Below are positions 1 to 64,000 of a DNA stretch of 64,000 nt, in pieces. The translations under genes were made by a program, and so were the position numbers. The first letter of the stretch is position 1. The number at the start of each line of letters is the position of its first letter. Location of the stretch: NCBI GenBank assembly GCA_045603745.1, contig JAZUMQ010000049.1:64743-128742 (forward strand), written 5' to 3'. The notes under the pieces are model-generated. The model made no database searches and was not told the origin of the DNA. It saw only the letters and a program-made list of their open reading frames with translations. Source of the DNA: Eubacteriales bacterium (GTDB taxonomy: Bacteria; Bacillota; Clostridia; Oscillospirales; UBA644).

Positions 1-342
1 CTTGACGCGCATAAGTACTTCTCGGGGACTGAAAGGCTTGATAACGTAGTCGTCCGCACCGATGTCCAAACCGAGGATACGTTCCTGTTCTTCCGCCTTT
101 GCGGAGATGATGATAATGGGAACATTGGAAGTTTGACGAATTTGCTTACAAACGTCGAAGCCGTTGATCTTAGGCATCATGACGTCAAGCAGAATCAGGG
201 ACGGATTGCGTTCCTTAAAAAACTTAAGGGCTTGTTCTCCGTCGTAGGCGCAAATGTACTGATAGCCTTCCTTTTGCGCGTAGATTTTCAGCAGATCGAC
301 GATTTCCTTATTATCATCGGCGATCAGAATGGTTTTTTCCAT
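1..342 (-). CDS. Response regulator, receiver domain (N-terminal part; gene runs off the left edge)
   Basis: Minus-strand translation from ATG (340-342) gives MEKTILIADDNKEIVDLLKIYAQKEGYQYICAYDGEQALKFFKERNPSLILLDVMMPKINGFDVCKQIR...GADDYVIKPFSPREVLMRVK. This is a CheY-like receiver with an OmpR/PhoB-style DDYxxKPF motif. SD GGAGGGA lies upstream and the frame is open to position 1. Confidence 0.8.
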   Translation of the reverse strand, partial: MEKTILIADDNKEIVDLLKIYAQKEGYQYICAYDGEQALKFFKERNPSLILLDVMMPKINGFDVCKQIRQTSNVPIIIISAKAEEQERILGLDIGADDYVIKPFSPREVLMRVK

Positions 343-385
343 GAATTTCATTCCCTCCGGGATCTTTTTTATCCGTGTCGGAATA

Positions 386-414
386 AGTATATCACATTTT
401 GCAGACTTTGTCAA
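386..414 (-). promoter_or_regulatory. Candidate sigma-A promoter of the response regulator gene
   Basis: Minus strand reads TTGACA (409-414), a 17-nt spacer, then TATACT (386-391), about 45 nt upstream of the ATG. Confidence 0.45.
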
Positions 415-775
415 GAAGCAGACAAAATTTCAATAAAAAAAGGACACATTTTTCAATTTTGTAACATTTGCGTTTCAAATTCAACACATTATCCCTGCTA
501 TTTTTCCCGATAAATATTGTAAAACAGAGGCTTTTTTATGACGGAATTGAAAATTGAAAAAAAAATGCGACAGAGATATTTCAAAGTTGTTACAAGAAAA
601 AACCGTTGAAATTATTGCATTTTTTCAAATTTCACGGAACAAAAAGCGGATAAAAAAGGATCAAAAAGGCGGCAAAATTGCTACAAATCTGTTTCCATTC
701 CCATAATAATCTTGAAAAATGCCACATTTTTCGGTGCAAAAAAAGAACTTTTTATGAATTATCCCGTCTCCCCTA

Positions 776-804
776 TTGTCATTCTTACGGTTCTATGATA
801 TAAT
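776..804 (+). promoter_or_regulatory. Candidate promoter of asnS
   Basis: TTGTCA (776-781), 17-nt spacer, extended -10 TGaTATAAT (796-804), 47 nt upstream of the asnS ATG. Confidence 0.55.
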
Positions 805-850
805 AGTATATTATATTTATAAGCAATCGCAAAAAGGATGGAATATAAGT

Positions 851-2245
851 ATGAAACGGACTTTTATCAACGAATTGTTCGCCTCTCCGGAATCCTACAC
901 GGAACAAACCGTAAAGGTTTGTGGCTGGGTACGGACGTTAAGAGACTCCAAGGCCTTCGGCTTTATCGAACTGAACGACGGATCCTATTTCAACGGGGTT
1001 CAGATCGTTCTGGAAGAAGCGAATCTGGACAACTATAAAGAGATCGTCAAACTGAACGTTGGATCTGCGGTGGAAGTGGAAGGAAAATTTGTCCTGACCC
1101 CCGACATGAAACAACCCTTTGAAATCAAAGCGATCTGTGTCACCGTAGCCGGGGCTTCCACACCGGACTATCCCCTGCAGAAAAAACGCCATTCTCCGGA
1201 ATTTCTGCGCAGCATTGCTCATCTGCGTCCCCGGACGAACCTTTACTCTGCCGCATTCCGGGTTCGCTCCGTTGCCGCGTACGCCATTCATCGCTTTTTC
1301 CAAGACAAGGGATTTGTTTACGTAAATACCCCCATCATCACCGGAAGTGACTGCGAAGGTGCGGGCGAAATGTTCCGTATCACCACCTTGGATATGGAAA
1401 ATCTTCCCAAAAAGGAAGACGGTACCGTAGACTATTCCCAAGACTTTTTTGGGAAATCTACCAACTTGACCGTCTCCGGACAATTGGAAGCAGAATGCTT
1501 TGCCATGGCCTTTGATAAGGTTTATACCTTCGGCCCCACCTTCCGTGCGGAAAATTCCAACACTGCTCGCCACGCGGCGGAATTCTGGATGATCGAGCCG
1601 GAAATTGCCTTTGCGGATCTGAAAGACGATATGGACTTGGCAGAAGAAATGATCAAATACGTCATTCGGTACGTCATGGACAAATGTGCCGCCGATCTGG
1701 AATTTTTCAATTTGAGAGTCGACAACGGTCTTTTGGAACGGCTGACCAATCTGGTCAACGCGGATTTTAAGCGGGTCACCTACACCGAAGCGGTGGAATT
1801 GCTGGAAAAATCCGGTCATAAATTTGATTATCCCGTTTCTTGGGGTTGCGACCTGCAAACCGAACACGAACGGTATCTGACCGAAGAGATTTTCAAATCC
1901 CCCGTATTTCTTACCGATTATCCGAAAGAGATTAAAGCCTTCTATATGCGCCTTAACGACGACGGGAAGACCGTTGCCGCCACCGACCTTTTGGTTCCCG
2001 GTGTTGGAGAAATCATCGGAGGAAGCCAACGTGAAGAACGTTTGGACGTCTTGTTGGAACGTATGAAGGAACTGGGACTGAACGAAGAAGACTACTGGTG
2101 GTATCTGGATCTTCGCCGCTACGGTGGCACAAAGCACGCCGGATTCGGCTTGGGATTTGAACGGCTCATCATGTATCTGACGGGCATTTCCAATATCCGC
2201 GACGCCATTCCCTTCCCCCGTACCGTAGGAACCGCCGAATTTTAA
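851..2245 (+). CDS. asnS: Asparagine--tRNA ligase
   Basis: Track ORF 776..2245. I start it at ATG 851 ([10 protein letters not shown]...) because the upstream part overlaps the promoter. Class IIb aaRS hallmarks are present ([38 protein letters not shown]). Confidence 0.95.
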
Positions 2246-2275
2246 TTTTACCCCATCTGAAAGGAAAAACCCTGT

Positions 2276-3544
2276 ATGATTTCCGATTTTACAAAAGAAG
2301 AATGGTCTGCCGTCTATCGGGCGGCAAAAGACGAATATAACACCTATTGCACCGAAGATCTGAACCTGGATATGTCCCGGGGCAAACCTTCCTCCGACCA
2401 ATTAGACGTAACCGAAGGACTTTTGGACACGTTAAAAACCTGTGTAGATTGCTACGGAGAAGAAGGAGATTACCGCAACTACGGAATTCTTAACGGCATT
2501 CCCGAAGCCCGCAGATTATTCGCAGAACTGTTTGAAGTGGATCCGGAGAACGTAGTGGTAGGCGGAAACTCCAGTCTGAACATGATGTACGATACGATCG
2601 TTACCGCCATGCTCTTCGGGGTTCCCGGCTCGGTGCGACCCTGGTGCAGAGAAGACAAAGTTCGCTGGCTCTGCCCTGCTCCCGGATACGACCGTCACTT
2701 TTCCGTTTGTGAAAGTCTCGGCATCGAAATGATTCCCATCGAAATGAAAGAAGACGGCCCCGATATGGATAAAATCGAGGCCATCTGTTCGGAACACAAC
2801 TGCGTGAAAGGAATGTGGTGTGTTCCCAAATACAGCAATCCCGAAGGGAAAACCTATTCCGATGAAGTTGTGCGTCGGCTGGCAAAGATGAAAGCCGCCC
2901 CGGACTTCCGTATTTATTGGGATAATGCCTACATTGTTCACGATCTGACCGACACCCCGGACCAACTGCTGAATCTGTTTGACGAATGTGTCAAGGCAGG
3001 AAATCCGAACCGGGCGTTGATGTTTACCTCTACCTCCAAGATTTCCTTCCCCGGTGCCGGGGTTGCCGCCATGGCCGCGTCCAAGGCGAACATTAAGGCA
3101 CTGAACGCCGTCAAGACTTATCAAACCATTGGTCCGGATAAGTTGAATCAGTTGCGTCACGTCCGTTATTTTAAGAATAAGCAGGGCATCGTGGATCACA
3201 TGAAGCGCCACGCGGAATATCTGCGTCCTCAATTTGAGATTGCTCTGAAAGAAATGAACGAACAGTTAGCCCCCGACGGATACGCTCAATGGACCGTTCC
3301 CAACGGTGGATATTTCCTGTCCGTGGATTTAATCGACGGCTGTGCAAAGCGGGTAGAAGAATTGATGAGCAAAGCCGGGGTCAAGATTACCCCTGCCGGA
3401 TCTTCTTTCCCCTATCATCACGATCCCAGAGATCGGAATCTCCGCATTGCTCCCACCTATCCCCCCATCGAGGAACTGAAAACCTGCATTAAACTGCTCT
3501 GCGTCTGTATTAAACTGGCGACGGCGGAACATTACTTAAAATGA
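2276..3544 (+). CDS. PLP-dependent aminotransferase, class I/II fold (aspartate-aminotransferase-like)
   Basis: 422-aa ORF with an SD (GAAAGGAAAA) and a layout typical of fold-type I aminotransferases (SRGKPS..., ...SKISFPGAGVA). Confidence 0.8.
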   Translation: MISDFTKEEWSAVYRAAKDEYNTYCTEDLNLDMSRGKPSSDQLDVTEGLLDTLKTCVDCYGEEGDYRNYGILNGIPEARRLFAELFEVDPENVVVGGNSSLNMMYDTIVTAMLFGVPGSVRPWCREDKVRWLCPAPGYDRHFSVCESLGIEMIPIEMKEDGPDMDKIEAICSEHNCVKGMWCVPKYSNPEGKTYSDEVVRRLAKMKAAPDFRIYWDNAYIVHDLTDTPDQLLNLFDECVKAGNPNRALMFTSTSKISFPGAGVAAMAASKANIKALNAVKTYQTIGPDKLNQLRHVRYFKNKQGIVDHMKRHAEYLRPQFEIALKEMNEQLAPDGYAQWTVPNGGYFLSVDLIDGCAKRVEELMSKAGVKITPAGSSFPYHHDPRDRNLRIAPTYPPIEELKTCIKLLCVCIKLATAEHYLK

Positions 3545-3552
3545 TAAGAAAA

Positions 3553-3580
3553 ACGGATTGGAGAAAACACTCCAATCCGT
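3553..3580. terminator. Hairpin between convergent genes
   Basis: ACGGATTGGAG-aaaaca-CTCCAATCCGT, an 11-bp perfect stem between the aminotransferase (+) and the U32 gene (-). An A-run lies on the left side. Confidence 0.5.
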
Positions 3581-3584
3581 GTAC

Positions 3585-5537
3585 TTAAAATTTTCCTCGT
3601 GTCATACCGGAAGCCGGGGGAATTCCCTTTCGATAAGAAGTGAGAACCTCCGTAATCTGCTCCGGCGTTTCGTCGGTAAACAAAAACCGATGAAAGCCGA
3701 GCCCGTCAATGGGTTTGTCTGCAAGCCACAGGCGGTCGGCGTTCCACAATTCGTTGCGACAGCCGAAGGCACAGGTCAAAAGGAACTCTTTCCCGATCCG
3801 GTCAGTCAACTTCTCGGTTTTTCCGTGATGCGCTTTCAAGCAATTGCGGAAGATCATAAACGGCAACCGTCCGTAGACGATCATTCCGGTGCGTGGGGTG
3901 GTCATATCCCGGAGTTGCGCGCCGTTCAACTCAAAGGACAGGGTGACGTCTTTTAAACCCTTTGCCAAGAACTCGTCCCGCGTGACGGGATTGTAAATAT
4001 TCAATCCGAAATCTCCGTGGGTCGTGAGAGAATGGGCAAAGCAAAAGGGCAAATGCCCGACGTTTCCGCACAAGGCGTGAGTAACCCCCGCTTCTTTCCA
4101 AGCGAGAACCAAACGTTCTGCCTGTTGTTTTTCGTCTTCCCGCAAAATTCGAGGAAAGACGAAGCCAACTTTATCGGAATACTTTTCAATAATTTTAGGG
4201 TGGTCTTTGATCGCTGTCAAGGGCAACCAAAGGAAATCAAGATCCACGTTCTCCGGGATTCGTTCGGGATAGAGGAAAACACCTTCCCTCCGCCCGGAAA
4301 AAGGCTGGGCTTTCTCATGAGAGACCGGAAGGTCTTTCCAAGAATGAGAAACCATGCAACGCATTTGCGTAAGCCGGTCGATCAAATCCCGCCGTAACGC
4401 TTTGACGGCAGAAGCGGGAACAAAGGAATTTTCCGGAAAACAAGCGGTAAAGGAGTTGAGATAATACGCCGTATTTCCCAAAGCGCCGAAGGCATCTCGG
4501 ATCTCGTCTTCCGTAGTGGCACGATTCCGAGCAACGGAAACCGGCAAACACCCTTCCGCGGAATAAGAACCACAGACGGCGGTACAGAGCAACTGATCCC
4601 CCGATGGGTGAATGGAAACGTCCAGACCGAGACGAGGATATTCTTTCTTAGAAATATCGACACGGTTGACCGTCTCGCTCCGAGTACCGAACATGGACGA
4701 GCCGATTTTATCGGTATAATAGCCGTCGGTAAATCCGGAACGACTGAAAACGCCGGCAAGATACGCCTCGGTTTCGGGAGTATATTCCTCTCCCCTTTTG
4801 GCGGCGGCGTAGGCTCCGGTGATGGCGGCTACGTATTCCGGGGATTTCATGCGTCCTTCGATTTTCAAAGACGCGATTCCCATCTCTTCCAATTCGTTAT
4901 AATATTTCAACAGACATAAATCTTTCAAACTCAGCCGATACCCGCCCTGATAGGGCAAACGGCAAGGCTGAGCACATTCCCCTCGGTTTCCGGATCGTCC
5001 GCCGATGAGGGAACTCATATAACATTGCCCGCTGTAACACATACACAAAGCGCCGTGTCCGAAAATTTCCAATTCCAAAGGGGAACGGACTGCCATATAT
5101 TCCAGTTCTTTGCGGGACACTTCCCGGGATAAGACAACCCGATCAAATCCCATTTGCTGGGCAAACAGAATGCCGTCCAGATTGTGGACGGTTAACTGGG
5201 TGGAAGCGTGCAAAGGAATATCGGAACGCTTTTTCAATTCCGCCGCAAGGCCCACGTCCTGAACGATCAGCGCATCGACTCCGGCGGCAATCAGTTTTTC
5301 CGCCGTAGCAAGGGCGGTCGGCACTTCCCGTTGAGAAATCAACGTATTCAACGTAGCGTGACAGGAAACGCCCCGAGTGTGGCAGTAGCGAATTTGATCT
5401 TCCAGTATATCGTCGGAAAAGTTCGACGCATTCATTCGGGCGTTAAAGGACGACGCCCCGAAATAAACCGCATCTGCCCCCGACAATACGGCTGCTTTTA
5501 ACGACTCCGGCGAACCTGCGGGAGATAAGATCTCCAT
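3585..5537 (-). CDS. Peptidase U32 family protein (collagenase-like / RNA hydroxylation family)
   Basis: 650-aa ORF. N-terminus MEILSPAGSPESLKAAVLSGADAVYFG and the motif EIFGHGALCMCYSGQCYMSS are typical of the U32 family. Confidence 0.9.
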   Translation of the reverse strand: MEILSPAGSPESLKAAVLSGADAVYFGASSFNARMNASNFSDDILEDQIRYCHTRGVSCHATLNTLISQREVPTALATAEKLIAAGVDALIVQDVGLAAELKKRSDIPLHASTQLTVHNLDGILFAQQMGFDRVVLSREVSRKELEYMAVRSPLELEIFGHGALCMCYSGQCYMSSLIGGRSGNRGECAQPCRLPYQGGYRLSLKDLCLLKYYNELEEMGIASLKIEGRMKSPEYVAAITGAYAAAKRGEEYTPETEAYLAGVFSRSGFTDGYYTDKIGSSMFGTRSETVNRVDISKKEYPRLGLDVSIHPSGDQLLCTAVCGSYSAEGCLPVSVARNRATTEDEIRDAFGALGNTAYYLNSFTACFPENSFVPASAVKALRRDLIDRLTQMRCMVSHSWKDLPVSHEKAQPFSGRREGVFLYPERIPENVDLDFLWLPLTAIKDHPKIIEKYSDKVGFVFPRILREDEKQQAERLVLAWKEAGVTHALCGNVGHLPFCFAHSLTTHGDFGLNIYNPVTRDEFLAKGLKDVTLSFELNGAQLRDMTTPRTGMIVYGRLPFMIFRNCLKAHHGKTEKLTDRIGKEFLLTCAFGCRNELWNADRLWLADKPIDGLGFHRFLFTDETPEQITEVLTSYRKGIPPASGMTRGKF

Positions 5538-5544
5538 AACTCTG

Positions 5545-5844
5545 TTACTCCCCGGCTTTCAGCGCCGCAATCTCTTTTTTCGCCTCTGCCAATTGCATTT
5601 TGAGGGAAGTGACTTTGGCACGCTGTTTTTCCAATTTTTCTTTCAACTGACGGTTTTCATCACAGAAGTCCATGCAGGTGAGAAGAATGGAATTGATCTT
5701 CGGTGCTCCCTTATTTCCCTGCTCAAACTGCGCAATGCGACGGTTGACTGCTTTGACGATAGACGTGGTTTCCGCTTCGGTCTCGCTGGAATACAGTTTG
5801 ACGTCAATGCCACCCACGTTTACGGTATAAATGGTATCTGCCAT
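5545..5844 (-). CDS. zapA: Cell division protein ZapA-like
   Basis: Starts at internal ATG 5842-5844 (MADTIYTVNVGGIDVKLYS...) behind SD AAGGGGG. About 99 aa with a C-terminal coiled coil, which is ZapA-like. Confidence 0.7.
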   Translation of the reverse strand: MADTIYTVNVGGIDVKLYSSETEAETTSIVKAVNRRIAQFEQGNKGAPKINSILLTCMDFCDENRQLKEKLEKQRAKVTSLKMQLAEAKKEIAALKAGE

Positions 5845-6026
5845 AAAAAAATACCCCCTTTGAGGTTTCAAAAAACAATACTTACCTTATTATCATAACA
5901 TATTTGAATGAAAAAAGCAAGAGGACGAGGCAAAATATACCGAATCGGTATTTGAATTCCGCAAATTCCTTCACCGAAAGGTGCAGATCACGATAACTGC
6001 CACAAAAAAAGAAAGGAAGTCCACAC

Positions 6027-8597
6027 ATGGCAACCAAGAAAAAGACAACAGCAAAACCTTCCACGACAAAGAAAACATCTTCCGGATCCCATAAGCCGGA
6101 AACAAAGCGAAAGGTTACGGAAAAGCAACCGGAAAAGAAAACGATGGATCGGGGGTTAAAAAATACCCTTTTGGGAATTATTTTTCTTGCCCTTTCTCTG
6201 ATTACTTTTTTGAGTTTCTTTGACGGCGTGATGGGAGTCGTCGGAAAAGGATTGAAGATTGCCATGTCCTGGGCAATGGGCGCGTTGGCGGCGGGAATTC
6301 CTGTGGTATTCCTGATCCTTGCCATCACGCGTATTGTAGACAAAAACACTGCCATGACCAAACGAGCCTGGTGCATCGTGGGGCTTTACGGTGTGGTTTC
6401 CGCTTTGTGGTCTGCCATTGCGGTGGACTTGAACGGCATGGGGTTGACCGATTATCTGGTCACGCTGGCACATAAAGGCCTGGAAATGCGTGGGGGAGGT
6501 ACCTTGACAGGGATCGTATCTTGGTGTTTCCTGTCTCTGTTCAATAAGATCGGAACAATCATCGTGTTCATCGTTATTATTCTTATTTTGTTGGTAATTA
6601 TCAGCGGAGTAACCTTCTCCAGTCTTTTTGACCGCAACGAAGAGGAAGAAACGAACGAAAAAGAAAAGACGGAATCGGTTCAGATTCCCCTCTTCCCTTT
6701 CCGAAAAAAGAAAGAGGAAAAGACCGAAGAAGAACCGGAAACCGTATCTACGGGAAGAACCCGGAAATTTGAGATTCCCACCATTGACGCCGACGAAACG
6801 CTGACCCCAGCAGACCGCCGACGTATGCAGGAACAACAACGGCAACGGGAAGCGAAGATGGGCGTTTCTTCCGAAGAACCTTCCAAAAAAGGCGTAGTTC
6901 TCTCTTCCGAATTGATCGATTCCTATCAGACCCCCGCAGAAATCGAAGCAAAAGCACAAGCGTTGATGGAACTGGAAAAACAAGCAAACCTGCCCCCGGA
7001 AGAAAAAATTTCCAAGGAAGAGATCCGCGCCGAAGCAGGTCAGATGGCGGCAGAAATTCAAAAGGAAGCGGAAAAAGAGATTCCTTACGTCTACCCTCCC
7101 CTCAGCCTTTTGACCTACAAACCCGATGAAAACGCCGCAAAATCCAAACAGGAATTGCAACAGACGGCAAAAAATCTGATGACGGCGTTGGAAAACTTCT
7201 CCGTAGACACTACCTATCTGGACGCGGTGCGGGGTCCTACCGTCACCCGATACGAATTACAACCCAATGCAGGGGTTAAAATTTCCAAGATCACCAATCT
7301 TGCCGACGATATTGCCCTGCATCTTGCGGCTTCCGGAGTTCGCATTGAAGCCCCCATTCCCGGACGGTCCGCCATCGGCATTGAAATTCCCAACAAGATT
7401 TCCAGCGTAGTTTATTTGAAAGAAACCATCTCCAGCGACGCATTCCGTTCCCACAAGAGCAATATTGCGGTAGCGTTGGGGAAAGATATTTCCGGACAAA
7501 ACGTTTGTATTGACTTGGCAAAGATGCCCCACTTACTGATTGCCGGTTCCACCGGTTCCGGTAAATCGGTTTGTATCAATACCCTGTTGATGAGTATTCT
7601 TTACAAATCCTCTCCCGAACAAGTCAAACTGATTTTGATTGACCCGAAAGTGGTGGAATTGAGCGTTTACAACGGAATTCCCCATTTACTGGTTCCCGTG
7701 GTGACCGAAGCGAAGAAAGCCGCCGGCGCGTTGCAATGGGCAGTGACGGAAATGATGCAACGGTATAAACTGTTTGCAGAGAAAAACGTCCGAAATTTCC
7801 AGGGTTACAATGAAAAAATTTCCGGAGATGAAAAGCCTTTGCCGCAGATCGTCATCGTTATCGACGAATTGGCAGATCTGATGATGGTCGCCCCCGGAGA
7901 AGTTGAAGATGCCATCTGCCGTCTGGCACAAATGGCACGGGCAGCGGGAATGCACTTAGTCATTGCAACCCAACGTCCTTCCGCTGACGTTCTGACCGGT
8001 CTGATCAAGGCAAACGTTCCCTCCCGCATTGCCTTTGCCGTATCTTCCGGCATCGACTCCCGCATTATTCTTGACCAAACCGGTGCGGAAAAACTCATTG
8101 GTCGCGGAGATATGCTTTACAATCCTTTGGGTTGTCCGAAACCTATGCGAATTCAGGGGTGCTTTGTTTCCGATAAGGAAATTGAAGACGTGGTCTCCTT
8201 TATCAAAAAACATACCGCCTCCGACGGAAATAGCGAAGAACAGTCCAAGATCATGGACGCCATTGAGAAAAATTCCAGAGAATCGGTAAAAGGCAATAAG
8301 AAGGGCATTACCGGTTCGATGGGTGGAACCGATGCGGACGGAGATTTTGTAGACGACGGAGACGACGTTCTGCTTCCGCGGGCAGTGGAACTGGTATTGA
8401 AAGCCGGTATGGCTTCGACGTCGGGGCTTCAACGATCCTTAGGTGTGGGGCATTCCCGTGCCGGACGGCTGATGGATCAAATGGAAAAGAAAGGGTATAT
8501 CGGACCCTATCAAGGCAGTAAGCCGAGAGACGTTCTGATTACCACCGATCAGTGGAATGAAATCCGCGCCACCCAAGGAGACATTACCGAAGCATGA
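6027..8597 (+). CDS. ftsK: DNA translocase FtsK/SpoIIIE
   Basis: 856 aa: N-terminal TM helices, an E/K-rich linker, Walker [10 protein letters not shown], Walker [13 protein letters not shown], and a C-terminal gamma winged-helix domain. Confidence 0.95.
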
Positions 8598-10360
8598 GCA
8601 AACAATATCCGGGGTTTCTCCCCATTTCCCGGGAAGAAATGATTGAAGAAGGCATCGAACAATTCGACTACATTTTAGTCACAGGCGACGCCTACGTAGA
8701 TCACCCTTCCTTCGGAACCGCAATCATTTCCCGACTGATAGAAGCCTTGGGGTACACCGTGGGTATTATTGCCCAACCCAAATGGAAGACCACGGAAGAT
8801 TTTACTCGGTTTGGAGCGCCGAAATACGCGTTTTTAGTCAATTCCGGGAATATTGACTCCATGGTCGCCCACTATACCGTGGCGCGAAATCGCCGTCACG
8901 ACGACGCCTATTCCCCCGGAAAACAAGCAGGATTGCGTCCCGATCGGGCGTTGATCGTCTATTGCAATAAAATTCGGGAAGTGTACAAAGAAATTCCCAT
9001 TGTCATCGGGGGATTGGAAGCATCTTTACGACGCTTTGCCCATTACGATTATTGGCAGAATGACGTGCGCCGTTCCATTTTGGAAGACACGTCGGCAAAT
9101 CTGCTTTCCTTCGGCATGGGGGAACGCTCCATGACCGAGATTGTTAATCGTTTGGCTTCCGGGGAGCCGGTGGCAAATTTGACCGACATTCCGGGGACTT
9201 GTTATATCACCCACGAATTACCGGAAAATGCGGTGGTCTGTCCTTCCTTTGAAGAAGTTCGCAAGGACAAAAAAGCATATGCCAGGGCAACCAAAATTCA
9301 ATACGACGAACAAGACCCTTATACCGGGCACATTTTAGCCCAAGGTCACTCTAAGCGCTGGCTGATTCAGAATCCGCCGGCAGAACCTTTGGAACGCGAG
9401 GGATTGGATCAGGTTTACGATCTGCCTTACACCCGGAAATATCACCCCATCTACGAATCTATGGGGGGTGTTCCGGCGATTTTGGAAGTGGAAAATTCCA
9501 TTATTCAAAACCGTGGGTGCTTCGGCGGTTGTAATTTCTGCGCCATTACCTTCCATCAAGGGAGAACGGTCACGTCACGAAGCAAAGACTCTATCGTCAA
9601 AGAGGCGGTGAAAATTACCGAATCTCCCAATTTTAAAGGATATATTCACGACGTTGGTGGCCCTACGGCGAATTTCCGTTTTGCGTCTTGCAGTAAAAAA
9701 TCTATGTGTAAAGATCGGAAATGTCTTGCCCCCGAACCCTGTAAAGCACTCAAGGTTTCCCATGAAGAATATCTGGATATTCTCCGCACCCTCCGAAAAC
9801 TGCCGAAAGTGAAAAAAGTCTTCGTCCGTTCCGGAATTCGGTACGACTATCTGATGTTGGACAAAGACGATGCATTTTTCCGAGATTTGGTACAACACCA
9901 TATCAGCGGTCAGTTGAAGGTGGCGCCGGAACACTGTTCCGATCGGGTGCTCAAATATATGGGAAAGCCCCCATTCCGCTATTACAAAGCATTTACCGAT
10001 AAATACCATCAATTAAATAAGGAATACAACAAGAAGCAATTTTTGGTTCCTTATCTCATGTCTTCCCACCCCGGTTGCACGTTGAAAGACGCCATTGAGC
10101 TGGCGTTGTATTTGAAAAAGATCAACTATCACCCGGAACAGGTACAGGACTTCTACCCCACTCCGGGAACGGTTTCCACCTGTATGTTCTACACCGGGTT
10201 GGATCCCTTCACCATGAAACCGGTCTACGTGCCGAGAACCTCCAAGGAAAAGGCGTATCAACGGGCGTTGTTGCAGTACCATATGCCCCAAAACCGGGGA
10301 TTGGTCAGGGAAGCGTTGATCAAAGCCGGACGGCAGGATTTGATTCGAGTATTAAAATGA
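8594..10360 (+). CDS. ygiQ: YgiQ family radical SAM protein (UPF0313)
   Basis: 588 aa with CFGGCNFC (radical-SAM CxxxCxxC) and the YgiQ N-terminus ([18 protein letters not shown]). ATGA overlap with ftsK. Confidence 0.9.
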
Positions 10361-10366
10361 TCGAAG

Positions 10367-10396
10367 CGAGGCGACAAAAATTGTTGCCTCGTTTTT
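10367..10396 (+). terminator. Rho-independent terminator after ygiQ
   Basis: CGAGGCGACAA-aaa-TTGTTGCCTCG followed by TTTTT. Confidence 0.75.
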
Positions 10397-10489
10397 CTAT
10401 AAAATACCGATGAAACCCGTCCTAAATTGGATTGCCACAGAAGGCTTTCTTTAAATTGCGAAATAATTGTAAAATGTTCCGATACCCCC

Positions 10490-10518
10490 TTGCAAAAGGG
10501 TGAAAAGTGTGCTATAAT
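10490..10518 (+). promoter_or_regulatory. Promoter of tRNA-Pro
   Basis: TTGCAA (10490-10495), 17 nt, TGcTATAAT (-10 at 10513-10518), about 22 nt before the tRNA 5' end. Confidence 0.6.
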
Positions 10519-10540
10519 GTTTAGGTCTCAAATGAGAGAT

Positions 10541-10617
10541 CCGGGCGTAGCGCAGTTTGGTAGCGCGCTTGAATGGGGTTCAAGAGGCCGTGGGTTCGAC
10601 TCCCGCCGCTCGGACCA
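10541..10617 (+). tRNA. tRNA-Pro (anticodon GGG)
   Basis: Hand-folded cloverleaf. Acceptor CCGGGCG/CGCTCGG, D arm GCGC-AGTTTGGTA-GCGC, anticodon arm CTTGA-AT GGG GT-TCAAG, T arm GTGGG-TTCGACT-CCCGC, discriminator A, encoded CCA. Confidence 0.9.
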
Positions 10618-10622
10618 AAATG

Positions 10623-10660
10623 AAAATCCCGTCGACTTTTGTCGATGGGATTTTTGTTTT
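10623..10660 (+). terminator. Rho-independent terminator after tRNA-Pro
   Basis: AAAATCCCGTCGAC-tttt-GTCGATGGGATTTT followed by TGTTTT. Confidence 0.7.
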
Positions 10661-10662
10661 GC

Positions 10663-10761
10663 ATTATTCACTATTCATTTTTCATTATTCATCATTCATT
10701 TAACAGGATTTTCAATGAATAATGAAGAATGAAGTCGCTTCCCTGATGAATAATGAATAAT
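10663..10761. repeat. Inverted arrays of phased heptamers (ATTATTC)n / (GAATAAT)n with no gene inside
   Basis: Left array 10663-10697: ATTATTC ACTATTC ATTTTTC ATTATTC ATCATTC. Right arrays: 10717-10737 GAATAAT GAAGAAT GAAGTCG, and 10748-10761 GAATAAT GAATAAT. 18 of 20 positions pair across a 13-nt loop. Confidence 0.75.
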
Positions 10762-10789
10762 TGATTTCGTCTTAAGTTTCTGCTATAAT
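10761..10789 (+). promoter_or_regulatory. Promoter of hflX
   Basis: TTGATT (10761-10766), 17 nt, TGcTATAAT (-10 at 10784-10789). Confidence 0.55.
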
Positions 10790-10829
10790 ATTGAAAAAAG
10801 CGGTGCTTATTAAAACGGTGAGGGATTTT

Positions 10830-12047
10830 ATGAAAGAAATCAAGACTTGTTTGCTGTTGGGCGTGACCGACCGTCCCGATGCGGAAGCGTCCATGGCGGA
10901 ATTGGAACAACTGGCTCAAACGGCGGGGCTGGAGGTTCGGGGCGTTTTGTTGCAACAACGGACGAAGCCGGACAACGCCACCTATATCGGTTCGGGAAAA
11001 ACCGAAGAGATGCGGGAATTTATTGAACAAAATGAAATTTCCCTCGTCATCGCAAACGCAGAGTTGACCGCCGGGCAGATCCGTAATCTGGAAGATCGGT
11101 TAGATGCGGCGGTTATCGACCGAACGATGCTGATTCTGGATATTTTTGCGGGGCGCGCCCAATCGGCGGAAGGAAGATTGCAGGTAGAATTAGCACAATT
11201 AAAATACCGTCTTCCCCGTTTGGCGGGGCTGGGCGAAAGCCTTTCCCGACTTGGAGGAGGAATCGGAACCCGAGGTCCCGGAGAAACGAAGTTGGAGACC
11301 GACCGCCGGCATATCCGCAGACGAATCAAAGCGCTGGAATCCGCGTTGGAAGAAGTAAAACAACATCGGCAAACCGTTCGCCGGGGACGGACTCGAATCG
11401 GGAAAGTAACCGCAGCGCTGGTGGGATACACAAACGCAGGAAAATCCACGCTATTGAACTATCTGTGCGGAAGTGAAGTTTATGCAGAAGATCAGTTATT
11501 TGCAACCCTCGACCCCACCGTCCGAAAGATGGAAGGATTGAAAGGACAGGAAATTCTGCTCTCCGACACCGTAGGATTTTTGCGAGATTTGCCTCACACC
11601 TTGATCGACGCATTTCGCTCCACGTTGGAAGAATCGTTATCGGCAGACTTACTTTTATTGGTAGTAGATGCAGCAGACCCGGAAGCAGATGCCCGATTCA
11701 CCGTGGTGCGGGAATTGTTGCACACCTTGGAAGCGGATCAAAAACCCATTTTTTTGGTTTTAAACAAGGTTGATAAAGCAGAAATCAACGACCTTGCCCC
11801 CTTTTATGCCATCGGTTCCAAAGAAAAAATGCGGGTCTTCCCTGTCTCGGCAAAAACCGGAAAGGGTTGTGAAGAACTGAAACTTGCTCTGGCACGGCAT
11901 TTTGCGGGAGAATACGAAAAAACCGTTATTGTTCCCTTCAAAGACGGCGCAAAATTGGCGGAACTGTATCGAGATAAAGTCATCTTACGTCGGGAAGAAA
12001 CCGACGAGGGAATTAAGATCACCTACGCAACGAAAGAAATGCAATAA
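10830..12047 (+). CDS. hflX: GTPase HflX
   Basis: Track ORF 10791..12047 begins with TTG inside the promoter. I prefer ATG 10830 behind GGTGAGGG. G motifs GYTNAGKST and DTVGF are present, plus the HflX N-domain. Confidence 0.9.
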   Translation: MKEIKTCLLLGVTDRPDAEASMAELEQLAQTAGLEVRGVLLQQRTKPDNATYIGSGKTEEMREFIEQNEISLVIANAELTAGQIRNLEDRLDAAVIDRTMLILDIFAGRAQSAEGRLQVELAQLKYRLPRLAGLGESLSRLGGGIGTRGPGETKLETDRRHIRRRIKALESALEEVKQHRQTVRRGRTRIGKVTAALVGYTNAGKSTLLNYLCGSEVYAEDQLFATLDPTVRKMEGLKGQEILLSDTVGFLRDLPHTLIDAFRSTLEESLSADLLLLVVDAADPEADARFTVVRELLHTLEADQKPIFLVLNKVDKAEINDLAPFYAIGSKEKMRVFPVSAKTGKGCEELKLALARHFAGEYEKTVIVPFKDGAKLAELYRDKVILRREETDEGIKITYATKEMQ

Positions 12048-12052
12048 AAAAA

Positions 12053-12082
12053 AACTGAACCGATTTGGTTCAGTTTCTTTTT
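12053..12082. terminator. Bidirectional terminator between hflX and the small Cys-rich gene
   Basis: AACTGAACC-gattt-GGTTCAGTT flanked by A7 on the left and TCTTTTTT on the right. Confidence 0.65.
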
Positions 12083-12273
12083 TAATTCTGTTTCTGTACA
12101 CTTTTGTATTCGTCGTGCCAACGGAAATAGGGGCAGGTAGAACCGGGGCGGGAATAATGCAACGCCTCGTCTTCATCTAACATAACCGTGCAAGCCATAC
12201 AACCGAAACTTTCATCAAATTCATAGTACAGACAGCACTCACAACGGCTTTGGGGTTTCTTTTTTTCTGCCAT
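12082..12273 (-). CDS. Small cysteine-rich protein (63 aa), function unknown
   Basis: MAEKKKPQSRCECCLYYEFDESFGCMACTV...STCPYF, with six Cys. Its ATG lies 2 nt after the galT stop, suggesting translational coupling. Confidence 0.6.
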   Translation of the reverse strand: MAEKKKPQSRCECCLYYEFDESFGCMACTVMLDEDEALHYSRPGSTCPYFRWHDEYKSVQKQN

Positions 12274-12275
12274 AT

Positions 12276-13775
12276 TTAGAGATTTTCCTTTACAAAAGAT
12301 TCAAAAGCGACGCTTCCGTCTGTCGTATCTGGGAACACTGCTGTATTCCGCAAAATTTCAAAACAAACCTCGTTAACCCGATGACGGATCACTTCTTTTG
12401 CCTCACCCTCGGAAAGGTGATTTCCGTGACGTGAAAGAAGCAGGGAAATCATGTCTGCGTGAATCTTCATATCGTCCGGAAGAAGTGCGGGATCGTATTC
12501 TTTTCCGCAAAGGTACTGCACCGCTTCGATGAACAGTTGACGATTGAGTCGGGCGGGGAGAATAAATAACCCCATGGCTTCAATCAGGCCGATACTTTCT
12601 TTTTTGATATTGTGATATTCGGGGTGAGCGTGGAAAATGCCATCAGGGTATTGCTCCGAAACCCGATTGTTCCGCAGAATCAGATCAACAATATACCCGG
12701 TTTCGGTCTTACGAACCACAGGGGAACAGGAATTGTGTTTCTCTCCATCGCTTTCCGCATAGATTCCCAGAGCCGTGTTGGTATAATTTCGCCATGCCTC
12801 AATTAGTTTGCAAGCGGTAGAAATAATGGCGTTTCGATCTTTCGATTCCAAACGAACGGTTGAGTTAAACCATTCCAAAATGCTGACCTTCACCGTGGCT
12901 CCCGGTTTGGAAATCACCGTTCTGTCAACGGCAACGTGCATGGGCATTTTTTCCGTCCCGCCTTGGTAGTGGTCGTGCACCAACAAAGAACCGCCGATCC
13001 GAGGCAATGCGGCGTTGGAACCGATAAAATAATGGGGATATTGATCGACGAAATCCACCAACCGACGCAGAGCGGTGGAATTGACAATCATAGGAGTGTG
13101 TTCCGTATTGATGATAATGGCGTGTTCTGCAAAATAAGCATAGGGAGAATATTGCCAAAAACAAGGCTGACCGTCCAAAGTAACGTCAATCGTGCGCAGC
13201 GTATCCCGGACGGTACCGTGACCGGAAAATCCTTCGTTCTGGCGACAAATGACGCAAGAGGGATAACCGCTGGGCTTTTGCTTCAAGGCGGCGGCAGATT
13301 TTTTGTTATCCACTTCCGGCTTGGAAAGATTGACGGTGATAATCAAATTCGATTTCTCTCCCACCGCTTCCCACCGAAGATTACGGGCGATGGCGGAACG
13401 TTTGACGTAATCGTTCTTTTCGCAGTAATCGTGGAACCAATCGGTGGCGGTTTGGGGGGAAATTGCGTATTTTTCCTCGAAAATTTTCTGCAATTCGGAA
13501 GGACGCAACGAAACCGTATCCATCAACCGTGCGGCAAAGGCTTCACCCTGTCCTTCGTCGATAATTTTCTCTTGCAGGGCATATTCCAAAATGGGAGCCA
13601 AAATATCGTCGGGTCCGGTCATTCCCTCCACGGAAGGAACAGGCTCGTCAACACCGCGATCGTCCAATCCAAGAAGGAACAACAGGCGGTTAAAAATATA
13701 ATATTCGTCCCGGGGGGAGAGCATCAAATAGGCTTTTGCGTAATTGACAAGTTGTTTCAAGCAGGTTTGTATCAT
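12276..13775 (-). CDS. galT: UDP-glucose--hexose-1-phosphate uridylyltransferase (GalT, long Firmicutes type)
   Basis: Starts at internal ATG 13773-13775 (MIQTCLKQLVNYAKAYL...). About 499 aa. Motifs YPSCVICRQNEGF and LLVHDHYQGG are typical of type-2 GalT. Confidence 0.9.
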   Translation of the reverse strand: MIQTCLKQLVNYAKAYLMLSPRDEYYIFNRLLFLLGLDDRGVDEPVPSVEGMTGPDDILAPILEYALQEKIIDEGQGEAFAARLMDTVSLRPSELQKIFEEKYAISPQTATDWFHDYCEKNDYVKRSAIARNLRWEAVGEKSNLIITVNLSKPEVDNKKSAAALKQKPSGYPSCVICRQNEGFSGHGTVRDTLRTIDVTLDGQPCFWQYSPYAYFAEHAIIINTEHTPMIVNSTALRRLVDFVDQYPHYFIGSNAALPRIGGSLLVHDHYQGGTEKMPMHVAVDRTVISKPGATVKVSILEWFNSTVRLESKDRNAIISTACKLIEAWRNYTNTALGIYAESDGEKHNSCSPVVRKTETGYIVDLILRNNRVSEQYPDGIFHAHPEYHNIKKESIGLIEAMGLFILPARLNRQLFIEAVQYLCGKEYDPALLPDDMKIHADMISLLLSRHGNHLSEGEAKEVIRHRVNEVCFEILRNTAVFPDTTDGSVAFESFVKENL

Positions 13776-13846
13776 AATCGAGGGATCCCTTTCTTTCCTA
13801 TACAATACATTATACCGCATTTTTCCAAATTTGTCAACGAAGAATT

Positions 13847-15676
13847 TTATTTTTTGGAAAGAGTTCGCATAGCGTTAAGAATGGCGATCACCGAAACGCC
13901 CACGTCGGCAAAGACGGCGTGCCACATATTGGCAACCCCAACGGCACAGAGAATCATCACCAAAATTTTAATTACGATGGAAAAAATCATATTTTCCATC
14001 ACGATCCGATGGGTCTTGCGCGCCAAAGAGACGGCTTTGGGTAAAGCGGAAAGATCGTCCTGCATCAACACAACGTCCGAAGCTTCAATGGCGGCATCGG
14101 AACCGATTCCTCCCATCGCAATGCCCACATCGGCGGTGGTCATGACCGGAGCATCGTTCATACCGTCGCCCACAAAAACTACGGAACCTCTTGCATCAGC
14201 AGAGATCTCTTGCAAGGCAGAAACTTTATCCTGGGGCAACAAATTCGCCCGAACGTTGTCAATGCCTAATTGTTTTGCCACGTCGTTTGCGGCAGAAATT
14301 CCGTCTCCGGTCAACATCACAATACGTTGAATTCCGAGACGGCGCAAAGAATCAATCGTTTGAATCGCGTTTTCTTTCACCCGATCGGAAATGGTAATCA
14401 CGCCGAGGCATTCTTCTTTGTTTGCCACATAAATATGAGTTCCGGAGGATTGGACGGATTTGAGAGAATATCCTTTTTGCAAAAGCCAATCCTCTTTTCC
14501 GACGAAATAGGGAACGCCGTCCACCTTGGCAGAAACACCGACTCCGGCGATTTCTTCAAACTCGCAGACCCGATCTTCCGACAACGTGCCACCCCACCCT
14601 TCCCGAAGAGACCGGGCGATAGGGTGATTGGAAAATTGCTCGCATAAAGCGGCGATTTCCAAGACAAACTCCGGATCTTTTGCGTCGATGGACGTGACCT
14701 CAAAAACACCTTTGGTCAGCGTTCCGGTTTTATCGAATACCACCGTATCGACCCTTGCCAAGGCTTCCAGCCGGTCGGAACCTTTGACCAAGATTCCCTT
14801 GCGGGAAGCCCCGCCGATGCCCCCGAAATAAGACAAGGGCACGGAAATGACCAAGGCACAGGGGCAGGAGACCACCAAAAATTCCAAGGCGCGGTGGATC
14901 CACGTTGCCCAATCTCCCCCGAACAACGGGGGCAAAATGCCCACCAACAACGCCACGGCGATGACGATGGGGGTGTACCAGCGGGCAAAGGAGGTGACGA
15001 AGGATTCGGATTTGGAACGGTGAGCGGCGGCGTCTTCCACCAATGCCAAAATCTTCGAGGCGGTGCTTTCGCCGAATTCTTTCTCTGCCCGGAAGATCAA
15101 AACTCCGGTGAGGTTGACGCAACCGCTTAAAATCGAATCCCCGACCGACACGTCTCGGGGAACCGATTCTCCGGTCAAAGAGCGGGTGTCAAGAGACGAA
15201 TTTCCGTCTAAAATCGTGCCGTCCAAGGGGATCTTCTCTCCGGGCAGAACCCGAACCGATTCTCCGATGGCAATTTCTTCGGGGGAAACGACGACCCATT
15301 CGCCGCCGCGTAACACGGTCGCTTCCTCGGGGCAGAGAGACATCAACTCGCTGACCGATGCCCGGCTTTTGCCCACGGCGTAGGATTCAAACAATTCCCC
15401 CACCCGATAGAATAACACCACCGCAACCCCTTCCGGGTATTCGCCCAAAACGAAAGCCCCCACCGACGCGATTGCCATCAGGAAGTTTTCGTCCATTATC
15501 TGTCCCCGGAAGACCGACGTTACGGCGTTTTTCAACACAGGAAACCCCACCAAAAGGTAAGGAACGATAAAGGCGATGGCGCGCCACATTCCCGACAGGG
15601 GAAGTACGCACGCCACGGCGAACAAAAAGGCAGATAAAAGAATTTGGGCGAGCATGGTTTTTTGCTTTTTGGTCAT
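13847..15676 (-). CDS. Heavy-metal translocating P1B-type ATPase (Cd/Zn/Co type) lacking an N-terminal HMA domain
   Basis: 609 aa with the CPC transmembrane metal site (VVSCPCALV), DKTGTLT, TGD and GDGMNDAP. Confidence 0.92.
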   Translation of the reverse strand: MTKKQKTMLAQILLSAFLFAVACVLPLSGMWRAIAFIVPYLLVGFPVLKNAVTSVFRGQIMDENFLMAIASVGAFVLGEYPEGVAVVLFYRVGELFESYAVGKSRASVSELMSLCPEEATVLRGGEWVVVSPEEIAIGESVRVLPGEKIPLDGTILDGNSSLDTRSLTGESVPRDVSVGDSILSGCVNLTGVLIFRAEKEFGESTASKILALVEDAAAHRSKSESFVTSFARWYTPIVIAVALLVGILPPLFGGDWATWIHRALEFLVVSCPCALVISVPLSYFGGIGGASRKGILVKGSDRLEALARVDTVVFDKTGTLTKGVFEVTSIDAKDPEFVLEIAALCEQFSNHPIARSLREGWGGTLSEDRVCEFEEIAGVGVSAKVDGVPYFVGKEDWLLQKGYSLKSVQSSGTHIYVANKEECLGVITISDRVKENAIQTIDSLRRLGIQRIVMLTGDGISAANDVAKQLGIDNVRANLLPQDKVSALQEISADARGSVVFVGDGMNDAPVMTTADVGIAMGGIGSDAAIEASDVVLMQDDLSALPKAVSLARKTHRIVMENMIFSIVIKILVMILCAVGVANMWHAVFADVGVSVIAILNAMRTLSKK

Positions 15677-15891
15677 TGGACGATCTCACAATCCGGCTCG
15701 ACTTTTTTCGCCACTTTTTTTGCTTCGGTAAGTACGGTTTCCAACGCACCGTCTTCCACTTCCAGGTTCAATTTTTGAACCATGAACAGGATTTTTGCGT
15801 CGATGACACCGGGAATCTTTTTGATTCCGTCTTCGATTTTTCGGGCACAGTTGGCGCAACAAAGGTTTTGAATTTTATAAGATTTTTTCAT
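15673..15891 (-). CDS. Stand-alone heavy-metal-associated (HMA) domain protein
   Basis: Starts at ATG 15889-15891 (MKKSYKIQNLCCANCARKIEDGIKKIPGV...). About 72 aa with a CxxC metal-binding loop. ATGA overlap with the ATPase start. Confidence 0.8.
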   Translation of the reverse strand: MKKSYKIQNLCCANCARKIEDGIKKIPGVIDAKILFMVQKLNLEVEDGALETVLTEAKKVAKKVEPDCEIVQ

Positions 15892-15913
15892 GATGTTTTT
15901 CTCCGTTTTTTCT

Positions 15914-16288
15914 TTATTCTTCGATGTGATCCATTCCCTGACCGATGATGGTACGGACGTGGTCGTCTGCCAAGGAATAAAAGACCGTCTTCCCTTCCCG
16001 GCGGGATTTGACAAGGCGGGATTGCTTCAACACCCGCAACTGATGGGAAATGGCGGAAACGGTCATGTTCAGACATTGGGCGATGTCGCACACGCAGACT
16101 TCCGCCTCAAAGAGTACGTACAAAATTTTGATCCGGGTGGAATCCCCAAAAACTTTGTACAACTCCGCCAAGTCGTACAGGGTTTCTTCCGGGGGCATCT
16201 CTGCCCGAACTTTTTCGATCACGTCGGGATGGACGTGCATATATTCGCAGGTTTCGTTTTCGGGACAAGCATGATTGTGATCTGCCAT
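15914..16288 (-). CDS. ArsR/SmtB family metalloregulator
   Basis: 124 aa with the winged-HTH core LFKVFGDSTRIKILYVLFEAEVCVCDIAQCLNMTVSAISHQLRVLK and an N-terminal Cys/His-rich arm. Confidence 0.9.
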   Translation of the reverse strand: MADHNHACPENETCEYMHVHPDVIEKVRAEMPPEETLYDLAELYKVFGDSTRIKILYVLFEAEVCVCDIAQCLNMTVSAISHQLRVLKQSRLVKSRREGKTVFYSLADDHVRTIIGQGMDHIEE

Positions 16289-16312
16289 AACAAACTCCTT
16301 TCAAAAAGACAC

Positions 16313-16382
16313 TTGAACCATCGTTCAAATGTATTATACGCCACAAAACCAAAAATGTCAATACATTTGAACAACTGTTCAA
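16313..16382 (-). promoter_or_regulatory. arsR promoter flanked by two ArsR-type operators
   Basis: On the minus strand: TTGACA (16356-16361), 17 nt, TATAAT (16333-16338). The palindromes TTGAAC-n4-GTTCAA at 16367-16382 (abutting -35) and 16313-16328 (downstream of -10) share the flank CATTTGAAC...GTTCAA. Confidence 0.65.
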
Positions 16383-16687
16383 ATGATTGTCACAAAAAAA
16401 ACAAAGATTAACAAACATAATTAAATGTGATAGAATATAATCACATTCTGCACAATGGAGAAAAAGATTACAGAAGGAGCAGTCAAGAAAACTCATGAAT
16501 AATATGACTATTTCAAAACACTCAGTAAAGGGAGTTTTATTGGACATATAATTTTGTATAATATAATTACACTCAAACATAACAGGAGGAAAGTATTGTG
16601 GTATATTGCAGCGCCTTATCCGTTACGTTTTGATGTTCATTTTTATTTGTGAAAGTAGTGATGCCTTTGAGAGTTTAATATTTTTGA

Positions 16688-16716
16688 TTGACAAAGAATT
16701 AAAAATATAGTATAAT
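16688..16716 (+). promoter_or_regulatory. Perfect consensus promoter of the toxin/immunity pair
   Basis: TTGACA (16688-16693), exactly 17 nt, TATAAT (16711-16716), then SD AAAGGAGAG and ATG 16730. Confidence 0.65.
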
Positions 16717-16729
16717 AAAAGGAGAGAAA

Positions 16730-17302
16730 ATGGCGGAAAACTTCATAAGAAACTGGTTAGACAACATTCTTCAGGATAGAAACCTCAGCGGAAATAGTCT
16801 TAAATGGGCAAACTGGATGTCTCAATTAACTCTTACTACGTGCCAATTTTGTTTTGAGCAACACGGAAAAATTGTTAATATTTCTGTCTTGAAAAATAAA
16901 CTCGCAGTGGAAGCACATCCTAACTGCAAGTGTGTTTATGTTCCTATGAGAACGAAAAAGATAGGCACAGCTACAAACAAAGGGGTTAATGGTGCCGATG
17001 CTCAGTTGTTTTATTTAAAAAAATTACCCAGTTATTACGTTAACAAAAAGACTGCCTATGCTGCAGAATGGAAAAAAACACACAAACATTTAGATGATGC
17101 ATTGCCAGGTAAAATGTTAGGTGGGGATATCTATTATAACAATGACTTGAAACTCCCCAACGTACCGGGTAGAATCTGGTATGAGGCTGATATAAACTAT
17201 AATGGTGGAAAACGAAACAAAGAAAGAATACTATACTCAAATGACGGCTTGCTCTTTGTTACATATGACCATTATCAAACGTTTTATGAAATATCGCAAT
17301 AA
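16730..17302 (+). CDS. Barnase-family ribonuclease toxin with an N-terminal MuF/SPP1-gp7-like CxxC...HPNCKC element
   Basis: The C-terminal ~105 aa align with barnase (GGDIYYNNDLKLPNVPGRIWYEADINYNGGKRNKERILYSNDGLLFVTYDHYQTFYEI). Catalytic Glu, two Arg and His are conserved. The N-terminus has TCQFCFEQHGK...HPNCKCVYVP and no signal peptide. Confidence 0.85.
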   Translation: MAENFIRNWLDNILQDRNLSGNSLKWANWMSQLTLTTCQFCFEQHGKIVNISVLKNKLAVEAHPNCKCVYVPMRTKKIGTATNKGVNGADAQLFYLKKLPSYYVNKKTAYAAEWKKTHKHLDDALPGKMLGGDIYYNNDLKLPNVPGRIWYEADINYNGGKRNKERILYSNDGLLFVTYDHYQTFYEISQ

Positions 17303-17313
17303 GGAGTTTTGTA

Positions 17314-17631
17314 ATGGCGCAGAAGAAATACATAATTGATTTTTGTAACGTTAATCACTATTTAGAGATGCATAAGGTCATTAAAGAATCTTTGAATTTT
17401 CCCGATTATTACGGGTGCAACTGGTCTGCCTTTTGGGATTGCCTGACCGACATGTACGGGGAACCCATTCATATTGAAATTATAGGTCTTGAAGTAATTG
17501 AGCGTAAGTTTGAAGATGCTGCGGATCAAATAGTAACTATCCTGAAAAGATTCAAGCATTACGAAGCGTCCTTTGAAAAGGATATACGAATTGAATTTAT
17601 TAGCGGAAATATGCGCATAGAAATCGAATAA
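17314..17631 (+). CDS. Barstar-family RNase inhibitor (immunity protein)
   Basis: 105 aa. LNFPDYYGCNWSAFWDCLTD matches barstar [28 protein letters not shown] lies 11 nt after the toxin stop. Confidence 0.85.
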   Translation: MAQKKYIIDFCNVNHYLEMHKVIKESLNFPDYYGCNWSAFWDCLTDMYGEPIHIEIIGLEVIERKFEDAADQIVTILKRFKHYEASFEKDIRIEFISGNMRIEIE

Positions 17632-17650
17632 ATAAGTTCGAATAATGCTG

Positions 17651-17682
17651 AAATGAGGTCGAGTTAATTCTCGACCTCATTT
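17651..17682. terminator. Bidirectional terminator between barstar and rdgB
   Basis: AAATGAGGTCGAG-ttaatt-CTCGACCTCATTT, a 13-bp perfect stem including A/T runs. Confidence 0.75.
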
Positions 17683-17707
17683 TCATATTCTAATTTATTG
17701 TCTTATT

Positions 17708-18301
17708 TCAGTTATCCTTTTCGCCCTTGTCGAGTTTTTCGACCAAGGCGTTCAAGGCTTTTGCCCGGTGGCTGATGCGGTTTTTCTCTTCGGGAGAGAT
17801 TTGGGCGGCGGTTTTGCCGTATTCGGGCAAGAAGAAAATGGGGTCGTAGCCGAAGCCGTTTTCTCCTTGGGGAGTGAAAATAACTTCGCCGTGCATCTCC
17901 CCTTCTGCCGAGACGGTGGTGCCGTCGGGGTACGCCAAAACGATGGCGCAGGAATAATGGGCGGTTTTGTCGGCTTTGTCTTTGAGATTTTTGATGAGCA
18001 ACTGGTTGTTTGCCTCGTCGTCGCCGTGTTGTCCGGAATACCGGGCGGAATAGACACCCGGCTCGTTATTCAGGGCGTGAGCACAGATTCCGCTGTCGTC
18101 TGCCAAGGCGCAACAACCGGAGATCTCCGCGATTTCCGTGGCTTTTTTCCGGGCGTTTTCCATGAAGGTGACACCGTCTTCCACGGTCTCGTGGTCGATT
18201 TGTGCCTCTTTGAGAGAGAGAATTTCTTCAAATCGGTCGCCGAGGATCTGCTTGATCTCCCGAATTTTGTGAGCATTATTGGACGCAATAATCAGTTTCA
18301 T
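17708..18301 (-). CDS. rdgB: dITP/XTP pyrophosphatase (RdgB/HAM1 family)
   Basis: 197 aa: MKLIIASNNAHKIREI..., FGYDPIF. Starts 3 nt after the fhs stop. Confidence 0.92.
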   Translation of the reverse strand: MKLIIASNNAHKIREIKQILGDRFEEILSLKEAQIDHETVEDGVTFMENARKKATEIAEISGCCALADDSGICAHALNNEPGVYSARYSGQHGDDEANNQLLIKNLKDKADKTAHYSCAIVLAYPDGTTVSAEGEMHGEVIFTPQGENGFGYDPIFFLPEYGKTAAQISPEEKNRISHRAKALNALVEKLDKGEKDN

Positions 18302-18304
18302 AGA

Positions 18305-19981
18305 TTAAAACAACCCCGTGATGAGTCCGTTTTCGTCCACGTCGATCCGTTCTGCGGCGGGAACTTTGGGAAGACCGGGCATGGTCATGATATCCCCGGT
18401 GAGAACCACGATAAAGCCGGCACCGGCGGAAACTTTCACGTTACGGACGGTAACGGTGAAGTGTTCGGGCGCGCCCAATTTGGCGGGATCGTCGGAGAAG
18501 GAATACTGGGTTTTGGCAACGCAGATGGGCAGATTGCCGAAACCAAGTTCGGTCAATTTGGCAATTTGTGCCTTGGCGGCGGGAACGATGGTAACGCCGT
18601 CGCCACCGTAGACTTTGCGAACCACGGCGTCGATGCGGTCTTCGATGGTGCCGTCCAACTCGTACGCGAAGGTAAAGTTTCCCTGTTCTTCGTCACAGAG
18701 GCGAACCACTTCTTTTGCCAATTCCACACCGCCGTCGCCTCCATTTGCCCAAACGGTGGAAAGGACGGTATTTACGCCCAATTCACGGCATTTGGCAACG
18801 ATGAAGTCGATTTCCGCATCGGTATCGGTGGGGAAACGGTTGACCGCAACGACACAGGGAAGTTGATAAACGTTTTTGATATTGGAAACGTGGCGCAACA
18901 GGTTGGGAATTCCCTTTTCCAGGGCTTCCAGATCCTCGTTGTTCAGTTCGGTCTTGGCTCTGCCACCGTGCATTTTCAGAGCGCGGACGGTTGCAACCAC
19001 GACCACGGCGTCGGGGGTAAGGCCGGCAGTACGGCACTTAATATCCAAGAATTTTTCCGCACCCAAATCGCCGCCGAATCCGGCTTCGGTGACGGCGTAA
19101 TCGCCCAATTTCATCGCCAATTTAGTGGCAGTAACCGAGTTACAACCGTGGGCGATGTTGGCGAAAGGTCCGCCGTGAACCAGAGCAGGAGTACCTTCCA
19201 AGGTCTGAACCAAGTTGGGTTTCAGAGCGTCTTTCAAAAGAGCCGCCATAGCCCCTTGTGCCTTCAGATCGGCACAGGTGACGGGTTGATCGTCGTAGGT
19301 ATAGCCCACGATGATCTTGGAAAGACGTTCTTTCAGTTCGGTAATGGAACCGGACAGACAGAGAACCGCCATAATTTCGGAAGCAACGGTGATGTCGAAT
19401 CCGTCTTCTCTCGGAACGCCGTTGACCTTGCCGCCCATACCGTCCACAACGAAACGGAGTTGGCGGTCGTTCATATCAACGCAACGCTTCCAAGTGATAC
19501 GACGAGGGTCGATATTCAGGGCATTTCCCTGATGGATATGGTTATCCAGCATCGCCGCCAAAAGGTTGTTGGCAGCGCCGATGGCGTGGAAATCCCCGGT
19601 GAAGTGGAGATTGATGTCTTCCATGGGAACGACCTGGGCGTAACCGCCGCCGGCAGCACCCCCCTTGACCCCGAAGACAGGACCGAGGGAAGGCTCACGC
19701 AGAGCGACCATAACGTTTTTGCCAATCTTCCGAAGACCGTCCGCCAATCCGATGGTGGTAGTGGTCTTCCCTTCCCCGGCAGGGGTGGGAGTCATGGCGG
19801 TAACAAGAATCAATTTTCCGTTTTTGCGATCGCTTTCCTTCATAATGGAAAGGTCGATCTTCGCCTTATATTTACCGTACTGTTCCAAGTATTTGTCGTC
19901 AACGCCGGCAGTTTCGGCGATTTCGGTGATGGGACGGAGTTTGCATTGTTGTGCGATTTCAATATCAGAAAGATATGCCAT
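18305..19981 (-). CDS. fhs: Formate--tetrahydrofolate ligase
   Basis: 558 aa: [18 protein letters not shown]..., [15 protein letters not shown], full length. Confidence 0.95.
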
Positions 19982-19993
19982 AACAAATTCTCC

Positions 19994-22900
19994 TTATTTC
20001 TTGAAATATTCCACAGCGGATTGGAAGAGTTTCATATCGTACAGACCGGGAACGTTGCGGTACAGATTGTTGCCGATACGTTCCGAGTGCCCCATCTTAC
20101 CCAAAACTCTGCCGTCGGGAGAAGTAATACCTTCCACCGCAAAAATGGAGCCGTTGGGATTGAAGGCGGTATCCAAGGTGGGGTTGCCGTTCAGATCCAC
20201 GTACTGGGTGGCAATCTGACCGTTTTCTGCCAATTTCAAAATCAGATCCTCGGAAGCAAGAAAACGTCCTTCTCCGTGGGAGATGGGAACAGTGTAGATT
20301 TCGCCTACCTTCGTACCGGACAACCAGGGGGATTTGTTGGTACAAACCCGAGTGCGAACCAGTTTGGATTGGTGGCGGCTGATGGTATTGTAGGTCAAAG
20401 TGGGACAATTTTCATCGGTGTCGATAATCTTCCCGTAGGGAACCAAACCCAATTTGATCAATGCCTGGAAACCGTTACAAATACCGAGCATCAAGCCGTC
20501 GCGGTCTTCCAGCAATTTGCTCACCTGTTCTTTGACGGCGGGGTTGCGGAAGAAAGAAGTGATAAACTTGGCAGAACCGTCGGGTTCGTCACCGCCGGAG
20601 AATCCGCCGGGCAAGAAGACCATTTGGCTTTCGGCAAGTTTTTGAGAGACGGTTTCCACACTGCGAGCAACGTCATCTGCCGTCAGGTTACGAATCACGA
20701 CGATATTCGCTTCGGCACCGGCGGCTTGCATGACCTTGGCAGAATCGTATTCACAGTTCGTTCCGGGGAATACGGGAATCAAAACCTTGGGTTTTGCACA
20801 CTTGACGGCGGGGGAAGCGATATTTCCGCCTTCGTAAGAGAAGGTGGTCAAACTGCTTTGAGCAGGAGCTTTGGTGGGATATACGCTCTCCAAAACGCCT
20901 TCGTTAAGAGCGAGAAGTTCGGCGATGGAAACTGATTCATTTCCAAGGTCGATGACCGGTTCTTCGGTGGTCTTTCCGATTTCGGTGGCATAATCACATT
21001 GGACGGGTTCGTCCAATTCTGCCACGATAAAGTCGTACATCATTCCGCCATACCATTCGGATACGACACCGTTGGACTGAAAGCCGATTTCGTTCCCGAA
21101 GGACATTTTCATGACCGCTTCCGCAAGTCCGTTTTCCACTGCCCAAGCGGATTTTACTTTTCCGGCTTTGCAGAGATCATGGAAACAATCCCATGCGGCT
21201 TTGGTGGATTCGGGGGTCGTATCCTTGGGAGCGAAGAGATAGACAGGATTTCCGGCTTGTTTGAATTCGGGAGAAATTACATCGCCCGCTTTCATGGGGG
21301 CAATGGCGAAAGAAATCAAGGTGGGGGGAACATCTTTGTCCAAGAAAGTACCGGACATAGAGTCCTTGCCTCCGATGGCGGCGGCATTCAACTCCAACTG
21401 AGCGTCCATGGCGCCCAGAAGAGCGGCAAAAGGTTTCCCCCAGCGGGTAGGTTCGGTACGAAGTCTTTCAAAGAATTCCTGTAAGGTGAGGTAAGCATCT
21501 TTATAATCCGCACCGGAAGCAACGATCTTTGCCACGGAATTATAAACCGCGGCACGGGCACCGGTATAGGGATCGACAGACATGGTATCCGGATCCAAGC
21601 CCCACGCCATCACACTGGCGGAATCGGTAGTTTGACCGGGCAAAACCGGGAGAAGTGCCGCCATAGATTGAGCGGGGGTTCGCTGGGTTTTTCCGCCAAA
21701 GGGCATCAGAATGGAACCGGCTCCGATGGAACCGTCAAAGCGTTCCACCAAGCCGCGACGCGATGCGGTTTTCAAATCGCCTGCCATCTGGCGAAGATCG
21801 GAATACAATGCGTTTGAGAAAACCGAAAGATCCTTTTCGGTTACTTCTACAACGGTGTGTTTGTCGGCACCGTTGGTATTCAAAAATTCCCGGGAAAGGT
21901 CTGCGATGGTCTGCCCTTTCCAGGTCATGACCATGCGGGCTTCTTCGGTTACCACGGCAACCCGATAAGCTTCCAGGTTTTCGGTTTCGGCAAAGGCAAT
22001 GAAGGTATCGGCGTCTTTCGCGTCAACAACGACCGCCATGCGTTCCTGGGATTCGGAAATCGCTAATTCCGTTCCGTCCAAACCGTCGTACTTCTTGCGT
22101 ACGGCGTCCAGATCAATCTGAAGTCCGTCTGCCAGTTCTCCGATCGCGACCGAAACACCGCCGGCACCGAAGTCGTTGCAACGTTTGATCAATCTGGTAA
22201 CCTTGGCGTTGCGGAACAAACGTTGAATTTTCCGTTCCTCGGGGGCGTTCCCCTTTTGAACTTCCGACGCCATGGTGGTGAGAGATTTCATGTTATGGCT
22301 CTTGGAAGAACCGGTAGCACCGCCGATGCCGTCACGACCGGTGCGACCGCCCAAAAGAATGATCACGTCTCCGGCTGCGGGACGTTCCCGACGGACGTTA
22401 TAGGTGGGAGCTGCGGCAACGACCGCCCCACATTCCAAACGTTTTGCCACGTATCCGTCGTGATAAACTTCCGCAACGTGACCGGTAGCAAGTCCGATCT
22501 GATTCCCGTAGGAAGAATAACCGGCGGCGGCAGTTTGACAAAGTTTGCGCTGGGGAAGCTTACCGGGGATGGTATCTGCAAGAGAAGTTCTGGGGTCTCC
22601 CGCACCGGTAACGCGCATCGCCTGATGAACGTAAGCACGGCCGGAAAGAGGATCGCGGATACAACCACCGATACAGGTGGCAGCACCGCCGAAGGGTTCA
22701 ATCTCGGTGGGGTGGTTATGGGTTTCGTTTTTGAACATCAAAAGCCAATCCTGATCCTCTCCGTTGACCGTGGCGGTCATATGAATGGAGCAGGCGTTAA
22801 TTTCTTCACTTTCGTCCAATTCGGGAAGAACCCCGCGTTTCTTCAGGGTCTTCACAGCAATGGTGGCAATATCCATCAAGGTTTGAGGACGTTTTGCCGC

Positions 22901-23683
22901 CCTTTCTTCCCCATATACTTCCACACGTGAAGCAAGATAACGTTCGTATGCCTTGGCAACGGCGGGATCGTGAATGGTCACGTTGTCAATATGGGTAGAG
23001 AACGTGGTATGACGGCAGTGATCCGACCAATAGGTATCTACAACGCGAATTTCGGTGATGGTGGGATCCCGTTTTTCCTCGTTCTTGAAGTAGTTCTGCA
23101 AAAATTTCAAATCGTCCAGATCCATGGCAAGACCAAGGCGATCCAAAAGATCGGAAAGCCCCTGATCGTCCATTCCGATAAAACCTTCGACAGTAGCAAC
23201 TGTGGTAGGAATAGCGTATTCCACGGCAAGCGTTTCGGGCTTATCCAAAGAAGCCTCACGGCTTTCCACAGCGTTGATAACGTATTTCTTGACGGCGGCA
23301 ACGTCTTCGTCAGACAAAGTTCCGGTCAAAACATAAACTTTTGCGGAACGAACGGTGGGACGTTCCCCCTGACTCTGCAACTGAATACATTGCGCGGCGG
23401 AATCCGCCCGCTGATCGAACTGACCGGGCAGAGGCTCTACGGCAAATACGATGCCACCCATGGGATCTATCGCATCGGTAACAATGTCCAACTGAGGCTC
23501 GGAGAAAATGGTACGGACGGCTTTATCAAACAAAGCCTGGTCAATATTTTCCACGTCGTAGCGATTGATAACCCTCACACTCTTCAGCGCTTGAATTCCT
23601 ACTAAATTTTTCAGCTCGGAACAAAGTCCGTTGGCTTCGTGTGCCAGTTGAGGACGTTTTTCCACATATACTCGAAAAACCAT
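19994..23683 (-). CDS. purL: Phosphoribosylformylglycinamidine synthase, single-chain (PurL-PurQ fused) form
   Basis: 1229 aa. N-terminal PurS-like domain, central FGAM synthetase domains, and a C-terminal glutamine amidotransferase (GICNGFQAL, HSE). Confidence 0.95.
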   Translation of the reverse strand: MVFRVYVEKRPQLAHEANGLCSELKNLVGIQALKSVRVINRYDVENIDQALFDKAVRTIFSEPQLDIVTDAIDPMGGIVFAVEPLPGQFDQRADSAAQCIQLQSQGERPTVRSAKVYVLTGTLSDEDVAAVKKYVINAVESREASLDKPETLAVEYAIPTTVATVEGFIGMDDQGLSDLLDRLGLAMDLDDLKFLQNYFKNEEKRDPTITEIRVVDTYWSDHCRHTTFSTHIDNVTIHDPAVAKAYERYLASRVEVYGEERAAKRPQTLMDIATIAVKTLKKRGVLPELDESEEINACSIHMTATVNGEDQDWLLMFKNETHNHPTEIEPFGGAATCIGGCIRDPLSGRAYVHQAMRVTGAGDPRTSLADTIPGKLPQRKLCQTAAAGYSSYGNQIGLATGHVAEVYHDGYVAKRLECGAVVAAAPTYNVRRERPAAGDVIILLGGRTGRDGIGGATGSSKSHNMKSLTTMASEVQKGNAPEERKIQRLFRNAKVTRLIKRCNDFGAGGVSVAIGELADGLQIDLDAVRKKYDGLDGTELAISESQERMAVVVDAKDADTFIAFAETENLEAYRVAVVTEEARMVMTWKGQTIADLSREFLNTNGADKHTVVEVTEKDLSVFSNALYSDLRQMAGDLKTASRRGLVERFDGSIGAGSILMPFGGKTQRTPAQSMAALLPVLPGQTTDSASVMAWGLDPDTMSVDPYTGARAAVYNSVAKIVASGADYKDAYLTLQEFFERLRTEPTRWGKPFAALLGAMDAQLELNAAAIGGKDSMSGTFLDKDVPPTLISFAIAPMKAGDVISPEFKQAGNPVYLFAPKDTTPESTKAAWDCFHDLCKAGKVKSAWAVENGLAEAVMKMSFGNEIGFQSNGVVSEWYGGMMYDFIVAELDEPVQCDYATEIGKTTEEPVIDLGNESVSIAELLALNEGVLESVYPTKAPAQSSLTTFSYEGGNIASPAVKCAKPKVLIPVFPGTNCEYDSAKVMQAAGAEANIVVIRNLTADDVARSVETVSQKLAESQMVFLPGGFSGGDEPDGSAKFITSFFRNPAVKEQVSKLLEDRDGLMLGICNGFQALIKLGLVPYGKIIDTDENCPTLTYNTISRHQSKLVRTRVCTNKSPWLSGTKVGEIYTVPISHGEGRFLASEDLILKLAENGQIATQYVDLNGNPTLDTAFNPNGSIFAVEGITSPDGRVLGKMGHSERIGNNLYRNVPGLYDMKLFQSAVEYFKK

Positions 23684-23693
23684 ATCGTTCTCC

Positions 23694-24965
23694 TTATTTT
23701 CCGGCTTTCAGAGCGCGAGCACCGATGTCCTTGCGCCAAAAAGCGTTTTCAAACGTAATCTGATTTACCGCATCGTAGGCGGAGTTCAGAGCAGATTGCA
23801 AATCTTCTCCGGTTCCGGTGACACCCAACACACGACCACCGGAAGTCAGAAGTTTTCCGTCAGTCAATTTTGCACCCGCAACGTAGACCCGGTCTGCCAC
23901 GGAATCGGGCAGAGTGATTTCAAATCCGGTCTGATATTTTTGGGGATACCCCTTGGAAGCCATCACCACACAGGCACAAGCACCTTCCCGGAACTTTACC
24001 ATATCGGGAGTCAACGTGCCATCGGTGGTAGCTTTCATGACGGTGAGAAGGTCGCTTTCCAACAGCGGCAAGACCACCTGAGTTTCCGGATCTCCGAAAC
24101 GGCAGTTGTATTCGATCACTTTCGGTCCTTTGGGAGTAAGCATCAACCCAAAATAGAGACAACCCTGGAAGGTGCGTCCTTCGGCGTTCATAGCGTCGAT
24201 GGTGGGTTTAAAAATAGTATTCATGCAGATTTCTGCAATTTCTTCGGTGTAATAGGGGTTGGGAGCGACGGTACCCATACCGCCGGTATTTAACCCTTCA
24301 TCGTTATCCAGTGCCCGCTTATGATCCATGGACGAGACCATGGGAACGACGGTCTTTCCGTCGGTGAAAGACAGGACGGACACTTCGGGACCGGTCAAAA
24401 ATTCTTCGATAACCACACGGCTTCCGCTTTCTCCGAAAATTTTGTCTTCCATCATGGAACGGACGGCGTCTTTGGCTTCGTCTCGGGTCATGGCAATGAC
24501 AACCCCTTTGCCCAATGCCAAACCGTCGGCTTTGATGACGGTGGGAATGGGAGCGGTTTCCAAATATTCCAATGCTTCGTCCATTTCGGTAAACACTTCG
24601 TATTCCGCCGTGGGAATCTTATACTTTTTCATCAAGTCTTTGGAAAAGACTTTACTGCCTTCGATGATGGCGGCGTTTGCTTTGGGGCCAAAACAAGGGA
24701 TTCCCACCGCGTTTAAGGCGTCAACACAACCGAGAACCAAAGGATCATCGGGAGCAACAACGGCGTAATCAATTTGATGTTCGGTGGCAAATTTTACGAT
24801 ATTTTCAATATCTTTAGCCCCAATATCAACGCAGGTGGCGTCGGCGGCGATCCCACCGTTTCCGGGCAAAGCAAAAATCTCGGTTACGTCGGGATTTTCA
24901 CGCAATTTTTTAATGATAGTATGTTCGCGCCCCCCGCTTCCGACAACTAATAATCTTTTATCCAT
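23694..24965 (-). CDS. purD: Phosphoribosylamine--glycine ligase
   Basis: 423 aa: MDKRLLVVGSGGREHTI..., ATP-grasp fold. SD GGAGAAAGG. Confidence 0.95.
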   Translation of the reverse strand: MDKRLLVVGSGGREHTIIKKLRENPDVTEIFALPGNGGIAADATCVDIGAKDIENIVKFATEHQIDYAVVAPDDPLVLGCVDALNAVGIPCFGPKANAAIIEGSKVFSKDLMKKYKIPTAEYEVFTEMDEALEYLETAPIPTVIKADGLALGKGVVIAMTRDEAKDAVRSMMEDKIFGESGSRVVIEEFLTGPEVSVLSFTDGKTVVPMVSSMDHKRALDNDEGLNTGGMGTVAPNPYYTEEIAEICMNTIFKPTIDAMNAEGRTFQGCLYFGLMLTPKGPKVIEYNCRFGDPETQVVLPLLESDLLTVMKATTDGTLTPDMVKFREGACACVVMASKGYPQKYQTGFEITLPDSVADRVYVAGAKLTDGKLLTSGGRVLGVTGTGEDLQSALNSAYDAVNQITFENAFWRKDIGARALKAGK

Positions 24966-24990
24966 ATTACTATCTTACCTTTCTCCACAG

Positions 24991-25025
24991 AGTGGAAAGT
25001 GAAGAGTGAAGAGTGAAGAGTGTAT
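24991..25025. repeat. Heptamer array (AGTGAAG)n, promoter-distal flank of the four-helix-bundle cassette
   Basis: In phase: AGTGGAA AGTGAAG AGTGAAG AGTGAAG AGTGTAT. The last unit overlaps the cassette stop codon (25025-25027). Confidence 0.8.
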
Positions 25026-25372
25026 CATTTCGCAGATTTTGTCGTAGCAAACAAGATACGACGAATGGATTCGCAATCGTCAAAAAGGGAGATGTACTCC
25101 TCTTTCGACAAATAATCTGCGATATGCAATAATTCCAATCAATATAAAGTTTCCGCACACTCCTTCAAAGAAATATAAATTTTCGCGGTAAAATCTTTTT
25201 TACTAGAACCGTAGCGCGCTTCCGCAATATTAGCACCGATACTTGTACCGCTACGAAGAATCTGTTTGGAAAGTACATATTCGTTATGCTCGGATCGCAA
25301 ATGAAGGCAAAGATCTACAATGCGTTTTGCAAAAGCAAGAGCTTTCGTATAAGCAACGCTCTCGTTCGCCAT
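25025..25372 (-). pseudogene. Four-helix-bundle protein (23S rRNA intervening-sequence protein family) interrupted by an in-frame TGA
   Basis: MANESVAYTKALAFAKRIVDLCLHLRSEHNEYVLSKQILRSGTSIGANIAEARYGSSKKDFTAKIYISLKECAETLY-TGA-LELLHIADYLSKEEYISLFDDCESIRRILFATTKSAK. The same frame continues past the TGA at 25139-25141. The family normally has E-T-x-Y-W-L at this point. Confidence 0.8.
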
Positions 25373-25374
25373 AT

Positions 25375-25409
25375 CTTCGCTCTCCTATCTTCACTCTTAA
25401 CTCTTTTTA
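25375..25409. repeat. Heptamer array (CTTCACT)n, promoter-proximal flank of the cassette, inverted relative to 24991-25025
   Basis: In phase: CTTCGCT CTCCTAT CTTCACT CTTAACT CTTTTTA. The array contains the cassette SD (AGGAGAG on the minus strand) and overlaps the purH stop (25407-25409). Confidence 0.75.
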
Positions 25410-26591
25410 GTGGTGGAACAGTCGAAGTCCGGTAAATGCCATGGCGATGCCAAGTTCGTTACAACGGGCGATGACCACATCGTCACGGATCGAGCCGCCG
25501 GGTTCGGCGATGTAATCCGCACCGCTGGCGTAGGCACGCTGAATGTTGTCGTCGAAGGGGAAGAAAGCGTCGGAACCGAGAGCAACGCCGCGAATGGTAG
25601 CAAGATATGCTTTCATTTCCTCGGCGGTAAAAGGTTCGGGACGGACGGTGAAATATTTCTGCCAAATGCCTTCGGCGCAAACGTCTTCTTCGTTTTTGTT
25701 GATATAGCCGTCAATGACATTGTCGCGTTCAGGGCGGGACAATTCTTCTTTGAAGGGAAGGTTCAGAACCTTGTCTGCCTGGCGAAGATGCCAGGTGTCT
25801 GCTTTGCCCCCGGCAAGACGGGTGCAATGGATTCTCGATTGCTGCCCGGCACCAACACCGATTGCCTGACCGTCAACGGCATAGCAAACGGAATTGGATT
25901 GAGTGTATTTCAGAGTAATCAAGGCGACGACCAGATCCCGTTTGGCGGATTCGGGGAGATTTTTGTTTTCGGTCACGACGTTTTCCAGCATCTTTGCATC
26001 AATGCGGACGTCGTTTCTGCCCTGTTCAAAGGTGATGCCGTAAACTTGCTTATGTTCAATAGCAGCGGGAACGTAATCGGGGTCGATTTTAACCACGTTA
26101 TAGTTTCCTTTGCGCTTGGTTTTCAAAAGTTCCAGAGCTTCGTCGGTATATCCGGGAGCGATGACACCGTCGGAAACTTCCCGGAAGATCAATTGGGCCG
26201 TCATCAGATCGCAAACGTCGGACAGTGCAACCCAGTCTCCGTAGGAGCACATACGGTCGGTTCCCCGAGCTCGGGCATAGGCGCAAGCCAGAGGGTTTTC
26301 GTCCAAGCCTTCAATGTCGTCCACAAAGCAAGCCTTTTTGAGTTTTTCGGGCAGAGGCGTACCGACGGCGGCAGAGGTGGGAGAAACGTGCTTAAAAGAT
26401 GCCGCCGCAGGAAGTCCCAGAGCCTCTTTCAATTCCTTAACCAACTGCCAAGAATTAAAGGCGTCCAAAAAGTTGATATAACCGGGGCGTCCGGAGAGAA
26501 TTTCGATGGGAAGATCACTTCCGTCGTGCATAAAAATTTTTGCAGGTTTCTGATTGGGGTTACAACCGTATTTCAATTCATACTCTTTCAT
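25407..26591 (-). CDS. purH: Phosphoribosylaminoimidazolecarboxamide (AICAR) formyltransferase, transformylase domain only
   Basis: 394 aa: MKEYELKYGCNPNQKPA..., ...GGSIRDDVVIARCNELGIAMAFTGLRLFHH. It lacks the N-terminal MGS-like IMP cyclohydrolase domain of bifunctional PurH. Confidence 0.9.
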   Translation of the reverse strand: MKEYELKYGCNPNQKPAKIFMHDGSDLPIEILSGRPGYINFLDAFNSWQLVKELKEALGLPAAASFKHVSPTSAAVGTPLPEKLKKACFVDDIEGLDENPLACAYARARGTDRMCSYGDWVALSDVCDLMTAQLIFREVSDGVIAPGYTDEALELLKTKRKGNYNVVKIDPDYVPAAIEHKQVYGITFEQGRNDVRIDAKMLENVVTENKNLPESAKRDLVVALITLKYTQSNSVCYAVDGQAIGVGAGQQSRIHCTRLAGGKADTWHLRQADKVLNLPFKEELSRPERDNVIDGYINKNEEDVCAEGIWQKYFTVRPEPFTAEEMKAYLATIRGVALGSDAFFPFDDNIQRAYASGADYIAEPGGSIRDDVVIARCNELGIAMAFTGLRLFHH

Positions 26592-26603
26592 TTTGCTTCT
26601 CCC

Positions 26604-27320
26604 TTATTTATTTTTATTGACGATTCGCGTTTCACTGTCTCCGGTTGCAAGGTCGATATAACGGACGAACAGAGAAACCTTATTGTCTTCGTTGAGATTT
26701 GTCCAAATCAGGTCGGTCAAAGAATCAATATCCAGATCGGGTAATTCCAAGGTTTTGGGTTCTCCTTCGTAAGAAGGCAAAGGGTTGCCGTCGCCGTTAT
26801 AGGTATGGATAAATTTGGCTCTGCCGTTGAGGGGATTGGTGTAGGCATAGGTAAAACGCTCACAGGAAGAATCGTCTCCCTCGGCGGATTTCAAAATGGA
26901 CATGGCAAAGTTCATTTCACCCTGCTCGTGGTGAATGATTCCGGAGATGCGGGGAGTAAAGTTGGGAGCATCGTCCTCAAATTCTCGGGTGCGCAACGCC
27001 TGTTCAAAGGTCATTTGTTTATCCATCAGATCGTAAACGGTATCGGTCTGATCTCCGTTGGTGACGATGGTCTTGTTTCCGAGAACGCGGACGGGGTAAT
27101 AAATAATAAGGTGAGGATCGGTCATTTTGGATTCGTCGAACGCTTTGGTGCGCATGGCATCGCCCTCGGCGACAAAAATACGGTTGCGGCTATTTTCACT
27201 TCTGCCCATAATAAAGTAGGCAGTGACCGCTTTTTTTCCGTCGGCGGATTTGCCGATGATGATTCCTCTGCCGTGGTATGCCAGGGAATTGAGTTCATTT
27301 GCAATGGTGGAAATATTCAT
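26604..27320 (-). CDS. IMP cyclohydrolase, PurO-like (archaeal-type)
   Basis: Starts at ATG 27318-27320 behind GAGGAG (MNISTIANELNSLAYHGRGIIIGKS...). Motifs GRSENSRNR, NGDQTD and TPRISG resemble PurO. Confidence 0.8.
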   Translation of the reverse strand: MNISTIANELNSLAYHGRGIIIGKSADGKKAVTAYFIMGRSENSRNRIFVAEGDAMRTKAFDESKMTDPHLIIYYPVRVLGNKTIVTNGDQTDTVYDLMDKQMTFEQALRTREFEDDAPNFTPRISGIIHHEQGEMNFAMSILKSAEGDDSSCERFTYAYTNPLNGRAKFIHTYNGDGNPLPSYEGEPKTLELPDLDIDSLTDLIWTNLNEDNKVSLFVRYIDLATGDSETRIVNKNK

Positions 27321-27340
27321 ATTCAATCTCCTCTCGGACT

Positions 27341-27973
27341 TCAATCAATAATAACTTTGTCGTCAACAACGCGAATCTTTCCTTGACAGAACAGTTTGAC
27401 CGCTTCGGGCAAAATCTTCCATTCTGCTTCTTCCATGATTCGTTGTTGCAGTGTTTCGGGGGTATCGTCGGGTTTGACTTCCACCGCTTTTTGCAGGATA
27501 ATGGGACCTGCATCACATTCGGGGGTCACGATATGAACCGTAGCACCCGAAATTTTTACGCCCTTTTCCAGAGCCGCCTCATGAACACGAAGTCCGTAAT
27601 ATCCTTTCCCGCAGAACGATGGAATCAGCGCAGGGTGAACGTTGATAATGCGATTGGGGAAGGCTTGATACACCTGTTCATCGATGATAGTCAGAAATCC
27701 TGCCAGAACCACAAGATCAATATTCTCTTCTTTCAAAGTATCCGCTAACGCCTTGGAATAATCGGCAATGGATTCAAAAGCTTTCCGAGGAAGCACTTTG
27801 GAAGGGATTCCATGATCCTCGGCTCGTTGCAAGGCGTAAACGCCCGGTTTCGATGCCAAAACGAGGGAAATTGTTCCGCCGCCGAACATTCCGGTTTTTT
27901 CCGCGTCGATCAAGGCTTGAAGATTCGTTCCGCCTCCGGAAACCAAGACGGCGATCCGGGTGGTGTTCAGCAT
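27341..27973 (-). CDS. purN: Phosphoribosylglycinamide formyltransferase
   Basis: 210 aa: [28 protein letters not shown]. Confidence 0.93.
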
Positions 27974-29016
27974 ATGGTCACCTTTTCGTCGGAAGCAATG
28001 ATCTCCCCGATGACGTATGCGTCCTCCCCATGGGATTTGAGGATTTCAAGGGCAGTATCCACTTGATCTTTGGGAACGACGATGCTCATGCCGACGCCCA
28101 TGTTATAAGTATTGTACATATCCCGTTCGGGGATATTGCCGGTTTTCGCAATCAGATCGAAAATGGGGAGAACCTTAACGGCACTCTTGTTGATCTTCGC
28201 CCCCAGTCCGTCGGGAATGGAGCGGGGAATGTTTTCATAAAATCCGCCGCCGGTGATATGGGAAATTCCTTTCACGTCTACCTTTTCCAGCAGGGCAAGA
28301 ACCGACTTGACGTAGATTTTGGTGGGAACCAAAAGTGCCTCGGCGATGGTCTTTCCTCCCAGTTCGTCCTTAGAAACGTAAAGGTCGGGATTGTTGTTGT
28401 CAATATCAAAAACCTTACGACAAAGACTGAACCCGTTGGAGTGGATCCCGGTGGAAGCCAATGCAATCACAACATCGCCTGCCGCCATACGGGTATTGTC
28501 CAAAATCTTTTTCTTATCCACGATTCCTACTGCAAAACCGGCAAGGTCGTAATCTTCCACTGGCATCATGCCGGGGTGTTCCGCCGTTTCGCCTCCAATC
28601 AAGGCAGCACCGGACTGAACGCAACCTTCCGCAACACCGCTGACGATGGCGGCGATCTTTTCGGGAATGTTTTTGCCGCAGGCAATATAGTCCAGGAAGA
28701 ACAGAGGTTTTGCGCCGACACAAATAATATCGTTAACGCACATGGCAACGGCGTCGATGCCGATGGTATCGTGTTTATCCATAAGGATTGCCAGTTTTAC
28801 TTTCGTGCCGCAACCGTCGGTTCCGGAGACCAGAACCGGTTCTTCCATGCCGGCAACCGGCAGACCAAAACAACCGCCGAAGCCTCCGACATCATCGAGG
28901 CAGCCCTCGTTTTTCGTGCGAGCAACGTGTTTTTTCATCAGTTCTACCGCTTTGTATCCAGCAGTAATATCAACGCCGGCGGCAGCGTAACTGTCCGATT
29001 TGGATTGAGGATGCAT
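27967..29016 (-). CDS. purM: Phosphoribosylformylglycinamidine cyclo-ligase (AIR synthetase)
   Basis: 349 aa: [11 protein letters not shown]..., GTDGCGTK. Confidence 0.95.
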
Positions 29017-29052
29017 AAGAGTATCTCCTTCCGTTTCTATGGTAATGATTTA

Positions 29053-30477
29053 TTATTCTTTTCCGTTCCAACAATAGGTACACAGATCCTCCGCGGGAAG
29101 ACCAATGGATTCGATCAACCCTTCCAAGGATTGGAATTCCAGAGACGCAAAGTGGAATTTATCGCAGATGGTTTGACGGAGTTTTTTGCCTCGCTCCGTG
29201 CGGCCGTCCCGATATTCGTCGATATACTTTTCTCCTTCTTCCCCTTCCAGTTCGTAGATGGTACGTCGAGCGATCAGATCCATCTCTCCGTTGGATCGAG
29301 AGAAGTTCAAATATTTACAGGGATAAAGAATCGGGGGGCAGGCGGAACGCATATGAACGGCCTTGGCTCCGTGAGAATAGAGAAAATCTACAGTACCCTT
29401 CAACTGAGTTCCCCGAACGATAGAGTCGTCTACAAAGAGCAGAGATTTATCCCGAATCAATTCGTGAACGGGGATTTGTTTCATGGTGGCGATCTTCAGT
29501 CGGTCACTTTGTCGGGTAGGGGTAAAAGAACGGGACCACGTAGGGGTATACTTGATGAACGCACGGGCAAAGGGGATCCGGCTTTTATTGGCGTAACCGA
29601 TGGCATGGGGAGTTCCGGAATCGGGAACACCGCCGACGTAGTCCACGCCTTCGGCATTGCCCACCCGTTGATCGTTGCGTGCCATGATCTCACCGTTGCG
29701 GTAGCGCATCATTTCCACGTTGACTCCTTCGTAGGTGGAGGCGGAAAAACCGAAATAACTCCACAGGAAGGAACAAATTTTCTTTTTCGTTCCGGGTGCA
29801 GCCAGTTGAGTTACGCCGTCGCACGTGACCGAGACGATTTCCCCCGGTCCCAATTCCTTGCAACATTCATAACCCAGTTTTTCGCAGACGTAAGACTCTA
29901 AAGAAAGGCAATAACCGTCCTCGCTCTTTCCCACGTGAATGGGAAGTCTGCCCAATTTATCCCGGGCGGCGAGAATAGAACCGTCATTGAGAAGAATCAG
30001 CAGATTGACCGTACCGTCAATCACTTCCTGAGCAAAACGGATCCCTTCCACAAAACTGTCTTTTTGATTGATTAAAGCCGCCACAAGTTCCGTATTGTTG
30101 ACATGTCCGCCGGTCATGGCGTTGAAATGGCCGCCGCCCACGTTCAGATACCGATCGATCAACGCATCGGCGTTATTGATAATGCCGGTAAAACAAACAG
30201 CGCCGATACCGAGCCTGGAACGAATGAGAAGCGGTTGCGGTTCGTAATCACTGATACAACCGATGGCGGAACAGCCCTTCATCTCTTCAAAAACGTCCTC
30301 AAATTTGGTGCGGAAAGGGGAATTTTCAATGTTGTGAATTTCGCGTTGCAATCCGATGACCGGGTCATAAGATGCCATACCGGCACGGCGAGTGCCTAAA
30401 TGGGAGTGGTAGTCCGTGCCGAAAAAAACGTCGGCGACGGCATCGTGTTTGCACGCAGCGCCAAAATATCCACCCAT
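29053..30477 (-). CDS. purF: Amidophosphoribosyltransferase
   Basis: 474 aa with a PRPP-binding loop (LLFVDDSIVRGTQ) and C-terminal Cys residues for a 4Fe-4S cluster. The N-terminal region is atypical (MGGYFGAAC...). Confidence 0.9.
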   Translation of the reverse strand: MGGYFGAACKHDAVADVFFGTDYHSHLGTRRAGMASYDPVIGLQREIHNIENSPFRTKFEDVFEEMKGCSAIGCISDYEPQPLLIRSRLGIGAVCFTGIINNADALIDRYLNVGGGHFNAMTGGHVNNTELVAALINQKDSFVEGIRFAQEVIDGTVNLLILLNDGSILAARDKLGRLPIHVGKSEDGYCLSLESYVCEKLGYECCKELGPGEIVSVTCDGVTQLAAPGTKKKICSFLWSYFGFSASTYEGVNVEMMRYRNGEIMARNDQRVGNAEGVDYVGGVPDSGTPHAIGYANKSRIPFARAFIKYTPTWSRSFTPTRQSDRLKIATMKQIPVHELIRDKSLLFVDDSIVRGTQLKGTVDFLYSHGAKAVHMRSACPPILYPCKYLNFSRSNGEMDLIARRTIYELEGEEGEKYIDEYRDGRTERGKKLRQTICDKFHFASLEFQSLEGLIESIGLPAEDLCTYCWNGKE

Positions 30478-30510
30478 ATTTGGTAAGATCCTCCATAGGA
30501 AATTTTAAGT

Positions 30511-30541
30511 CGGACCGCACATACAGGGGGTGTGCGGTCCG
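30511..30541 (-). other. GC-rich intra-operon hairpin between purC and purF
   Basis: CGGACCGCACA-9 nt-TGTGCGGTCCG, an 11-bp perfect stem. In the minus-strand transcript it is preceded, not followed, by U6. Confidence 0.5.
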
Positions 30542-30553
30542 AAAAAAGATAAA

Positions 30554-31243
30554 TCAAGCAAAGAACAATTTGTTCAAGGTCAGAGGATCGACGTATTCGC
30601 CGTCCTTATAAACACGCATATTGCCCGACGCAATTTCGTCGATGAGCATCACTTCACCGTTTTCGTCGTATCCGAATTCAAACTTAATATCGTACATATC
30701 CAGACCTTTTTCTTTCAGGTCGTCGGCAACGATTTTGGTGATGGCTTGGGTCATGGCTTTCAGAGAATCGTACTGTTCCGCAGTCATCACACCCAGATCC
30801 ACAAGGCCGTCTTTTGTTACCAGAGGATCGCCCTTGGCATCGTTTTTAAAGGTGGTTTCCACGTAAGCGGGAAGATCGGCACCTTCTTCAATATAATCGG
30901 AATAACGGCGGTAGAAAGAACCGACGGCTTTGTAGCGGCAAATCACTTCCAACCCTTTTCCAAAAGCTTTGGCGGGAAGAACTTCCATGGTGGTATCCTT
31001 CAAATTTGCGCTGACGTAATGGGTCTTAATGCCGGCGGCATTGATTTTTTCAAAAAAGTAGATGGACATGCGCAGATTGACGTCGCCCACCCCTTCGATG
31101 GTGAGACCCACGGTATTTTCGCCGGGATCGAAAACACCGTCCTTGCCGGTGCAATCATCTTTGAATTTGAGCAGGTAATTTCCGTTGTCGAGAGCGTAAA
31201 CGTTCTTGGTTTTGCCGGTGTAGACGAGTTTGAGATTTTCCAT
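30554..31243 (-). CDS. purC: Phosphoribosylaminoimidazole-succinocarboxamide synthase
   Basis: 229 aa: [16 protein letters not shown]..., SAICAR synthetase family. Confidence 0.92.
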
Positions 31244-31291
31244 GGTTTGTACCTCTTTCGTAAAAGAATTATAACAGGGTTAAATAAAAAC

Positions 31292-31786
31292 TCAGTGATT
31301 GAATTCCGCTTCCACGGCGGCATTCTTGCCACGGACGGCATCTGCGTCGGCGAGGCGCTTGGCATCTAATTTCGCCGCAAGTTCAGTATCGGATACCGCC
31401 AAAATCTGAAGGGCGAGCAGGGCAGCATTTCCTCCGCCGTTGACGGCGACGGTCGCCACGGGGATTCCCGTAGGCATCTGAACGGTGGAAAGAAGAGCGT
31501 CCATACCGCTTAACGGTCCGGACTCTGCGGGGATTCCGATGACCGGAAGGGTGGTATTTGCCGCCAAAGCCCCGGCAAGATGGGCAGCCATACCGGCGAC
31601 GGCAATAATGGCACCAAATCCGTTGGCGCGGGCATTGAGCGCAAAATCCCGGGCCTCCACCGGAGTGCGGTGGGCAGAATACACGTGGACTTCATAGGGA
31701 GCCTCAAAGGAATCCAAAATTGCGGTGGCTTTCCGAATCACAGGAAGATCGCTGTCACTCCCCATGACGATACCGATTTTTTTCAT
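31292..31786 (-). CDS. purE: 5-(carboxyamino)imidazole ribonucleotide mutase
   Basis: Starts at ATG 31784-31786 behind AAGGAGAAAA (MKKIGIVMGSDSDLPV...). The 49-codon extension in the track ORF covers the riboswitch. Confidence 0.93.
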   Translation of the reverse strand: MKKIGIVMGSDSDLPVIRKATAILDSFEAPYEVHVYSAHRTPVEARDFALNARANGFGAIIAVAGMAAHLAGALAANTTLPVIGIPAESGPLSGMDALLSTVQMPTGIPVATVAVNGGGNAALLALQILAVSDTELAAKLDAKRLADADAVRGKNAAVEAEFNH

Positions 31787-31807
31787 AGGTTTTTCTCCTT
31801 CCAGTAA

Positions 31808-31843
31808 ATAAAAAAGGGCACGCTCCCCTTCGGAAGTGTGCCC
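31808..31843 (-). terminator. Intrinsic terminator, expression platform of the ZTP riboswitch
   Basis: Minus strand: GGGCAC-a-CUUCC-gaag-GGGAG-c-GUGCCC followed by U6. The 5' arm overlaps the conserved CUGGGCA of the aptamer. Confidence 0.8.
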
Positions 31844-31906
31844 AGACGGTCGGCAATACAGGTTCTTTGCTTCATGTGGTAATCCACTTCCGTCAGTCGC
31901 AAAGAA
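31839..31906 (-). promoter_or_regulatory. ZTP riboswitch aptamer (pfl motif)
   Basis: Minus strand: UUCUUUGC-GACUGACGGAA-GUGG-AUUA-CCAC-AUGAA-GCAAAGAA-linker-GCCGACCGUCUGGGCA. P1 and P2 pair, and both conserved boxes (GACUGRCGG..., CCGACCGYCUGGGC) match the class as I remember it. Confidence 0.85.
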
Positions 31907-31941
31907 TCGAAGCGAACAACCCGGACGGGCCATCCGTATAT

Positions 31942-31970
31942 ATTATAACATAATACCATAAAATTGTCAA
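31942..31970 (-). promoter_or_regulatory. Perfect consensus promoter of the pur operon
   Basis: Minus strand: TTGACA (31965-31970), 17 nt, TATAAT (31942-31947). Confidence 0.7.
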
Positions 31971-32029
31971 TCGTGTAAATTGCAAAATATTTCAAACAAA
32001 TTCGACGGCATTTTCGGTATCTTTCGCCA

Positions 32030-32503
32030 TCATTCTTTTTCGGTAACGGAATATCCGCGGTTGCTCAAGATATTTTTCAATTCTTCCATGAAAGATTCCG
32101 TATCCTTGAACTGGCGATAAACGGAGGCATAACGAACGTAGGCGACGTCATCGATCTCCCGCAATTTTTCCATGACCATTTCGCCGATGCGGGAAGAAGA
32201 AACTTCCTTGTCCAGATCGCTGACCAGGGCATTTTCAATGTCTGCGGCAGACTGTTCCAGAACCGTATACGGAATGGGACGTTTTCCGCAGGCTTTCAGC
32301 ATACTGGACAAAATCTTTTCCCGATCGAAAATCTCGCGGGATTTATCTTTTTTCACCACGACCAAGGGGGAATGTTCCACCACTTCAAAGGTCGTGAATC
32401 GCCGAGCGCAGGCTTCACATTCCCGACGGCGCTTGATCCGATCGTCAGAATGGCGGGAATCCAAAACCTTACTGTCCATACAACCGCAATAAGGGCACTT
32501 CAT
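32030..32503 (-). CDS. nrdR: Transcriptional repressor NrdR
   Basis: Starts at ATG 32501-32503 (MKCPYCGCMDSKVLDSR...) with a zinc ribbon and an ATP-cone. SD GGAGAAGGAG. Confidence 0.93.
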   Translation of the reverse strand: MKCPYCGCMDSKVLDSRHSDDRIKRRRECEACARRFTTFEVVEHSPLVVVKKDKSREIFDREKILSSMLKACGKRPIPYTVLEQSAADIENALVSDLDKEVSSSRIGEMVMEKLREIDDVAYVRYASVYRQFKDTESFMEELKNILSNRGYSVTEKE

Positions 32504-32611
32504 GAGCATTCTCCTTCTCCCGAGGAATAAACCTCCGGGGCAAGACATTTATTGATATTAGCATTATACATCAAAATCCTTGGTTTGTCAAGTGGAGAAG
32601 GAGAGAATACC

Positions 32612-33184
32612 ATGCTGAAACGGTTGCGGGTGTTGGGGGCGATCCCCGTCTTTCCGGGGGTGTTGATCTTGGGGGCAATGATCCTCGGATTCCCCTGGGT
32701 AAAAATACTGCTTTTGGGACTTTTGGCATTGGGAAGTGCTTTTTTGTGTGCCGTCATTCTTTACCCAAAACAAGACCCTGCCATTCCGGGCAGTTGGCAT
32801 CGGGATCTGAGACAGTTGCGACGGACTGTGGAAAAAATCAAGAATCGCACCGTTTACAGGGGCGGGCACGACATTGTCACGGAATTGAAGCAATGCGAAA
32901 ACAGTATCCCCTTTTTATCCCAGTCGGCACGGCGGGAGATTACGGAATATTATCTTCCCACGTTTTTGAGATACTTTACAGCTTATGCAACATTTGAAGA
33001 ATGTAACGAAGGAAATCCGTCGGTATTAGCGACCATGGCACAAATGGAACAGGCAATAGAAGAAATTGCATCAAATTTCCGAAAAACCTGCGACCGGAAC
33101 GATCGAACCGCCAGCCTGAACGTTCATGCGGAAACGGCGCTGTTATATAAAAAATTAAACCAAAAGGAGCAACGCAATGGATAA
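32612..33184 (+). CDS. xpaC: XpaC-like membrane protein (5-bromo-4-chloroindolyl phosphate hydrolysis protein family)
   Basis: Starts at ATG 32612 behind GGAGAAGGAGAG. Two N-terminal TM helices and a helical C-domain. Paired with telA as in Bacillus yaaN/xpaC. Confidence 0.7.
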   Translation: MLKRLRVLGAIPVFPGVLILGAMILGFPWVKILLLGLLALGSAFLCAVILYPKQDPAIPGSWHRDLRQLRRTVEKIKNRTVYRGGHDIVTELKQCENSIPFLSQSARREITEYYLPTFLRYFTAYATFEECNEGNPSVLATMAQMEQAIEEIASNFRKTCDRNDRTASLNVHAETALLYKKLNQKEQRNG

Positions 33185-34184
33185 GATCAATTCCAAAACC
33201 GTTCCCCCATTAAACGACGTGAACGGGGTGCTGAATTACGGTGCCGACGCTCAGGCGAGGGTAGCGGAATTTTCGGAGATCGCTCTGGAAAATCTAAAAG
33301 CAAAAGATTTGGGAGAAGTCAGTGGAAAGATTGCGGAACTGATCGTCAAACTAAAGGACACCGACCCGGAAGAAAAGTCCGGAATGATGCGAATTTTCCG
33401 AAAGCCAGCGGCGACGGCGGAAGGATTAAAAAGCCGGTATCGACGCGCCTGTGAAGCGGTGGACAAAATTGCGCTTTCCTTACAGGGGCATCGGGATCTT
33501 TTGATGAAAGACATTGAAATGCTGGAAATGTTGTACGCAATGAATCGGGAACAATATGAGAACCTGACCTCCTATCTGGAAGAAGGCAGATCGGCATTGA
33601 AAAAATTCCGGGAAGAAACGGCGATTCCCTTGCAGAAACAAGCGGAAGAAAGCGGGGATCCGACAGATGCACAAGCCGTCCGGGACGCCATGGAACAATG
33701 CGACCGATTTGAAAAAAAGCTTCATGATCTGGAGCTGACCCGCGCGGTCTCATTGCAAATGGCGCCACAGATCCGTATGCTTCAAAACAACAATACGGTC
33801 ATGGCGGAAAAGATTCAATCTTCCGTCGTCAACACGATCCCTTTATGGAAAAGCCAGATGGTATTGACGTTGGGAATGGAGAATTCCCGATCTGCCATTG
33901 AAATGCAAGCAAAAGTCACCGATATTACCGATGCTCTCCTGCGCAGAAACGCCCAATCTCTGAAAGAAACAACCCTTTCCGTCACTCGGGAAGCGGAACG
34001 GGGGTGCGTCAACGTCAGCACGTTAAAAGAGACCAACGCCCTTTTGATTGATACTTTGGACGAAATGCTGAAGCTTCGAGATGAAGGCCGAAGAGCACGA
34101 AAGGAAGCGGAAGCGGAACTGCGAAAACTGGATCAGGAAATCCGATTACGTCTGATCGGAAAAACAGAAAAGCAGTCGGTATAA
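33177..34184 (+). CDS. telA: Toxic anion resistance protein, TelA/YaaN family
   Basis: 335 aa, all-helical, typical TelA length and context. Overlaps xpaC by 8 nt. Confidence 0.8.
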   Translation: MDKINSKTVPPLNDVNGVLNYGADAQARVAEFSEIALENLKAKDLGEVSGKIAELIVKLKDTDPEEKSGMMRIFRKPAATAEGLKSRYRRACEAVDKIALSLQGHRDLLMKDIEMLEMLYAMNREQYENLTSYLEEGRSALKKFREETAIPLQKQAEESGDPTDAQAVRDAMEQCDRFEKKLHDLELTRAVSLQMAPQIRMLQNNNTVMAEKIQSSVVNTIPLWKSQMVLTLGMENSRSAIEMQAKVTDITDALLRRNAQSLKETTLSVTREAERGCVNVSTLKETNALLIDTLDEMLKLRDEGRRARKEAEAELRKLDQEIRLRLIGKTEKQSV

Positions 34185-34192
34185 AGGCAAAA

Positions 34193-34230
34193 ACCGGGAA
34201 GAAATACTCTTCCCGGTAATTTTTATTTTT
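34193..34230. terminator. Bidirectional terminator between telA and ispD
   Basis: ACCGGGAAGA-aatac-TCTTCCCGGT followed by AATTTTTATTTTT, with an A-run upstream. Confidence 0.7.
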
Positions 34231-34897
34231 CCCTGCGGTTCAACAGTACCTGTTGCGCTCGAACGGCGTCCTCTTTGGTTGTAATCTTGAAATTCTCTCC
34301 TTGGCAAGGAATCATTTTCACCCTCCCTCCGGCGGCGCGAACCATACCCGCGTCGTCGGTGTATTGTTCCGTAGCCTCAAGGCAAGCCTTTTGATACAAA
34401 GAATACTCGAAGATCTGGGGGGTTGCAGCTGCCATAAGGGTTTCCCGATTGGGGGTTCGCAGAATAAACCCCTCCTCGTCCACCTGTTGAATCGTATCGA
34501 CCACAGGTGTTCCGGCACAGACCCCATCGTACTTCAGTGCATTACGGTGCAACCGGTCGATCTCTTCCGGTAAAATCAAGGGACGGGCGGCATCGTGAAC
34601 CGAAACATAATCACATTTCGGAAGTGCCGAAAGTCCGCAGATTACCGATTCTTGACGGGTTTTTCCCCCTTCCACCACGGCGATGACCTTGGGAAATTCC
34701 GCCGTTAATTCCCGAACGAAACAAAGACTTTCTTTCCGTGTAGAAACGACGATCGCGGTAACTGTTTTCGCCTGTTGAAAGGCTTGTAGCGTATACCACA
34801 GAACCGGCTTCCCGCAAAGGTCAAACATCAATTTATCTTCCCCGAACCGAGCACCCGATCCGGCGGCAGGAATAATTACTCCAAAGGTTTTTGCCAT
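34223..34897 (-). CDS. ispD: 2-C-methyl-D-erythritol 4-phosphate cytidylyltransferase
   Basis: Starts at ATG 34895-34897 (MAKTFGVIIPAAGSGARFG...). About 224 aa. The track's N-terminal extension is AT-rich non-coding sequence. Confidence 0.9.
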   Translation of the reverse strand: MAKTFGVIIPAAGSGARFGEDKLMFDLCGKPVLWYTLQAFQQAKTVTAIVVSTRKESLCFVRELTAEFPKVIAVVEGGKTRQESVICGLSALPKCDYVSVHDAARPLILPEEIDRLHRNALKYDGVCAGTPVVDTIQQVDEEGFILRTPNRETLMAAATPQIFEYSLYQKACLEATEQYTDDAGMVRAAGGRVKMIPCQGENFKITTKEDAVRAQQVLLNRREK

Positions 34898-35084
34898 AAT
34901 ATGCTCCCATATTTCCGAAATAACGTTATAGTTTTGCACTTTACATTTTGCATTCCCATTATACCATTCCGGAGAGAAATTGTCAAGATAGGACGGACTT
35001 TTCAGAAATGTCACGATTTTGTGGCGAATTCTTAATATTATCATAGTATTATAAAAATATACGTTACGAAAGGACCGTTGAATT

Positions 35085-35726
35085 ATGGTTAAGATCTCCC
35101 CTTCTCTTTTGGCATCGGACTTTGCAAATCTGAAAAGTGAAATCGAAAGCATTTCCACGGCGGATTATCTGCACGTGGACGTGATGGACGGTCTGTTCGT
35201 CCCCAACATTGCCATCGGATTGCCCACAACCCAAGCGATTCGGCGCTCCACGAAAACGCCCTTGGACGTGCATCTGATGATCACCCACCCTCAGGATTAC
35301 ATTGAAGCCTTTGCAAAGGCGGGGGCAGATATTATTTCTTTCCACGTGGAAAGCGATTGCGACATTGACCAGTGCATCGCAAAAATCAAGGCTTGCGGAA
35401 AAAAGCCGGGACTTGTCATCAATCCCGCTACCCCAATTGATCCCATTTTACCCCGGTTGAAAGATCTGTATTTGGTTCTGGTTATGACCGTAGAACCGGG
35501 CTTTGGCGGGCAAAAATGCAAGGAAGAATGTTTTGATAAAGTCCGGGCCCTGCGGGAAAAGATCACCCAAGAGGGGTGGAGCACCCATATCGAGGTGGAC
35601 GGCGGAATTACCGCAGAAAACGCACCGTTGGCGATTGAAGCCGGAGCCGATATTTTAGTTGCCGGATCCTCGGTCTTCAAGGCATCCGACCGAAACGCTG
35701 CCATTGCTGAATTGAAAGGAAACTGA
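35085..35726 (+). CDS. rpe: Ribulose-phosphate 3-epimerase
   Basis: 213 aa: KISPSLLASDFANL..., HVDVMDG, MTVEPGFGGQ. Confidence 0.95.
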   Translation: MVKISPSLLASDFANLKSEIESISTADYLHVDVMDGLFVPNIAIGLPTTQAIRRSTKTPLDVHLMITHPQDYIEAFAKAGADIISFHVESDCDIDQCIAKIKACGKKPGLVINPATPIDPILPRLKDLYLVLVMTVEPGFGGQKCKEECFDKVRALREKITQEGWSTHIEVDGGITAENAPLAIEAGADILVAGSSVFKASDRNAAIAELKGN

Positions 35727-35729
35727 ATC

Positions 35730-36353
35730 ATGTTTTTCACACCGCCTTATGAAAAAACCATTCGAGAAGTTACCGTAGACATTCGCAATTATATCACAGC
35801 ACCGGAATCCACCGTGGTAGTCAATATGGATACCATCAACGGATTTTTCAAAAAGGGAAAATTGGCATCGAACCGCCTGAAATCCATTATCCCCCAGATC
35901 AAACAGGTGAACGAATATTATCTGGACAGTCCAAAAATATTTTTTGTGGATACTCATACTCAAGACTCCGAAGAATTCGACACCTATCCGGAACATTGCG
36001 TGGACAAGTACGAGCAGGAAGTGATTTCCGAATTGGAATCCTTTGCGGAAGTGGGAGAAGTTATTCCAAAGAACTCCACCAACGGATTTTTCTGCAAGGA
36101 ATTCTTGGTTTGGCTTGCGAAACACAAGGAAATTGAGAACATCGTTATCGTTGGGGGTTGCACCGATATTTGCGTTATGCAGTTTGCCCTCACCATTCGT
36201 GCTTATTGGAACGAAAGCAACAACAATAATCGAATCATCGTCATCGAAAACGCGGTACAAACCTACCACGACGACATTCATAACGGCGATATGATGCACT
36301 ATTTTGCGCTGTTCAATATGTATATGAACGGCATCAAGATCGCCCGTCTGTAA
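35730..36353 (+). CDS. Isochorismatase-family cysteine hydrolase
   Basis: 207 aa: VVVNMDTINGF, VDTH, IVGGCTDICV (catalytic Cys). Confidence 0.75.
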   Translation: MFFTPPYEKTIREVTVDIRNYITAPESTVVVNMDTINGFFKKGKLASNRLKSIIPQIKQVNEYYLDSPKIFFVDTHTQDSEEFDTYPEHCVDKYEQEVISELESFAEVGEVIPKNSTNGFFCKEFLVWLAKHKEIENIVIVGGCTDICVMQFALTIRAYWNESNNNNRIIVIENAVQTYHDDIHNGDMMHYFALFNMYMNGIKIARL

Positions 36354-36355
36354 TT

Positions 36356-36709
36356 ATGGAAAAGACGCCGATTCAAAAACTATACGATCGAATTCCCACC
36401 TTTCGATGCAAGGAAGGGTGCGTGCGTTGTTGCGATAACTGGATTCAATTTGCACCGGAAGAAGAACTTCGTTGCGGCGGTTTTGATTTTTCGGAAGAAA
36501 TCTGTCCGAAATTAAAAGACGGTGGTTGCTCGGTCTACGAAGTCCGACCGTTGATCTGCCGATTATTTGCTTCCAGCGAAATTATGCCTTGTCCCTATGG
36601 GTACGGCCCGGAAAAACCGCTGAGTGAAGCGGAAACCAAAGAAATTCTACGAGAATATTTAAACCTACGAAAGGAACAGGAAGAAGGGTATGGCAAAGAC
36701 TGTAAATAA
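36356..36709 (+). CDS. YkgJ family cysteine-cluster protein (CxxCxxCC)
   Basis: 117 aa: CKEGCVRCCD ... GGCSVYEVRPLICRLF. Confidence 0.75.
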   Translation: MEKTPIQKLYDRIPTFRCKEGCVRCCDNWIQFAPEEELRCGGFDFSEEICPKLKDGGCSVYEVRPLICRLFASSEIMPCPYGYGPEKPLSEAETKEILREYLNLRKEQEEGYGKDCK

Positions 36710-38054
36710 AGCAAAGACGGTATACGTTTGCTCCGAGTGCGGAAATGAAAATCCCAAATGGGCGGGGCAATGTCCTGCCTGCGGTGCCTGGAATTCCTTT
36801 TTTGAACAGATCGTAGAACCGGATAAACCGGCAACCTTGGCAACAAAGACCGACCCTTTGAAGCGAGCTGCGCCCAAGCGTCTGCGGGAGATTACCGCAG
36901 AGAGTGAATTGCGGCAATCTACCGGAATTTCCGAATTGGATCGGGTTTTGGGAGGAGGCATCGTGAAGGGCTCGCTGATTCTGGTCAGCGGAGAACCGGG
37001 AATCGGGAAATCTACGATTTTATTGCAAATGTGTATGAAGATGCAGGATCTTCGGATCTTGTACGTTTCGGGAGAAGAATCTCCTCGGCAAATCAAGTTG
37101 CGGGCAGATCGGGTAGGGAAATATCCGGAAAACCTGTTTATCTTATCCGAAACCGACATTTCCGCCGTGATTGATCGAACCGAAGAAGCCACTCCGGACA
37201 TTCTGGTGGTGGACTCTATTCAGACCATGTACCGACAGGACATGACCTCTGCCCCCGGCTCAGTTCCCCAAGTTCGGGAATGCACCTCGGAATTGATGCG
37301 GATCGCAAAATCCATGGAAATTCCCACCTTTGTGGTCAGCCACGTAAACAAAGAAGGTGCCATCGCCGGTCCGAAGGTGATGGAACACATGGTGGACGCA
37401 GTCTTGTATTTTGAAGGAGAACGCTCCAGCGACCATCGAATTTTGCGTGCCATCAAAAACCGTTTTGGGTCGACCAATGAAATCGGTGTTTTTGAAATGA
37501 CCGAAGAGGGATTGAAAGAAATCCCCAATCCTTCGGAACTGTTTTTGTTAGACAAACCGGAAAACGTATCGGGGATTGCCACCCTTTGCGTCATGGAAGG
37601 AACGAGACCCATCATTGCAGAAGTACAGACGTTGGTTTCCAAAACGCCCTTTCCCTCTCCCAGAAGAACGGCAGTTGGATTCGACTATCAACGATTGAAT
37701 CTGATCTTAGCCGTGTTGGAACGGCGATGCGGGTTATTCTTCGGAACCAGCGACGTATACGTCAACGTCATCGGAGGATTGCGATTGGACGAACCAGCAG
37801 CGGATCTGGGAGTTGCCATGGCAATTATCTCGGCGGCAAAAGACTTCGTATTGCCGGAAAAGACCATCTTTATCGGAGAAATCGGTCTTGCGGGAGAATT
37901 ACGTGCCGTTTCGGGAATCGAAAAAAGATTGCACGAAGCGGCTTCGTTGGGCTTTACCCGTGCTGTGATTCCGGCACGAAACCGCCCCAAAGGAACTTTC
38001 AATCTGGAAATCTTACCGGCGTACTCCATTAAAGATGTTTTAAACAAAGTTTAA
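36690..38054 (+). CDS. radA: DNA repair protein RadA
   Basis: 454 aa with a zinc finger (CSECGNENPKWAGQCPACGAWNSF), Walker A GEPGIGKST, KNRFG, and a Lon-like C-domain. Confidence 0.95.
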   Translation: MAKTVNKAKTVYVCSECGNENPKWAGQCPACGAWNSFFEQIVEPDKPATLATKTDPLKRAAPKRLREITAESELRQSTGISELDRVLGGGIVKGSLILVSGEPGIGKSTILLQMCMKMQDLRILYVSGEESPRQIKLRADRVGKYPENLFILSETDISAVIDRTEEATPDILVVDSIQTMYRQDMTSAPGSVPQVRECTSELMRIAKSMEIPTFVVSHVNKEGAIAGPKVMEHMVDAVLYFEGERSSDHRILRAIKNRFGSTNEIGVFEMTEEGLKEIPNPSELFLLDKPENVSGIATLCVMEGTRPIIAEVQTLVSKTPFPSPRRTAVGFDYQRLNLILAVLERRCGLFFGTSDVYVNVIGGLRLDEPAADLGVAMAIISAAKDFVLPEKTIFIGEIGLAGELRAVSGIEKRLHEAASLGFTRAVIPARNRPKGTFNLEILPAYSIKDVLNKV

Positions 38055-38068
38055 GAGGTTTTTTTGCT

Positions 38069-38833
38069 ATGCCCTATTCCATTTTTCTCGACCTTGACGG
38101 CACTCTTTTACCCGGGGGAGAACGACAGTTTTCCGATAAAACCCTAAAAGCTTTGACCGAAACTCAAGCCGCAGGACACAAGATTTTTCTGAACACCGGA
38201 CGTCCAGCTTCCAATCTGCCTGTAGATTCCTTTCGAGGATTTAAGTTCGACGGTTATCTGTGCGGCTGCACCTACGTCACTGTCGGGGGAAAGCTGATCA
38301 TGGCAGACCATCTTTCTGCCGACGAATCTCAGCCCATTGTGGCACATTTTTACAATCGGGACACCATCGTTCTTCTGGAAGGAGAGCTGGCGGTCTATGC
38401 AGCATACGACAAAGAAAACAGCACTGAAAAATACGGTTACATTCCCCTCAACGATATGAGCGAGATCTTCAAAGTCTGTGAATTGGAACCCATCTCAAAA
38501 ATAAGCATTTGGAAGAAATTGTCCGAAAAAGACGTTGCTTTCGTCCAACAATTTGCCCACATTTTGCGGATAGAAGCCAACTGTACCGAAATCACTCCGT
38601 TCGGCCACGATAAAGCCTATGTCATGAACGCGGTCATCGATTATTTGGATTTGGATCCCGAAAAAGTGATTGCCATGGGAGATTCGGGGAACGATATTGC
38701 CATGTTAGACGCGGCTCCCATCTCCGTTGCCATGTCAACGGCATCTGAGGAAGTGAAATCTCACGCAAAATACGTGACAAAGTCAGCAAAAGAAGATGGA
38801 GTTACGGTATTCTTGGAAGAGTTTTTAAAATAG
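38069..38833 (+). CDS. Cof-type HAD-IIB phosphatase
   Basis: 254 aa: IFLDLDGTLL, ...AMGDSGNDIAML. Confidence 0.85.
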   Translation: MPYSIFLDLDGTLLPGGERQFSDKTLKALTETQAAGHKIFLNTGRPASNLPVDSFRGFKFDGYLCGCTYVTVGGKLIMADHLSADESQPIVAHFYNRDTIVLLEGELAVYAAYDKENSTEKYGYIPLNDMSEIFKVCELEPISKISIWKKLSEKDVAFVQQFAHILRIEANCTEITPFGHDKAYVMNAVIDYLDLDPEKVIAMGDSGNDIAMLDAAPISVAMSTASEEVKSHAKYVTKSAKEDGVTVFLEEFLK

Positions 38834-38844
38834 TTTTTCTACAT

Positions 38845-38878
38845 AAAAAAGATCGCTGAAAATCAGCGATCTTTTTTT
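38845..38878. terminator. Bidirectional terminator between the Cof phosphatase and the MFS gene
   Basis: AAAAAA-GATCGCTGA-aaa-TCAGCGATC-TTTTTTT. Confidence 0.75.
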
Positions 38879-40106
38879 ATTTTTTTCGTGTTTTATAAAG
38901 ATGTGCATAAACGAAAATACCTAACAGGGGGAAAAGCATACCGGCTAAAATTCCCAGTTTCATACCAAACTGATCCGGAGTCAAGGATAATTTTTGAGAA
39001 AGGGAAATCAAGGTGGGATTAGCGGTGGCAATGTCTGTGATCACACCCACCAGCTGAGGCGCAACCGACGCTCCGAAATCGCCCCCGGCAGCCATCATAG
39101 CATAGATAAACACACCGCCGTCGGGGAATCGATCGGAAGCGACGATCAGGTTTCCCGGCCAAAGCATTGATGTGGCAAATCCGGTAAAAGCGCAAGCAAA
39201 CAATCCTAAAATCGGAATAGGCGATAGGGCGGCGACGGCATAACACAAGGTGGCACCGATTCCGCACAGAAGCAAAACTTTTTCGATATGTTTTCCGAAT
39301 TTTCCGTATAGCGTCCGACCAATTCCAAGGAACATCGCAAACATAGCAACACCGAAAATATCGCCCCAAACTTTAGGAATTTCAAGGGCTTGTTCCAAAT
39401 ATCCGGAAGCCCACTGCGCCATCGTACATTCGGCAGCTCCACCTAAAAAGATGGCAGAAACCGAAAGCCAAACCCCTTTGCTTTTCAGAAGATGTAACGC
39501 TCCGGAGACCTTTTCCGGGGTCTGCATGGGAGGAAGTTGCGTTCCGGAAAAAAGAAGGGCAGAAACCAAGGGAATCAAAGAGAAGATCAAGGCAAGCCAA
39601 TGCCAGTTTTCTCCCCCGAAAAGAAGCAAAAAGAGGGTACTTACAATAATTACCCCAACCACACCCCAGGCATAGACCGAGTGTAACCGGCTCATTTCCC
39701 GATCCGGATCTTTTGAGGGAAGGGCGGCAATGGTGGGACTGATCAAGACCTCCGCAAGTCCTGAGGCGGCAGAAAAAATCACCGTACCTATCACAAGTCC
39801 TGCGTATGCCCATTGGGGAAAAGCAAGGGGTAACAGAGCATAGATCCACAATCCCGCCACGGCAATATAGGGAATTGTTTTGACCACTTTCGGAATATTA
39901 AACCGATGGGAAAAGAAGGAAAAAATCAGATCAATGCCCAACTGAGTACAAAAATTGATCAAGACCAAAAGTCCTAAAAGAGAATAAGAAATACCGTAAA
40001 GTGTCCGAAAAGTCAGAAATAAAACCGGTGATAAATTCCCCACTACGGACATGGTGATATTCACGGTATAACAAGCGTATTTAATGCGTTTTTCCTTGGT
40101 ATTCAT
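38877..40106 (-). CDS. MFS transporter
   Basis: 409 aa with about 12 predicted TM helices. Confidence 0.8.
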   Translation of the reverse strand: MNTKEKRIKYACYTVNITMSVVGNLSPVLFLTFRTLYGISYSLLGLLVLINFCTQLGIDLIFSFFSHRFNIPKVVKTIPYIAVAGLWIYALLPLAFPQWAYAGLVIGTVIFSAASGLAEVLISPTIAALPSKDPDREMSRLHSVYAWGVVGVIIVSTLFLLLFGGENWHWLALIFSLIPLVSALLFSGTQLPPMQTPEKVSGALHLLKSKGVWLSVSAIFLGGAAECTMAQWASGYLEQALEIPKVWGDIFGVAMFAMFLGIGRTLYGKFGKHIEKVLLLCGIGATLCYAVAALSPIPILGLFACAFTGFATSMLWPGNLIVASDRFPDGGVFIYAMMAAGGDFGASVAPQLVGVITDIATANPTLISLSQKLSLTPDQFGMKLGILAGMLFPLLGIFVYAHLYKTRKK

Positions 40107-40154
40107 AAATAAATCCCTTGCTCAAGAAGAAAGAGCAACCACGGTTGCTCTTGT

Positions 40155-41066
40155 TTAACTGATAAGAAAATAGATCAGATACCAAACTTCCTGTCCTTTT
40201 GCCGTCACCCCTTCTCCTGTGTGAACAAATCCGACCGATTCACAGAGACGACGGGAAGGAATACTATTTTTCCGAATCGTTGCAGTGGCAGTAGAATAGC
40301 CTTTTTCTTTGGCAAGATCCAGTGCTTTACAAAGGGCTTGAGTACCGTAAGTTTTTCCCCGATAATCGGAAAAAATATGAACTTCGAGATCCACATTGCC
40401 GTCCGCATCTTCTGTCAATTGAAGGTATCCTACCGCTTGCTCGTCCACGGTGACGGCGAAAGATTCAAAATAACGCCCCTCAAACACCTTTGTATTCCAT
40501 TGGTCGATGATAGCAGAGATGCTCTGATTTGACCGATTGGAATACAAATACCGTTTCAAGACCGGAAGGTCGTTTTTGGAAAAAGAGCGAAGAGAAATTT
40601 CTTTTTGTTCCGGTTTTTTTAAATTCCGCATTTCCCGAAAAAAGTCCGTTAGCTGTCGGGAACATTCCGTTTCCAAAATCCCGGAGATTACTTCCGGCTG
40701 ATGATTAAAAGGCAGTTGGGTCAAATCGCAAAGACTTCCCATACAGCCGGCTTTTGGGTCCATGGCTCCGATATACACCCGACGGATCCGGGCGTTGATG
40801 ATCGCACCGGCACACATGGGGCATGGTTCGAGGGTTACGTAAAGATCGCAATCGGAAAGCCGCCAACCGCCCACCTTTTTGCAGGCGCGGTGCAGAGCGA
40901 CAATCTCTGCATGGAGCAGGGCGTTTTTTCCGGTTTCCCGCCGATTATAGCCGGTGGCGATGACCTTGCCGCCTTTGACGATGACCGCACCCACAGGGAC
41001 TTCCCCTAAAGCCTTCGCTTTTTCGGCGCAGGCAAGGGCACGGCGCATAAAAATTTCGTGGCTCAT
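40155..41066 (-). CDS. tadA: tRNA adenosine(34) deaminase TadA fused to a C-terminal GNAT acetyltransferase domain
   Basis: 303 aa. Residues 1-~155 are TadA (LHAEIVAL, LEPCPMCAGAI). Residues ~165-303 are GNAT-like (LEVHIFSDYRGKTYGTQALCKALDLAKEKGY..., NSIPSRRLCESVGFV). Confidence 0.85.
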   Translation of the reverse strand: MSHEIFMRRALACAEKAKALGEVPVGAVIVKGGKVIATGYNRRETGKNALLHAEIVALHRACKKVGGWRLSDCDLYVTLEPCPMCAGAIINARIRRVYIGAMDPKAGCMGSLCDLTQLPFNHQPEVISGILETECSRQLTDFFREMRNLKKPEQKEISLRSFSKNDLPVLKRYLYSNRSNQSISAIIDQWNTKVFEGRYFESFAVTVDEQAVGYLQLTEDADGNVDLEVHIFSDYRGKTYGTQALCKALDLAKEKGYSTATATIRKNSIPSRRLCESVGFVHTGEGVTAKGQEVWYLIYFLIS

Positions 41067-41476
41067 TCGGAAACGACCCGGGCTTCCAAATGAATATCGG
41101 TTTCACTGGAAAGCATGTGATGGAAAGACATGGTATATTTCAAATCCAGCTCTCCCCCGTTTTCGTCCATGGTAGAAGAAATTTCCCGGGTGGTGACGTG
41201 GATATTCATCATACGGTTATCCGAAAGGCATTCCACCGTGGGACCTTTTCGGAAATCGAACAACACTGAATCCTGCCCGTTGTCCGCCTGAAGACGGACG
41301 TGATCTTTATTTTTGATGTAGAATTGCACGTGATCACCGATCTCGGACAGAATTTTTTCTCCGTCGAATTCCACGACGTACCCTTCTCGTTCCCGACGAA
41401 TCGTGCCGTAGGTGAAAAGGTCGGAAAAAGGTTTTCCGTCTCGCATAGTGTCCATGCGAATAATGGCTGTTTTCAT
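41063..41476 (-). CDS. DUF1934 (YwiB-like) beta-barrel protein
   Basis: 137 aa. Size, composition and context are typical of this family. ATGA overlap with tadA. Confidence 0.6.
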   Translation of the reverse strand: MKTAIIRMDTMRDGKPFSDLFTYGTIRREREGYVVEFDGEKILSEIGDHVQFYIKNKDHVRLQADNGQDSVLFDFRKGPTVECLSDNRMMNIHVTTREISSTMDENGGELDLKYTMSFHHMLSSETDIHLEARVVSE

Positions 41477-41485
41477 AATTTCCTT

Positions 41486-42295
41486 TCAATCGTCGGTACG
41501 AATGGTGACTTTTTCCACCTGTCCGTCAAGATTCCGATCAAGGAACATTCCGGCGATATGCGAAAAATTGCTGACTTCGTCGCTGACAAAATAGCGGCGT
41601 TTCCCCTCGGGCTTTTCGGACAACTGCCCGGTTTCCCGCAATACTTGAGCCAGTGCCAACGCCGCTTCCCGACCGGAATCGATCAAAGTTACGCTGTCGC
41701 CGAAAAGTTTGCTTAATACCGGCTTGAGCAAGGGGTAGTGAGTGCAACCGAGAATAACGGTATCCACCCCGGCGTCCTGCAAAGGTTTAATATATTCCTG
41801 CGCCGCCAGTTTCGTGATCGGTCCTTCAAGATAACCGTTTTCCACCAAAGGAACGAACAAAGGACAAGGGGTAGCGGTAACGGTAATTTCCGGGTCAATG
41901 GCTGCAATCGCAGATTGATAAGAGCCGCTTTTAACGGTGGCGGATGTCCCGAGAATTCCGATTTTTTTATTCTTCGTGGCGTTACAGGCGGCAGAAGCCG
42001 TAGGTTGAACCACGCCGATAACCGGGATTTCGGTCATCTGTTGTAATTCGGGAAGGGCAACGGACGAGACCGTACCGCAAGCAACCAAAACCGCTTTCAG
42101 ATCCTGCTCCAGCAAAAAGCGAAGGTCCTGAACGGCAAAAGTGCGAATGGTATCCCGGGAACGAGTTCCGTAAGGCACCCGTGCGGTGTCGCCGAAATAG
42201 ACGATATTCTCTCCGGGTAAGATCTGTATCAGTTCCCGAACGGCGGTAAGCCCTCCGAGCCCCGAATCAAAAACGCCGATTTGCAATTCAGACAT
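41486..42295 (-). CDS. murI: Glutamate racemase
   Basis: 269 aa: IGVFDSGLGGLT, ACGTVS, GCTHYP. Confidence 0.95.
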   Translation of the reverse strand: MSELQIGVFDSGLGGLTAVRELIQILPGENIVYFGDTARVPYGTRSRDTIRTFAVQDLRFLLEQDLKAVLVACGTVSSVALPELQQMTEIPVIGVVQPTASAACNATKNKKIGILGTSATVKSGSYQSAIAAIDPEITVTATPCPLFVPLVENGYLEGPITKLAAQEYIKPLQDAGVDTVILGCTHYPLLKPVLSKLFGDSVTLIDSGREAALALAQVLRETGQLSEKPEGKRRYFVSDEVSNFSHIAGMFLDRNLDGQVEKVTIRTDD

Positions 42296-43133
42296 GGGTC
42301 TCCTCCCTTAATTTTTTTGCTCCGACCACCCGAATTACTCCTCCATAATCCCGCACCTGAATCACGTCGGAAAAACCGGAGGAAAGAAGCAATTCCTCGA
42401 TGGCAAAAGCCTGACCGATACCACATTCAAACAACAACATTCCTCCGGATTTCAACCGGGAAGAAAAACGCCGAATGATGGCACGGTAAAAAAGAAGTCC
42501 GTCGTCTCCCCCATCTAAGGCGGTAACAGGCTCTTTCTTCACTTCGGGAGAAAGGGTCTGCAGATCCCCCGTAGGAATATAAGGGGGGTTGGACAGAATC
42601 AGATCGTATGTTCCTTCCACCTCGTCGGTAAGAATATCTCCTTGTATCAAGCGGGCAGAAGGATAGATCCGTTGGGCATTTTTTTGCAACAAAGCAAAGG
42701 CTTCGTCAAATTTTTCCACTTCGGTGACCGCAACGCCTTTCTCTGCACCCAAAGTAAGACCGATACAACCGGTTCCGGCACAAAGATCGAGAACGGAGTC
42801 TCCCTCTTTTAAGTAAGACAGGGCGGTATCCACCAAAATTTCCGTGTCAAATCGCGGAATCAGAACGCCGGGGGCGACGGCAAAGGAACGTCCGTAAAAA
42901 TCGGCAAACCCCAAAAGATATTGCAAGGGTTCCCCCGCGAGCCGCCGGGAAACAAAATCACAAATGATTTGTTTTTGTTCCGATGCAGGTTCTTCCAACG
43001 ATCGAATTAATCGTCGAAGCAAAAATTGATGCGACGGGATTCCACACACCTTTTCTGCCATCAGAGACAGTTCCCGGGGAGCGTCGGACGAGACGGAAGT
43101 CAACCGGGATTCCAATTCTGACCAGAAACTCAT
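42288..43133 (-). CDS. prmC: Release factor glutamine N5-methyltransferase
   Basis: 281 aa: DLCAGTGCIG, NPPY motif (LILSNPPYIP). Confidence 0.92.
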   Translation of the reverse strand: MSFWSELESRLTSVSSDAPRELSLMAEKVCGIPSHQFLLRRLIRSLEEPASEQKQIICDFVSRRLAGEPLQYLLGFADFYGRSFAVAPGVLIPRFDTEILVDTALSYLKEGDSVLDLCAGTGCIGLTLGAEKGVAVTEVEKFDEAFALLQKNAQRIYPSARLIQGDILTDEVEGTYDLILSNPPYIPTGDLQTLSPEVKKEPVTALDGGDDGLLFYRAIIRRFSSRLKSGGMLLFECGIGQAFAIEELLLSSGFSDVIQVRDYGGVIRVVGAKKLREETHV

Positions 43134-44077
43134 TGCTTCTTTTTGGGGAAGGCGAGGGAATAATCCACCTCACCGTTTTCATTGGTAAGAGAAGCGTTTA
43201 CGGCAACGATAGCAACTTCGATCTGTGCGTCGGTGGGTTCGGCGGTGGTGATGCGTTGAAGACCCTTTCCCGGGGCAGAAACGATCTTTGTAAAAAGATT
43301 GTCATGGCGACCGGTCCATTGCTGAATTTCAAAGGTAAAACCGGCAACCACGGGAAGGCACGCCAGATGCACTAACAATCGAGGAAGCCCTTCAATATTT
43401 TCAGGCAGAACGAAGGCGTGAAGCAACGTAAAGAACAAAATGGAGAACAACAGCACCAGAAAAATAAAACTGGTACCGCACCGAGGGTGGCATCGGGGCA
43501 TACGGCGAATATTTTCCACCGTCAGTTCGGCGCCGGATTCCACGGCAAAAATGGTTTTATGTTCGGCACCGTGGTAGCGGTAAATGTCCTTCATTTCTTT
43601 CATCAAAGACGTGGCGAGAATGTAGCAGACGAAGATAATGATACGAATGATGCCTTCGATCAAAATCCGCAGTGCCCGAGCACCGGGCAACCAGGTGGTA
43701 ATGAGTTTTCCCGCAAGCTGAGGCAAAAGCAGGAACAACCCGACGGCAAGCCCCACTCCAAGAATCAAAGACAGAGCCATGACCAATCCGGAAACCCATT
43801 TATTTCCGTTGGTTTCTTCCTCCAACCCGGCTAATTCCGCAGAGCGCATGAGGGATTTGTATCCCACAATCATGCTCTCCACAAAAGCTACACACCCCCG
43901 AAGAACGGGGATGCGCAAAATTTTATATTTATCCCGCACGGAAGTGGTCGCCATTTCTTCGGTGACGATCTCTCCGTCGGGCTTGCGGACGGCAAGGACG
44001 GAACGGAGCGGGGATTTCATCATAATCCCTTCCATCACGGCCTGTCCGCCCACAGCGGCATAACGGCGTTGAAACAT
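43130..44077 (-). CDS. DUF1385 membrane protein (YqhQ-like)
   Basis: Starts at ATG 44075-44077 behind AAGAGGAA (MFQRRYAAVGGQAVMEGIMMKSP...). HGAEHK motif. The track's 96-aa extension overlaps yloV. Confidence 0.8.
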   Translation of the reverse strand: MFQRRYAAVGGQAVMEGIMMKSPLRSVLAVRKPDGEIVTEEMATTSVRDKYKILRIPVLRGCVAFVESMIVGYKSLMRSAELAGLEEETNGNKWVSGLVMALSLILGVGLAVGLFLLLPQLAGKLITTWLPGARALRILIEGIIRIIIFVCYILATSLMKEMKDIYRYHGAEHKTIFAVESGAELTVENIRRMPRCHPRCGTSFIFLVLLFSILFFTLLHAFVLPENIEGLPRLLVHLACLPVVAGFTFEIQQWTGRHDNLFTKIVSAPGKGLQRITTAEPTDAQIEVAIVAVNASLTNENGEVDYSLAFPKKKQ

Positions 44078-44093
44078 TTTGATTCCTCTTGCC

Positions 44094-45773
44094 TTATTCG
44101 GCAGAAATAATGAAGTAATAAACCGGCTGACCGCCGTTGACCAACATAATATCAACGTCGTTACCCAGTTTTTCCTGCATGATGCCTTGCATGGCTTCCG
44201 CCTCGGCTTCGCTGACACCCTCACCGTAGAACAAGGTAATGACGCAGGCGTCTTTGATGTCGTCGCACAGATTTGCCATACATTCTTCCCGGGTATCGGT
44301 GACATAGCGAACTTTGTTTTCCACCAGGCCGAGGATCTGATTTTCCTTGATCTCCCGGTTGTCAAAGGTGGAATCGTGAGCCGCGAAAGTCATCGACAGA
44401 GAAGATACGGCAGCCATGGCTTCTTTCATTGCACTGACGTTTTCTTCCACTTCAGCGTCGGGATTAAACGCCAACATAGCGCTGATTCCCTGCGGCAAAG
44501 AAACGGAACGGAGCACTTCTACGTGTTTGTCTTCCACCAAAAGGGCGGCTTGGGCAGCAACCATATAAATATTGCTGTTATTGGGCAAAACAATGACGTT
44601 TTCGGCGGGAGTCATGCGAATTGCCTTAAGCATATCTTCCGTAGAGGGGTTCATGGTCTGACCGCCGATGACCATCTGATCCGCACCCAAATCACGGAAA
44701 ACAGAAACCATTCCTTCTCCGGAAGCGACGGCAACAAAGCCGTATTTCTTTTCGGGGGCGGCATCGGTCACTTCTTCCACGGCGGGTTCTACGGCAGGAG
44801 CTCCGGTGGGAACGTCTTTTGCCGCACCGGAAGACAGGGCGGAATGCTGTTCCTTCATATTTTCAATTTTTACCGTCAAAAGGGAACCGAACTTCAACGC
44901 TTCGGACAGAACCTTTCCGGGATCGGACGTATGAACGTGCAATTTGATAATGTCGGTATCATCTACAAAGACGGCACTATCGCCGGCACCGAGAACGAAT
45001 TTATGGAGCTTTTCCGCTTTTCCTTCGCCGAGGTATGCTTCGGACTTTCCTACGATACATTCGGTGCAATAAGGATAGACAATATCTTCGGTATTAAACT
45101 GATCGAAAGCCGATGCAGGTTCTTCTTCGGATTCCGACTCATCGGCATCGAGGAGGACAACGGGATTGCCGGTCAGATACCCAACCATACCTTCAAAGAT
45201 CACCACAAGACCCCGACCGCCGGCGTCCACGAGACCTGCTTGCTTCAACACGGGGAGCATTTCCGGGGTTTGCTGGAGGGTCTCTTCCGCAACGGAAAGA
45301 ACGTAGGGCATGAAATCTTCCACTCTGCCCTTGTATTCGTCCGCTTTTTCCAATGCTTTTTCGGCAGAAACCCGCATAACGGTAAGGATCGTACCTTCCG
45401 TGGGTTTCATAACCGACTTATAGGCGGCGTCCACGCCCCGCTTGAAGGCGGCGGCGAGATCGGGAGTATCGACGGTTTGCTTTCCTTTGCATTCCTTAGC
45501 AATCCCGCGGAAGAACAGGGAAAGAATAACGCCGGAATTTCCCCGGGCGCCCCGAAGTAACATATTGGCGACCTTGTCGGCAACCTGGCTGACGTCTCCT
45601 TCAAAAGAAGGAAGATCACTGCGAACGGCACCCATCGTCAGACTCATATTGATGCCGGTATCTCCGTCAGGGACGGGGAAAACGTTAAGGCGATTGATAT
45701 TCTCACGTTCGTTGGCAAGATTATTTGCCCCGGAGATCACCATATCGCGGTAAGATGTTCCGTTTAAAATCAT
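44094..45773 (-). CDS. yloV: DAK2 domain fusion protein YloV
   Basis: 559 aa: PVPDGDTGINM, RGNSGVILS. Confidence 0.9.
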   Translation of the reverse strand: MILNGTSYRDMVISGANNLANERENINRLNVFPVPDGDTGINMSLTMGAVRSDLPSFEGDVSQVADKVANMLLRGARGNSGVILSLFFRGIAKECKGKQTVDTPDLAAAFKRGVDAAYKSVMKPTEGTILTVMRVSAEKALEKADEYKGRVEDFMPYVLSVAEETLQQTPEMLPVLKQAGLVDAGGRGLVVIFEGMVGYLTGNPVVLLDADESESEEEPASAFDQFNTEDIVYPYCTECIVGKSEAYLGEGKAEKLHKFVLGAGDSAVFVDDTDIIKLHVHTSDPGKVLSEALKFGSLLTVKIENMKEQHSALSSGAAKDVPTGAPAVEPAVEEVTDAAPEKKYGFVAVASGEGMVSVFRDLGADQMVIGGQTMNPSTEDMLKAIRMTPAENVIVLPNNSNIYMVAAQAALLVEDKHVEVLRSVSLPQGISAMLAFNPDAEVEENVSAMKEAMAAVSSLSMTFAAHDSTFDNREIKENQILGLVENKVRYVTDTREECMANLCDDIKDACVITLFYGEGVSEAEAEAMQGIMQEKLGNDVDIMLVNGGQPVYYFIISAE

Positions 45774-45806
45774 AATTCATTAAATTCCTTTTCGTCGTTT
45801 TCAAGG

Positions 45807-46157
45807 TTACTTCGTGATGACAGAGTCCACGAATACGTTCACCTTATCCACGGGGAATCCAATATAATCGGAAACGGAATAGGTGATTTTATGGGCAATA
45901 CTTTCGGTGATGGCGGGAATATTCACGCCGTAGATGACGGCAATATGAATGTCAATGCAGACACGGTTGTTCTCGCAATACACGTGCACACCCTTGTCTT
46001 TACGATCTTTCTTCAAGAAAGCCCAGATCTGTTCCGAGACGTTCTTCGCCTTCATCTCGGCGATCCCGAAACAATCCGAAGCGACAATGGAAGTGATCCC
46101 GGCGATAACGTTATCGTCGATGATAATGTTTCCGTGTTCGTTTTTCAATTTCAGCAT
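45807..46157 (-). CDS. Asp23/Gls24 family envelope stress protein
   Basis: Starts at ATG 46155-46157 behind ACGGAGG (MLKLKNEHGNIIIDDNVIAGI...). About 116 aa. Confidence 0.85.
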   Translation of the reverse strand: MLKLKNEHGNIIIDDNVIAGITSIVASDCFGIAEMKAKNVSEQIWAFLKKDRKDKGVHVYCENNRVCIDIHIAVIYGVNIPAITESIAHKITYSVSDYIGFPVDKVNVFVDSVITK

Positions 46158-46303
46158 ATCAAACCTCCGTAATAGTTCGTCTTGCCCAAAAAGGCAGGAC
46201 AAGTATTATACTATATTATAATACACTATAAACGGAGAATTTACAAGTGCTTTTCCTTTTTCGTTACCGAAATGTTCCACTTTTGTACCATTTTCAGCCA
46301 AAA

Positions 46304-46606
46304 TTAGTTCAAAAGAAGGATTGCAAGAATAATAACAATCAACGGATCGTCGTCTTTATTTTCATTGAAAAGCAAAAATAAAACGGCGAGAAGAAGAATG
46401 TCATCGTCCTTGATCCGGGAGAGAATTCCTCCCAATCCGCCACGGGAAGGCGAGGACAAAATGTCACCGGAAGAGGCGGGCTGAGCCGGAAGATCCGGTT
46501 TTACAGTCTCAGAGGAAGGTTTGGAACGGTCGTATGCTTTTCGGGCATCTTCCTCGGCTTTGGCGCGGCGAAATTGATATTCGGCTTCGGAAACAGAAGA
46601 ATACAT
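46304..46606 (-). CDS. Hypothetical small protein with a C-terminal hydrophobic, Asp-punctuated tail
   Basis: Starts at ATG 46604-46606 behind AAAGGAG (MYSSVSEAEYQFRRAKAEEDARK...DDDILLLAVLFLLFNENKDDDPLIVIILAILLLN). Confidence 0.55.
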   Translation of the reverse strand: MYSSVSEAEYQFRRAKAEEDARKAYDRSKPSSETVKPDLPAQPASSGDILSSPSRGGLGGILSRIKDDDILLLAVLFLLFNENKDDDPLIVIILAILLLN

Positions 46607-46663
46607 CACAAAACTCCTTTCAAAAAAACGACGACCGTTCAAAAATTTGAACGGCCGAAGTAT

Positions 46664-47002
46664 TTATCTCAACGCAGAAAGCAGGTCGATGACCCGAATG
46701 GCTTTGATGGCGTTGTCGATCTTTCCTGCTCGGGACGCCCGAAGATAGGGGCGCACGGCGTTGAGAAGCGCCAGATCCCGACTGTGGGCGCCGGAACCGG
46801 AAAATCCGGAAAACAGATCCATGGAATCAAGGGAACCGGACGCGGGCAACACCGGAGCGTCGACAGAAACCGATTCCGGGAAATCTTCCGTGGGGAGAGG
46901 GGAACTCTCCGAGGACGAAAGGGTCGAGGCGATCTCCCGAATTTTTTGCGCAGCTTCAGGGTTGCTTAAAATCTCGGAAATTTTGGAAAATAAATCCGGC
47001 AT
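46664..47002 (-). CDS. Hypothetical protein (112 aa)
   Basis: Starts at ATG 47000-47002 behind GGAAAGGAGAG (MPDLFSKISEILSNPEAAQKIREIAS...LALLNAVRPYLRASRAGKIDNAIKAIRVIDLLSALR). Confidence 0.55.
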   Translation of the reverse strand: MPDLFSKISEILSNPEAAQKIREIASTLSSSESSPLPTEDFPESVSVDAPVLPASGSLDSMDLFSGFSGSGAHSRDLALLNAVRPYLRASRAGKIDNAIKAIRVIDLLSALR

Positions 47003-47019
47003 AAGTCTCTCCTTTCCGA

Positions 47020-47277
47020 TCAGTTGATCCGCTTCAGAAACTCGTGAAGCATATTCTTTCCTTGGGAAGAAGAAAGCACTCGCTTGAGAAGATCGGGATC
47101 GTTGATGACCCGCATTACGTTTGCCCAATCTTTTTCACTGAGTTTGGACGTAAGTCCTTTTAGAGAATCTTTATTTCGGGCAAGGCGTTCCAGTTTCGCG
47201 GTATCCTCCGCCGAAAGAGATCCCCGGGCGGCGGCTACGGCGCGGGAGACGGCGGCATCGTTGGGAAAATCGGACAT
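47020..47277 (-). CDS. Hypothetical protein (85 aa)
   Basis: ATG 47275-47277 lies 10 nt after GGAAAGG (MSDFPNDAAVSRAV...DPDLLKRVLSSSQGKNMLHEFLKRIN). The GTG at 47286 sits too close to the SD. Confidence 0.5.
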   Translation of the reverse strand: MSDFPNDAAVSRAVAAARGSLSAEDTAKLERLARNKDSLKGLTSKLSEKDWANVMRVINDPDLLKRVLSSSQGKNMLHEFLKRIN

Positions 47278-47373
47278 GATCGTCACACCTTTCCAAGTTA
47301 TTTCAATTTCATTCTATGAAGCCATTGACTTTTTTGCCAATCCGAGGTATAATAAAAGAAAAATTACGGAGGA

Positions 47374-47844
47374 ATGGGCTTGAAAATCTTAATTATCTCC
47401 GATACTCACGGAGATACTTCCGGGGCAGAGCGGTTACTTATAAAAGAACGACCGGATCACGTTATTCACCTGGGAGATTGCATTCGTGATGCGGAAGAAA
47501 TCGCGAACCGTTTCCCTACCCTACCAATATGCAAAGTTCCGGGAAATAATGACTGGTTTGCCGATGACGGGAAAGAAAAAGTCATCGCACTGGGTGGGAT
47601 AAAAATCTTTTTATGCCACGGGCATACCACCGGGGTAAAAAGCGGACTGGACGTACAAATCGCCAAGGCACTCCGACAGAATTGCACCGTTTCTCTGTTT
47701 GGCCATACTCACTCCCCCTATTTGGAAGAACGAGATGGGGTTTTGCTTTTGAATCCGGGATCGGTCACCTATGGCGGAACCTATGCCTTGTTGACCCTCA
47801 AACCGGGACAAAATCCCAAGGCAGAACTAAAATATGACAATTGA
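47374..47844 (+). CDS. YfcE/MJ0936 family metallophosphoesterase
   Basis: 156 aa: ILIISDTHGD, GDC, GNND, CHGH, GHTH. Promoter TTGACT-17-TATAAT at 47320-47348. Confidence 0.88.
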   Translation: MGLKILIISDTHGDTSGAERLLIKERPDHVIHLGDCIRDAEEIANRFPTLPICKVPGNNDWFADDGKEKVIALGGIKIFLCHGHTTGVKSGLDVQIAKALRQNCTVSLFGHTHSPYLEERDGVLLLNPGSVTYGGTYALLTLKPGQNPKAELKYDN

Positions 47845-47858
47845 AAAGGAAAAAGAGC

Positions 47859-49028
47859 ATGCTGAATTTTGAATTTTGCAGTCCTACCCGGTTTCTTTTC
47901 GGAAAAGGAACCGAAGAAAAAGCCGGAGAAATGATAAAAAAATGCGGCGGCACAAAAGTATTGATCCATTATGGCGGCGGTTCCGTCGTCCGTAGCGGAC
48001 TTCTGGAAAGAGTGAAAGATTCTCTCCAAAAAGAGTCCATTGAGTTTTTGGAATTGGGAGGAGTTCAACCAAATCCCCGAAGCGGCTTAGTCTACCAAGG
48101 AATCGACCTTTGCCGAAAAGAACAGGTGGATTTTATTCTGGCGGTAGGAGGAGGTTCGGTGATTGATTCATCGAAAGCCATTGCCGCAGGCGTTTTGATG
48201 GATTGCGATTTTTGGGATTATTGGAAAATCAAAAAAACCATCACGGAAGCATTGCCCATCGGAACGGTCTTGACCATTCCGGCGGCGGGAAGCGAGGCCT
48301 CCGCAAACAGCGTCATCACCCACGAAGAAACCATGGTCAAGCGAGGGTGTGCAGGTGACGTTTTGCGGCCTCGGTTCTCCATTCTCAATCCGGAATTAAC
48401 TTTTACCCTTCCGGCATGGCAGACGGCAAGCGGTGCTTCCGACATTATTGCCCACGTGCTGGAGCGTTATTTCACCAATACGAAAGACGTGGAAGTAACC
48501 GACCGTCTTTGCGAAGCATTATTGCTGACGATGGTAAAAGAAACACCCCGGGTCATTGCCGACCCGCAGTGCTATGAAGCCAGGGCAAACATCATGTGGG
48601 CAGGGGTATTGGCCCACAATAACGTAGTGGGTGTAGGAAGAGAACAAGACTGGGCAACCCACGCCATCGAGCATGAGCTTTCCGCCCTGTACGACGTGAC
48701 CCACGGCGCGGGGCTTGCGGTGCTTTTCCCCGCATATATGGAAAAGACTTTATCCCATAACCCCAAGCGTTTCGCAACCATGGCGACCCGAATTTTCGGA
48801 ATCCAAAACACCGGGGACGATACCGAAACGGGGAAACTTGGAATTCAGGCGTGGAGAGACTTTTTCATCTCCATCGGAATGCCCGACAATCTCCGGGCGT
48901 TGGGGGTCAAGGAAGAAGACTTTGAATATATGGCAAATCGGTTATTGCTAAAAGCGGACGGAACGCTGGGCAACTTCGTAAAACTGACGCCTGCCGACGT
49001 AGTGGAAATCTATAAATCCTGTTATTAA
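47859..49028 (+). CDS. Iron-containing (group III) alcohol dehydrogenase, YqhD/BdhA-like
   Basis: Starts at ATG 47859 (MLNFEFCSPTRFLFGKG...). Motifs GGGSVIDSSKAIA and the His cluster HAIEHELSALYDVTHGAGLA. Confidence 0.9.
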   Translation: MLNFEFCSPTRFLFGKGTEEKAGEMIKKCGGTKVLIHYGGGSVVRSGLLERVKDSLQKESIEFLELGGVQPNPRSGLVYQGIDLCRKEQVDFILAVGGGSVIDSSKAIAAGVLMDCDFWDYWKIKKTITEALPIGTVLTIPAAGSEASANSVITHEETMVKRGCAGDVLRPRFSILNPELTFTLPAWQTASGASDIIAHVLERYFTNTKDVEVTDRLCEALLLTMVKETPRVIADPQCYEARANIMWAGVLAHNNVVGVGREQDWATHAIEHELSALYDVTHGAGLAVLFPAYMEKTLSHNPKRFATMATRIFGIQNTGDDTETGKLGIQAWRDFFISIGMPDNLRALGVKEEDFEYMANRLLLKADGTLGNFVKLTPADVVEIYKSCY

Positions 49029-49150
49029 AATTCAACAAAACGTAAAAACGCGACAGAACAAAATCCGTCGCGTTTTTATCATATATTTACATTTTTTGTT
49101 TGGTCATATTTTTACGTTCATAGGGAAGAATATGTGTAGGAGTGAATTTT

Positions 49151-49294
49151 ATGATTTCATTTTTTCTGGCACACATTCCGGCATTTTTAACCATGGGGAT
49201 TTCGATGATCGGGGCAACGTTGTTGCGCACCGCGGCTCAAATTTATGCAGACAAAGGAACAAAAGAAAAAATGCCCGCCGCAAACAATAAATGA
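49151..49294 (+). CDS. Possible 47-aa small membrane protein (not in the track)
   Basis: GTAGGAG, 8 nt, ATG; MISFFLAHIPAFLTMGISMIGATLLRTAAQIYADKGTKEKMPAANNK; one hydrophobic helix. Supported by SD spacing only. Confidence 0.3.
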   Translation: MISFFLAHIPAFLTMGISMIGATLLRTAAQIYADKGTKEKMPAANNK

Positions 49295-49311
49295 TTTGCG
49301 GCGGACATTTA

Positions 49312-50475
49312 TTAGATTAAGCGGTCGAGCAAATACCCGAAATAATCAAAAAATCCGGCTTTTTCTACCGATTCACAGGCGACGACGGGAACGGACAAAA
49401 CCTCCTCGCCCTCGTACATAAATTTTGCGGTGCCCACCACCTGCCCGGAAGCAACCGGAGCATTCAAAACTTCTTCCACGGTAATTTCCAAGGCGATCCG
49501 GGAGACTTCCGACTTTTTCACCACGATACAGAGATCTCCCTCGGCGGCAACGGAGACCGAATCGGCTTTCCCACGATTAACCGGAACTTTTGGGATTTCT
49601 CCGACAGAACGGCGAACGACGGCATATCCGGCAAAGCCGTAATCGAGAAGCGATGCGGCGGAGGCAAATCGCCCTTTGCTGGTCTCACCTCCCAATACAA
49701 CGGCAATTAAAGACATTCCGTCCCGGGTGGCGGTAGCGGCAAGGCAATGCCCGGCAGCTTCGGTATAACCGGTTTTCATGCCGGTAATCCCATCATAGGT
49801 TTTCAGCAGTTTATTGGTATTGGCAAGACCGAATCCCCCGTTGCGCAGAGAATCCATCCAGATTCCGGTATAGTCGAGAATGTGGGGGTGAGTCAACAAT
49901 TCTTTTGTAAAAAGTGCCACATCGTAGGCACAAGTATAATGATTTTCATCGGGAAGCCCGCAGGGGTTAACGAAGTTGGTATTTTCCGCCCCCAACTCTT
50001 TGGCGCGCTGATTCATACGCTCAACAAAGGCGGATTCACTGCCCGCAAGATATTCTCCCAACGCAACTGCCGCATCGTTGGCAGAATTGACGGCAACCGA
50101 TTTGAGAAGATCCCGTAGAGACATGGTCTCCCCTACTTCTAAATAGATCTGGGTACCACCGTAGGAACAGGCATTCTCCGAGGCGGAAACGGAGTCGTCC
50201 TCCGTCACGGCACCGGAATCCAACGCCTCCATCACCAAAAGCATGGTCATCACCTTGGTGACACTTGCGGGATATAATTTCGCTTTTGATTCGGATTCAT
50301 ACAACACCGTTCCGGTTTCCGCCTCCATGAGAATCGCACCCTTTGCGTCTAAGTTCAATTCCCCCGATGCCGCAACGCTCCCGCCAACGGCGCCCGTTCC
50401 TGACGCAGACAAGGGCAAGGCAAAAGCAACCGCCAGCACTCCAAACAAAATCAAAGAAAGAATCCGTTTCATCAT
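49312..50475 (-). CDS. Serine-type D-Ala-D-Ala carboxypeptidase (S11, DacB/PBP5-like)
   Basis: 387 aa with a signal peptide and SVTK (SxxK), SAN (SxN) and KTG motifs. Confidence 0.9.
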   Translation of the reverse strand: MMKRILSLILFGVLAVAFALPLSASGTGAVGGSVAASGELNLDAKGAILMEAETGTVLYESESKAKLYPASVTKVMTMLLVMEALDSGAVTEDDSVSASENACSYGGTQIYLEVGETMSLRDLLKSVAVNSANDAAVALGEYLAGSESAFVERMNQRAKELGAENTNFVNPCGLPDENHYTCAYDVALFTKELLTHPHILDYTGIWMDSLRNGGFGLANTNKLLKTYDGITGMKTGYTEAAGHCLAATATRDGMSLIAVVLGGETSKGRFASAASLLDYGFAGYAVVRRSVGEIPKVPVNRGKADSVSVAAEGDLCIVVKKSEVSRIALEITVEEVLNAPVASGQVVGTAKFMYEGEEVLSVPVVACESVEKAGFFDYFGYLLDRLI

Positions 50476-50546
50476 ACCATATTCCTCACTTTAAAAAAAA
50501 TATCCTCAACCCATAAATATGAGTTGAGGACTTGTTTTATTCAGGC

Positions 50547-51299
50547 TTATTCGGCTTGTTCTTCTTCTACAGATTCGGACGCTTCCGTTTCGGGGGCTTC
50601 CGATTCAGGTGTTTGAGAAACGGCAACGTACCGCTTCAACACAGGAAAGATCAAGGAATTGGAGACGAAGGTCATCACCGCAAAGGCGAGAAACAACGGA
50701 ATGGGAAAAGTCAGAGGCCAGAACAAGAACGTCAATATTCCCAGCAATGCCAAGACCAAAAGCATGACGATATTTCGCCAAAGTTGCGTCATGGCAAGAA
50801 TGACGCTGTTGCGGATCAATTGCTTGAGCGAAAGATCAAAGGAAACCATCATGGGATAAATATAGAAGGAGGCAAACAACAAAAGGTAGGCAAACACAAA
50901 CAGAACCACAACGGCAACGGTACGAAATCCGCCCGACACGTTAAGAGATTCATCGGTCCAACTGAAAAACGACCCGACCAGCAGTGCCCCGGAAACCAAC
51001 TGGATCAACCAAACGATGATTCCCTGTTTAAAGTGTTCTTTGCATTTTTCGATGAAATCCGAAAAGAAAAACACGGGTTTTGCCTGGGAAAAATTGCGAC
51101 AAACGTAGTTCATCGCCGCTGTGGCAGGTCCGATGGTAATGATGGGAACACAAGAAAGAAGGTAGAGCAGGTTTAACAAGATCAACTGCCAAAATCGATG
51201 CAAGAACTCGGTAAAAAACCGTTTCAACGGTGTTTCGGCAGAGACTTCGGCCTTGGTAACACCCCTGCCTTCTTTGTTATAATTAGGAAACAGATTCAA
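50547..51299 (-). CDS. YesL family (DUF624) membrane protein
   Basis: 250 aa with a TTG start behind GGAGGGA. IITIGPATAAMNYVCRNF is typical of YesL. Promoter TTGACA-17-TATAAT lies upstream on the minus strand. Confidence 0.8.
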   Translation of the reverse strand: MNLFPNYNKEGRGVTKAEVSAETPLKRFFTEFLHRFWQLILLNLLYLLSCVPIITIGPATAAMNYVCRNFSQAKPVFFFSDFIEKCKEHFKQGIIVWLIQLVSGALLVGSFFSWTDESLNVSGGFRTVAVVVLFVFAYLLLFASFYIYPMMVSFDLSLKQLIRNSVILAMTQLWRNIVMLLVLALLGILTFLFWPLTFPIPLFLAFAVMTFVSNSLIFPVLKRYVAVSQTPESEAPETEASESVEEEQAE

Positions 51300-51393
51300 A
51301 ATGATCCCTCCGATTTTATCATAGGTCTATTATAACAAATTCGGAGAGAACTGTCAAGAGAAAACACGGATTTTTTCGGAATTTCCCGATTTT

Positions 51394-51951
51394 TTATAAC
51401 AAATCCCGAATCTCCGATAAAATCAAAGGAGACAGAAACAGATCCCAAAGCAATACGAAGGCGGAACATTGAAAAATCACCAGAGAACGAAGAAAATAGG
51501 ATTTTATGCTCTGAAAAAAGGGAGTGGCATCTCCCTTTAATCCCCGAAACAGAGAAAAAGATTGGGGCAACGCGTCCCGAGTCGCCCGAATCAACAACAA
51601 GCATTCTGCGGCGGCAGAGGGAAACAAACACAATCCCAAAGGCAAAAAGCCTTTCGTTCCATAGGCAGCAAGAAACAATCCAGCAGTATACCCCAATCCG
51701 TAGGTCTTATAAAATACCAAAGGCAGGGCAATCAGCCACCCGAAAAGAAACACACCGCAACAAAACACGATTAATACGTAGAACGGCCCCGATCCAAAGG
51801 CGCGCAACCAGTTCGTTTCCGTCTCGGAATTCAGATATTGCAGCACCAACGACGTATCCGCGCCTCCCCGAAGGAGTACCGTCAAAACGCCGGAGAGGTA
51901 CCCGGCAAAAACCGTCACCGCCGCTGCGAGAAATGTTTTGTTTGATCCCAT
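51394..51951 (-). CDS. Integral membrane protein, possibly SpoIIM-like
   Basis: 185 aa with 5-6 TM helices. The family assignment is tentative and rests on size and topology only. Confidence 0.5.
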   Translation of the reverse strand: MGSNKTFLAAAVTVFAGYLSGVLTVLLRGGADTSLVLQYLNSETETNWLRAFGSGPFYVLIVFCCGVFLFGWLIALPLVFYKTYGLGYTAGLFLAAYGTKGFLPLGLCLFPSAAAECLLLIRATRDALPQSFSLFRGLKGDATPFFQSIKSYFLRSLVIFQCSAFVLLWDLFLSPLILSEIRDLL

Positions 51952-52124
51952 GATCCATCTTCCTTTCTTTTTTCAGATCCAAACACGCGTGGACATCCCT
52001 GAAAAAAGATATGAACCTGCTTCGTGAAATATGCAGATAGACAAGAAAACCGTTTCTTTTCCCCCTTCCTTAAAAACAACTTTCACAAAAAAGTGAAATA
52101 AAGTAAAAAAGAAGAAAAAAACTC

Positions 52125-52153
52125 TTGACAAAACGAAAAAAATGTGATATACT
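52125..52153 (+). promoter_or_regulatory. Promoter of tRNA-Leu
   Basis: TTGACA (52125-52130), 17 nt, TATACT (52148-52153). Confidence 0.6.
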
Positions 52154-52167
52154 TACAACGTTGATTC

Positions 52168-52254
52168 GCCGGTGTGGTGGAACTGGCAGACGCGCGGGAC
52201 TCAAAATCCCGTGGTAGCGATACCGTGTGGGTTCGACCCCCACCACCGGCACCA
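52168..52254 (+). tRNA. tRNA-Leu (anticodon CAA), class II with a long variable arm
   Basis: Acceptor GCCGGTG/CACCGGC, anticodon arm CGGGA-CT CAA AA-TCCCG, variable arm TGGTAGCGATACCGT, T arm GTGGG-TTCGACC-CCCAC, A-CCA end. 87 nt. Confidence 0.9.
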
Positions 52255-52256
52255 AG

Positions 52257-52289
52257 AAAAAAGACGATTCTACGGAATCGTCTTTTTTT
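52257..52289 (+). terminator. Terminator after tRNA-Leu
   Basis: AAAAAAGACGATTC-tacg-GAATCGTCTTTTTTT. Confidence 0.8.
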
Positions 52290-52322
52290 ATTAAAATAAC
52301 ATTGGAATCAGGAGAGGTTAGA

Positions 52323-53846
52323 ATGAATCGCCGTATCATTCAAGGGTTTTCTTGTTTTTTGCTGATTGTTTTCATCACTTTCTGCTTTTCCGCCTGCAAG
52401 GAAGAGCAGTTGCCACCCCGGAACACTTCGGACACGGACACATCAACTGTTTTTGGCTCACCCCTCGATACAAACACGAACGATATAAATTCCGAAGTCG
52501 ATCAATCTTCCGAATCCGATTCTGAAACAGAGACTGTCACAAACTCAAAAGAAGACGTCGACGTTTCTGAAGAAGATAAGGTCACGGACACTTCTTCTCA
52601 GACCGAGACAGGAACCGATAAGATTGCGAATTCTGAAGAAGATACTCCTACTTTGGATCAAAATACGACAAGCGAAACTGCTACCAATACCGATAAGGTC
52701 ACAGATTCCTCCAGCACCACGTCGTCTTCCGTCAGCACTTCAACGGTGACCTCCTCAACCGCGTCTGAGCCCTCTGATACGGTCAATCCCGACACAGAAC
52801 CGGAAGATCGTCCCTCCAAACCTGTCAATACCAACATCACTCCCGTATCTCCCGAAAATTATTACGGAATTCGTTGGCTTTCCGCCCAGCCTAACGGTGA
52901 AAACTTAGTAAAAACCTATCGGGAATTGGTTAGCGGGCTTAAAGAACAGCGCGAAACAATCCCCCTCTCTGCCGGAATTTCAATCAAAGAACTGGCGACG
53001 GTATGGAATTGTTGTCTGGCAGACTATCCCCAATATTTTTGGGTAGGCTTGAGATACCAATATTATCATATTAACAATAAAGTAACAAAAATTGCACCCG
53101 AGTACACCATAACGGGAAAAGACCTGTCCAAAGCGCAGGCGCAATTTGACCGAAGCGTACAAGAGCTACTCAAAAATATTACTTCTTCCATGTCTCAATA
53201 TGAGATCGAGAAGACCCTTCACGACCGCTTGATTCTTCAGTGCAAATACGAAGAATCCTCGAACGCCCATACCTCATATGGAGCTTTGGTAGATGGAGTT
53301 GCGGTATGCGAAGGCATTTCAAAAGCATTTCAGCATCTCTGCCGTTCGGTGGGGATCGAGACGTTGTTCGTCGTTGGGAGATCCGACAATCCTGACTCCG
53401 GAAACAGTGAAGGACACGCTTGGAACATTGTCAAAATTGACGAAAACTATTATCACGTGGACGTCACCTGGGACAATGCGGGAGAACCGAAAAAGGATCA
53501 GATTCACTACGCGTGGTTCAACCTCTCCGACCAATGGCTGACCGAAGATCACGTTTTACTGCAAGAAGGATATTCTTATCCGACTTGTACCGAAACGAAA
53601 GAAAACTATTTTGTGAAGACCAAGGGAACGATCTCCGAACTGACCGTCAAAAATATAACGGAAAAAGCTCAAAAACGCGGAAATACATTTTTCTTCCAAG
53701 GGTATCTCACCTCCAAAACCGATCCCTATGAATGGATCGAAAACAACGCCTCTTCTTTGGCAAAAGAATTCGGTTTGAACGGCTATCAGTATGAAGTTAT
53801 CACCGTGGGAAACGAAATTACCATTATCATGAAAAAATACTCTTAA
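52323..53846 (+). CDS. Lipoprotein with an acidic Ser/Thr-rich linker and a transglutaminase-like cysteine peptidase core
   Basis: Starts at ATG 52323 behind GGAGAGG. Lipobox LIVFITFCFSAC. A ~170-aa D/E/S/T-rich linker follows. Catalytic-type motifs VCEGISKAF, GHAWNIV and HVDVTWD (Cys-His-Asp). Confidence 0.8.
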   Translation: MNRRIIQGFSCFLLIVFITFCFSACKEEQLPPRNTSDTDTSTVFGSPLDTNTNDINSEVDQSSESDSETETVTNSKEDVDVSEEDKVTDTSSQTETGTDKIANSEEDTPTLDQNTTSETATNTDKVTDSSSTTSSSVSTSTVTSSTASEPSDTVNPDTEPEDRPSKPVNTNITPVSPENYYGIRWLSAQPNGENLVKTYRELVSGLKEQRETIPLSAGISIKELATVWNCCLADYPQYFWVGLRYQYYHINNKVTKIAPEYTITGKDLSKAQAQFDRSVQELLKNITSSMSQYEIEKTLHDRLILQCKYEESSNAHTSYGALVDGVAVCEGISKAFQHLCRSVGIETLFVVGRSDNPDSGNSEGHAWNIVKIDENYYHVDVTWDNAGEPKKDQIHYAWFNLSDQWLTEDHVLLQEGYSYPTCTETKENYFVKTKGTISELTVKNITEKAQKRGNTFFFQGYLTSKTDPYEWIENNASSLAKEFGLNGYQYEVITVGNEITIIMKKYS

Positions 53847-53861
53847 AAGAAAATTTGTATT

Positions 53862-54173
53862 ATGAAAAAATTAAACTTTTATTCCAAGGAGATAGCATTA
53901 CCGACGCCGGTCGAAATCGGGAAGATTACCACGATTTAGGAATGAGCTATCCCAAATATGTGCAGAAATTTTGACCAAACAATATCCTGACGTGACTTTT
54001 GAATTTATCAATCTGGGTATCAGCGGAAACCAAACGAAAGACCTGGTAGCTCGGTTACAAAAGATTTCATTGAAATTCAGCCTGACGTAATTTCCATTAT
54101 GATCGGAATCAACGACGCACCCCACGGAAAAGGGTGCAAAGTTCATCGGAAATCTTTATGCAGAATACATTAA
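53862..54173 (+). pseudogene. Degraded SGNH/GDSL hydrolase gene (several frameshifts, truncated at the 3' end)
   Basis: Three frames carry consecutive pieces: MKKLNF / FQGDSITDAGRNREDYHDLGMSYPKYV / AEILTKQYPDVTFEFINLGISGNQTKDLVARLQK / DFIEIQPDVISIMIGINDA. Blocks I-III are present and block V (DxxH) is missing. Confidence 0.75.
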
Positions 54174-54273
54174 ACCTTTGATTTGAGAAAACCATTGAAG
54201 ATAAGCAAAAAATCCACCAATTTTGGTGGATTTTTTGTACTATAATTAAACCAATTCGGTTTGAAAGATAGAG

Positions 54274-55056
54274 TTAAAACAGATCGACTAAATTCAGCTG
54301 ATATTTTTCAGCCAACTGCTCTGCCCGGTCAAAGGCGCAGTTCAGGGCATCTGCGGAATGGCAGTCAGAACCAATCATCACCTTCGCCTTATTTTGGCTC
54401 AAAAATTTCAAAATCTCCTCAGAAGGATAGGGTGTCATGCGTTTTTTTCGAGAGATGGCACCGGTATTGATTTCAAAAATCTTTCCGGCATCAATCAACT
54501 TCTTTGCGGCGAATTGCCAAGCAGCGGTGTAACGCGGAGTAGGAAGAAACAAAGGGGAATCCATCTCATCAAATTTCGTAATCAGATCAAAATGTCCCAC
54601 AACGGGAATAGCGGGATCTTCTGCGTAAGAGGAAACCAAAGCATAATACTCCTCCGCCAAAGCGTCCGCATCGTTGTCGTAATGATCTCGGATTGCATCT
54701 TGTAACGCCTGGCGAGATTCGTCCAGCGGCAGGTAGCAACCGTCCTTTTTCAGCCAATGAACCGAACCGATGACGTACTCAAATCCGTCGGGAACCGGTT
54801 CGGCAAGGGCATCTTGCTCCAATCCGACGTAAACGTTGATCTTCCCGGCGTATTTCTTTTTTAATTCATAAAGGGTTTCTTTATATTCGTCCATTCGCGA
54901 CCGAGGGGTGACCCAATGGGTGCAAAAATCCGTATAGGCATGGTCGGAAAATCCAATGGAATGAAACCCGAGGGCGATAGCAGCTTCAATCATTTCTTCA
55001 GGGGTGTTTTTACCATCACTGAAATTCGTGTGGGTGTGGTAGTTATATTTAATCAT
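54274..55056 (-). CDS. hisK: Histidinol-phosphatase, PHP family
   Basis: 260 aa: YHTHTNFSDGK, GFSDH, full-length PHP domain. Confidence 0.85.
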   Translation of the reverse strand: MIKYNYHTHTNFSDGKNTPEEMIEAAIALGFHSIGFSDHAYTDFCTHWVTPRSRMDEYKETLYELKKKYAGKINVYVGLEQDALAEPVPDGFEYVIGSVHWLKKDGCYLPLDESRQALQDAIRDHYDNDADALAEEYYALVSSYAEDPAIPVVGHFDLITKFDEMDSPLFLPTPRYTAAWQFAAKKLIDAGKIFEINTGAISRKKRMTPYPSEEILKFLSQNKAKVMIGSDCHSADALNCAFDRAEQLAEKYQLNLVDLF

Positions 55057-55324
55057 ACAAAAATTCCTTTCTTGTCACCGTCGATCTTCCCTCTTTCGGA
55101 AAGTGAAACCTTAAATTTCTTTTTGTACAGGCAAAAAAGAAGAAGATAAAATTCTTTCGGAAACGTCACGAAAGTAAAATTCACAACATACCGTCAAGCC
55201 ATTTTTTCCATTATATCATAATATGACGAAAAAAGCAATCTTTTTTTAAAAAAAAGAGATTGTGTCGCACACTTTTTTTATTTTGTAATGAGAAAAATAA
55301 GTACAAAGATCGGTGAAAAAACAC

Positions 55325-55362
55325 TTAAAACGACGCACCCTGCGAAATGATTCGCAGGGTGC
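55325..55362 (-). terminator. Terminator after the ABC exporter gene
   Basis: Minus strand: GCACCCTGCGAA-tcat-TTCGCAGGGTGC followed by GTCGTTTT. Confidence 0.7.
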
Positions 55363-55376
55363 TTACTTCATGTTGT

Positions 55377-58300
55377 TTATTCCGTTCTAAGAGCTACCAC
55401 GGGATCTTTCTTCGCGGCGGAGCGGGAAGGAATGATGCCGGAAATCAAGGTTAACAACACACTGATAACCACCAAAATCACGGCGGTGGGCAAGGGCAAG
55501 ATCGCCTTCAAATTGGAAATACCGGTCAGCGCGTTGAGAATCAGGTTGATGGGAATACAGAGAAGATAGGTGACCCCCACGCCAATCAGCCCCGACGCAA
55601 AACCGATGATCATGGTTTCAGCATTGAACATACTGGAAACGTTTCGCTTCGATGCCCCGATGGCGCGCAAAATTCCGATTTCCTTCGTCCGTTCCTGAAC
55701 GGAGATCAAAGTAATAACTCCGATCATAATGGACGAAACAATAAGGGAAATGGCGACGAACGCAATCAGAACGTAAGTGATGGCGTTGATGATAGTGGTG
55801 ATAGACGACATCATAATACCGATATAGTCGGTATAACGAATCTGAGACAATTCGTCTACCGTCCCGTTATATTCGGCAATGACTTCTTCGATAACGTCTT
55901 TGTTTTCAAAGGTAGAAGCGTAAAGATTGACGGTAGCGGGATCTTCCAAATCCAAACAGCCAAGTTCGATCAGATTCGCTTCGTAAGAAGATTCGGAAAA
56001 AACCAAAACTTCTTCGTAATAGATGGCGCACTGGGTGGTGGTGTAGGTGGGAAGCGCTATCTCCAAAGCGGCAACTTTCATAGCAGGTTCCATGGTCGCC
56101 ATCTGCTTTTGAACTCCGGCGGCGTACTGCATTTTAATTCCTTCGGTCACCATCTGTTCATACAACTCTGTCAGATCTTCATCGGACATAGAGGAGATAT
56201 AATCGGAAACTTCCTCTTCGTTCACGCCCATCTGTTGTGTCAATGTTTGCAACAGAGAGGTTTCCATAGTTTGGCGGGTGACGTTTGCCATGGCTTGAGA
56301 AAGGGCATTTGTCAAATATTCTTCCGAGGGAATAGACATAATCTTCACGTAAGCTTCCGCTTTTCCGCTTTCGGAAAGACCTGACACATACGCGCGGAAT
56401 TCCGCCTCTTTTTCCTCATCGGTCAGATTCCCGGTGGTTTCTTTAAAGGGAAGTCCGGTGAAAATATCGGTATGAAGATCCTTCTGTTGCGCCTGAATGG
56501 CGGCGGAGTCTTTAGAGTGTTCAATAATCAGCTCCGTCAAGGCTTTGGTATATCCAATGGAACCGGTGAGCATGGCAGAGGTTGCCTCTTCCCGAGGCCG
56601 CACAATGCCGGAAACTTTCAAGGTCATGGCGTTATCGTAAAGATAGCGAAGCCCGGCTTCGGTGTCCCGCAAATCGGTATAATAACCGGTTTTGGGATCA
56701 AACGTGTAACAATCGGAATTCAGAATGACCCGGAATTCCATCTCCCGCAATTCTTCGTAAGACCAGGATTTTTGTTGAATATTCAACTCCTCCCCGTCGA
56801 GAACCGCGTCGAACAACGCGTTGATCGTCTCTTCCGATTCCAAACCTAACGCATACAGAGTCAAATCGTCCAACTCGTTGTTTTCATCTACCACAAGAAC
56901 GATCTCGTTTGCTTCGTCGGGCCAAGATCCGCCGTCAATGATCTCATATTGATTTTTCACCACGGGGCTGATCAATCCGCCGTCCTTGGCAGACAAAATT
57001 TCCGTCCACAGATTCATAGAAGAAGCGGCGGGAGAAAGGGTCGTCATGGACGACATGGGAGAAGAAGCCCCTCCCATTCCCATCATGGGCGACATATCCA
57101 TGCCGAAATTTTCCGCCATGGCTTTGGAGAGCAATTCCCGGGTATCGGAATAAATGATATTGCCGTTCACGTTTTTCGTATAGACCAACAAATTCAGATC
57201 GTAGGTATACTGAACGCCGGAAAGGGCTTCGTTTAACCGGGAATCTTCCGATTTCAATTGCGTATCAATAAACTCCTTGAAAGACTTCAAATCGTTTTCG
57301 GTGGTTTCCAGATTGTTCATGGCATTGATCATTTCAAAGAGAACCGACTGAGAATAGACGGCGTTTTTGTCGTGATCGTCGCCGGTATTACTTGCCATAC
57401 CCATAAAAGTCTCCATCAGCGTGGTCAGGTCCACGTTGGTGGCTTCAATGGTCAAAGGATAGGAAGAAAGGGTATCTTCCTGCACCGCGTTGATATAGGC
57501 GGTCATACCTTGAGAAACGGCGTAAATCAAGGCAATTCCGATGATCCCGATCGACCCGGCAAAGGACGTCAACACCGTACGCCCTTTTTTGGTTAACAGG
57601 TTTTTCAGAGAGAGAGACAGGGCGGTAAAGAACGACATGGAAGGCTTTTTGGTCTTCTTTTTCTTTTCCTTTTTCTCCGGAACAAAATCCGGAATTTCTT
57701 CTGCCGTATAAGGAGCAGAATCGTCGATGATCTTGCCGTCCAACAACCGAACGGTACGGGTGGCGTATTGTTCCGCAAGTTCCGGGTTATGGGTTACCAT
57801 AATGACGAGCCGATCGTGGGCGATCTCTTTCAGCAGATCCATAACCTGAACGCTGGTTTCCGAATCCAATGCCCCGGTCGGCTCGTCTGCCAAAAGAATT
57901 TCGGGATCGTTAACCAATGCCCGCGCAATGGCAACCCGTTGCATTTGACCACCGGACATCTGATTGGGACGTTTTTTCAGTTGATCTCCCAACCCTACCT
58001 TTTTCAAGGCTTCCACGGCTTTGGCACGGCGTTCTTTTTTGGAGACCCCGGAAATGGTCAACGCCAACTCGACGTTGTTCAAGACCGATTGATGGGGAAT
58101 CAGATTATAACTTTGAAATACGAATCCGATGGAGTGGTTTCGGTAAGCGTCCCAATCCGCATCTTTGTATTTCTTGGTGGAAACACCGTTGATGGACAGG
58201 TCTCCGTCGGTATACTGATCCAATCCGCCGATAATGTTCAAAAGGGTGGTCTTTCCACACCCGGAAGGACCTAAGATTGCGACGAATTCATTTTTCCGGA

Positions 58301-58382
58301 ATTCTACGGACACCCCTCGCAACGCGGCAACTTTTTCTCCGCCGGCAGGATACTCTTTGACAATGTTTGTCAACCGTAACAT
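55377..58382 (-). CDS. Fused ABC transporter ATP-binding / FtsX-type permease protein (MacB-like)
   Basis: Starts at ATG 58380-58382 (MLRLTNIVKEYPAGGEKVAALRGV...). Walker A GPSGCGKTT, signature MSGGQMQR, Walker B ILLADEPT. One TM is followed by ~600 aa of extracytoplasmic sequence and a C-terminal FtsX 3-TM module. Confidence 0.9.
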   Translation of the reverse strand: MLRLTNIVKEYPAGGEKVAALRGVSVEFRKNEFVAILGPSGCGKTTLLNIIGGLDQYTDGDLSINGVSTKKYKDADWDAYRNHSIGFVFQSYNLIPHQSVLNNVELALTISGVSKKERRAKAVEALKKVGLGDQLKKRPNQMSGGQMQRVAIARALVNDPEILLADEPTGALDSETSVQVMDLLKEIAHDRLVIMVTHNPELAEQYATRTVRLLDGKIIDDSAPYTAEEIPDFVPEKKEKKKKTKKPSMSFFTALSLSLKNLLTKKGRTVLTSFAGSIGIIGIALIYAVSQGMTAYINAVQEDTLSSYPLTIEATNVDLTTLMETFMGMASNTGDDHDKNAVYSQSVLFEMINAMNNLETTENDLKSFKEFIDTQLKSEDSRLNEALSGVQYTYDLNLLVYTKNVNGNIIYSDTRELLSKAMAENFGMDMSPMMGMGGASSPMSSMTTLSPAASSMNLWTEILSAKDGGLISPVVKNQYEIIDGGSWPDEANEIVLVVDENNELDDLTLYALGLESEETINALFDAVLDGEELNIQQKSWSYEELREMEFRVILNSDCYTFDPKTGYYTDLRDTEAGLRYLYDNAMTLKVSGIVRPREEATSAMLTGSIGYTKALTELIIEHSKDSAAIQAQQKDLHTDIFTGLPFKETTGNLTDEEKEAEFRAYVSGLSESGKAEAYVKIMSIPSEEYLTNALSQAMANVTRQTMETSLLQTLTQQMGVNEEEVSDYISSMSDEDLTELYEQMVTEGIKMQYAAGVQKQMATMEPAMKVAALEIALPTYTTTQCAIYYEEVLVFSESSYEANLIELGCLDLEDPATVNLYASTFENKDVIEEVIAEYNGTVDELSQIRYTDYIGIMMSSITTIINAITYVLIAFVAISLIVSSIMIGVITLISVQERTKEIGILRAIGASKRNVSSMFNAETMIIGFASGLIGVGVTYLLCIPINLILNALTGISNLKAILPLPTAVILVVISVLLTLISGIIPSRSAAKKDPVVALRTE

Positions 58383-58566
58383 ACGAATCAACCTTTCTAA
58401 AGAGAGAAACAATTCTATTTTCCTTAAGTAGGTACTATCATATCATATTTTTTCCCGGTTTTCAATGGGAAAATTGGTATTTTTTTCAATTTACACAGAA
58501 AATTAAATTTTTCGTTCCATTCAAACGGAAAAAGCGGGAAGAATTTTTTCTTTTCCGAACTCTCCT

Positions 58567-58595
58567 CTTGCCTTTTTGGGAAGAATATGTTATAA
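58567..58595 (+). promoter_or_regulatory. Promoter of ylmH-like gene
   Basis: TTGCCT (58567-58572), 17 nt, TGtTATAAT (-10 at 58590-58595). Confidence 0.55.
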
Positions 58596-58639
58596 TGGGA
58601 TATATTGTAACACTTGAACACAGAAACGGAAGAAACGCC

Positions 58640-59410
58640 ATGGCATTGAAAAACAACAACGCTGCAGGCGAAGAAGAAAAAATCCTCGTCGCCCGGATTT
58701 TAGATGCGGCACGGCTCTGCGAAAAACGAAACTGCCCAATTTATACAGATTTTCTTTCCCCTGCCCAACAGGTATTGGCATTAAAAACCGCACAATCCTT
58801 GAGTTTTTTGGACTTTCAACTTTGGGGTGGGTACGAAAACGCCGAGCGAAAAATGGGTGCATTTATACCAAAACGGTTTGAAGAACCGGAATATCCCATC
58901 ACTGTATTGGCGTTAAAGACCCGAGGCGAATATCCGGCACACCCGGAGATTTTAGGGGCTTTGACCGGTCTTGGAATCCGGCGAGAAAAAATTGGAGATA
59001 TTCTGACCGGAACGGAACCGCCGAAATTGATTTGCGATTCTTCCATCGCACCGTTTTTGATTGAAAACTTTACAAAAGCGGGGCGAAAGGCCTTTCACCC
59101 GGAAGAATGTGAGATCGGAAAAGTACCGGAAGCGGAACACGAGATCAAAACCTTCACCGTACCATCTCTCCGTCTGGATTGCGTAGCGGCGGACGGCTTT
59201 GGCATGGCACGGACGAAAATGGCAGAACTAATCAAAAAGGGCGGGGCTTCCCTAAACTGGGTTGAAACCGACTCCCCTTCCGCATCGGTTCAACAGGGAG
59301 ACACCATCTCCCTTCGGGGACACGGACGGCTTGTGGTCTCCGAAATCGGTGGACACAGTCGAAAAGACAGAATCTTCGTGACGGTCAAAAAATTCACCAC
59401 CCGAAAATGA
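58640..59410 (+). CDS. ylmH: YlmH-like RNA-binding protein (S4 domain)
   Basis: I start it at ATG 58640 (MALKNNNAAGEEEKILVARILD...) because earlier ATGs lie in or upstream of the promoter. About 256 aa with a C-terminal S4 fold (RLDCVAADGFGMARTKMAELIKKGGASLNW). Confidence 0.8.
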   Translation: MALKNNNAAGEEEKILVARILDAARLCEKRNCPIYTDFLSPAQQVLALKTAQSLSFLDFQLWGGYENAERKMGAFIPKRFEEPEYPITVLALKTRGEYPAHPEILGALTGLGIRREKIGDILTGTEPPKLICDSSIAPFLIENFTKAGRKAFHPEECEIGKVPEAEHEIKTFTVPSLRLDCVAADGFGMARTKMAELIKKGGASLNWVETDSPSASVQQGDTISLRGHGRLVVSEIGGHSRKDRIFVTVKKFTTRK

Positions 59411-59442
59411 TTTTTAAAACCTATTTTTAAGGAACGATATTT

Positions 59443-60516
59443 ATGTTTGAAAAATTACAGGAGATCGAACAAAACTATATCCAAAACGAGGCATTGCTCT
59501 GCGACGTTTCGGTATTGTCCGACCCCAATCGTCTGCGGGAATTGACCAAAAAGCAAAAGCAAACGGAGGAATTGGTGGAACAATACCGTCAATGGAAGGT
59601 ATGGAAGCAACAAGCGGAAGAAGCGGAAGAATTGCTGAACGGCGACGACGGAGAATTGAGGGCACTGGCAAAAGAAGAATTGCTAGCAGCAAAAGAACAG
59701 ATGCGTATTGCCGAAGAAAGATTAAAAATTTTGCTGATCCCCAAAGACCCGGACGATGAAAAGAGCGTTATTCTGGAACTTCGTGCCGGAACCGGAGGCG
59801 AAGAAGCGGCGTTGTTTGCTGGCTCTTTGTTGCGTATGTATACCATGTACGCCGAAAAAAAAGGATTTAAGGTTGAAGTATTGTCGGTCAATGAAACCAC
59901 CTTGGGAGGCATCAAAGAAGCGGTAGTCTCTTTGGAAGGAAACGGAGCCTTCGGTCGGGTAAAATTTGAAAGCGGCGTGCATCGGGTTCAACGAGTACCG
60001 GAGACTGAATCCCAAGGACGGATTCAGACCTCGGCGGCGACGGTGGCGGTGCTGCCCGAAGCGGAAGAAGTGGACGTGGAGATCGACCCGAAGGATCTTT
60101 TGATTGAATCCCACCGTTCCGGCGGAGCAGGCGGTCAGCACGTAAACAAGACCGAATCTGCGATTCGCATTATCCATATTCCCACGGGAATTGCGGTAGA
60201 TTGCCAAGACGAGCGCAGTCAATACAAAAATAAAGACAAAGCCATGAAAATTTTGCGCTCCCGGATTTTGGAACAAAAACGGGCGGAGCAGGAATCGGAG
60301 ATCACCTCGGCACGGCGCTCTCAAGTTGGTTCGGGGGATCGAAGTGAACGAATCCGTACCTATAATTTTCCCCAAGGGCGGGTGACCGATCACCGGATCG
60401 GGTTGACCCTTTATAAAATTCAAGCCATTATGGACGGAGATCTGGACGAGTTGATCGACGCGCTGATCACCGCCGAACAGGCAGAAAAATTGAGAGCAAA
60501 CGGAGAGAACGTATGA
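59443..60516 (+). CDS. prfA: Peptide chain release factor 1
   Basis: 357 aa with a PET-type tripeptide (RVPETE) in place of canonical PxT, and GGQ ([15 protein letters not shown]). Confidence 0.95.
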
Positions 60517-61163
60517 AGCAATACGATACCGTTCTTTTTGACTTGGACGGAACCTTGACCGATCCGGGGGTGGGCATCACAAAATCCGTGGAATACGCCC
60601 TGAACCGATACGGCATTTTCGTGGAAGATCGGGCGATTCTGTACCCCTTTATCGGTCCGCCGTTGATTGATTCGTTTATGAAATATTACGATTTTTCCAA
60701 GGAACAAGCGGTAGAGGCGGTGGAAGTGTACCGGGAATATTTCCGGGTCAAAGGGTTGTTTGAAAACGAAGTTTATCCCGGTGTGAAAGAAATGCTAAAG
60801 GCGTTGAAAGCTGCGAAAAGAACTCTCTTGGTGGCGTCGTCCAAGCCGGAAGAATTCGTCTTAACCATCTTAAAACACTTTGATCTTCTCCCCTATTTCG
60901 ATTTCGTGGGCGGAGCGTCTATGGACGAAGTGAGATCGAAAAAAGAGGACGTTCTTCGGTACGTTCTGAAGCAAGCAAACGTCACCGACCCCGCAACCGC
61001 CATTATGGTGGGAGATCGGAAATTCGACGTTCAGGGTGCCCACACCTTCGGCATGGACGCCATCGGTGTCACCTACGGCTACGGCAGTTTGGAAGAACTG
61101 ACCGAAGCACAACCGGAGTATTTGGCAGATTCTCCGGCGGAGGTAGGAACAATTTTGATTTGA
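60513..61163 (+). CDS. HAD-IA family hydrolase (phosphoglycolate phosphatase-like)
   Basis: 216 aa: [30 protein letters not shown] overlap with prfA. Confidence 0.85.
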
Positions 61164-61318
61164 CGAGGGTGTCCTTTCTTTCTTTTTCGGGAAAAAGAAA
61201 GAAAGAACCAAAGAAAGAAAAAGCGAAATCCGACGGATTTTATCCGTCGGGGAAAAAGTATATAAAATTGATAAGGGAGACCGCAAAACAGACGGTCTCC
61301 CTATTTTTCTAATATTAC

Positions 61319-61525
61319 TTATTCTTCATTCGGAATATACACAACAACATCTTCCACACGGCAATTTAAAATCTGACACAGATCGTTCAAAGTCTCCGTT
61401 GTGATAGGTTTGTTATGTTTCAAACGATTCAATAAACTTCTACTCAATCCATATTGTTCAACTAATCGATAGGTAGAAACACTTTTTTCTTTCATTGTCC
61501 GATACAGCGGTTCATAAGAAATCAT
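61319..61525 (-). CDS. XRE/Cro-type helix-turn-helix regulator (68 aa)
   Basis: MISYEPLYRTMKEKSVSTYRLVEQYGLSRSLLNRLKHNKPITTETLNDLCQILNCRVEDVVVYIPNEE, a short HTH_26-like layout. SD GAGGAGGAA. Confidence 0.8.
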   Translation of the reverse strand: MISYEPLYRTMKEKSVSTYRLVEQYGLSRSLLNRLKHNKPITTETLNDLCQILNCRVEDVVVYIPNEE

Positions 61526-61576
61526 ATCTCATTCCTCCTCTGTATATTATACCCTATACTCTCTTTTACGACAATA

Positions 61577-61588
61577 TCGATATATCGA
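61577..61588. promoter_or_regulatory. Perfect 12-bp palindrome, candidate operator in the divergent region
   Basis: TCGATATATCGA lies immediately upstream of the HTH gene's -35 (minus strand TTGTCG-17-TATAAT) and 57 nt from the divergent TTGACA. Confidence 0.45.
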
Positions 61589-61644
61589 ACATGTCAAAAA
61601 TTAAAACTTTTTGCGACGTAATCTAAAACAATACACTCTTTATA

Positions 61645-61673
61645 TTGACAATGTTCTATTTATAGAGTATAAT
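61645..61673 (+). promoter_or_regulatory. Perfect consensus promoter for the small-protein/lipoprotein pair
   Basis: TTGACA (61645-61650), 17 nt, TATAAT (61668-61673), then SD GAGGAGG and ATG 61693. Confidence 0.65.
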
Positions 61674-61692
61674 CATGTAGAGGAGGTGTATT

Positions 61693-61887
61693 ATGGACAT
61701 AATTCGAATCAATCATATTCTTATGAACATGGGCGGTTCCACTTGTAGTCAATCTTATTTAATCAACAAGAAAATTTGTTCTCTTGCCGAAATAAACGAG
61801 TTGATTCAAAATGGAATTCTTATCCAAAACAACATCAATGGATCAATTCGCTTAACAAAAACAGAAAAAGCAAAGAAAATTTGGTAA
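61693..61887 (+). CDS. Hypothetical 64-aa protein
   Basis: Strong SD (GTAGAGGAGGTG). MDIIRINHILMNMGGSTCSQSYLINKKICSLAEINELIQNGILIQNNINGSIRLTKTEKAKKIW. No motif recognised. Confidence 0.6.
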   Translation: MDIIRINHILMNMGGSTCSQSYLINKKICSLAEINELIQNGILIQNNINGSIRLTKTEKAKKIW

Positions 61888-61905
61888 ACATTAGGAGATT
61901 TTAGA

Positions 61906-62304
61906 ATGAAAAAAATCGCAGTATTTCTTTTAGCCAGCATTTTAGCGCTTGCATTTTTTACAGCTTGTTCCCCTGAACCAGAAAGTATAACTACTAATAC
62001 AGAAGAAATTAGTAGCAAACAAGATACGACATCTGTACTTCCTTCTGAAGAAGAAAAAATGAGCATTGCAGAAAACTTAGCTGAACGGTATATTCAAGGA
62101 GACCGTACAGATATCAAAGATATTACATTTACCAGAAAAATAAAGTCCGGCTCTTTTCCTAACACAGAATTTAGGTTCCGTGGTTATTACGTTATAGCTG
62201 GATTCTATTACGATCTCACCTGCACCTTTACAATAGAGGTGGCAGTTGACCTCTATGGAAACCCCAAAATCACATCCTATGAAGTAAGCAATCCAAAAAG
62301 ATAA
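61906..62304 (+). CDS. Hypothetical lipoprotein (132 aa)
   Basis: SD AGGAG. Signal peptide plus lipobox (LALAFFTAC), an S/T/E-rich linker and a small beta-rich C-domain. Confidence 0.7.
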   Translation: MKKIAVFLLASILALAFFTACSPEPESITTNTEEISSKQDTTSVLPSEEEKMSIAENLAERYIQGDRTDIKDITFTRKIKSGSFPNTEFRFRGYYVIAGFYYDLTCTFTIEVAVDLYGNPKITSYEVSNPKR

Positions 62305-62339
62305 CATGTCTTATTCTTGCACAATTACCTAAATTAAAC

Positions 62340-62379
62340 AAGGTGCATACCACAAACGTGATATGCACCTTAATTTTTT
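62340..62379 (+). terminator. Terminator after the lipoprotein gene
   Basis: AAGGTGCATA-12 nt-TATGCACCTT followed by AATTTTTT. Confidence 0.7.
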
Positions 62380-62470
62380 ACTCTCCCGATGCAAGAATTG
62401 CATCGGACTCAGCTTTTCTTTTTGGTACTTTTTCCTTTCACGAAAAGGAAAAGCACCACCTCTCCCCTTC

Positions 62471-63940
62471 TTACTTCTGTTTCGCTAACCATTCCTTGCG
62501 GCGGCGGGCGGAGTCCCGTTTGGGCTTGGTGAACCAGAGAAGGACGAGGCACGCCCCGACGAGGATCAAAACGAACATCATCAAAAGTCCTGCAGAGATA
62601 TCGTTGGCTTTGAATTGAGACCACATAGTCAGAACTGCGTCGTTCCGGTCTCCGAAATCCCGCATAATAAAGCAGCGATCCACCACTTCTTTTTCGGGAT
62701 ACTGGGCAGAGAATTGCCGTCCGATCTCGGCGGTCTGAACAAGGATTTTTCCGTCCTCGGACAGATAATCTTCCGAGAGAGTTCCTTGGAAATAATAGGT
62801 CAGATCCACGGTGTATTCGCCCTCGTCGTCTCCGTACCAATCCTGAACCAAGTCAAAAATTTCATTTCCGGCAATAACGCTGGTGTAACCGATAAATTCC
62901 ATATTCCGGGCAGCAACGGAAGGTTGACAAAGGTAATTAACAAAATCGTGGGCAAGTTCGGTATTTGCCCCCTTGGGCATGACCCAACCGTCAAACCAGA
63001 CCGAACCGCCGTCTTCGGGAACGGAGAAATTGAGAAGAACGCCGTCTTCCTCCTCCGCTAAGTCCATGGAATAGACGGCATCGCCCGACCACGCCTGATT
63101 GATGTCGATCTTTCCGGAAACGATGTCGCTCTTTCCGCTGTCCACTTCCAGTCCGTAAATGTTATTCTTCATAGACTTCAAAGCGGCACCGGCGGCGGCG
63201 ATGGTATCGTCATCGGTGCGGTTCATCAAATCACCCAACGCGGTGCGGTATTCCTGCAAGGTAACGCTTCCCTCTTCCAGTCGCCGGTTCCAGGATTCGA
63301 TCTCCTCTTTGTAAGCGGCAACCACGGCGGGAATGTAGGCGTCCCGGACGGAATCCTTGATGGTGATGCGGTTTTTATAATCCGTATTCCAGAGAATTTC
63401 CCAAGATTTGGTATCTTCTTCCGCTACGGCTTCGGGATTGTAAATGATTCCCACCGTACCCCACATATAACCGACGGAATATTGGTCGAATTCGTTTTCT
63501 TCAAACACTTGCTTAATATAGGGAGAAGCGTATTTCGTATAATTTTCCAACTTGGAATAATCGAATTTTTCCAGCGCAATATTATCGTCGGTTCCCTGTT
63601 CGGTGGCGGCGATCATTTTCTGAATTACGTAATCGGAAGGACAAACCAGATCGTACTGAGACTTTCCGGTTTTCAAGGTGTTGAGCATGGTTTCGTTGGT
63701 TTCAAAGGTATCGTATTGGACGCTGACCTTGACCCCGGTGCGGGAATAATAATCTTCCGCCCAATCTTCCATCACGGAAGGAATGACTTTCGTTCCGTTT
63801 TCGTCGGTGCCGTCGTCGATATAATCCTGCCAGTTATAGACCCGCAAGGTTACTTCCGCGGCGTGCACCGAGATACCGGTCATCGAAACAAGAGACACAA
63901 CCAACGCAAAACAAAGCCCGAGAGATAACATCTTTTTCAT
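62471..63940 (-). CDS. potD: Spermidine/putrescine-type ABC substrate-binding protein with a C-terminal TM anchor
   Basis: 489 aa with a type-I signal peptide (VHA-AE) and a PotD-like core (LRVYNWQDYI..., YDLVCPSDY). The C-terminus is LLMMFVLILVGACLVLLWF followed by KPKRDSARRRKEWLAKQK. Confidence 0.85.
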   Translation of the reverse strand: MKKMLSLGLCFALVVSLVSMTGISVHAAEVTLRVYNWQDYIDDGTDENGTKVIPSVMEDWAEDYYSRTGVKVSVQYDTFETNETMLNTLKTGKSQYDLVCPSDYVIQKMIAATEQGTDDNIALEKFDYSKLENYTKYASPYIKQVFEENEFDQYSVGYMWGTVGIIYNPEAVAEEDTKSWEILWNTDYKNRITIKDSVRDAYIPAVVAAYKEEIESWNRRLEEGSVTLQEYRTALGDLMNRTDDDTIAAAGAALKSMKNNIYGLEVDSGKSDIVSGKIDINQAWSGDAVYSMDLAEEEDGVLLNFSVPEDGGSVWFDGWVMPKGANTELAHDFVNYLCQPSVAARNMEFIGYTSVIAGNEIFDLVQDWYGDDEGEYTVDLTYYFQGTLSEDYLSEDGKILVQTAEIGRQFSAQYPEKEVVDRCFIMRDFGDRNDAVLTMWSQFKANDISAGLLMMFVLILVGACLVLLWFTKPKRDSARRRKEWLAKQK

Positions 63941-63999
63941 CGTCTGCCTCCCTCCCCTTTGCCGCGCCCTTTTCGGAGATTAACAAGAATGAGAAGCGC
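63937..63999 (-). CDS. 3' end of an upstream gene, probably the ABC permease (potC-like); partial
   Basis: The frame is open from the window edge (...ALLILVNLRKGRGKGEGGRR-stop). ATGA overlap with potD. Assignment is by context only. Confidence 0.4.
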   Translation of the reverse strand, partial: ALLILVNLRKGRGKGEGGRR

Positions 64000-64000
64000 C

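Follow-up and report, generated by a model that had tools for sequence, protein, structure and literature searches.

A four-helix-bundle gene between inverted heptamer arrays in a purine operon: an IVS-like cassette of a widespread, apparently undescribed class

ORF-containing intervening sequences (IVSs) of 23S rRNA, found in Coxiella burnetii and also in Leptospira and Brucella, are the closest known systems to the element considered here. In the Coxiella IVS, tandem heptamers (GACAGAT, three to four copies) are located just 5′ of the ATG, the termini form a 28-bp stem, and this stem is cut by RNase III in vitro where the first repeat begins (PMC4990558).

Heptamer repeats have also been described in bacteria in their own right, such as the cyanobacterial STRR sequences, TAACTGA (Beggiatoaceae, Cyanobacteria, and Bacteroidetes), GGGAATC (Xanthomonas), and TTTTGAA (Nostoc). 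They have been treated as stand-alone simple sequence repeats (SSRs), G-quadruplexes, or regulator sites, with S1, Csp, or CsrA as proposed binders. Heptanucleotide SSRs are reported to be the most over-represented class of long SSRs, possibly owing to polymerase slippage (cited in PMC4679880 and PMC4692102), and a heptamer-binding regulator has been postulated in Beggiatoaceae (PMC4679880) and Nostoc (bioRxiv 10.1101/2022.06.06.494920). According to the supplement of the heptamer papers, a GGGAATC array lies over the start codon of XCC0516 in a Xanthomonas genome with 186 such arrays; XCC0516 is a crystallised member of the four-helix-bundle family. For decades, four puzzles have been kept separate: where ORF-bearing rRNA IVSs come from and what they do (1990s), the role of the four helix bundle protein family, which is very common, the STRR heptamers of cyanobacteria (1990), and the genome-wide excess of 7-nt repeats (2007).

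Here, we describe a cassette in a purine (pur) operon that is one member of a widespread and apparently undescribed class. Each cassette of the class consists of a gene for a roughly 115-aa four-helix-bundle (hb) protein with an Avd-like fold, placed between two inverted tandem arrays of 7-nt units; typically, each array has four to five units, the 5′ arm is purine-rich, the 3′ arm is pyrimidine-rich, and the cassette is co-directional with its host operon. No paper linking the family to heptamer repeats was found in the literature searched, which consisted of open-access full texts and leaves room for an earlier description.

The cassette in the purH-purD junction

The window is a 64,000-nt stretch of a genome assigned to Oscillospirales, and its relevant features are listed in Table 1. 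A sequence-only reading had proposed that an IVS-like cassette fills the only long gap of the pur operon. This gap is indeed 441 nt long, from the purH stop to the purD ATG, while the remaining gaps range from -7 to 76 nt. All neighbours of the hb gene in the window are pur genes by Pfam. No rRNA was found in the window, and the cassette sits between the AICARFT gene and purD and not in 23S helix 9, 25, or 45. Searches of the cassette region yielded no intrinsic terminator and promoter-like matches only at chance level (3 found, 1.6 expected); Rfam families matched neither the window region nor any of 20 related loci, and no further hb copy was detected in the window with an HMM built from 120 homologues and run in all six frames.

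Table 1. Coordinates of the cassette, its neighbours, and a related hairpin in the window
Feature	Position	Strand	Basis
AICAR formyltransferase (purH-like, 394 aa), upstream operon gene	25407..26591	-	Pfam PF01808 E=3e-54; ORF list
purH TAA stop, abutting 5′ array	25409-25407	-	sequence
5′ arm, purine-rich heptamer array (mRNA sense)	25373..25406	-	sequence, inverted repeat, MFE pairing
hb gene, PF05635/TIGR02436, 115 codons, in-frame TGA	25025..25372	-	profiles, homologue motif, orthologue comparison
3′ arm, pyrimidine-rich heptamer array (mRNA sense)	24989..25024	-	TRF, inverted repeat, MFE pairing
Spacer with purD ribosome-binding site (GGAGAAAGG)	24966..24988	-	fold, junction comparison
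purD (GAR synthetase, 423 aa), downstream operon gene	23694..24965	-	Pfam GARS_N/A/C
ORF-less inverted heptamer-array hairpin	10662..10756	+	TRF, sequence, pattern search, fold

With regard to the gene, which had been taken for a 115-codon member of the IVS protein family, the family assignment stands and the intact reading frame does not. When TGA is read as Trp, the product scores 100.6 bits against PF05635 (cut-off 33.8, E=7e-29) and 106.6 bits against TIGR02436 (cut-off 24, E=7e-31). Codon 78 (25141-25139) is an in-frame TGA that had been missed, and the product in the public annotation (P0095) has only 77 aa. Trp is invariant at this position: 109 of 120 homologues matched the ...Y-W-L motif, every one with W (the other 11 gave no match to the search motif), and the orthologues L009, L184, and L185 have TGG. 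The use of TGA for Trp (genetic code 4) was rejected, since all ten genes around hb in the operon, namely nine pur genes (the 1229-aa purL among them) and fhs, are uninterrupted under table 11, which places the genome on the standard code; the TGG of the orthologues contradicts it as well. A TGA at an invariant Trp codon thus suggests that the copy in the window was freshly inactivated, and it may represent either a recent pseudogene (TGG>TGA) or a base-call error. A 97%-identical orthologue was modelled as four helices (pLDDT 93.7) with TM 0.92 to 2RLD, 0.86-0.88 to 2GSC, and 0.78 to Avd (4DWL); the predicted structure is therefore a four-helix bundle like that of 2RLD and 2GSC.

The inverted heptamer arrays reported around the gene are real, although a tandem period of 7 is clear only in the 3′ array, the 5′ array being more degenerate. 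In mRNA sense, the 3′ array reads TACACTC TTCACTC TTCACTC TTCACTT TCCACTC T and begins directly after the TGA stop of the hb gene; it is recovered by TRF at 24989-25022 (period 7, 4.9 copies, 88% matches) and comprises at least three head-to-tail 7-nt units, as do STRR-like SSRs. The 5′ array (AAAGAGT TAAGAGT GAAGATA GGAGAGC GAAGAT in mRNA sense) has two good units; it contains the Shine-Dalgarno sequence (AGGAG) of the hb gene and ends at its ATG. The claimed complementarity was borne out, the stem-forming cores at 25388-25405 (5′ arm) and 25002-25019 (3′ arm) being complementary at 94% over 18 nt. In the minimum-free-energy fold of 24966-25420, the arms are paired (z=-4.1), and none of 100 shuffles folded as well. 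As in IVSs, terminal inverted repeats would thus form an extended stem enclosing the insert, and the arrangement is conserved in orthologues.

Words like AGTGAAGAGTGAAG occur 11 times in the window (3.6 expected), nine of them within two loci. The ORF-less hairpin of Table 1 (CATTATT/CACTATT... against AATGAAT/AATGAAG...) is located just downstream of a tRNA-Pro gene; its unit is one base off the cassette unit AGTGAAG, and its predicted fold has -26.5 kcal/mol (z=-2.7). On the purD side, a GAAAGG motif occurs 12-17 nt before the purD ATG in all filled junctions whose spacer was read except L096, independently of the cassette type carried. According to the fold, a 7-bp local hairpin could form between this motif and the last unit of the 3′ array (24982-24998).

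Inheritance of the cassette at the junction

Eight close homologues were looked up (64-97% identity), and each of them is found in the order IMP cyclohydrolase-AICARFT-hb-purD with complementary arrays. The hb identities (89, 77, 76, 73, and 63%) track those of purH (99, 77, 75, 76, and 66%). Between the window and L009, synonymous divergence (pS) is 0.59 for hb, 0.53 for purH, and 0.57 for purD; a recent landing of the cassette, as suggested by the sequence-only reading, is not supported by this equal divergence of hb and its neighbours. The hb dN/dS of 0.05 in the same comparison points to strong purifying selection in relatives. In the 5′ arm and spacer, 33 of 34 nt are identical to L009 at a synonymous pS of about 0.55, while indels in the 3′ array amount to exactly one heptamer (-7 nt in L009, +7 nt in L184).

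The junction is not always occupied by the same cassette. It is empty in L001, one of several equidistant relatives, for which loss is the more likely explanation, and a comparison of filled and empty junctions revealed no target-site duplication. In L096, the flanks resemble L081 (purD 94%, purH 86%) but the hb gene and arrays resemble L094 (81% versus 66%), and the switch in similarity falls at the cassette ends. Across related genomes, at least four unit types are found upstream of purD, some of them in ORF-less pairs (L008 and L074). The cassette has long been present between purH and purD in ruminant-gut Oscillospirales and has been passed on mostly vertically, with at least one loss and at least one replacement (a cassette swap) in its lineage.

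These observations bear on the possibility of a mobile DNA element that has the inverted arrays as its ends, the hb gene as passenger or helper, the RNA stem as a by-product, and ORF-less pairs as non-autonomous copies, comparable to MITEs or REPIN-RAYT systems. The replacement in L096, the presence or absence among equidistant relatives, and the several unit types and ORF-less pairs upstream of purD would fit such an element, as would two AAAATTC mini-elements on a Nostoc plasmid, which share their inner sequence and hence are dispersed copies. On the other hand, no transposase, integrase, or reverse transcriptase was found among 107 neighbouring proteins from related loci (with hits to 125 different Pfam families), there is neither a target-site duplication nor a conserved terminal motif, the ORF-less pairs contain no hb remnants, and the purH-purD lineage is mostly vertical. 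In addition, a strong purine/pyrimidine strand asymmetry relative to the ORF is unexpected for symmetric terminal repeats. A mobile element is therefore considered distinctly unlikely.

Recurrence of gene and arrays across the family

The family was surveyed in about 70 (67-77) non-redundant loci from Bacillota, Cyanobacteria, Bacteroidota, and Spirochaetota, and the same design of hb gene and arrays was also seen in Euhalothece, Nostoc, Planktothrix, Bernardetia, and Treponema. Candidates for carriers that can be cultured are Xanthomonas campestris (accB-XCC0516), Nostoc flagelliforme, Bacteroides thetaiotaomicron (BT_0352), and Oscillospiraceae isolates with purH-hb-purD. An array is present in 44 of 73 upstream flanks (60%) and in 17 of 730 control windows (2.3%; OR 64, p=7e-39). 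Of the arrays, 42/43 upstream and 35/39 downstream ones have a period of 7, and 956 kb of fetched DNA contained 152 arrays of this period and at most five of any other period from 5 to 11. Arrays have a median of 4.4 units (IQR about 4-5); the 5′ arm is purine-rich at 49 of 53 loci and the 3′ arm pyrimidine-rich at 44 of 47. The adjacent genes run in the same direction as hb in 52/63 and 44/58 cases, the median gaps being 48 and 30 nt. The unit sequence varies between loci, but cognate arms match one another: they pair at -30.7 kcal/mol versus -18.5 for non-cognate arms (p=1e-14), with a unit complementarity of 6.4/7 versus 4.1/7. About one quarter of the family members have no detectable arrays, for example the phage-type L170 and L181, and a tmRNA gene looked for beside L098 was not found. 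On these sequence comparisons, the gene-plus-arrays architecture is a hallmark across the four-helix-bundle family.

A chance origin of the arrays was rejected on the fold statistics, the word enrichment, the pairing of cognate arms, and the flank enrichment. Likewise, it is highly improbable that the arrays are neutral, functionless products of replication slippage whose association with the gene is incidental. The over-representation of heptamers among long SSRs and the whole-unit indels between strains would agree with slippage, which nevertheless does not account for the enrichment at hb flanks, the cognate-specific complementarity, the conservation of the 5′ arm where about 55% of synonymous sites have diverged, or the consistent placement and strand bias.

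Heptamer units are also found away from hb genes. The Nostoc plasmid pNFSY06 has five family genes, each with its own unit, and ORF-less arrays on the plasmid reuse the units of hb genes (AAAATTC x10, AATTCGC x6, and AATTACG x6). Among the Nostoc proteins, WP_100903723 has the unit GCAATTC and WP_100903735 the unit TAATTCG, one base apart. In several metagenome loci, arrays elsewhere carry the unit of the local hb gene, and TTTTGAA/AATTCAA as well as TAACTGA-like sequences are among the units seen in this analysis. Such reuse would be expected if the arrays were primarily binding sites for a pentameric hb protein, one subunit per heptamer in a TRAP-like manner, serving autoregulation and the control of other genes with the same heptamer near their start, with the long-range stem being secondary. 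The tight array size, the five chains in crystallised 2RLD and 2GSC, the pentameric Avd that contacts RNA in the DGR RNP, the start-codon array of XCC0516, and the regulators postulated in Beggiatoaceae and Nostoc point in the same direction, as do two 73%-identical Nostoc paralogues whose units differ at one of seven bases. However, binding of heptamers by the protein is putative, 28 positions of the protein are invariant despite a great diversity of units, the similarity of units is only weakly correlated with protein identity (rho=0.14), a correlation that co-inheritance alone would produce, and the need for complementary arms is left unexplained. Binding as the primary role seems unlikely on this evidence.

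Proposed processing and comparison with known systems

We lean towards the view that the feature is an IVS-type stem-loop cassette resident in an mRNA operon, acting through RNA pairing and RNase III processing. The IVS-like interpretation is supported by the position of the PF05635 ORF, which occupies the loop of a long-range stem, by the Coxiella-like layout, and by the recurrence of this layout across the family. Lacking its own promoter and terminator, the cassette would be transcribed within the ZTP-riboswitch-controlled pur polycistron. The arms would then pair into an 18-30-bp helix with the ORF looped out, and this helix is probably an RNase III substrate, by analogy with the Coxiella 23S IVS. 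Cleavage would release the ORF-bearing loop and leave the operon transcript divided at a defined site; since the 5′ arm holds the hb ribosome-binding site, pairing or cleavage would keep hb translation low. The arrays presumably change through whole-unit slippage, with arm complementarity maintained while the unit sequence turns over.

Several observations count against this stem model. Pairing by itself explains neither the period of 7 nor the sharing of units with ORF-less arrays on the same replicon. There are family members without arrays, and the Coxiella ORF is thought to be untranslated, in contrast to the purifying selection seen here. Moreover, the duplex is more stable in sense at 22 loci and in antisense at 17 (G-U asymmetry, p=0.13, not significant), and thus the inverted arrays may have a role at the DNA level.

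In a broader and tentative reading, hb (IVS/Avd-like) proteins and inverted heptamer arrays might constitute a pan-bacterial two-part module with paralogue-specific 7-nt units, in which ORF-less pairs of the same unit are non-autonomous copies or binding sites. If true, this would name the partner of the bacterial heptamer repeats (STRR, TAACTGA, GGGAATC, and TTTTGAA), give a reason for 7-nt repeats being the most over-represented among the long simple repeats of bacteria, and account for the origin of ORF-bearing rRNA IVSs. What travels together, in at least four phyla and inside ordinary mRNA operons, is the protein family and the inverted arrays, with gene-specific units common to ORF-less copies. 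A widespread element is thereby flagged that may be able to split or tune operon transcripts, and vague questions become direct tests, namely RNase III cutting of mRNA stems and pentamer binding of cognate heptamers.

Three known classes of element were rejected as identities for the cassette: a transposon or MITE, given the lack of a target duplication (filled versus empty junction) and of a transposase among the neighbouring proteins; a diversity-generating retroelement, there being no reverse transcriptase, template, or variable repeats near the hb gene; and an integron cassette, as neighbours show no integrase domain, attC R/L core sites are absent, and the arrays are tandem heptamers of variable sequence. 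Integron (attC) cassettes are nevertheless similar in that they are promoterless small ORFs inserted co-directionally, with imperfect inverted repeats conserved in structure and not in sequence; they differ in forming arrays of cassettes, whereas hb cassettes are single, with tandem-heptamer repeats at both ends. Avd, the DGR accessory protein, has the same fold as the modelled hb protein (TM 0.78 to 4DWL and 8UBE) and forms a positively charged pentameric barrel, but its sequence identity to hb is only about 12%.

REP/REPIN-RAYT (TnpA-REP) systems likewise comprise a single small gene between inverted copies of a short repeat. As with the Nostoc cassettes, ORF-less inverted pairs of the repeat are dispersed over the same replicon, and every paralogue has a repeat variant of its own. 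A gene flanked by a dispersed repeat was seen on pNFSY06 and in several metagenome loci, while the window has just one related ORF-less hairpin. The hb protein is not a transposase but a 115-aa helical bundle without the HUH/Y1 features of RAYTs, and REPs are single palindromes, unlike tandem heptamer arrays.

The described heptamer repeats resemble the cassette arrays in being period-7 tandem, intergenic, and variable in copy number, and frequently end a few nt from a start codon; in Xanthomonas, there are 70-75 inverted pairs. None of the papers ties such repeats to four-helix-bundle genes, as is done here.

ORF-containing 23S IVSs differ in residing in helix 9, 25, or 45 of the rRNA, whereas the cassette is flanked by protein-coding genes on both sides within an mRNA operon. 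RNase III cleavage has been observed for the Coxiella stem and is predicted for the pur cassette. The Coxiella authors argue for ORF decay and no translation, in contrast to the cassette ORF in relatives. In layout, the Coxiella IVS and the cassette agree closely: both have a stem of terminal inverted repeats whose loop holds a PF05635 ORF, heptamers directly 5′ of the ATG with strain-variable copy number, and an AG-rich ribosome-binding region in the 5′ arm, and the 28-bp stem suggests that the Coxiella 3′ arm is a heptamer array as well.

The cassette in its operon

The host, placed in the Clostridia near Acutalibacteraceae/Oscillospiraceae, is an uncultured ruminant-gut bacterium whose purine operon is encoded by the window's minus strand (genes assigned by Pfam, riboswitch by Rfam). 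Because a ZMP/ZTP riboswitch stands at the head of this operon, the cassette would be transcribed under ZTP control. Operon junctions range from -7 to 76 nt, with the sole exception of purH-purD (441 nt). This gap, which the sequence-only reading described as filled by a four-helix-bundle gene (hb) between inverted, complementary heptamer arrays, was recovered as such from the sequence, from TRF-type detection of period 7, and from Pfam. The order IMPCH-AICARFT-hb-purD is kept in all relatives looked up.

Features of the window and of related loci (L-numbers)
Feature	Position	Strand	Basis or remark
ZMP/ZTP riboswitch	31833-31910	-	Rfam, 63 bits, above gathering score; head of operon
purE, purC, purF, purM, purN		-	Pfam; in this order after the riboswitch
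ORF at purF position, 474 aa	29053-30477	-	no Pfam match at E<=1e-10; all other operon genes matched
PurO-like IMP cyclohydrolase		-	PF07826; directly before purH
Split purH	25407-27344	-	AICARFT-only protein, separate IMP cyclohydrolase upstream
purH, AICARFT only, 394 aa	25407-26591	-	Pfam
5' array	25373-25406	-	complementary unit, more degenerate
hb ORF	25372-25025	-	fills purH-purD gap
hb codon 78	25141-25139	-	TGA
3' array	24989-25022	-	clean period-7 tandem repeat, 4.9 copies
Complementary arms	25002-25019, 25388-25405		18 nt each, complementarity 94%
Possible local hairpin before purD	24982-24998	-	7 bp
purD	23694-24965	-	Pfam; then purL and fhs
tRNA-Pro	10541-10617
ORF-less heptamer hairpin	10662-10756		CATTATT.../AATGAAG...
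ORF-less AGTAGTC/GACTACT arrays	L008 1090-1119, 3807-3965; L074 3809-3965		inverted, about 100 nt apart, directly upstream of purD
Swapped cassette	L096 746-1180
Direct-repeat flanks	L115 1440-1900
Family member with in-frame stop	L180 (NZ_OY725736.1) 80882-81217		unannotated

The proposed intact 115-codon gene stood as to family, with scores far above the PF05635 and TIGR02436 cut-offs, but not as to intactness. Its codon 78, at the family Trp of the motif E-T-x-Y-W-L, is a stop and reads TGG in three close orthologues; the public annotation holds only a 77-aa stub (P0095), and the remaining pur operon genes read normally in the standard code. The hb copy of the window has therefore either become a pseudogene very recently or contains a base-call error.

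Both arms, of which the 5' arm bears a private T>C change, are paired when the whole spacer takes its minimum-free-energy fold (z=-4.1), as had been foreseen. UUUCCAC, the final unit of the 3' array, might also fold with GUGGAGA, part of the ribosome-binding region of purD, into a local hairpin. GAAAGG occurs 12-17 nt before the purD ATG in the filled junctions read, except in the related locus L096, and is absent from empty junctions. Elsewhere in the window, right after tRNA-Pro and a terminator-like hairpin, lies an ORF-less hairpin of inverted heptamer arrays whose units (AATGAAG/AATGAAT) are one base from the cassette unit AGTGAAG, and which could represent a mini-cassette or else a binding site of a related kind.

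History at the purH-purD junction

Of the 80 species genomes closest in purD sequence, L009 alone carries hb at this junction. In the other purD relatives the junction is tight or occupied by a 1.3-kb gene, and L001, as distant as L009, has an empty junction (purH-TAA-14 nt-ATG-purD), most likely through loss of the cassette. With regard to the protein, the closest homologues looked up, eight in number and 64-97% identical, all lie between AICARFT and purD behind IMP cyclohydrolase, and complementary arrays are present at 8/8 of these loci. For one of the eight, more than 100 contigs are listed.

The divergence of hb between relatives follows that of its neighbours, and between the window and L009 the synonymous divergence is 0.59 for hb, 0.53 for purH and 0.57 for purD, with a dN/dS of 0.05 for hb. 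Since these values coincide and the site is shared among homologues, the cassette is an old, selected resident inherited mostly vertically; a recent date for the landing supposed in the sequence-only reading was not borne out. Selection acts on the hb protein and on the arms. Compared with L009, the window shows a single base change in the 34-nt 5' spacer; in the 3' array there are two substitutions plus an indel of exactly 7 nt, and the 3' array of another strain is 7 nt longer. The arrays change by whole-unit slippage, and the arms co-evolve.

The clear exception to vertical descent is L096, whose flanks are L081-like (purD 94%, purH 86%), whereas its hb and arrays are of the L094 type (81% vs 66% identity), with the unit TTAGGAA instead of AGTGAAG. 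The changeover of similarity falls at the cassette ends, and at least one cassette swap has taken place. An additional local heptamer hairpin follows the hb stop codon in L096.

At least four different heptamer units occur upstream of purD in related genomes, including ORF-less pairs. L008 and L074 have arrays of another unit and no gene at the site of the window cassette. L008 has another AGTAGTC array upstream of purH.

Heptamer arrays across the protein family

A metagenome scan with the family alignment gave 80 loci (47-64% identity) in many gene contexts, and statistics were computed on the non-redundant set. The best periodicity was 7 in 42/43 upstream and 35/39 downstream arrays, with a median size of 4.4 units (IQR about 4-5). 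Other family genes were expected to carry array flanks, and strict period-7 arrays occur in 44/73 upstream and 33/65 downstream flanks, compared with 17/730 control windows of the same loci (OR 64, p=7e-39). These loci form a cassette class to which the window locus belongs. Throughout the 956 kb of DNA examined, 152 arrays have period 7, and no other period in the range 5-11 is represented by more than 5 arrays.

The unit varies by locus (TTAGGAG, AGTGAAG, TTTAGAG, AATAGTG, GCATAAT, ATTACGA, ATTCGGA, TTAAACA, CAATTGA). Neighbouring genes are mostly co-directional (upstream 52/63, median gap 48 nt; downstream 44/58, median gap 30 nt), and 107 neighbouring proteins match 125 different Pfam families, with no recurrent partner, transposase, integrase or reverse transcriptase among them. 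The same design is found in finished plasmids of several phyla, namely Euhalothece (ACTGGTC x13), Nostoc, Planktothrix, Bernardetia (GATTAGT x9) and Treponema. A phage-type hb variant (L170, L181; phage contig MT835815.1; 47% identity) is without heptamer arrays on both sides. No Rfam family covers the array structures of the window region and related loci.

In L115, the downstream flank is a direct, not inverted, copy of the upstream flank (CAATTGAAAGTTGAAAATGGAAAGTGGAAAGTT), possibly a tandem or rearranged cassette. The family member of a Monoglobus plasmid (L180) lies within a type I restriction system, flanked by hsdS and hsdR, and has upstream arrays AATTAGG/AATGAGG; as methylase and ResIII neighbours occur at other hb loci, restriction-modification operons may be frequent cassette hosts.

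Proposed pairing or binding, and known systems

Cognate arms pair at -30.7 vs -18.5 kcal/mol for non-cognate arms (p=1e-14), the cognate arm being the single best of 71 partners in 21 loci, and the complementarity of unit consensuses is 6.4/7 vs 4.1/7. On the sense strand, the 5' arm is purine-rich (49/53) and the 3' arm pyrimidine-rich (44/47), an asymmetry that argues for a strand-specific (RNA) role; with regard to G-U pairs, the sense duplex is more stable in 22 and the antisense duplex in 17 loci (p=0.13).

Pairing alone leaves period 7 and the sharing of gene-specific units with ORF-less arrays unexplained. Nostoc flagelliforme plasmid pNFSY06 (239 kb) has 45 period-7 arrays vs 0-7 for other periods, and each of its 5/5 annotated family genes is bracketed by inverted arrays of its own unit (GGGAGCA, AATTCAA, GCAATTC, TAATTCG, GATTGSA), those of two 73% identical paralogues differing by one base. 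Inverted pairs with exactly these units recur elsewhere on pNFSY06 (10, 6, 6 and 3 ORF-less arrays in four of the five unit families), and no gene remnants were found in them. In metagenome loci, arrays distant from the hb gene usually bear the unit of its flanks. Two mutually compatible alternatives hence stand beside RNA pairing: the protein, as a pentamer, may bind its cognate heptamers, or the arrays may be mobile-element ends with non-autonomous copies. Two of the pNFSY06 ORF-less pairs have a common inner sequence and are thus copies of one another.

Among the long simple repeats of bacteria, heptanucleotide repeats are the most over-represented, according to work cited in PMC4679880 and PMC4692102. 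In Beggiatoaceae, Cyanobacteria and Bacteroidetes, TAACTGA arrays adjoin start codons (PMC4679880), and GGGAATC arrays form 70-75 inverted pairs in Xanthomonas (PMC4692102). In Xanthomonas campestris, repeat #15 consists of four GGGAATC units, lies 6 nt from accB/bccP (XCC0517) (PMC4692102, supplementary file 2) and extends over the start codon of XCC0516, listed only as 'conserved' (PMC4692102). XCC0516 belongs to the family and has been crystallised as a pentamer (2GSC); a structure model of an hb orthologue has TM scores of 0.92 to 2RLD, 0.86-0.88 to 2GSC and 0.78 to Avd, the accessory protein of diversity-generating retroelements. The protein family is unmentioned in these published heptamer-repeat studies, and no description of its association with heptamer repeats, the broader association onto which this locus opens, was found in the open-access literature.

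The best-studied ORF-bearing 23S rRNA intervening sequence (IVS), that of Coxiella burnetii, has an AG-rich ribosome-binding region and 3-4 tandem GACAGAT heptamers, varying in number by strain, right before the ATG of a PF05635 ORF, and in vitro RNase III cut it where the first repeat begins (PMC4990558). By analogy, the arms would base-pair within the pur transcript and be cleaved by RNase III. Such cleavage would release the loop with the ORF and divide the pur mRNA at the purH-purD junction; since the 5' arm contains the ribosome-binding site of the cassette gene, it would also curb translation of that gene. The description as an IVS-like cassette within an mRNA operon stands, given the array flanks across the family and a layout that, as read from the IVS 5' side, is that of the Coxiella IVS (PMC4990558).
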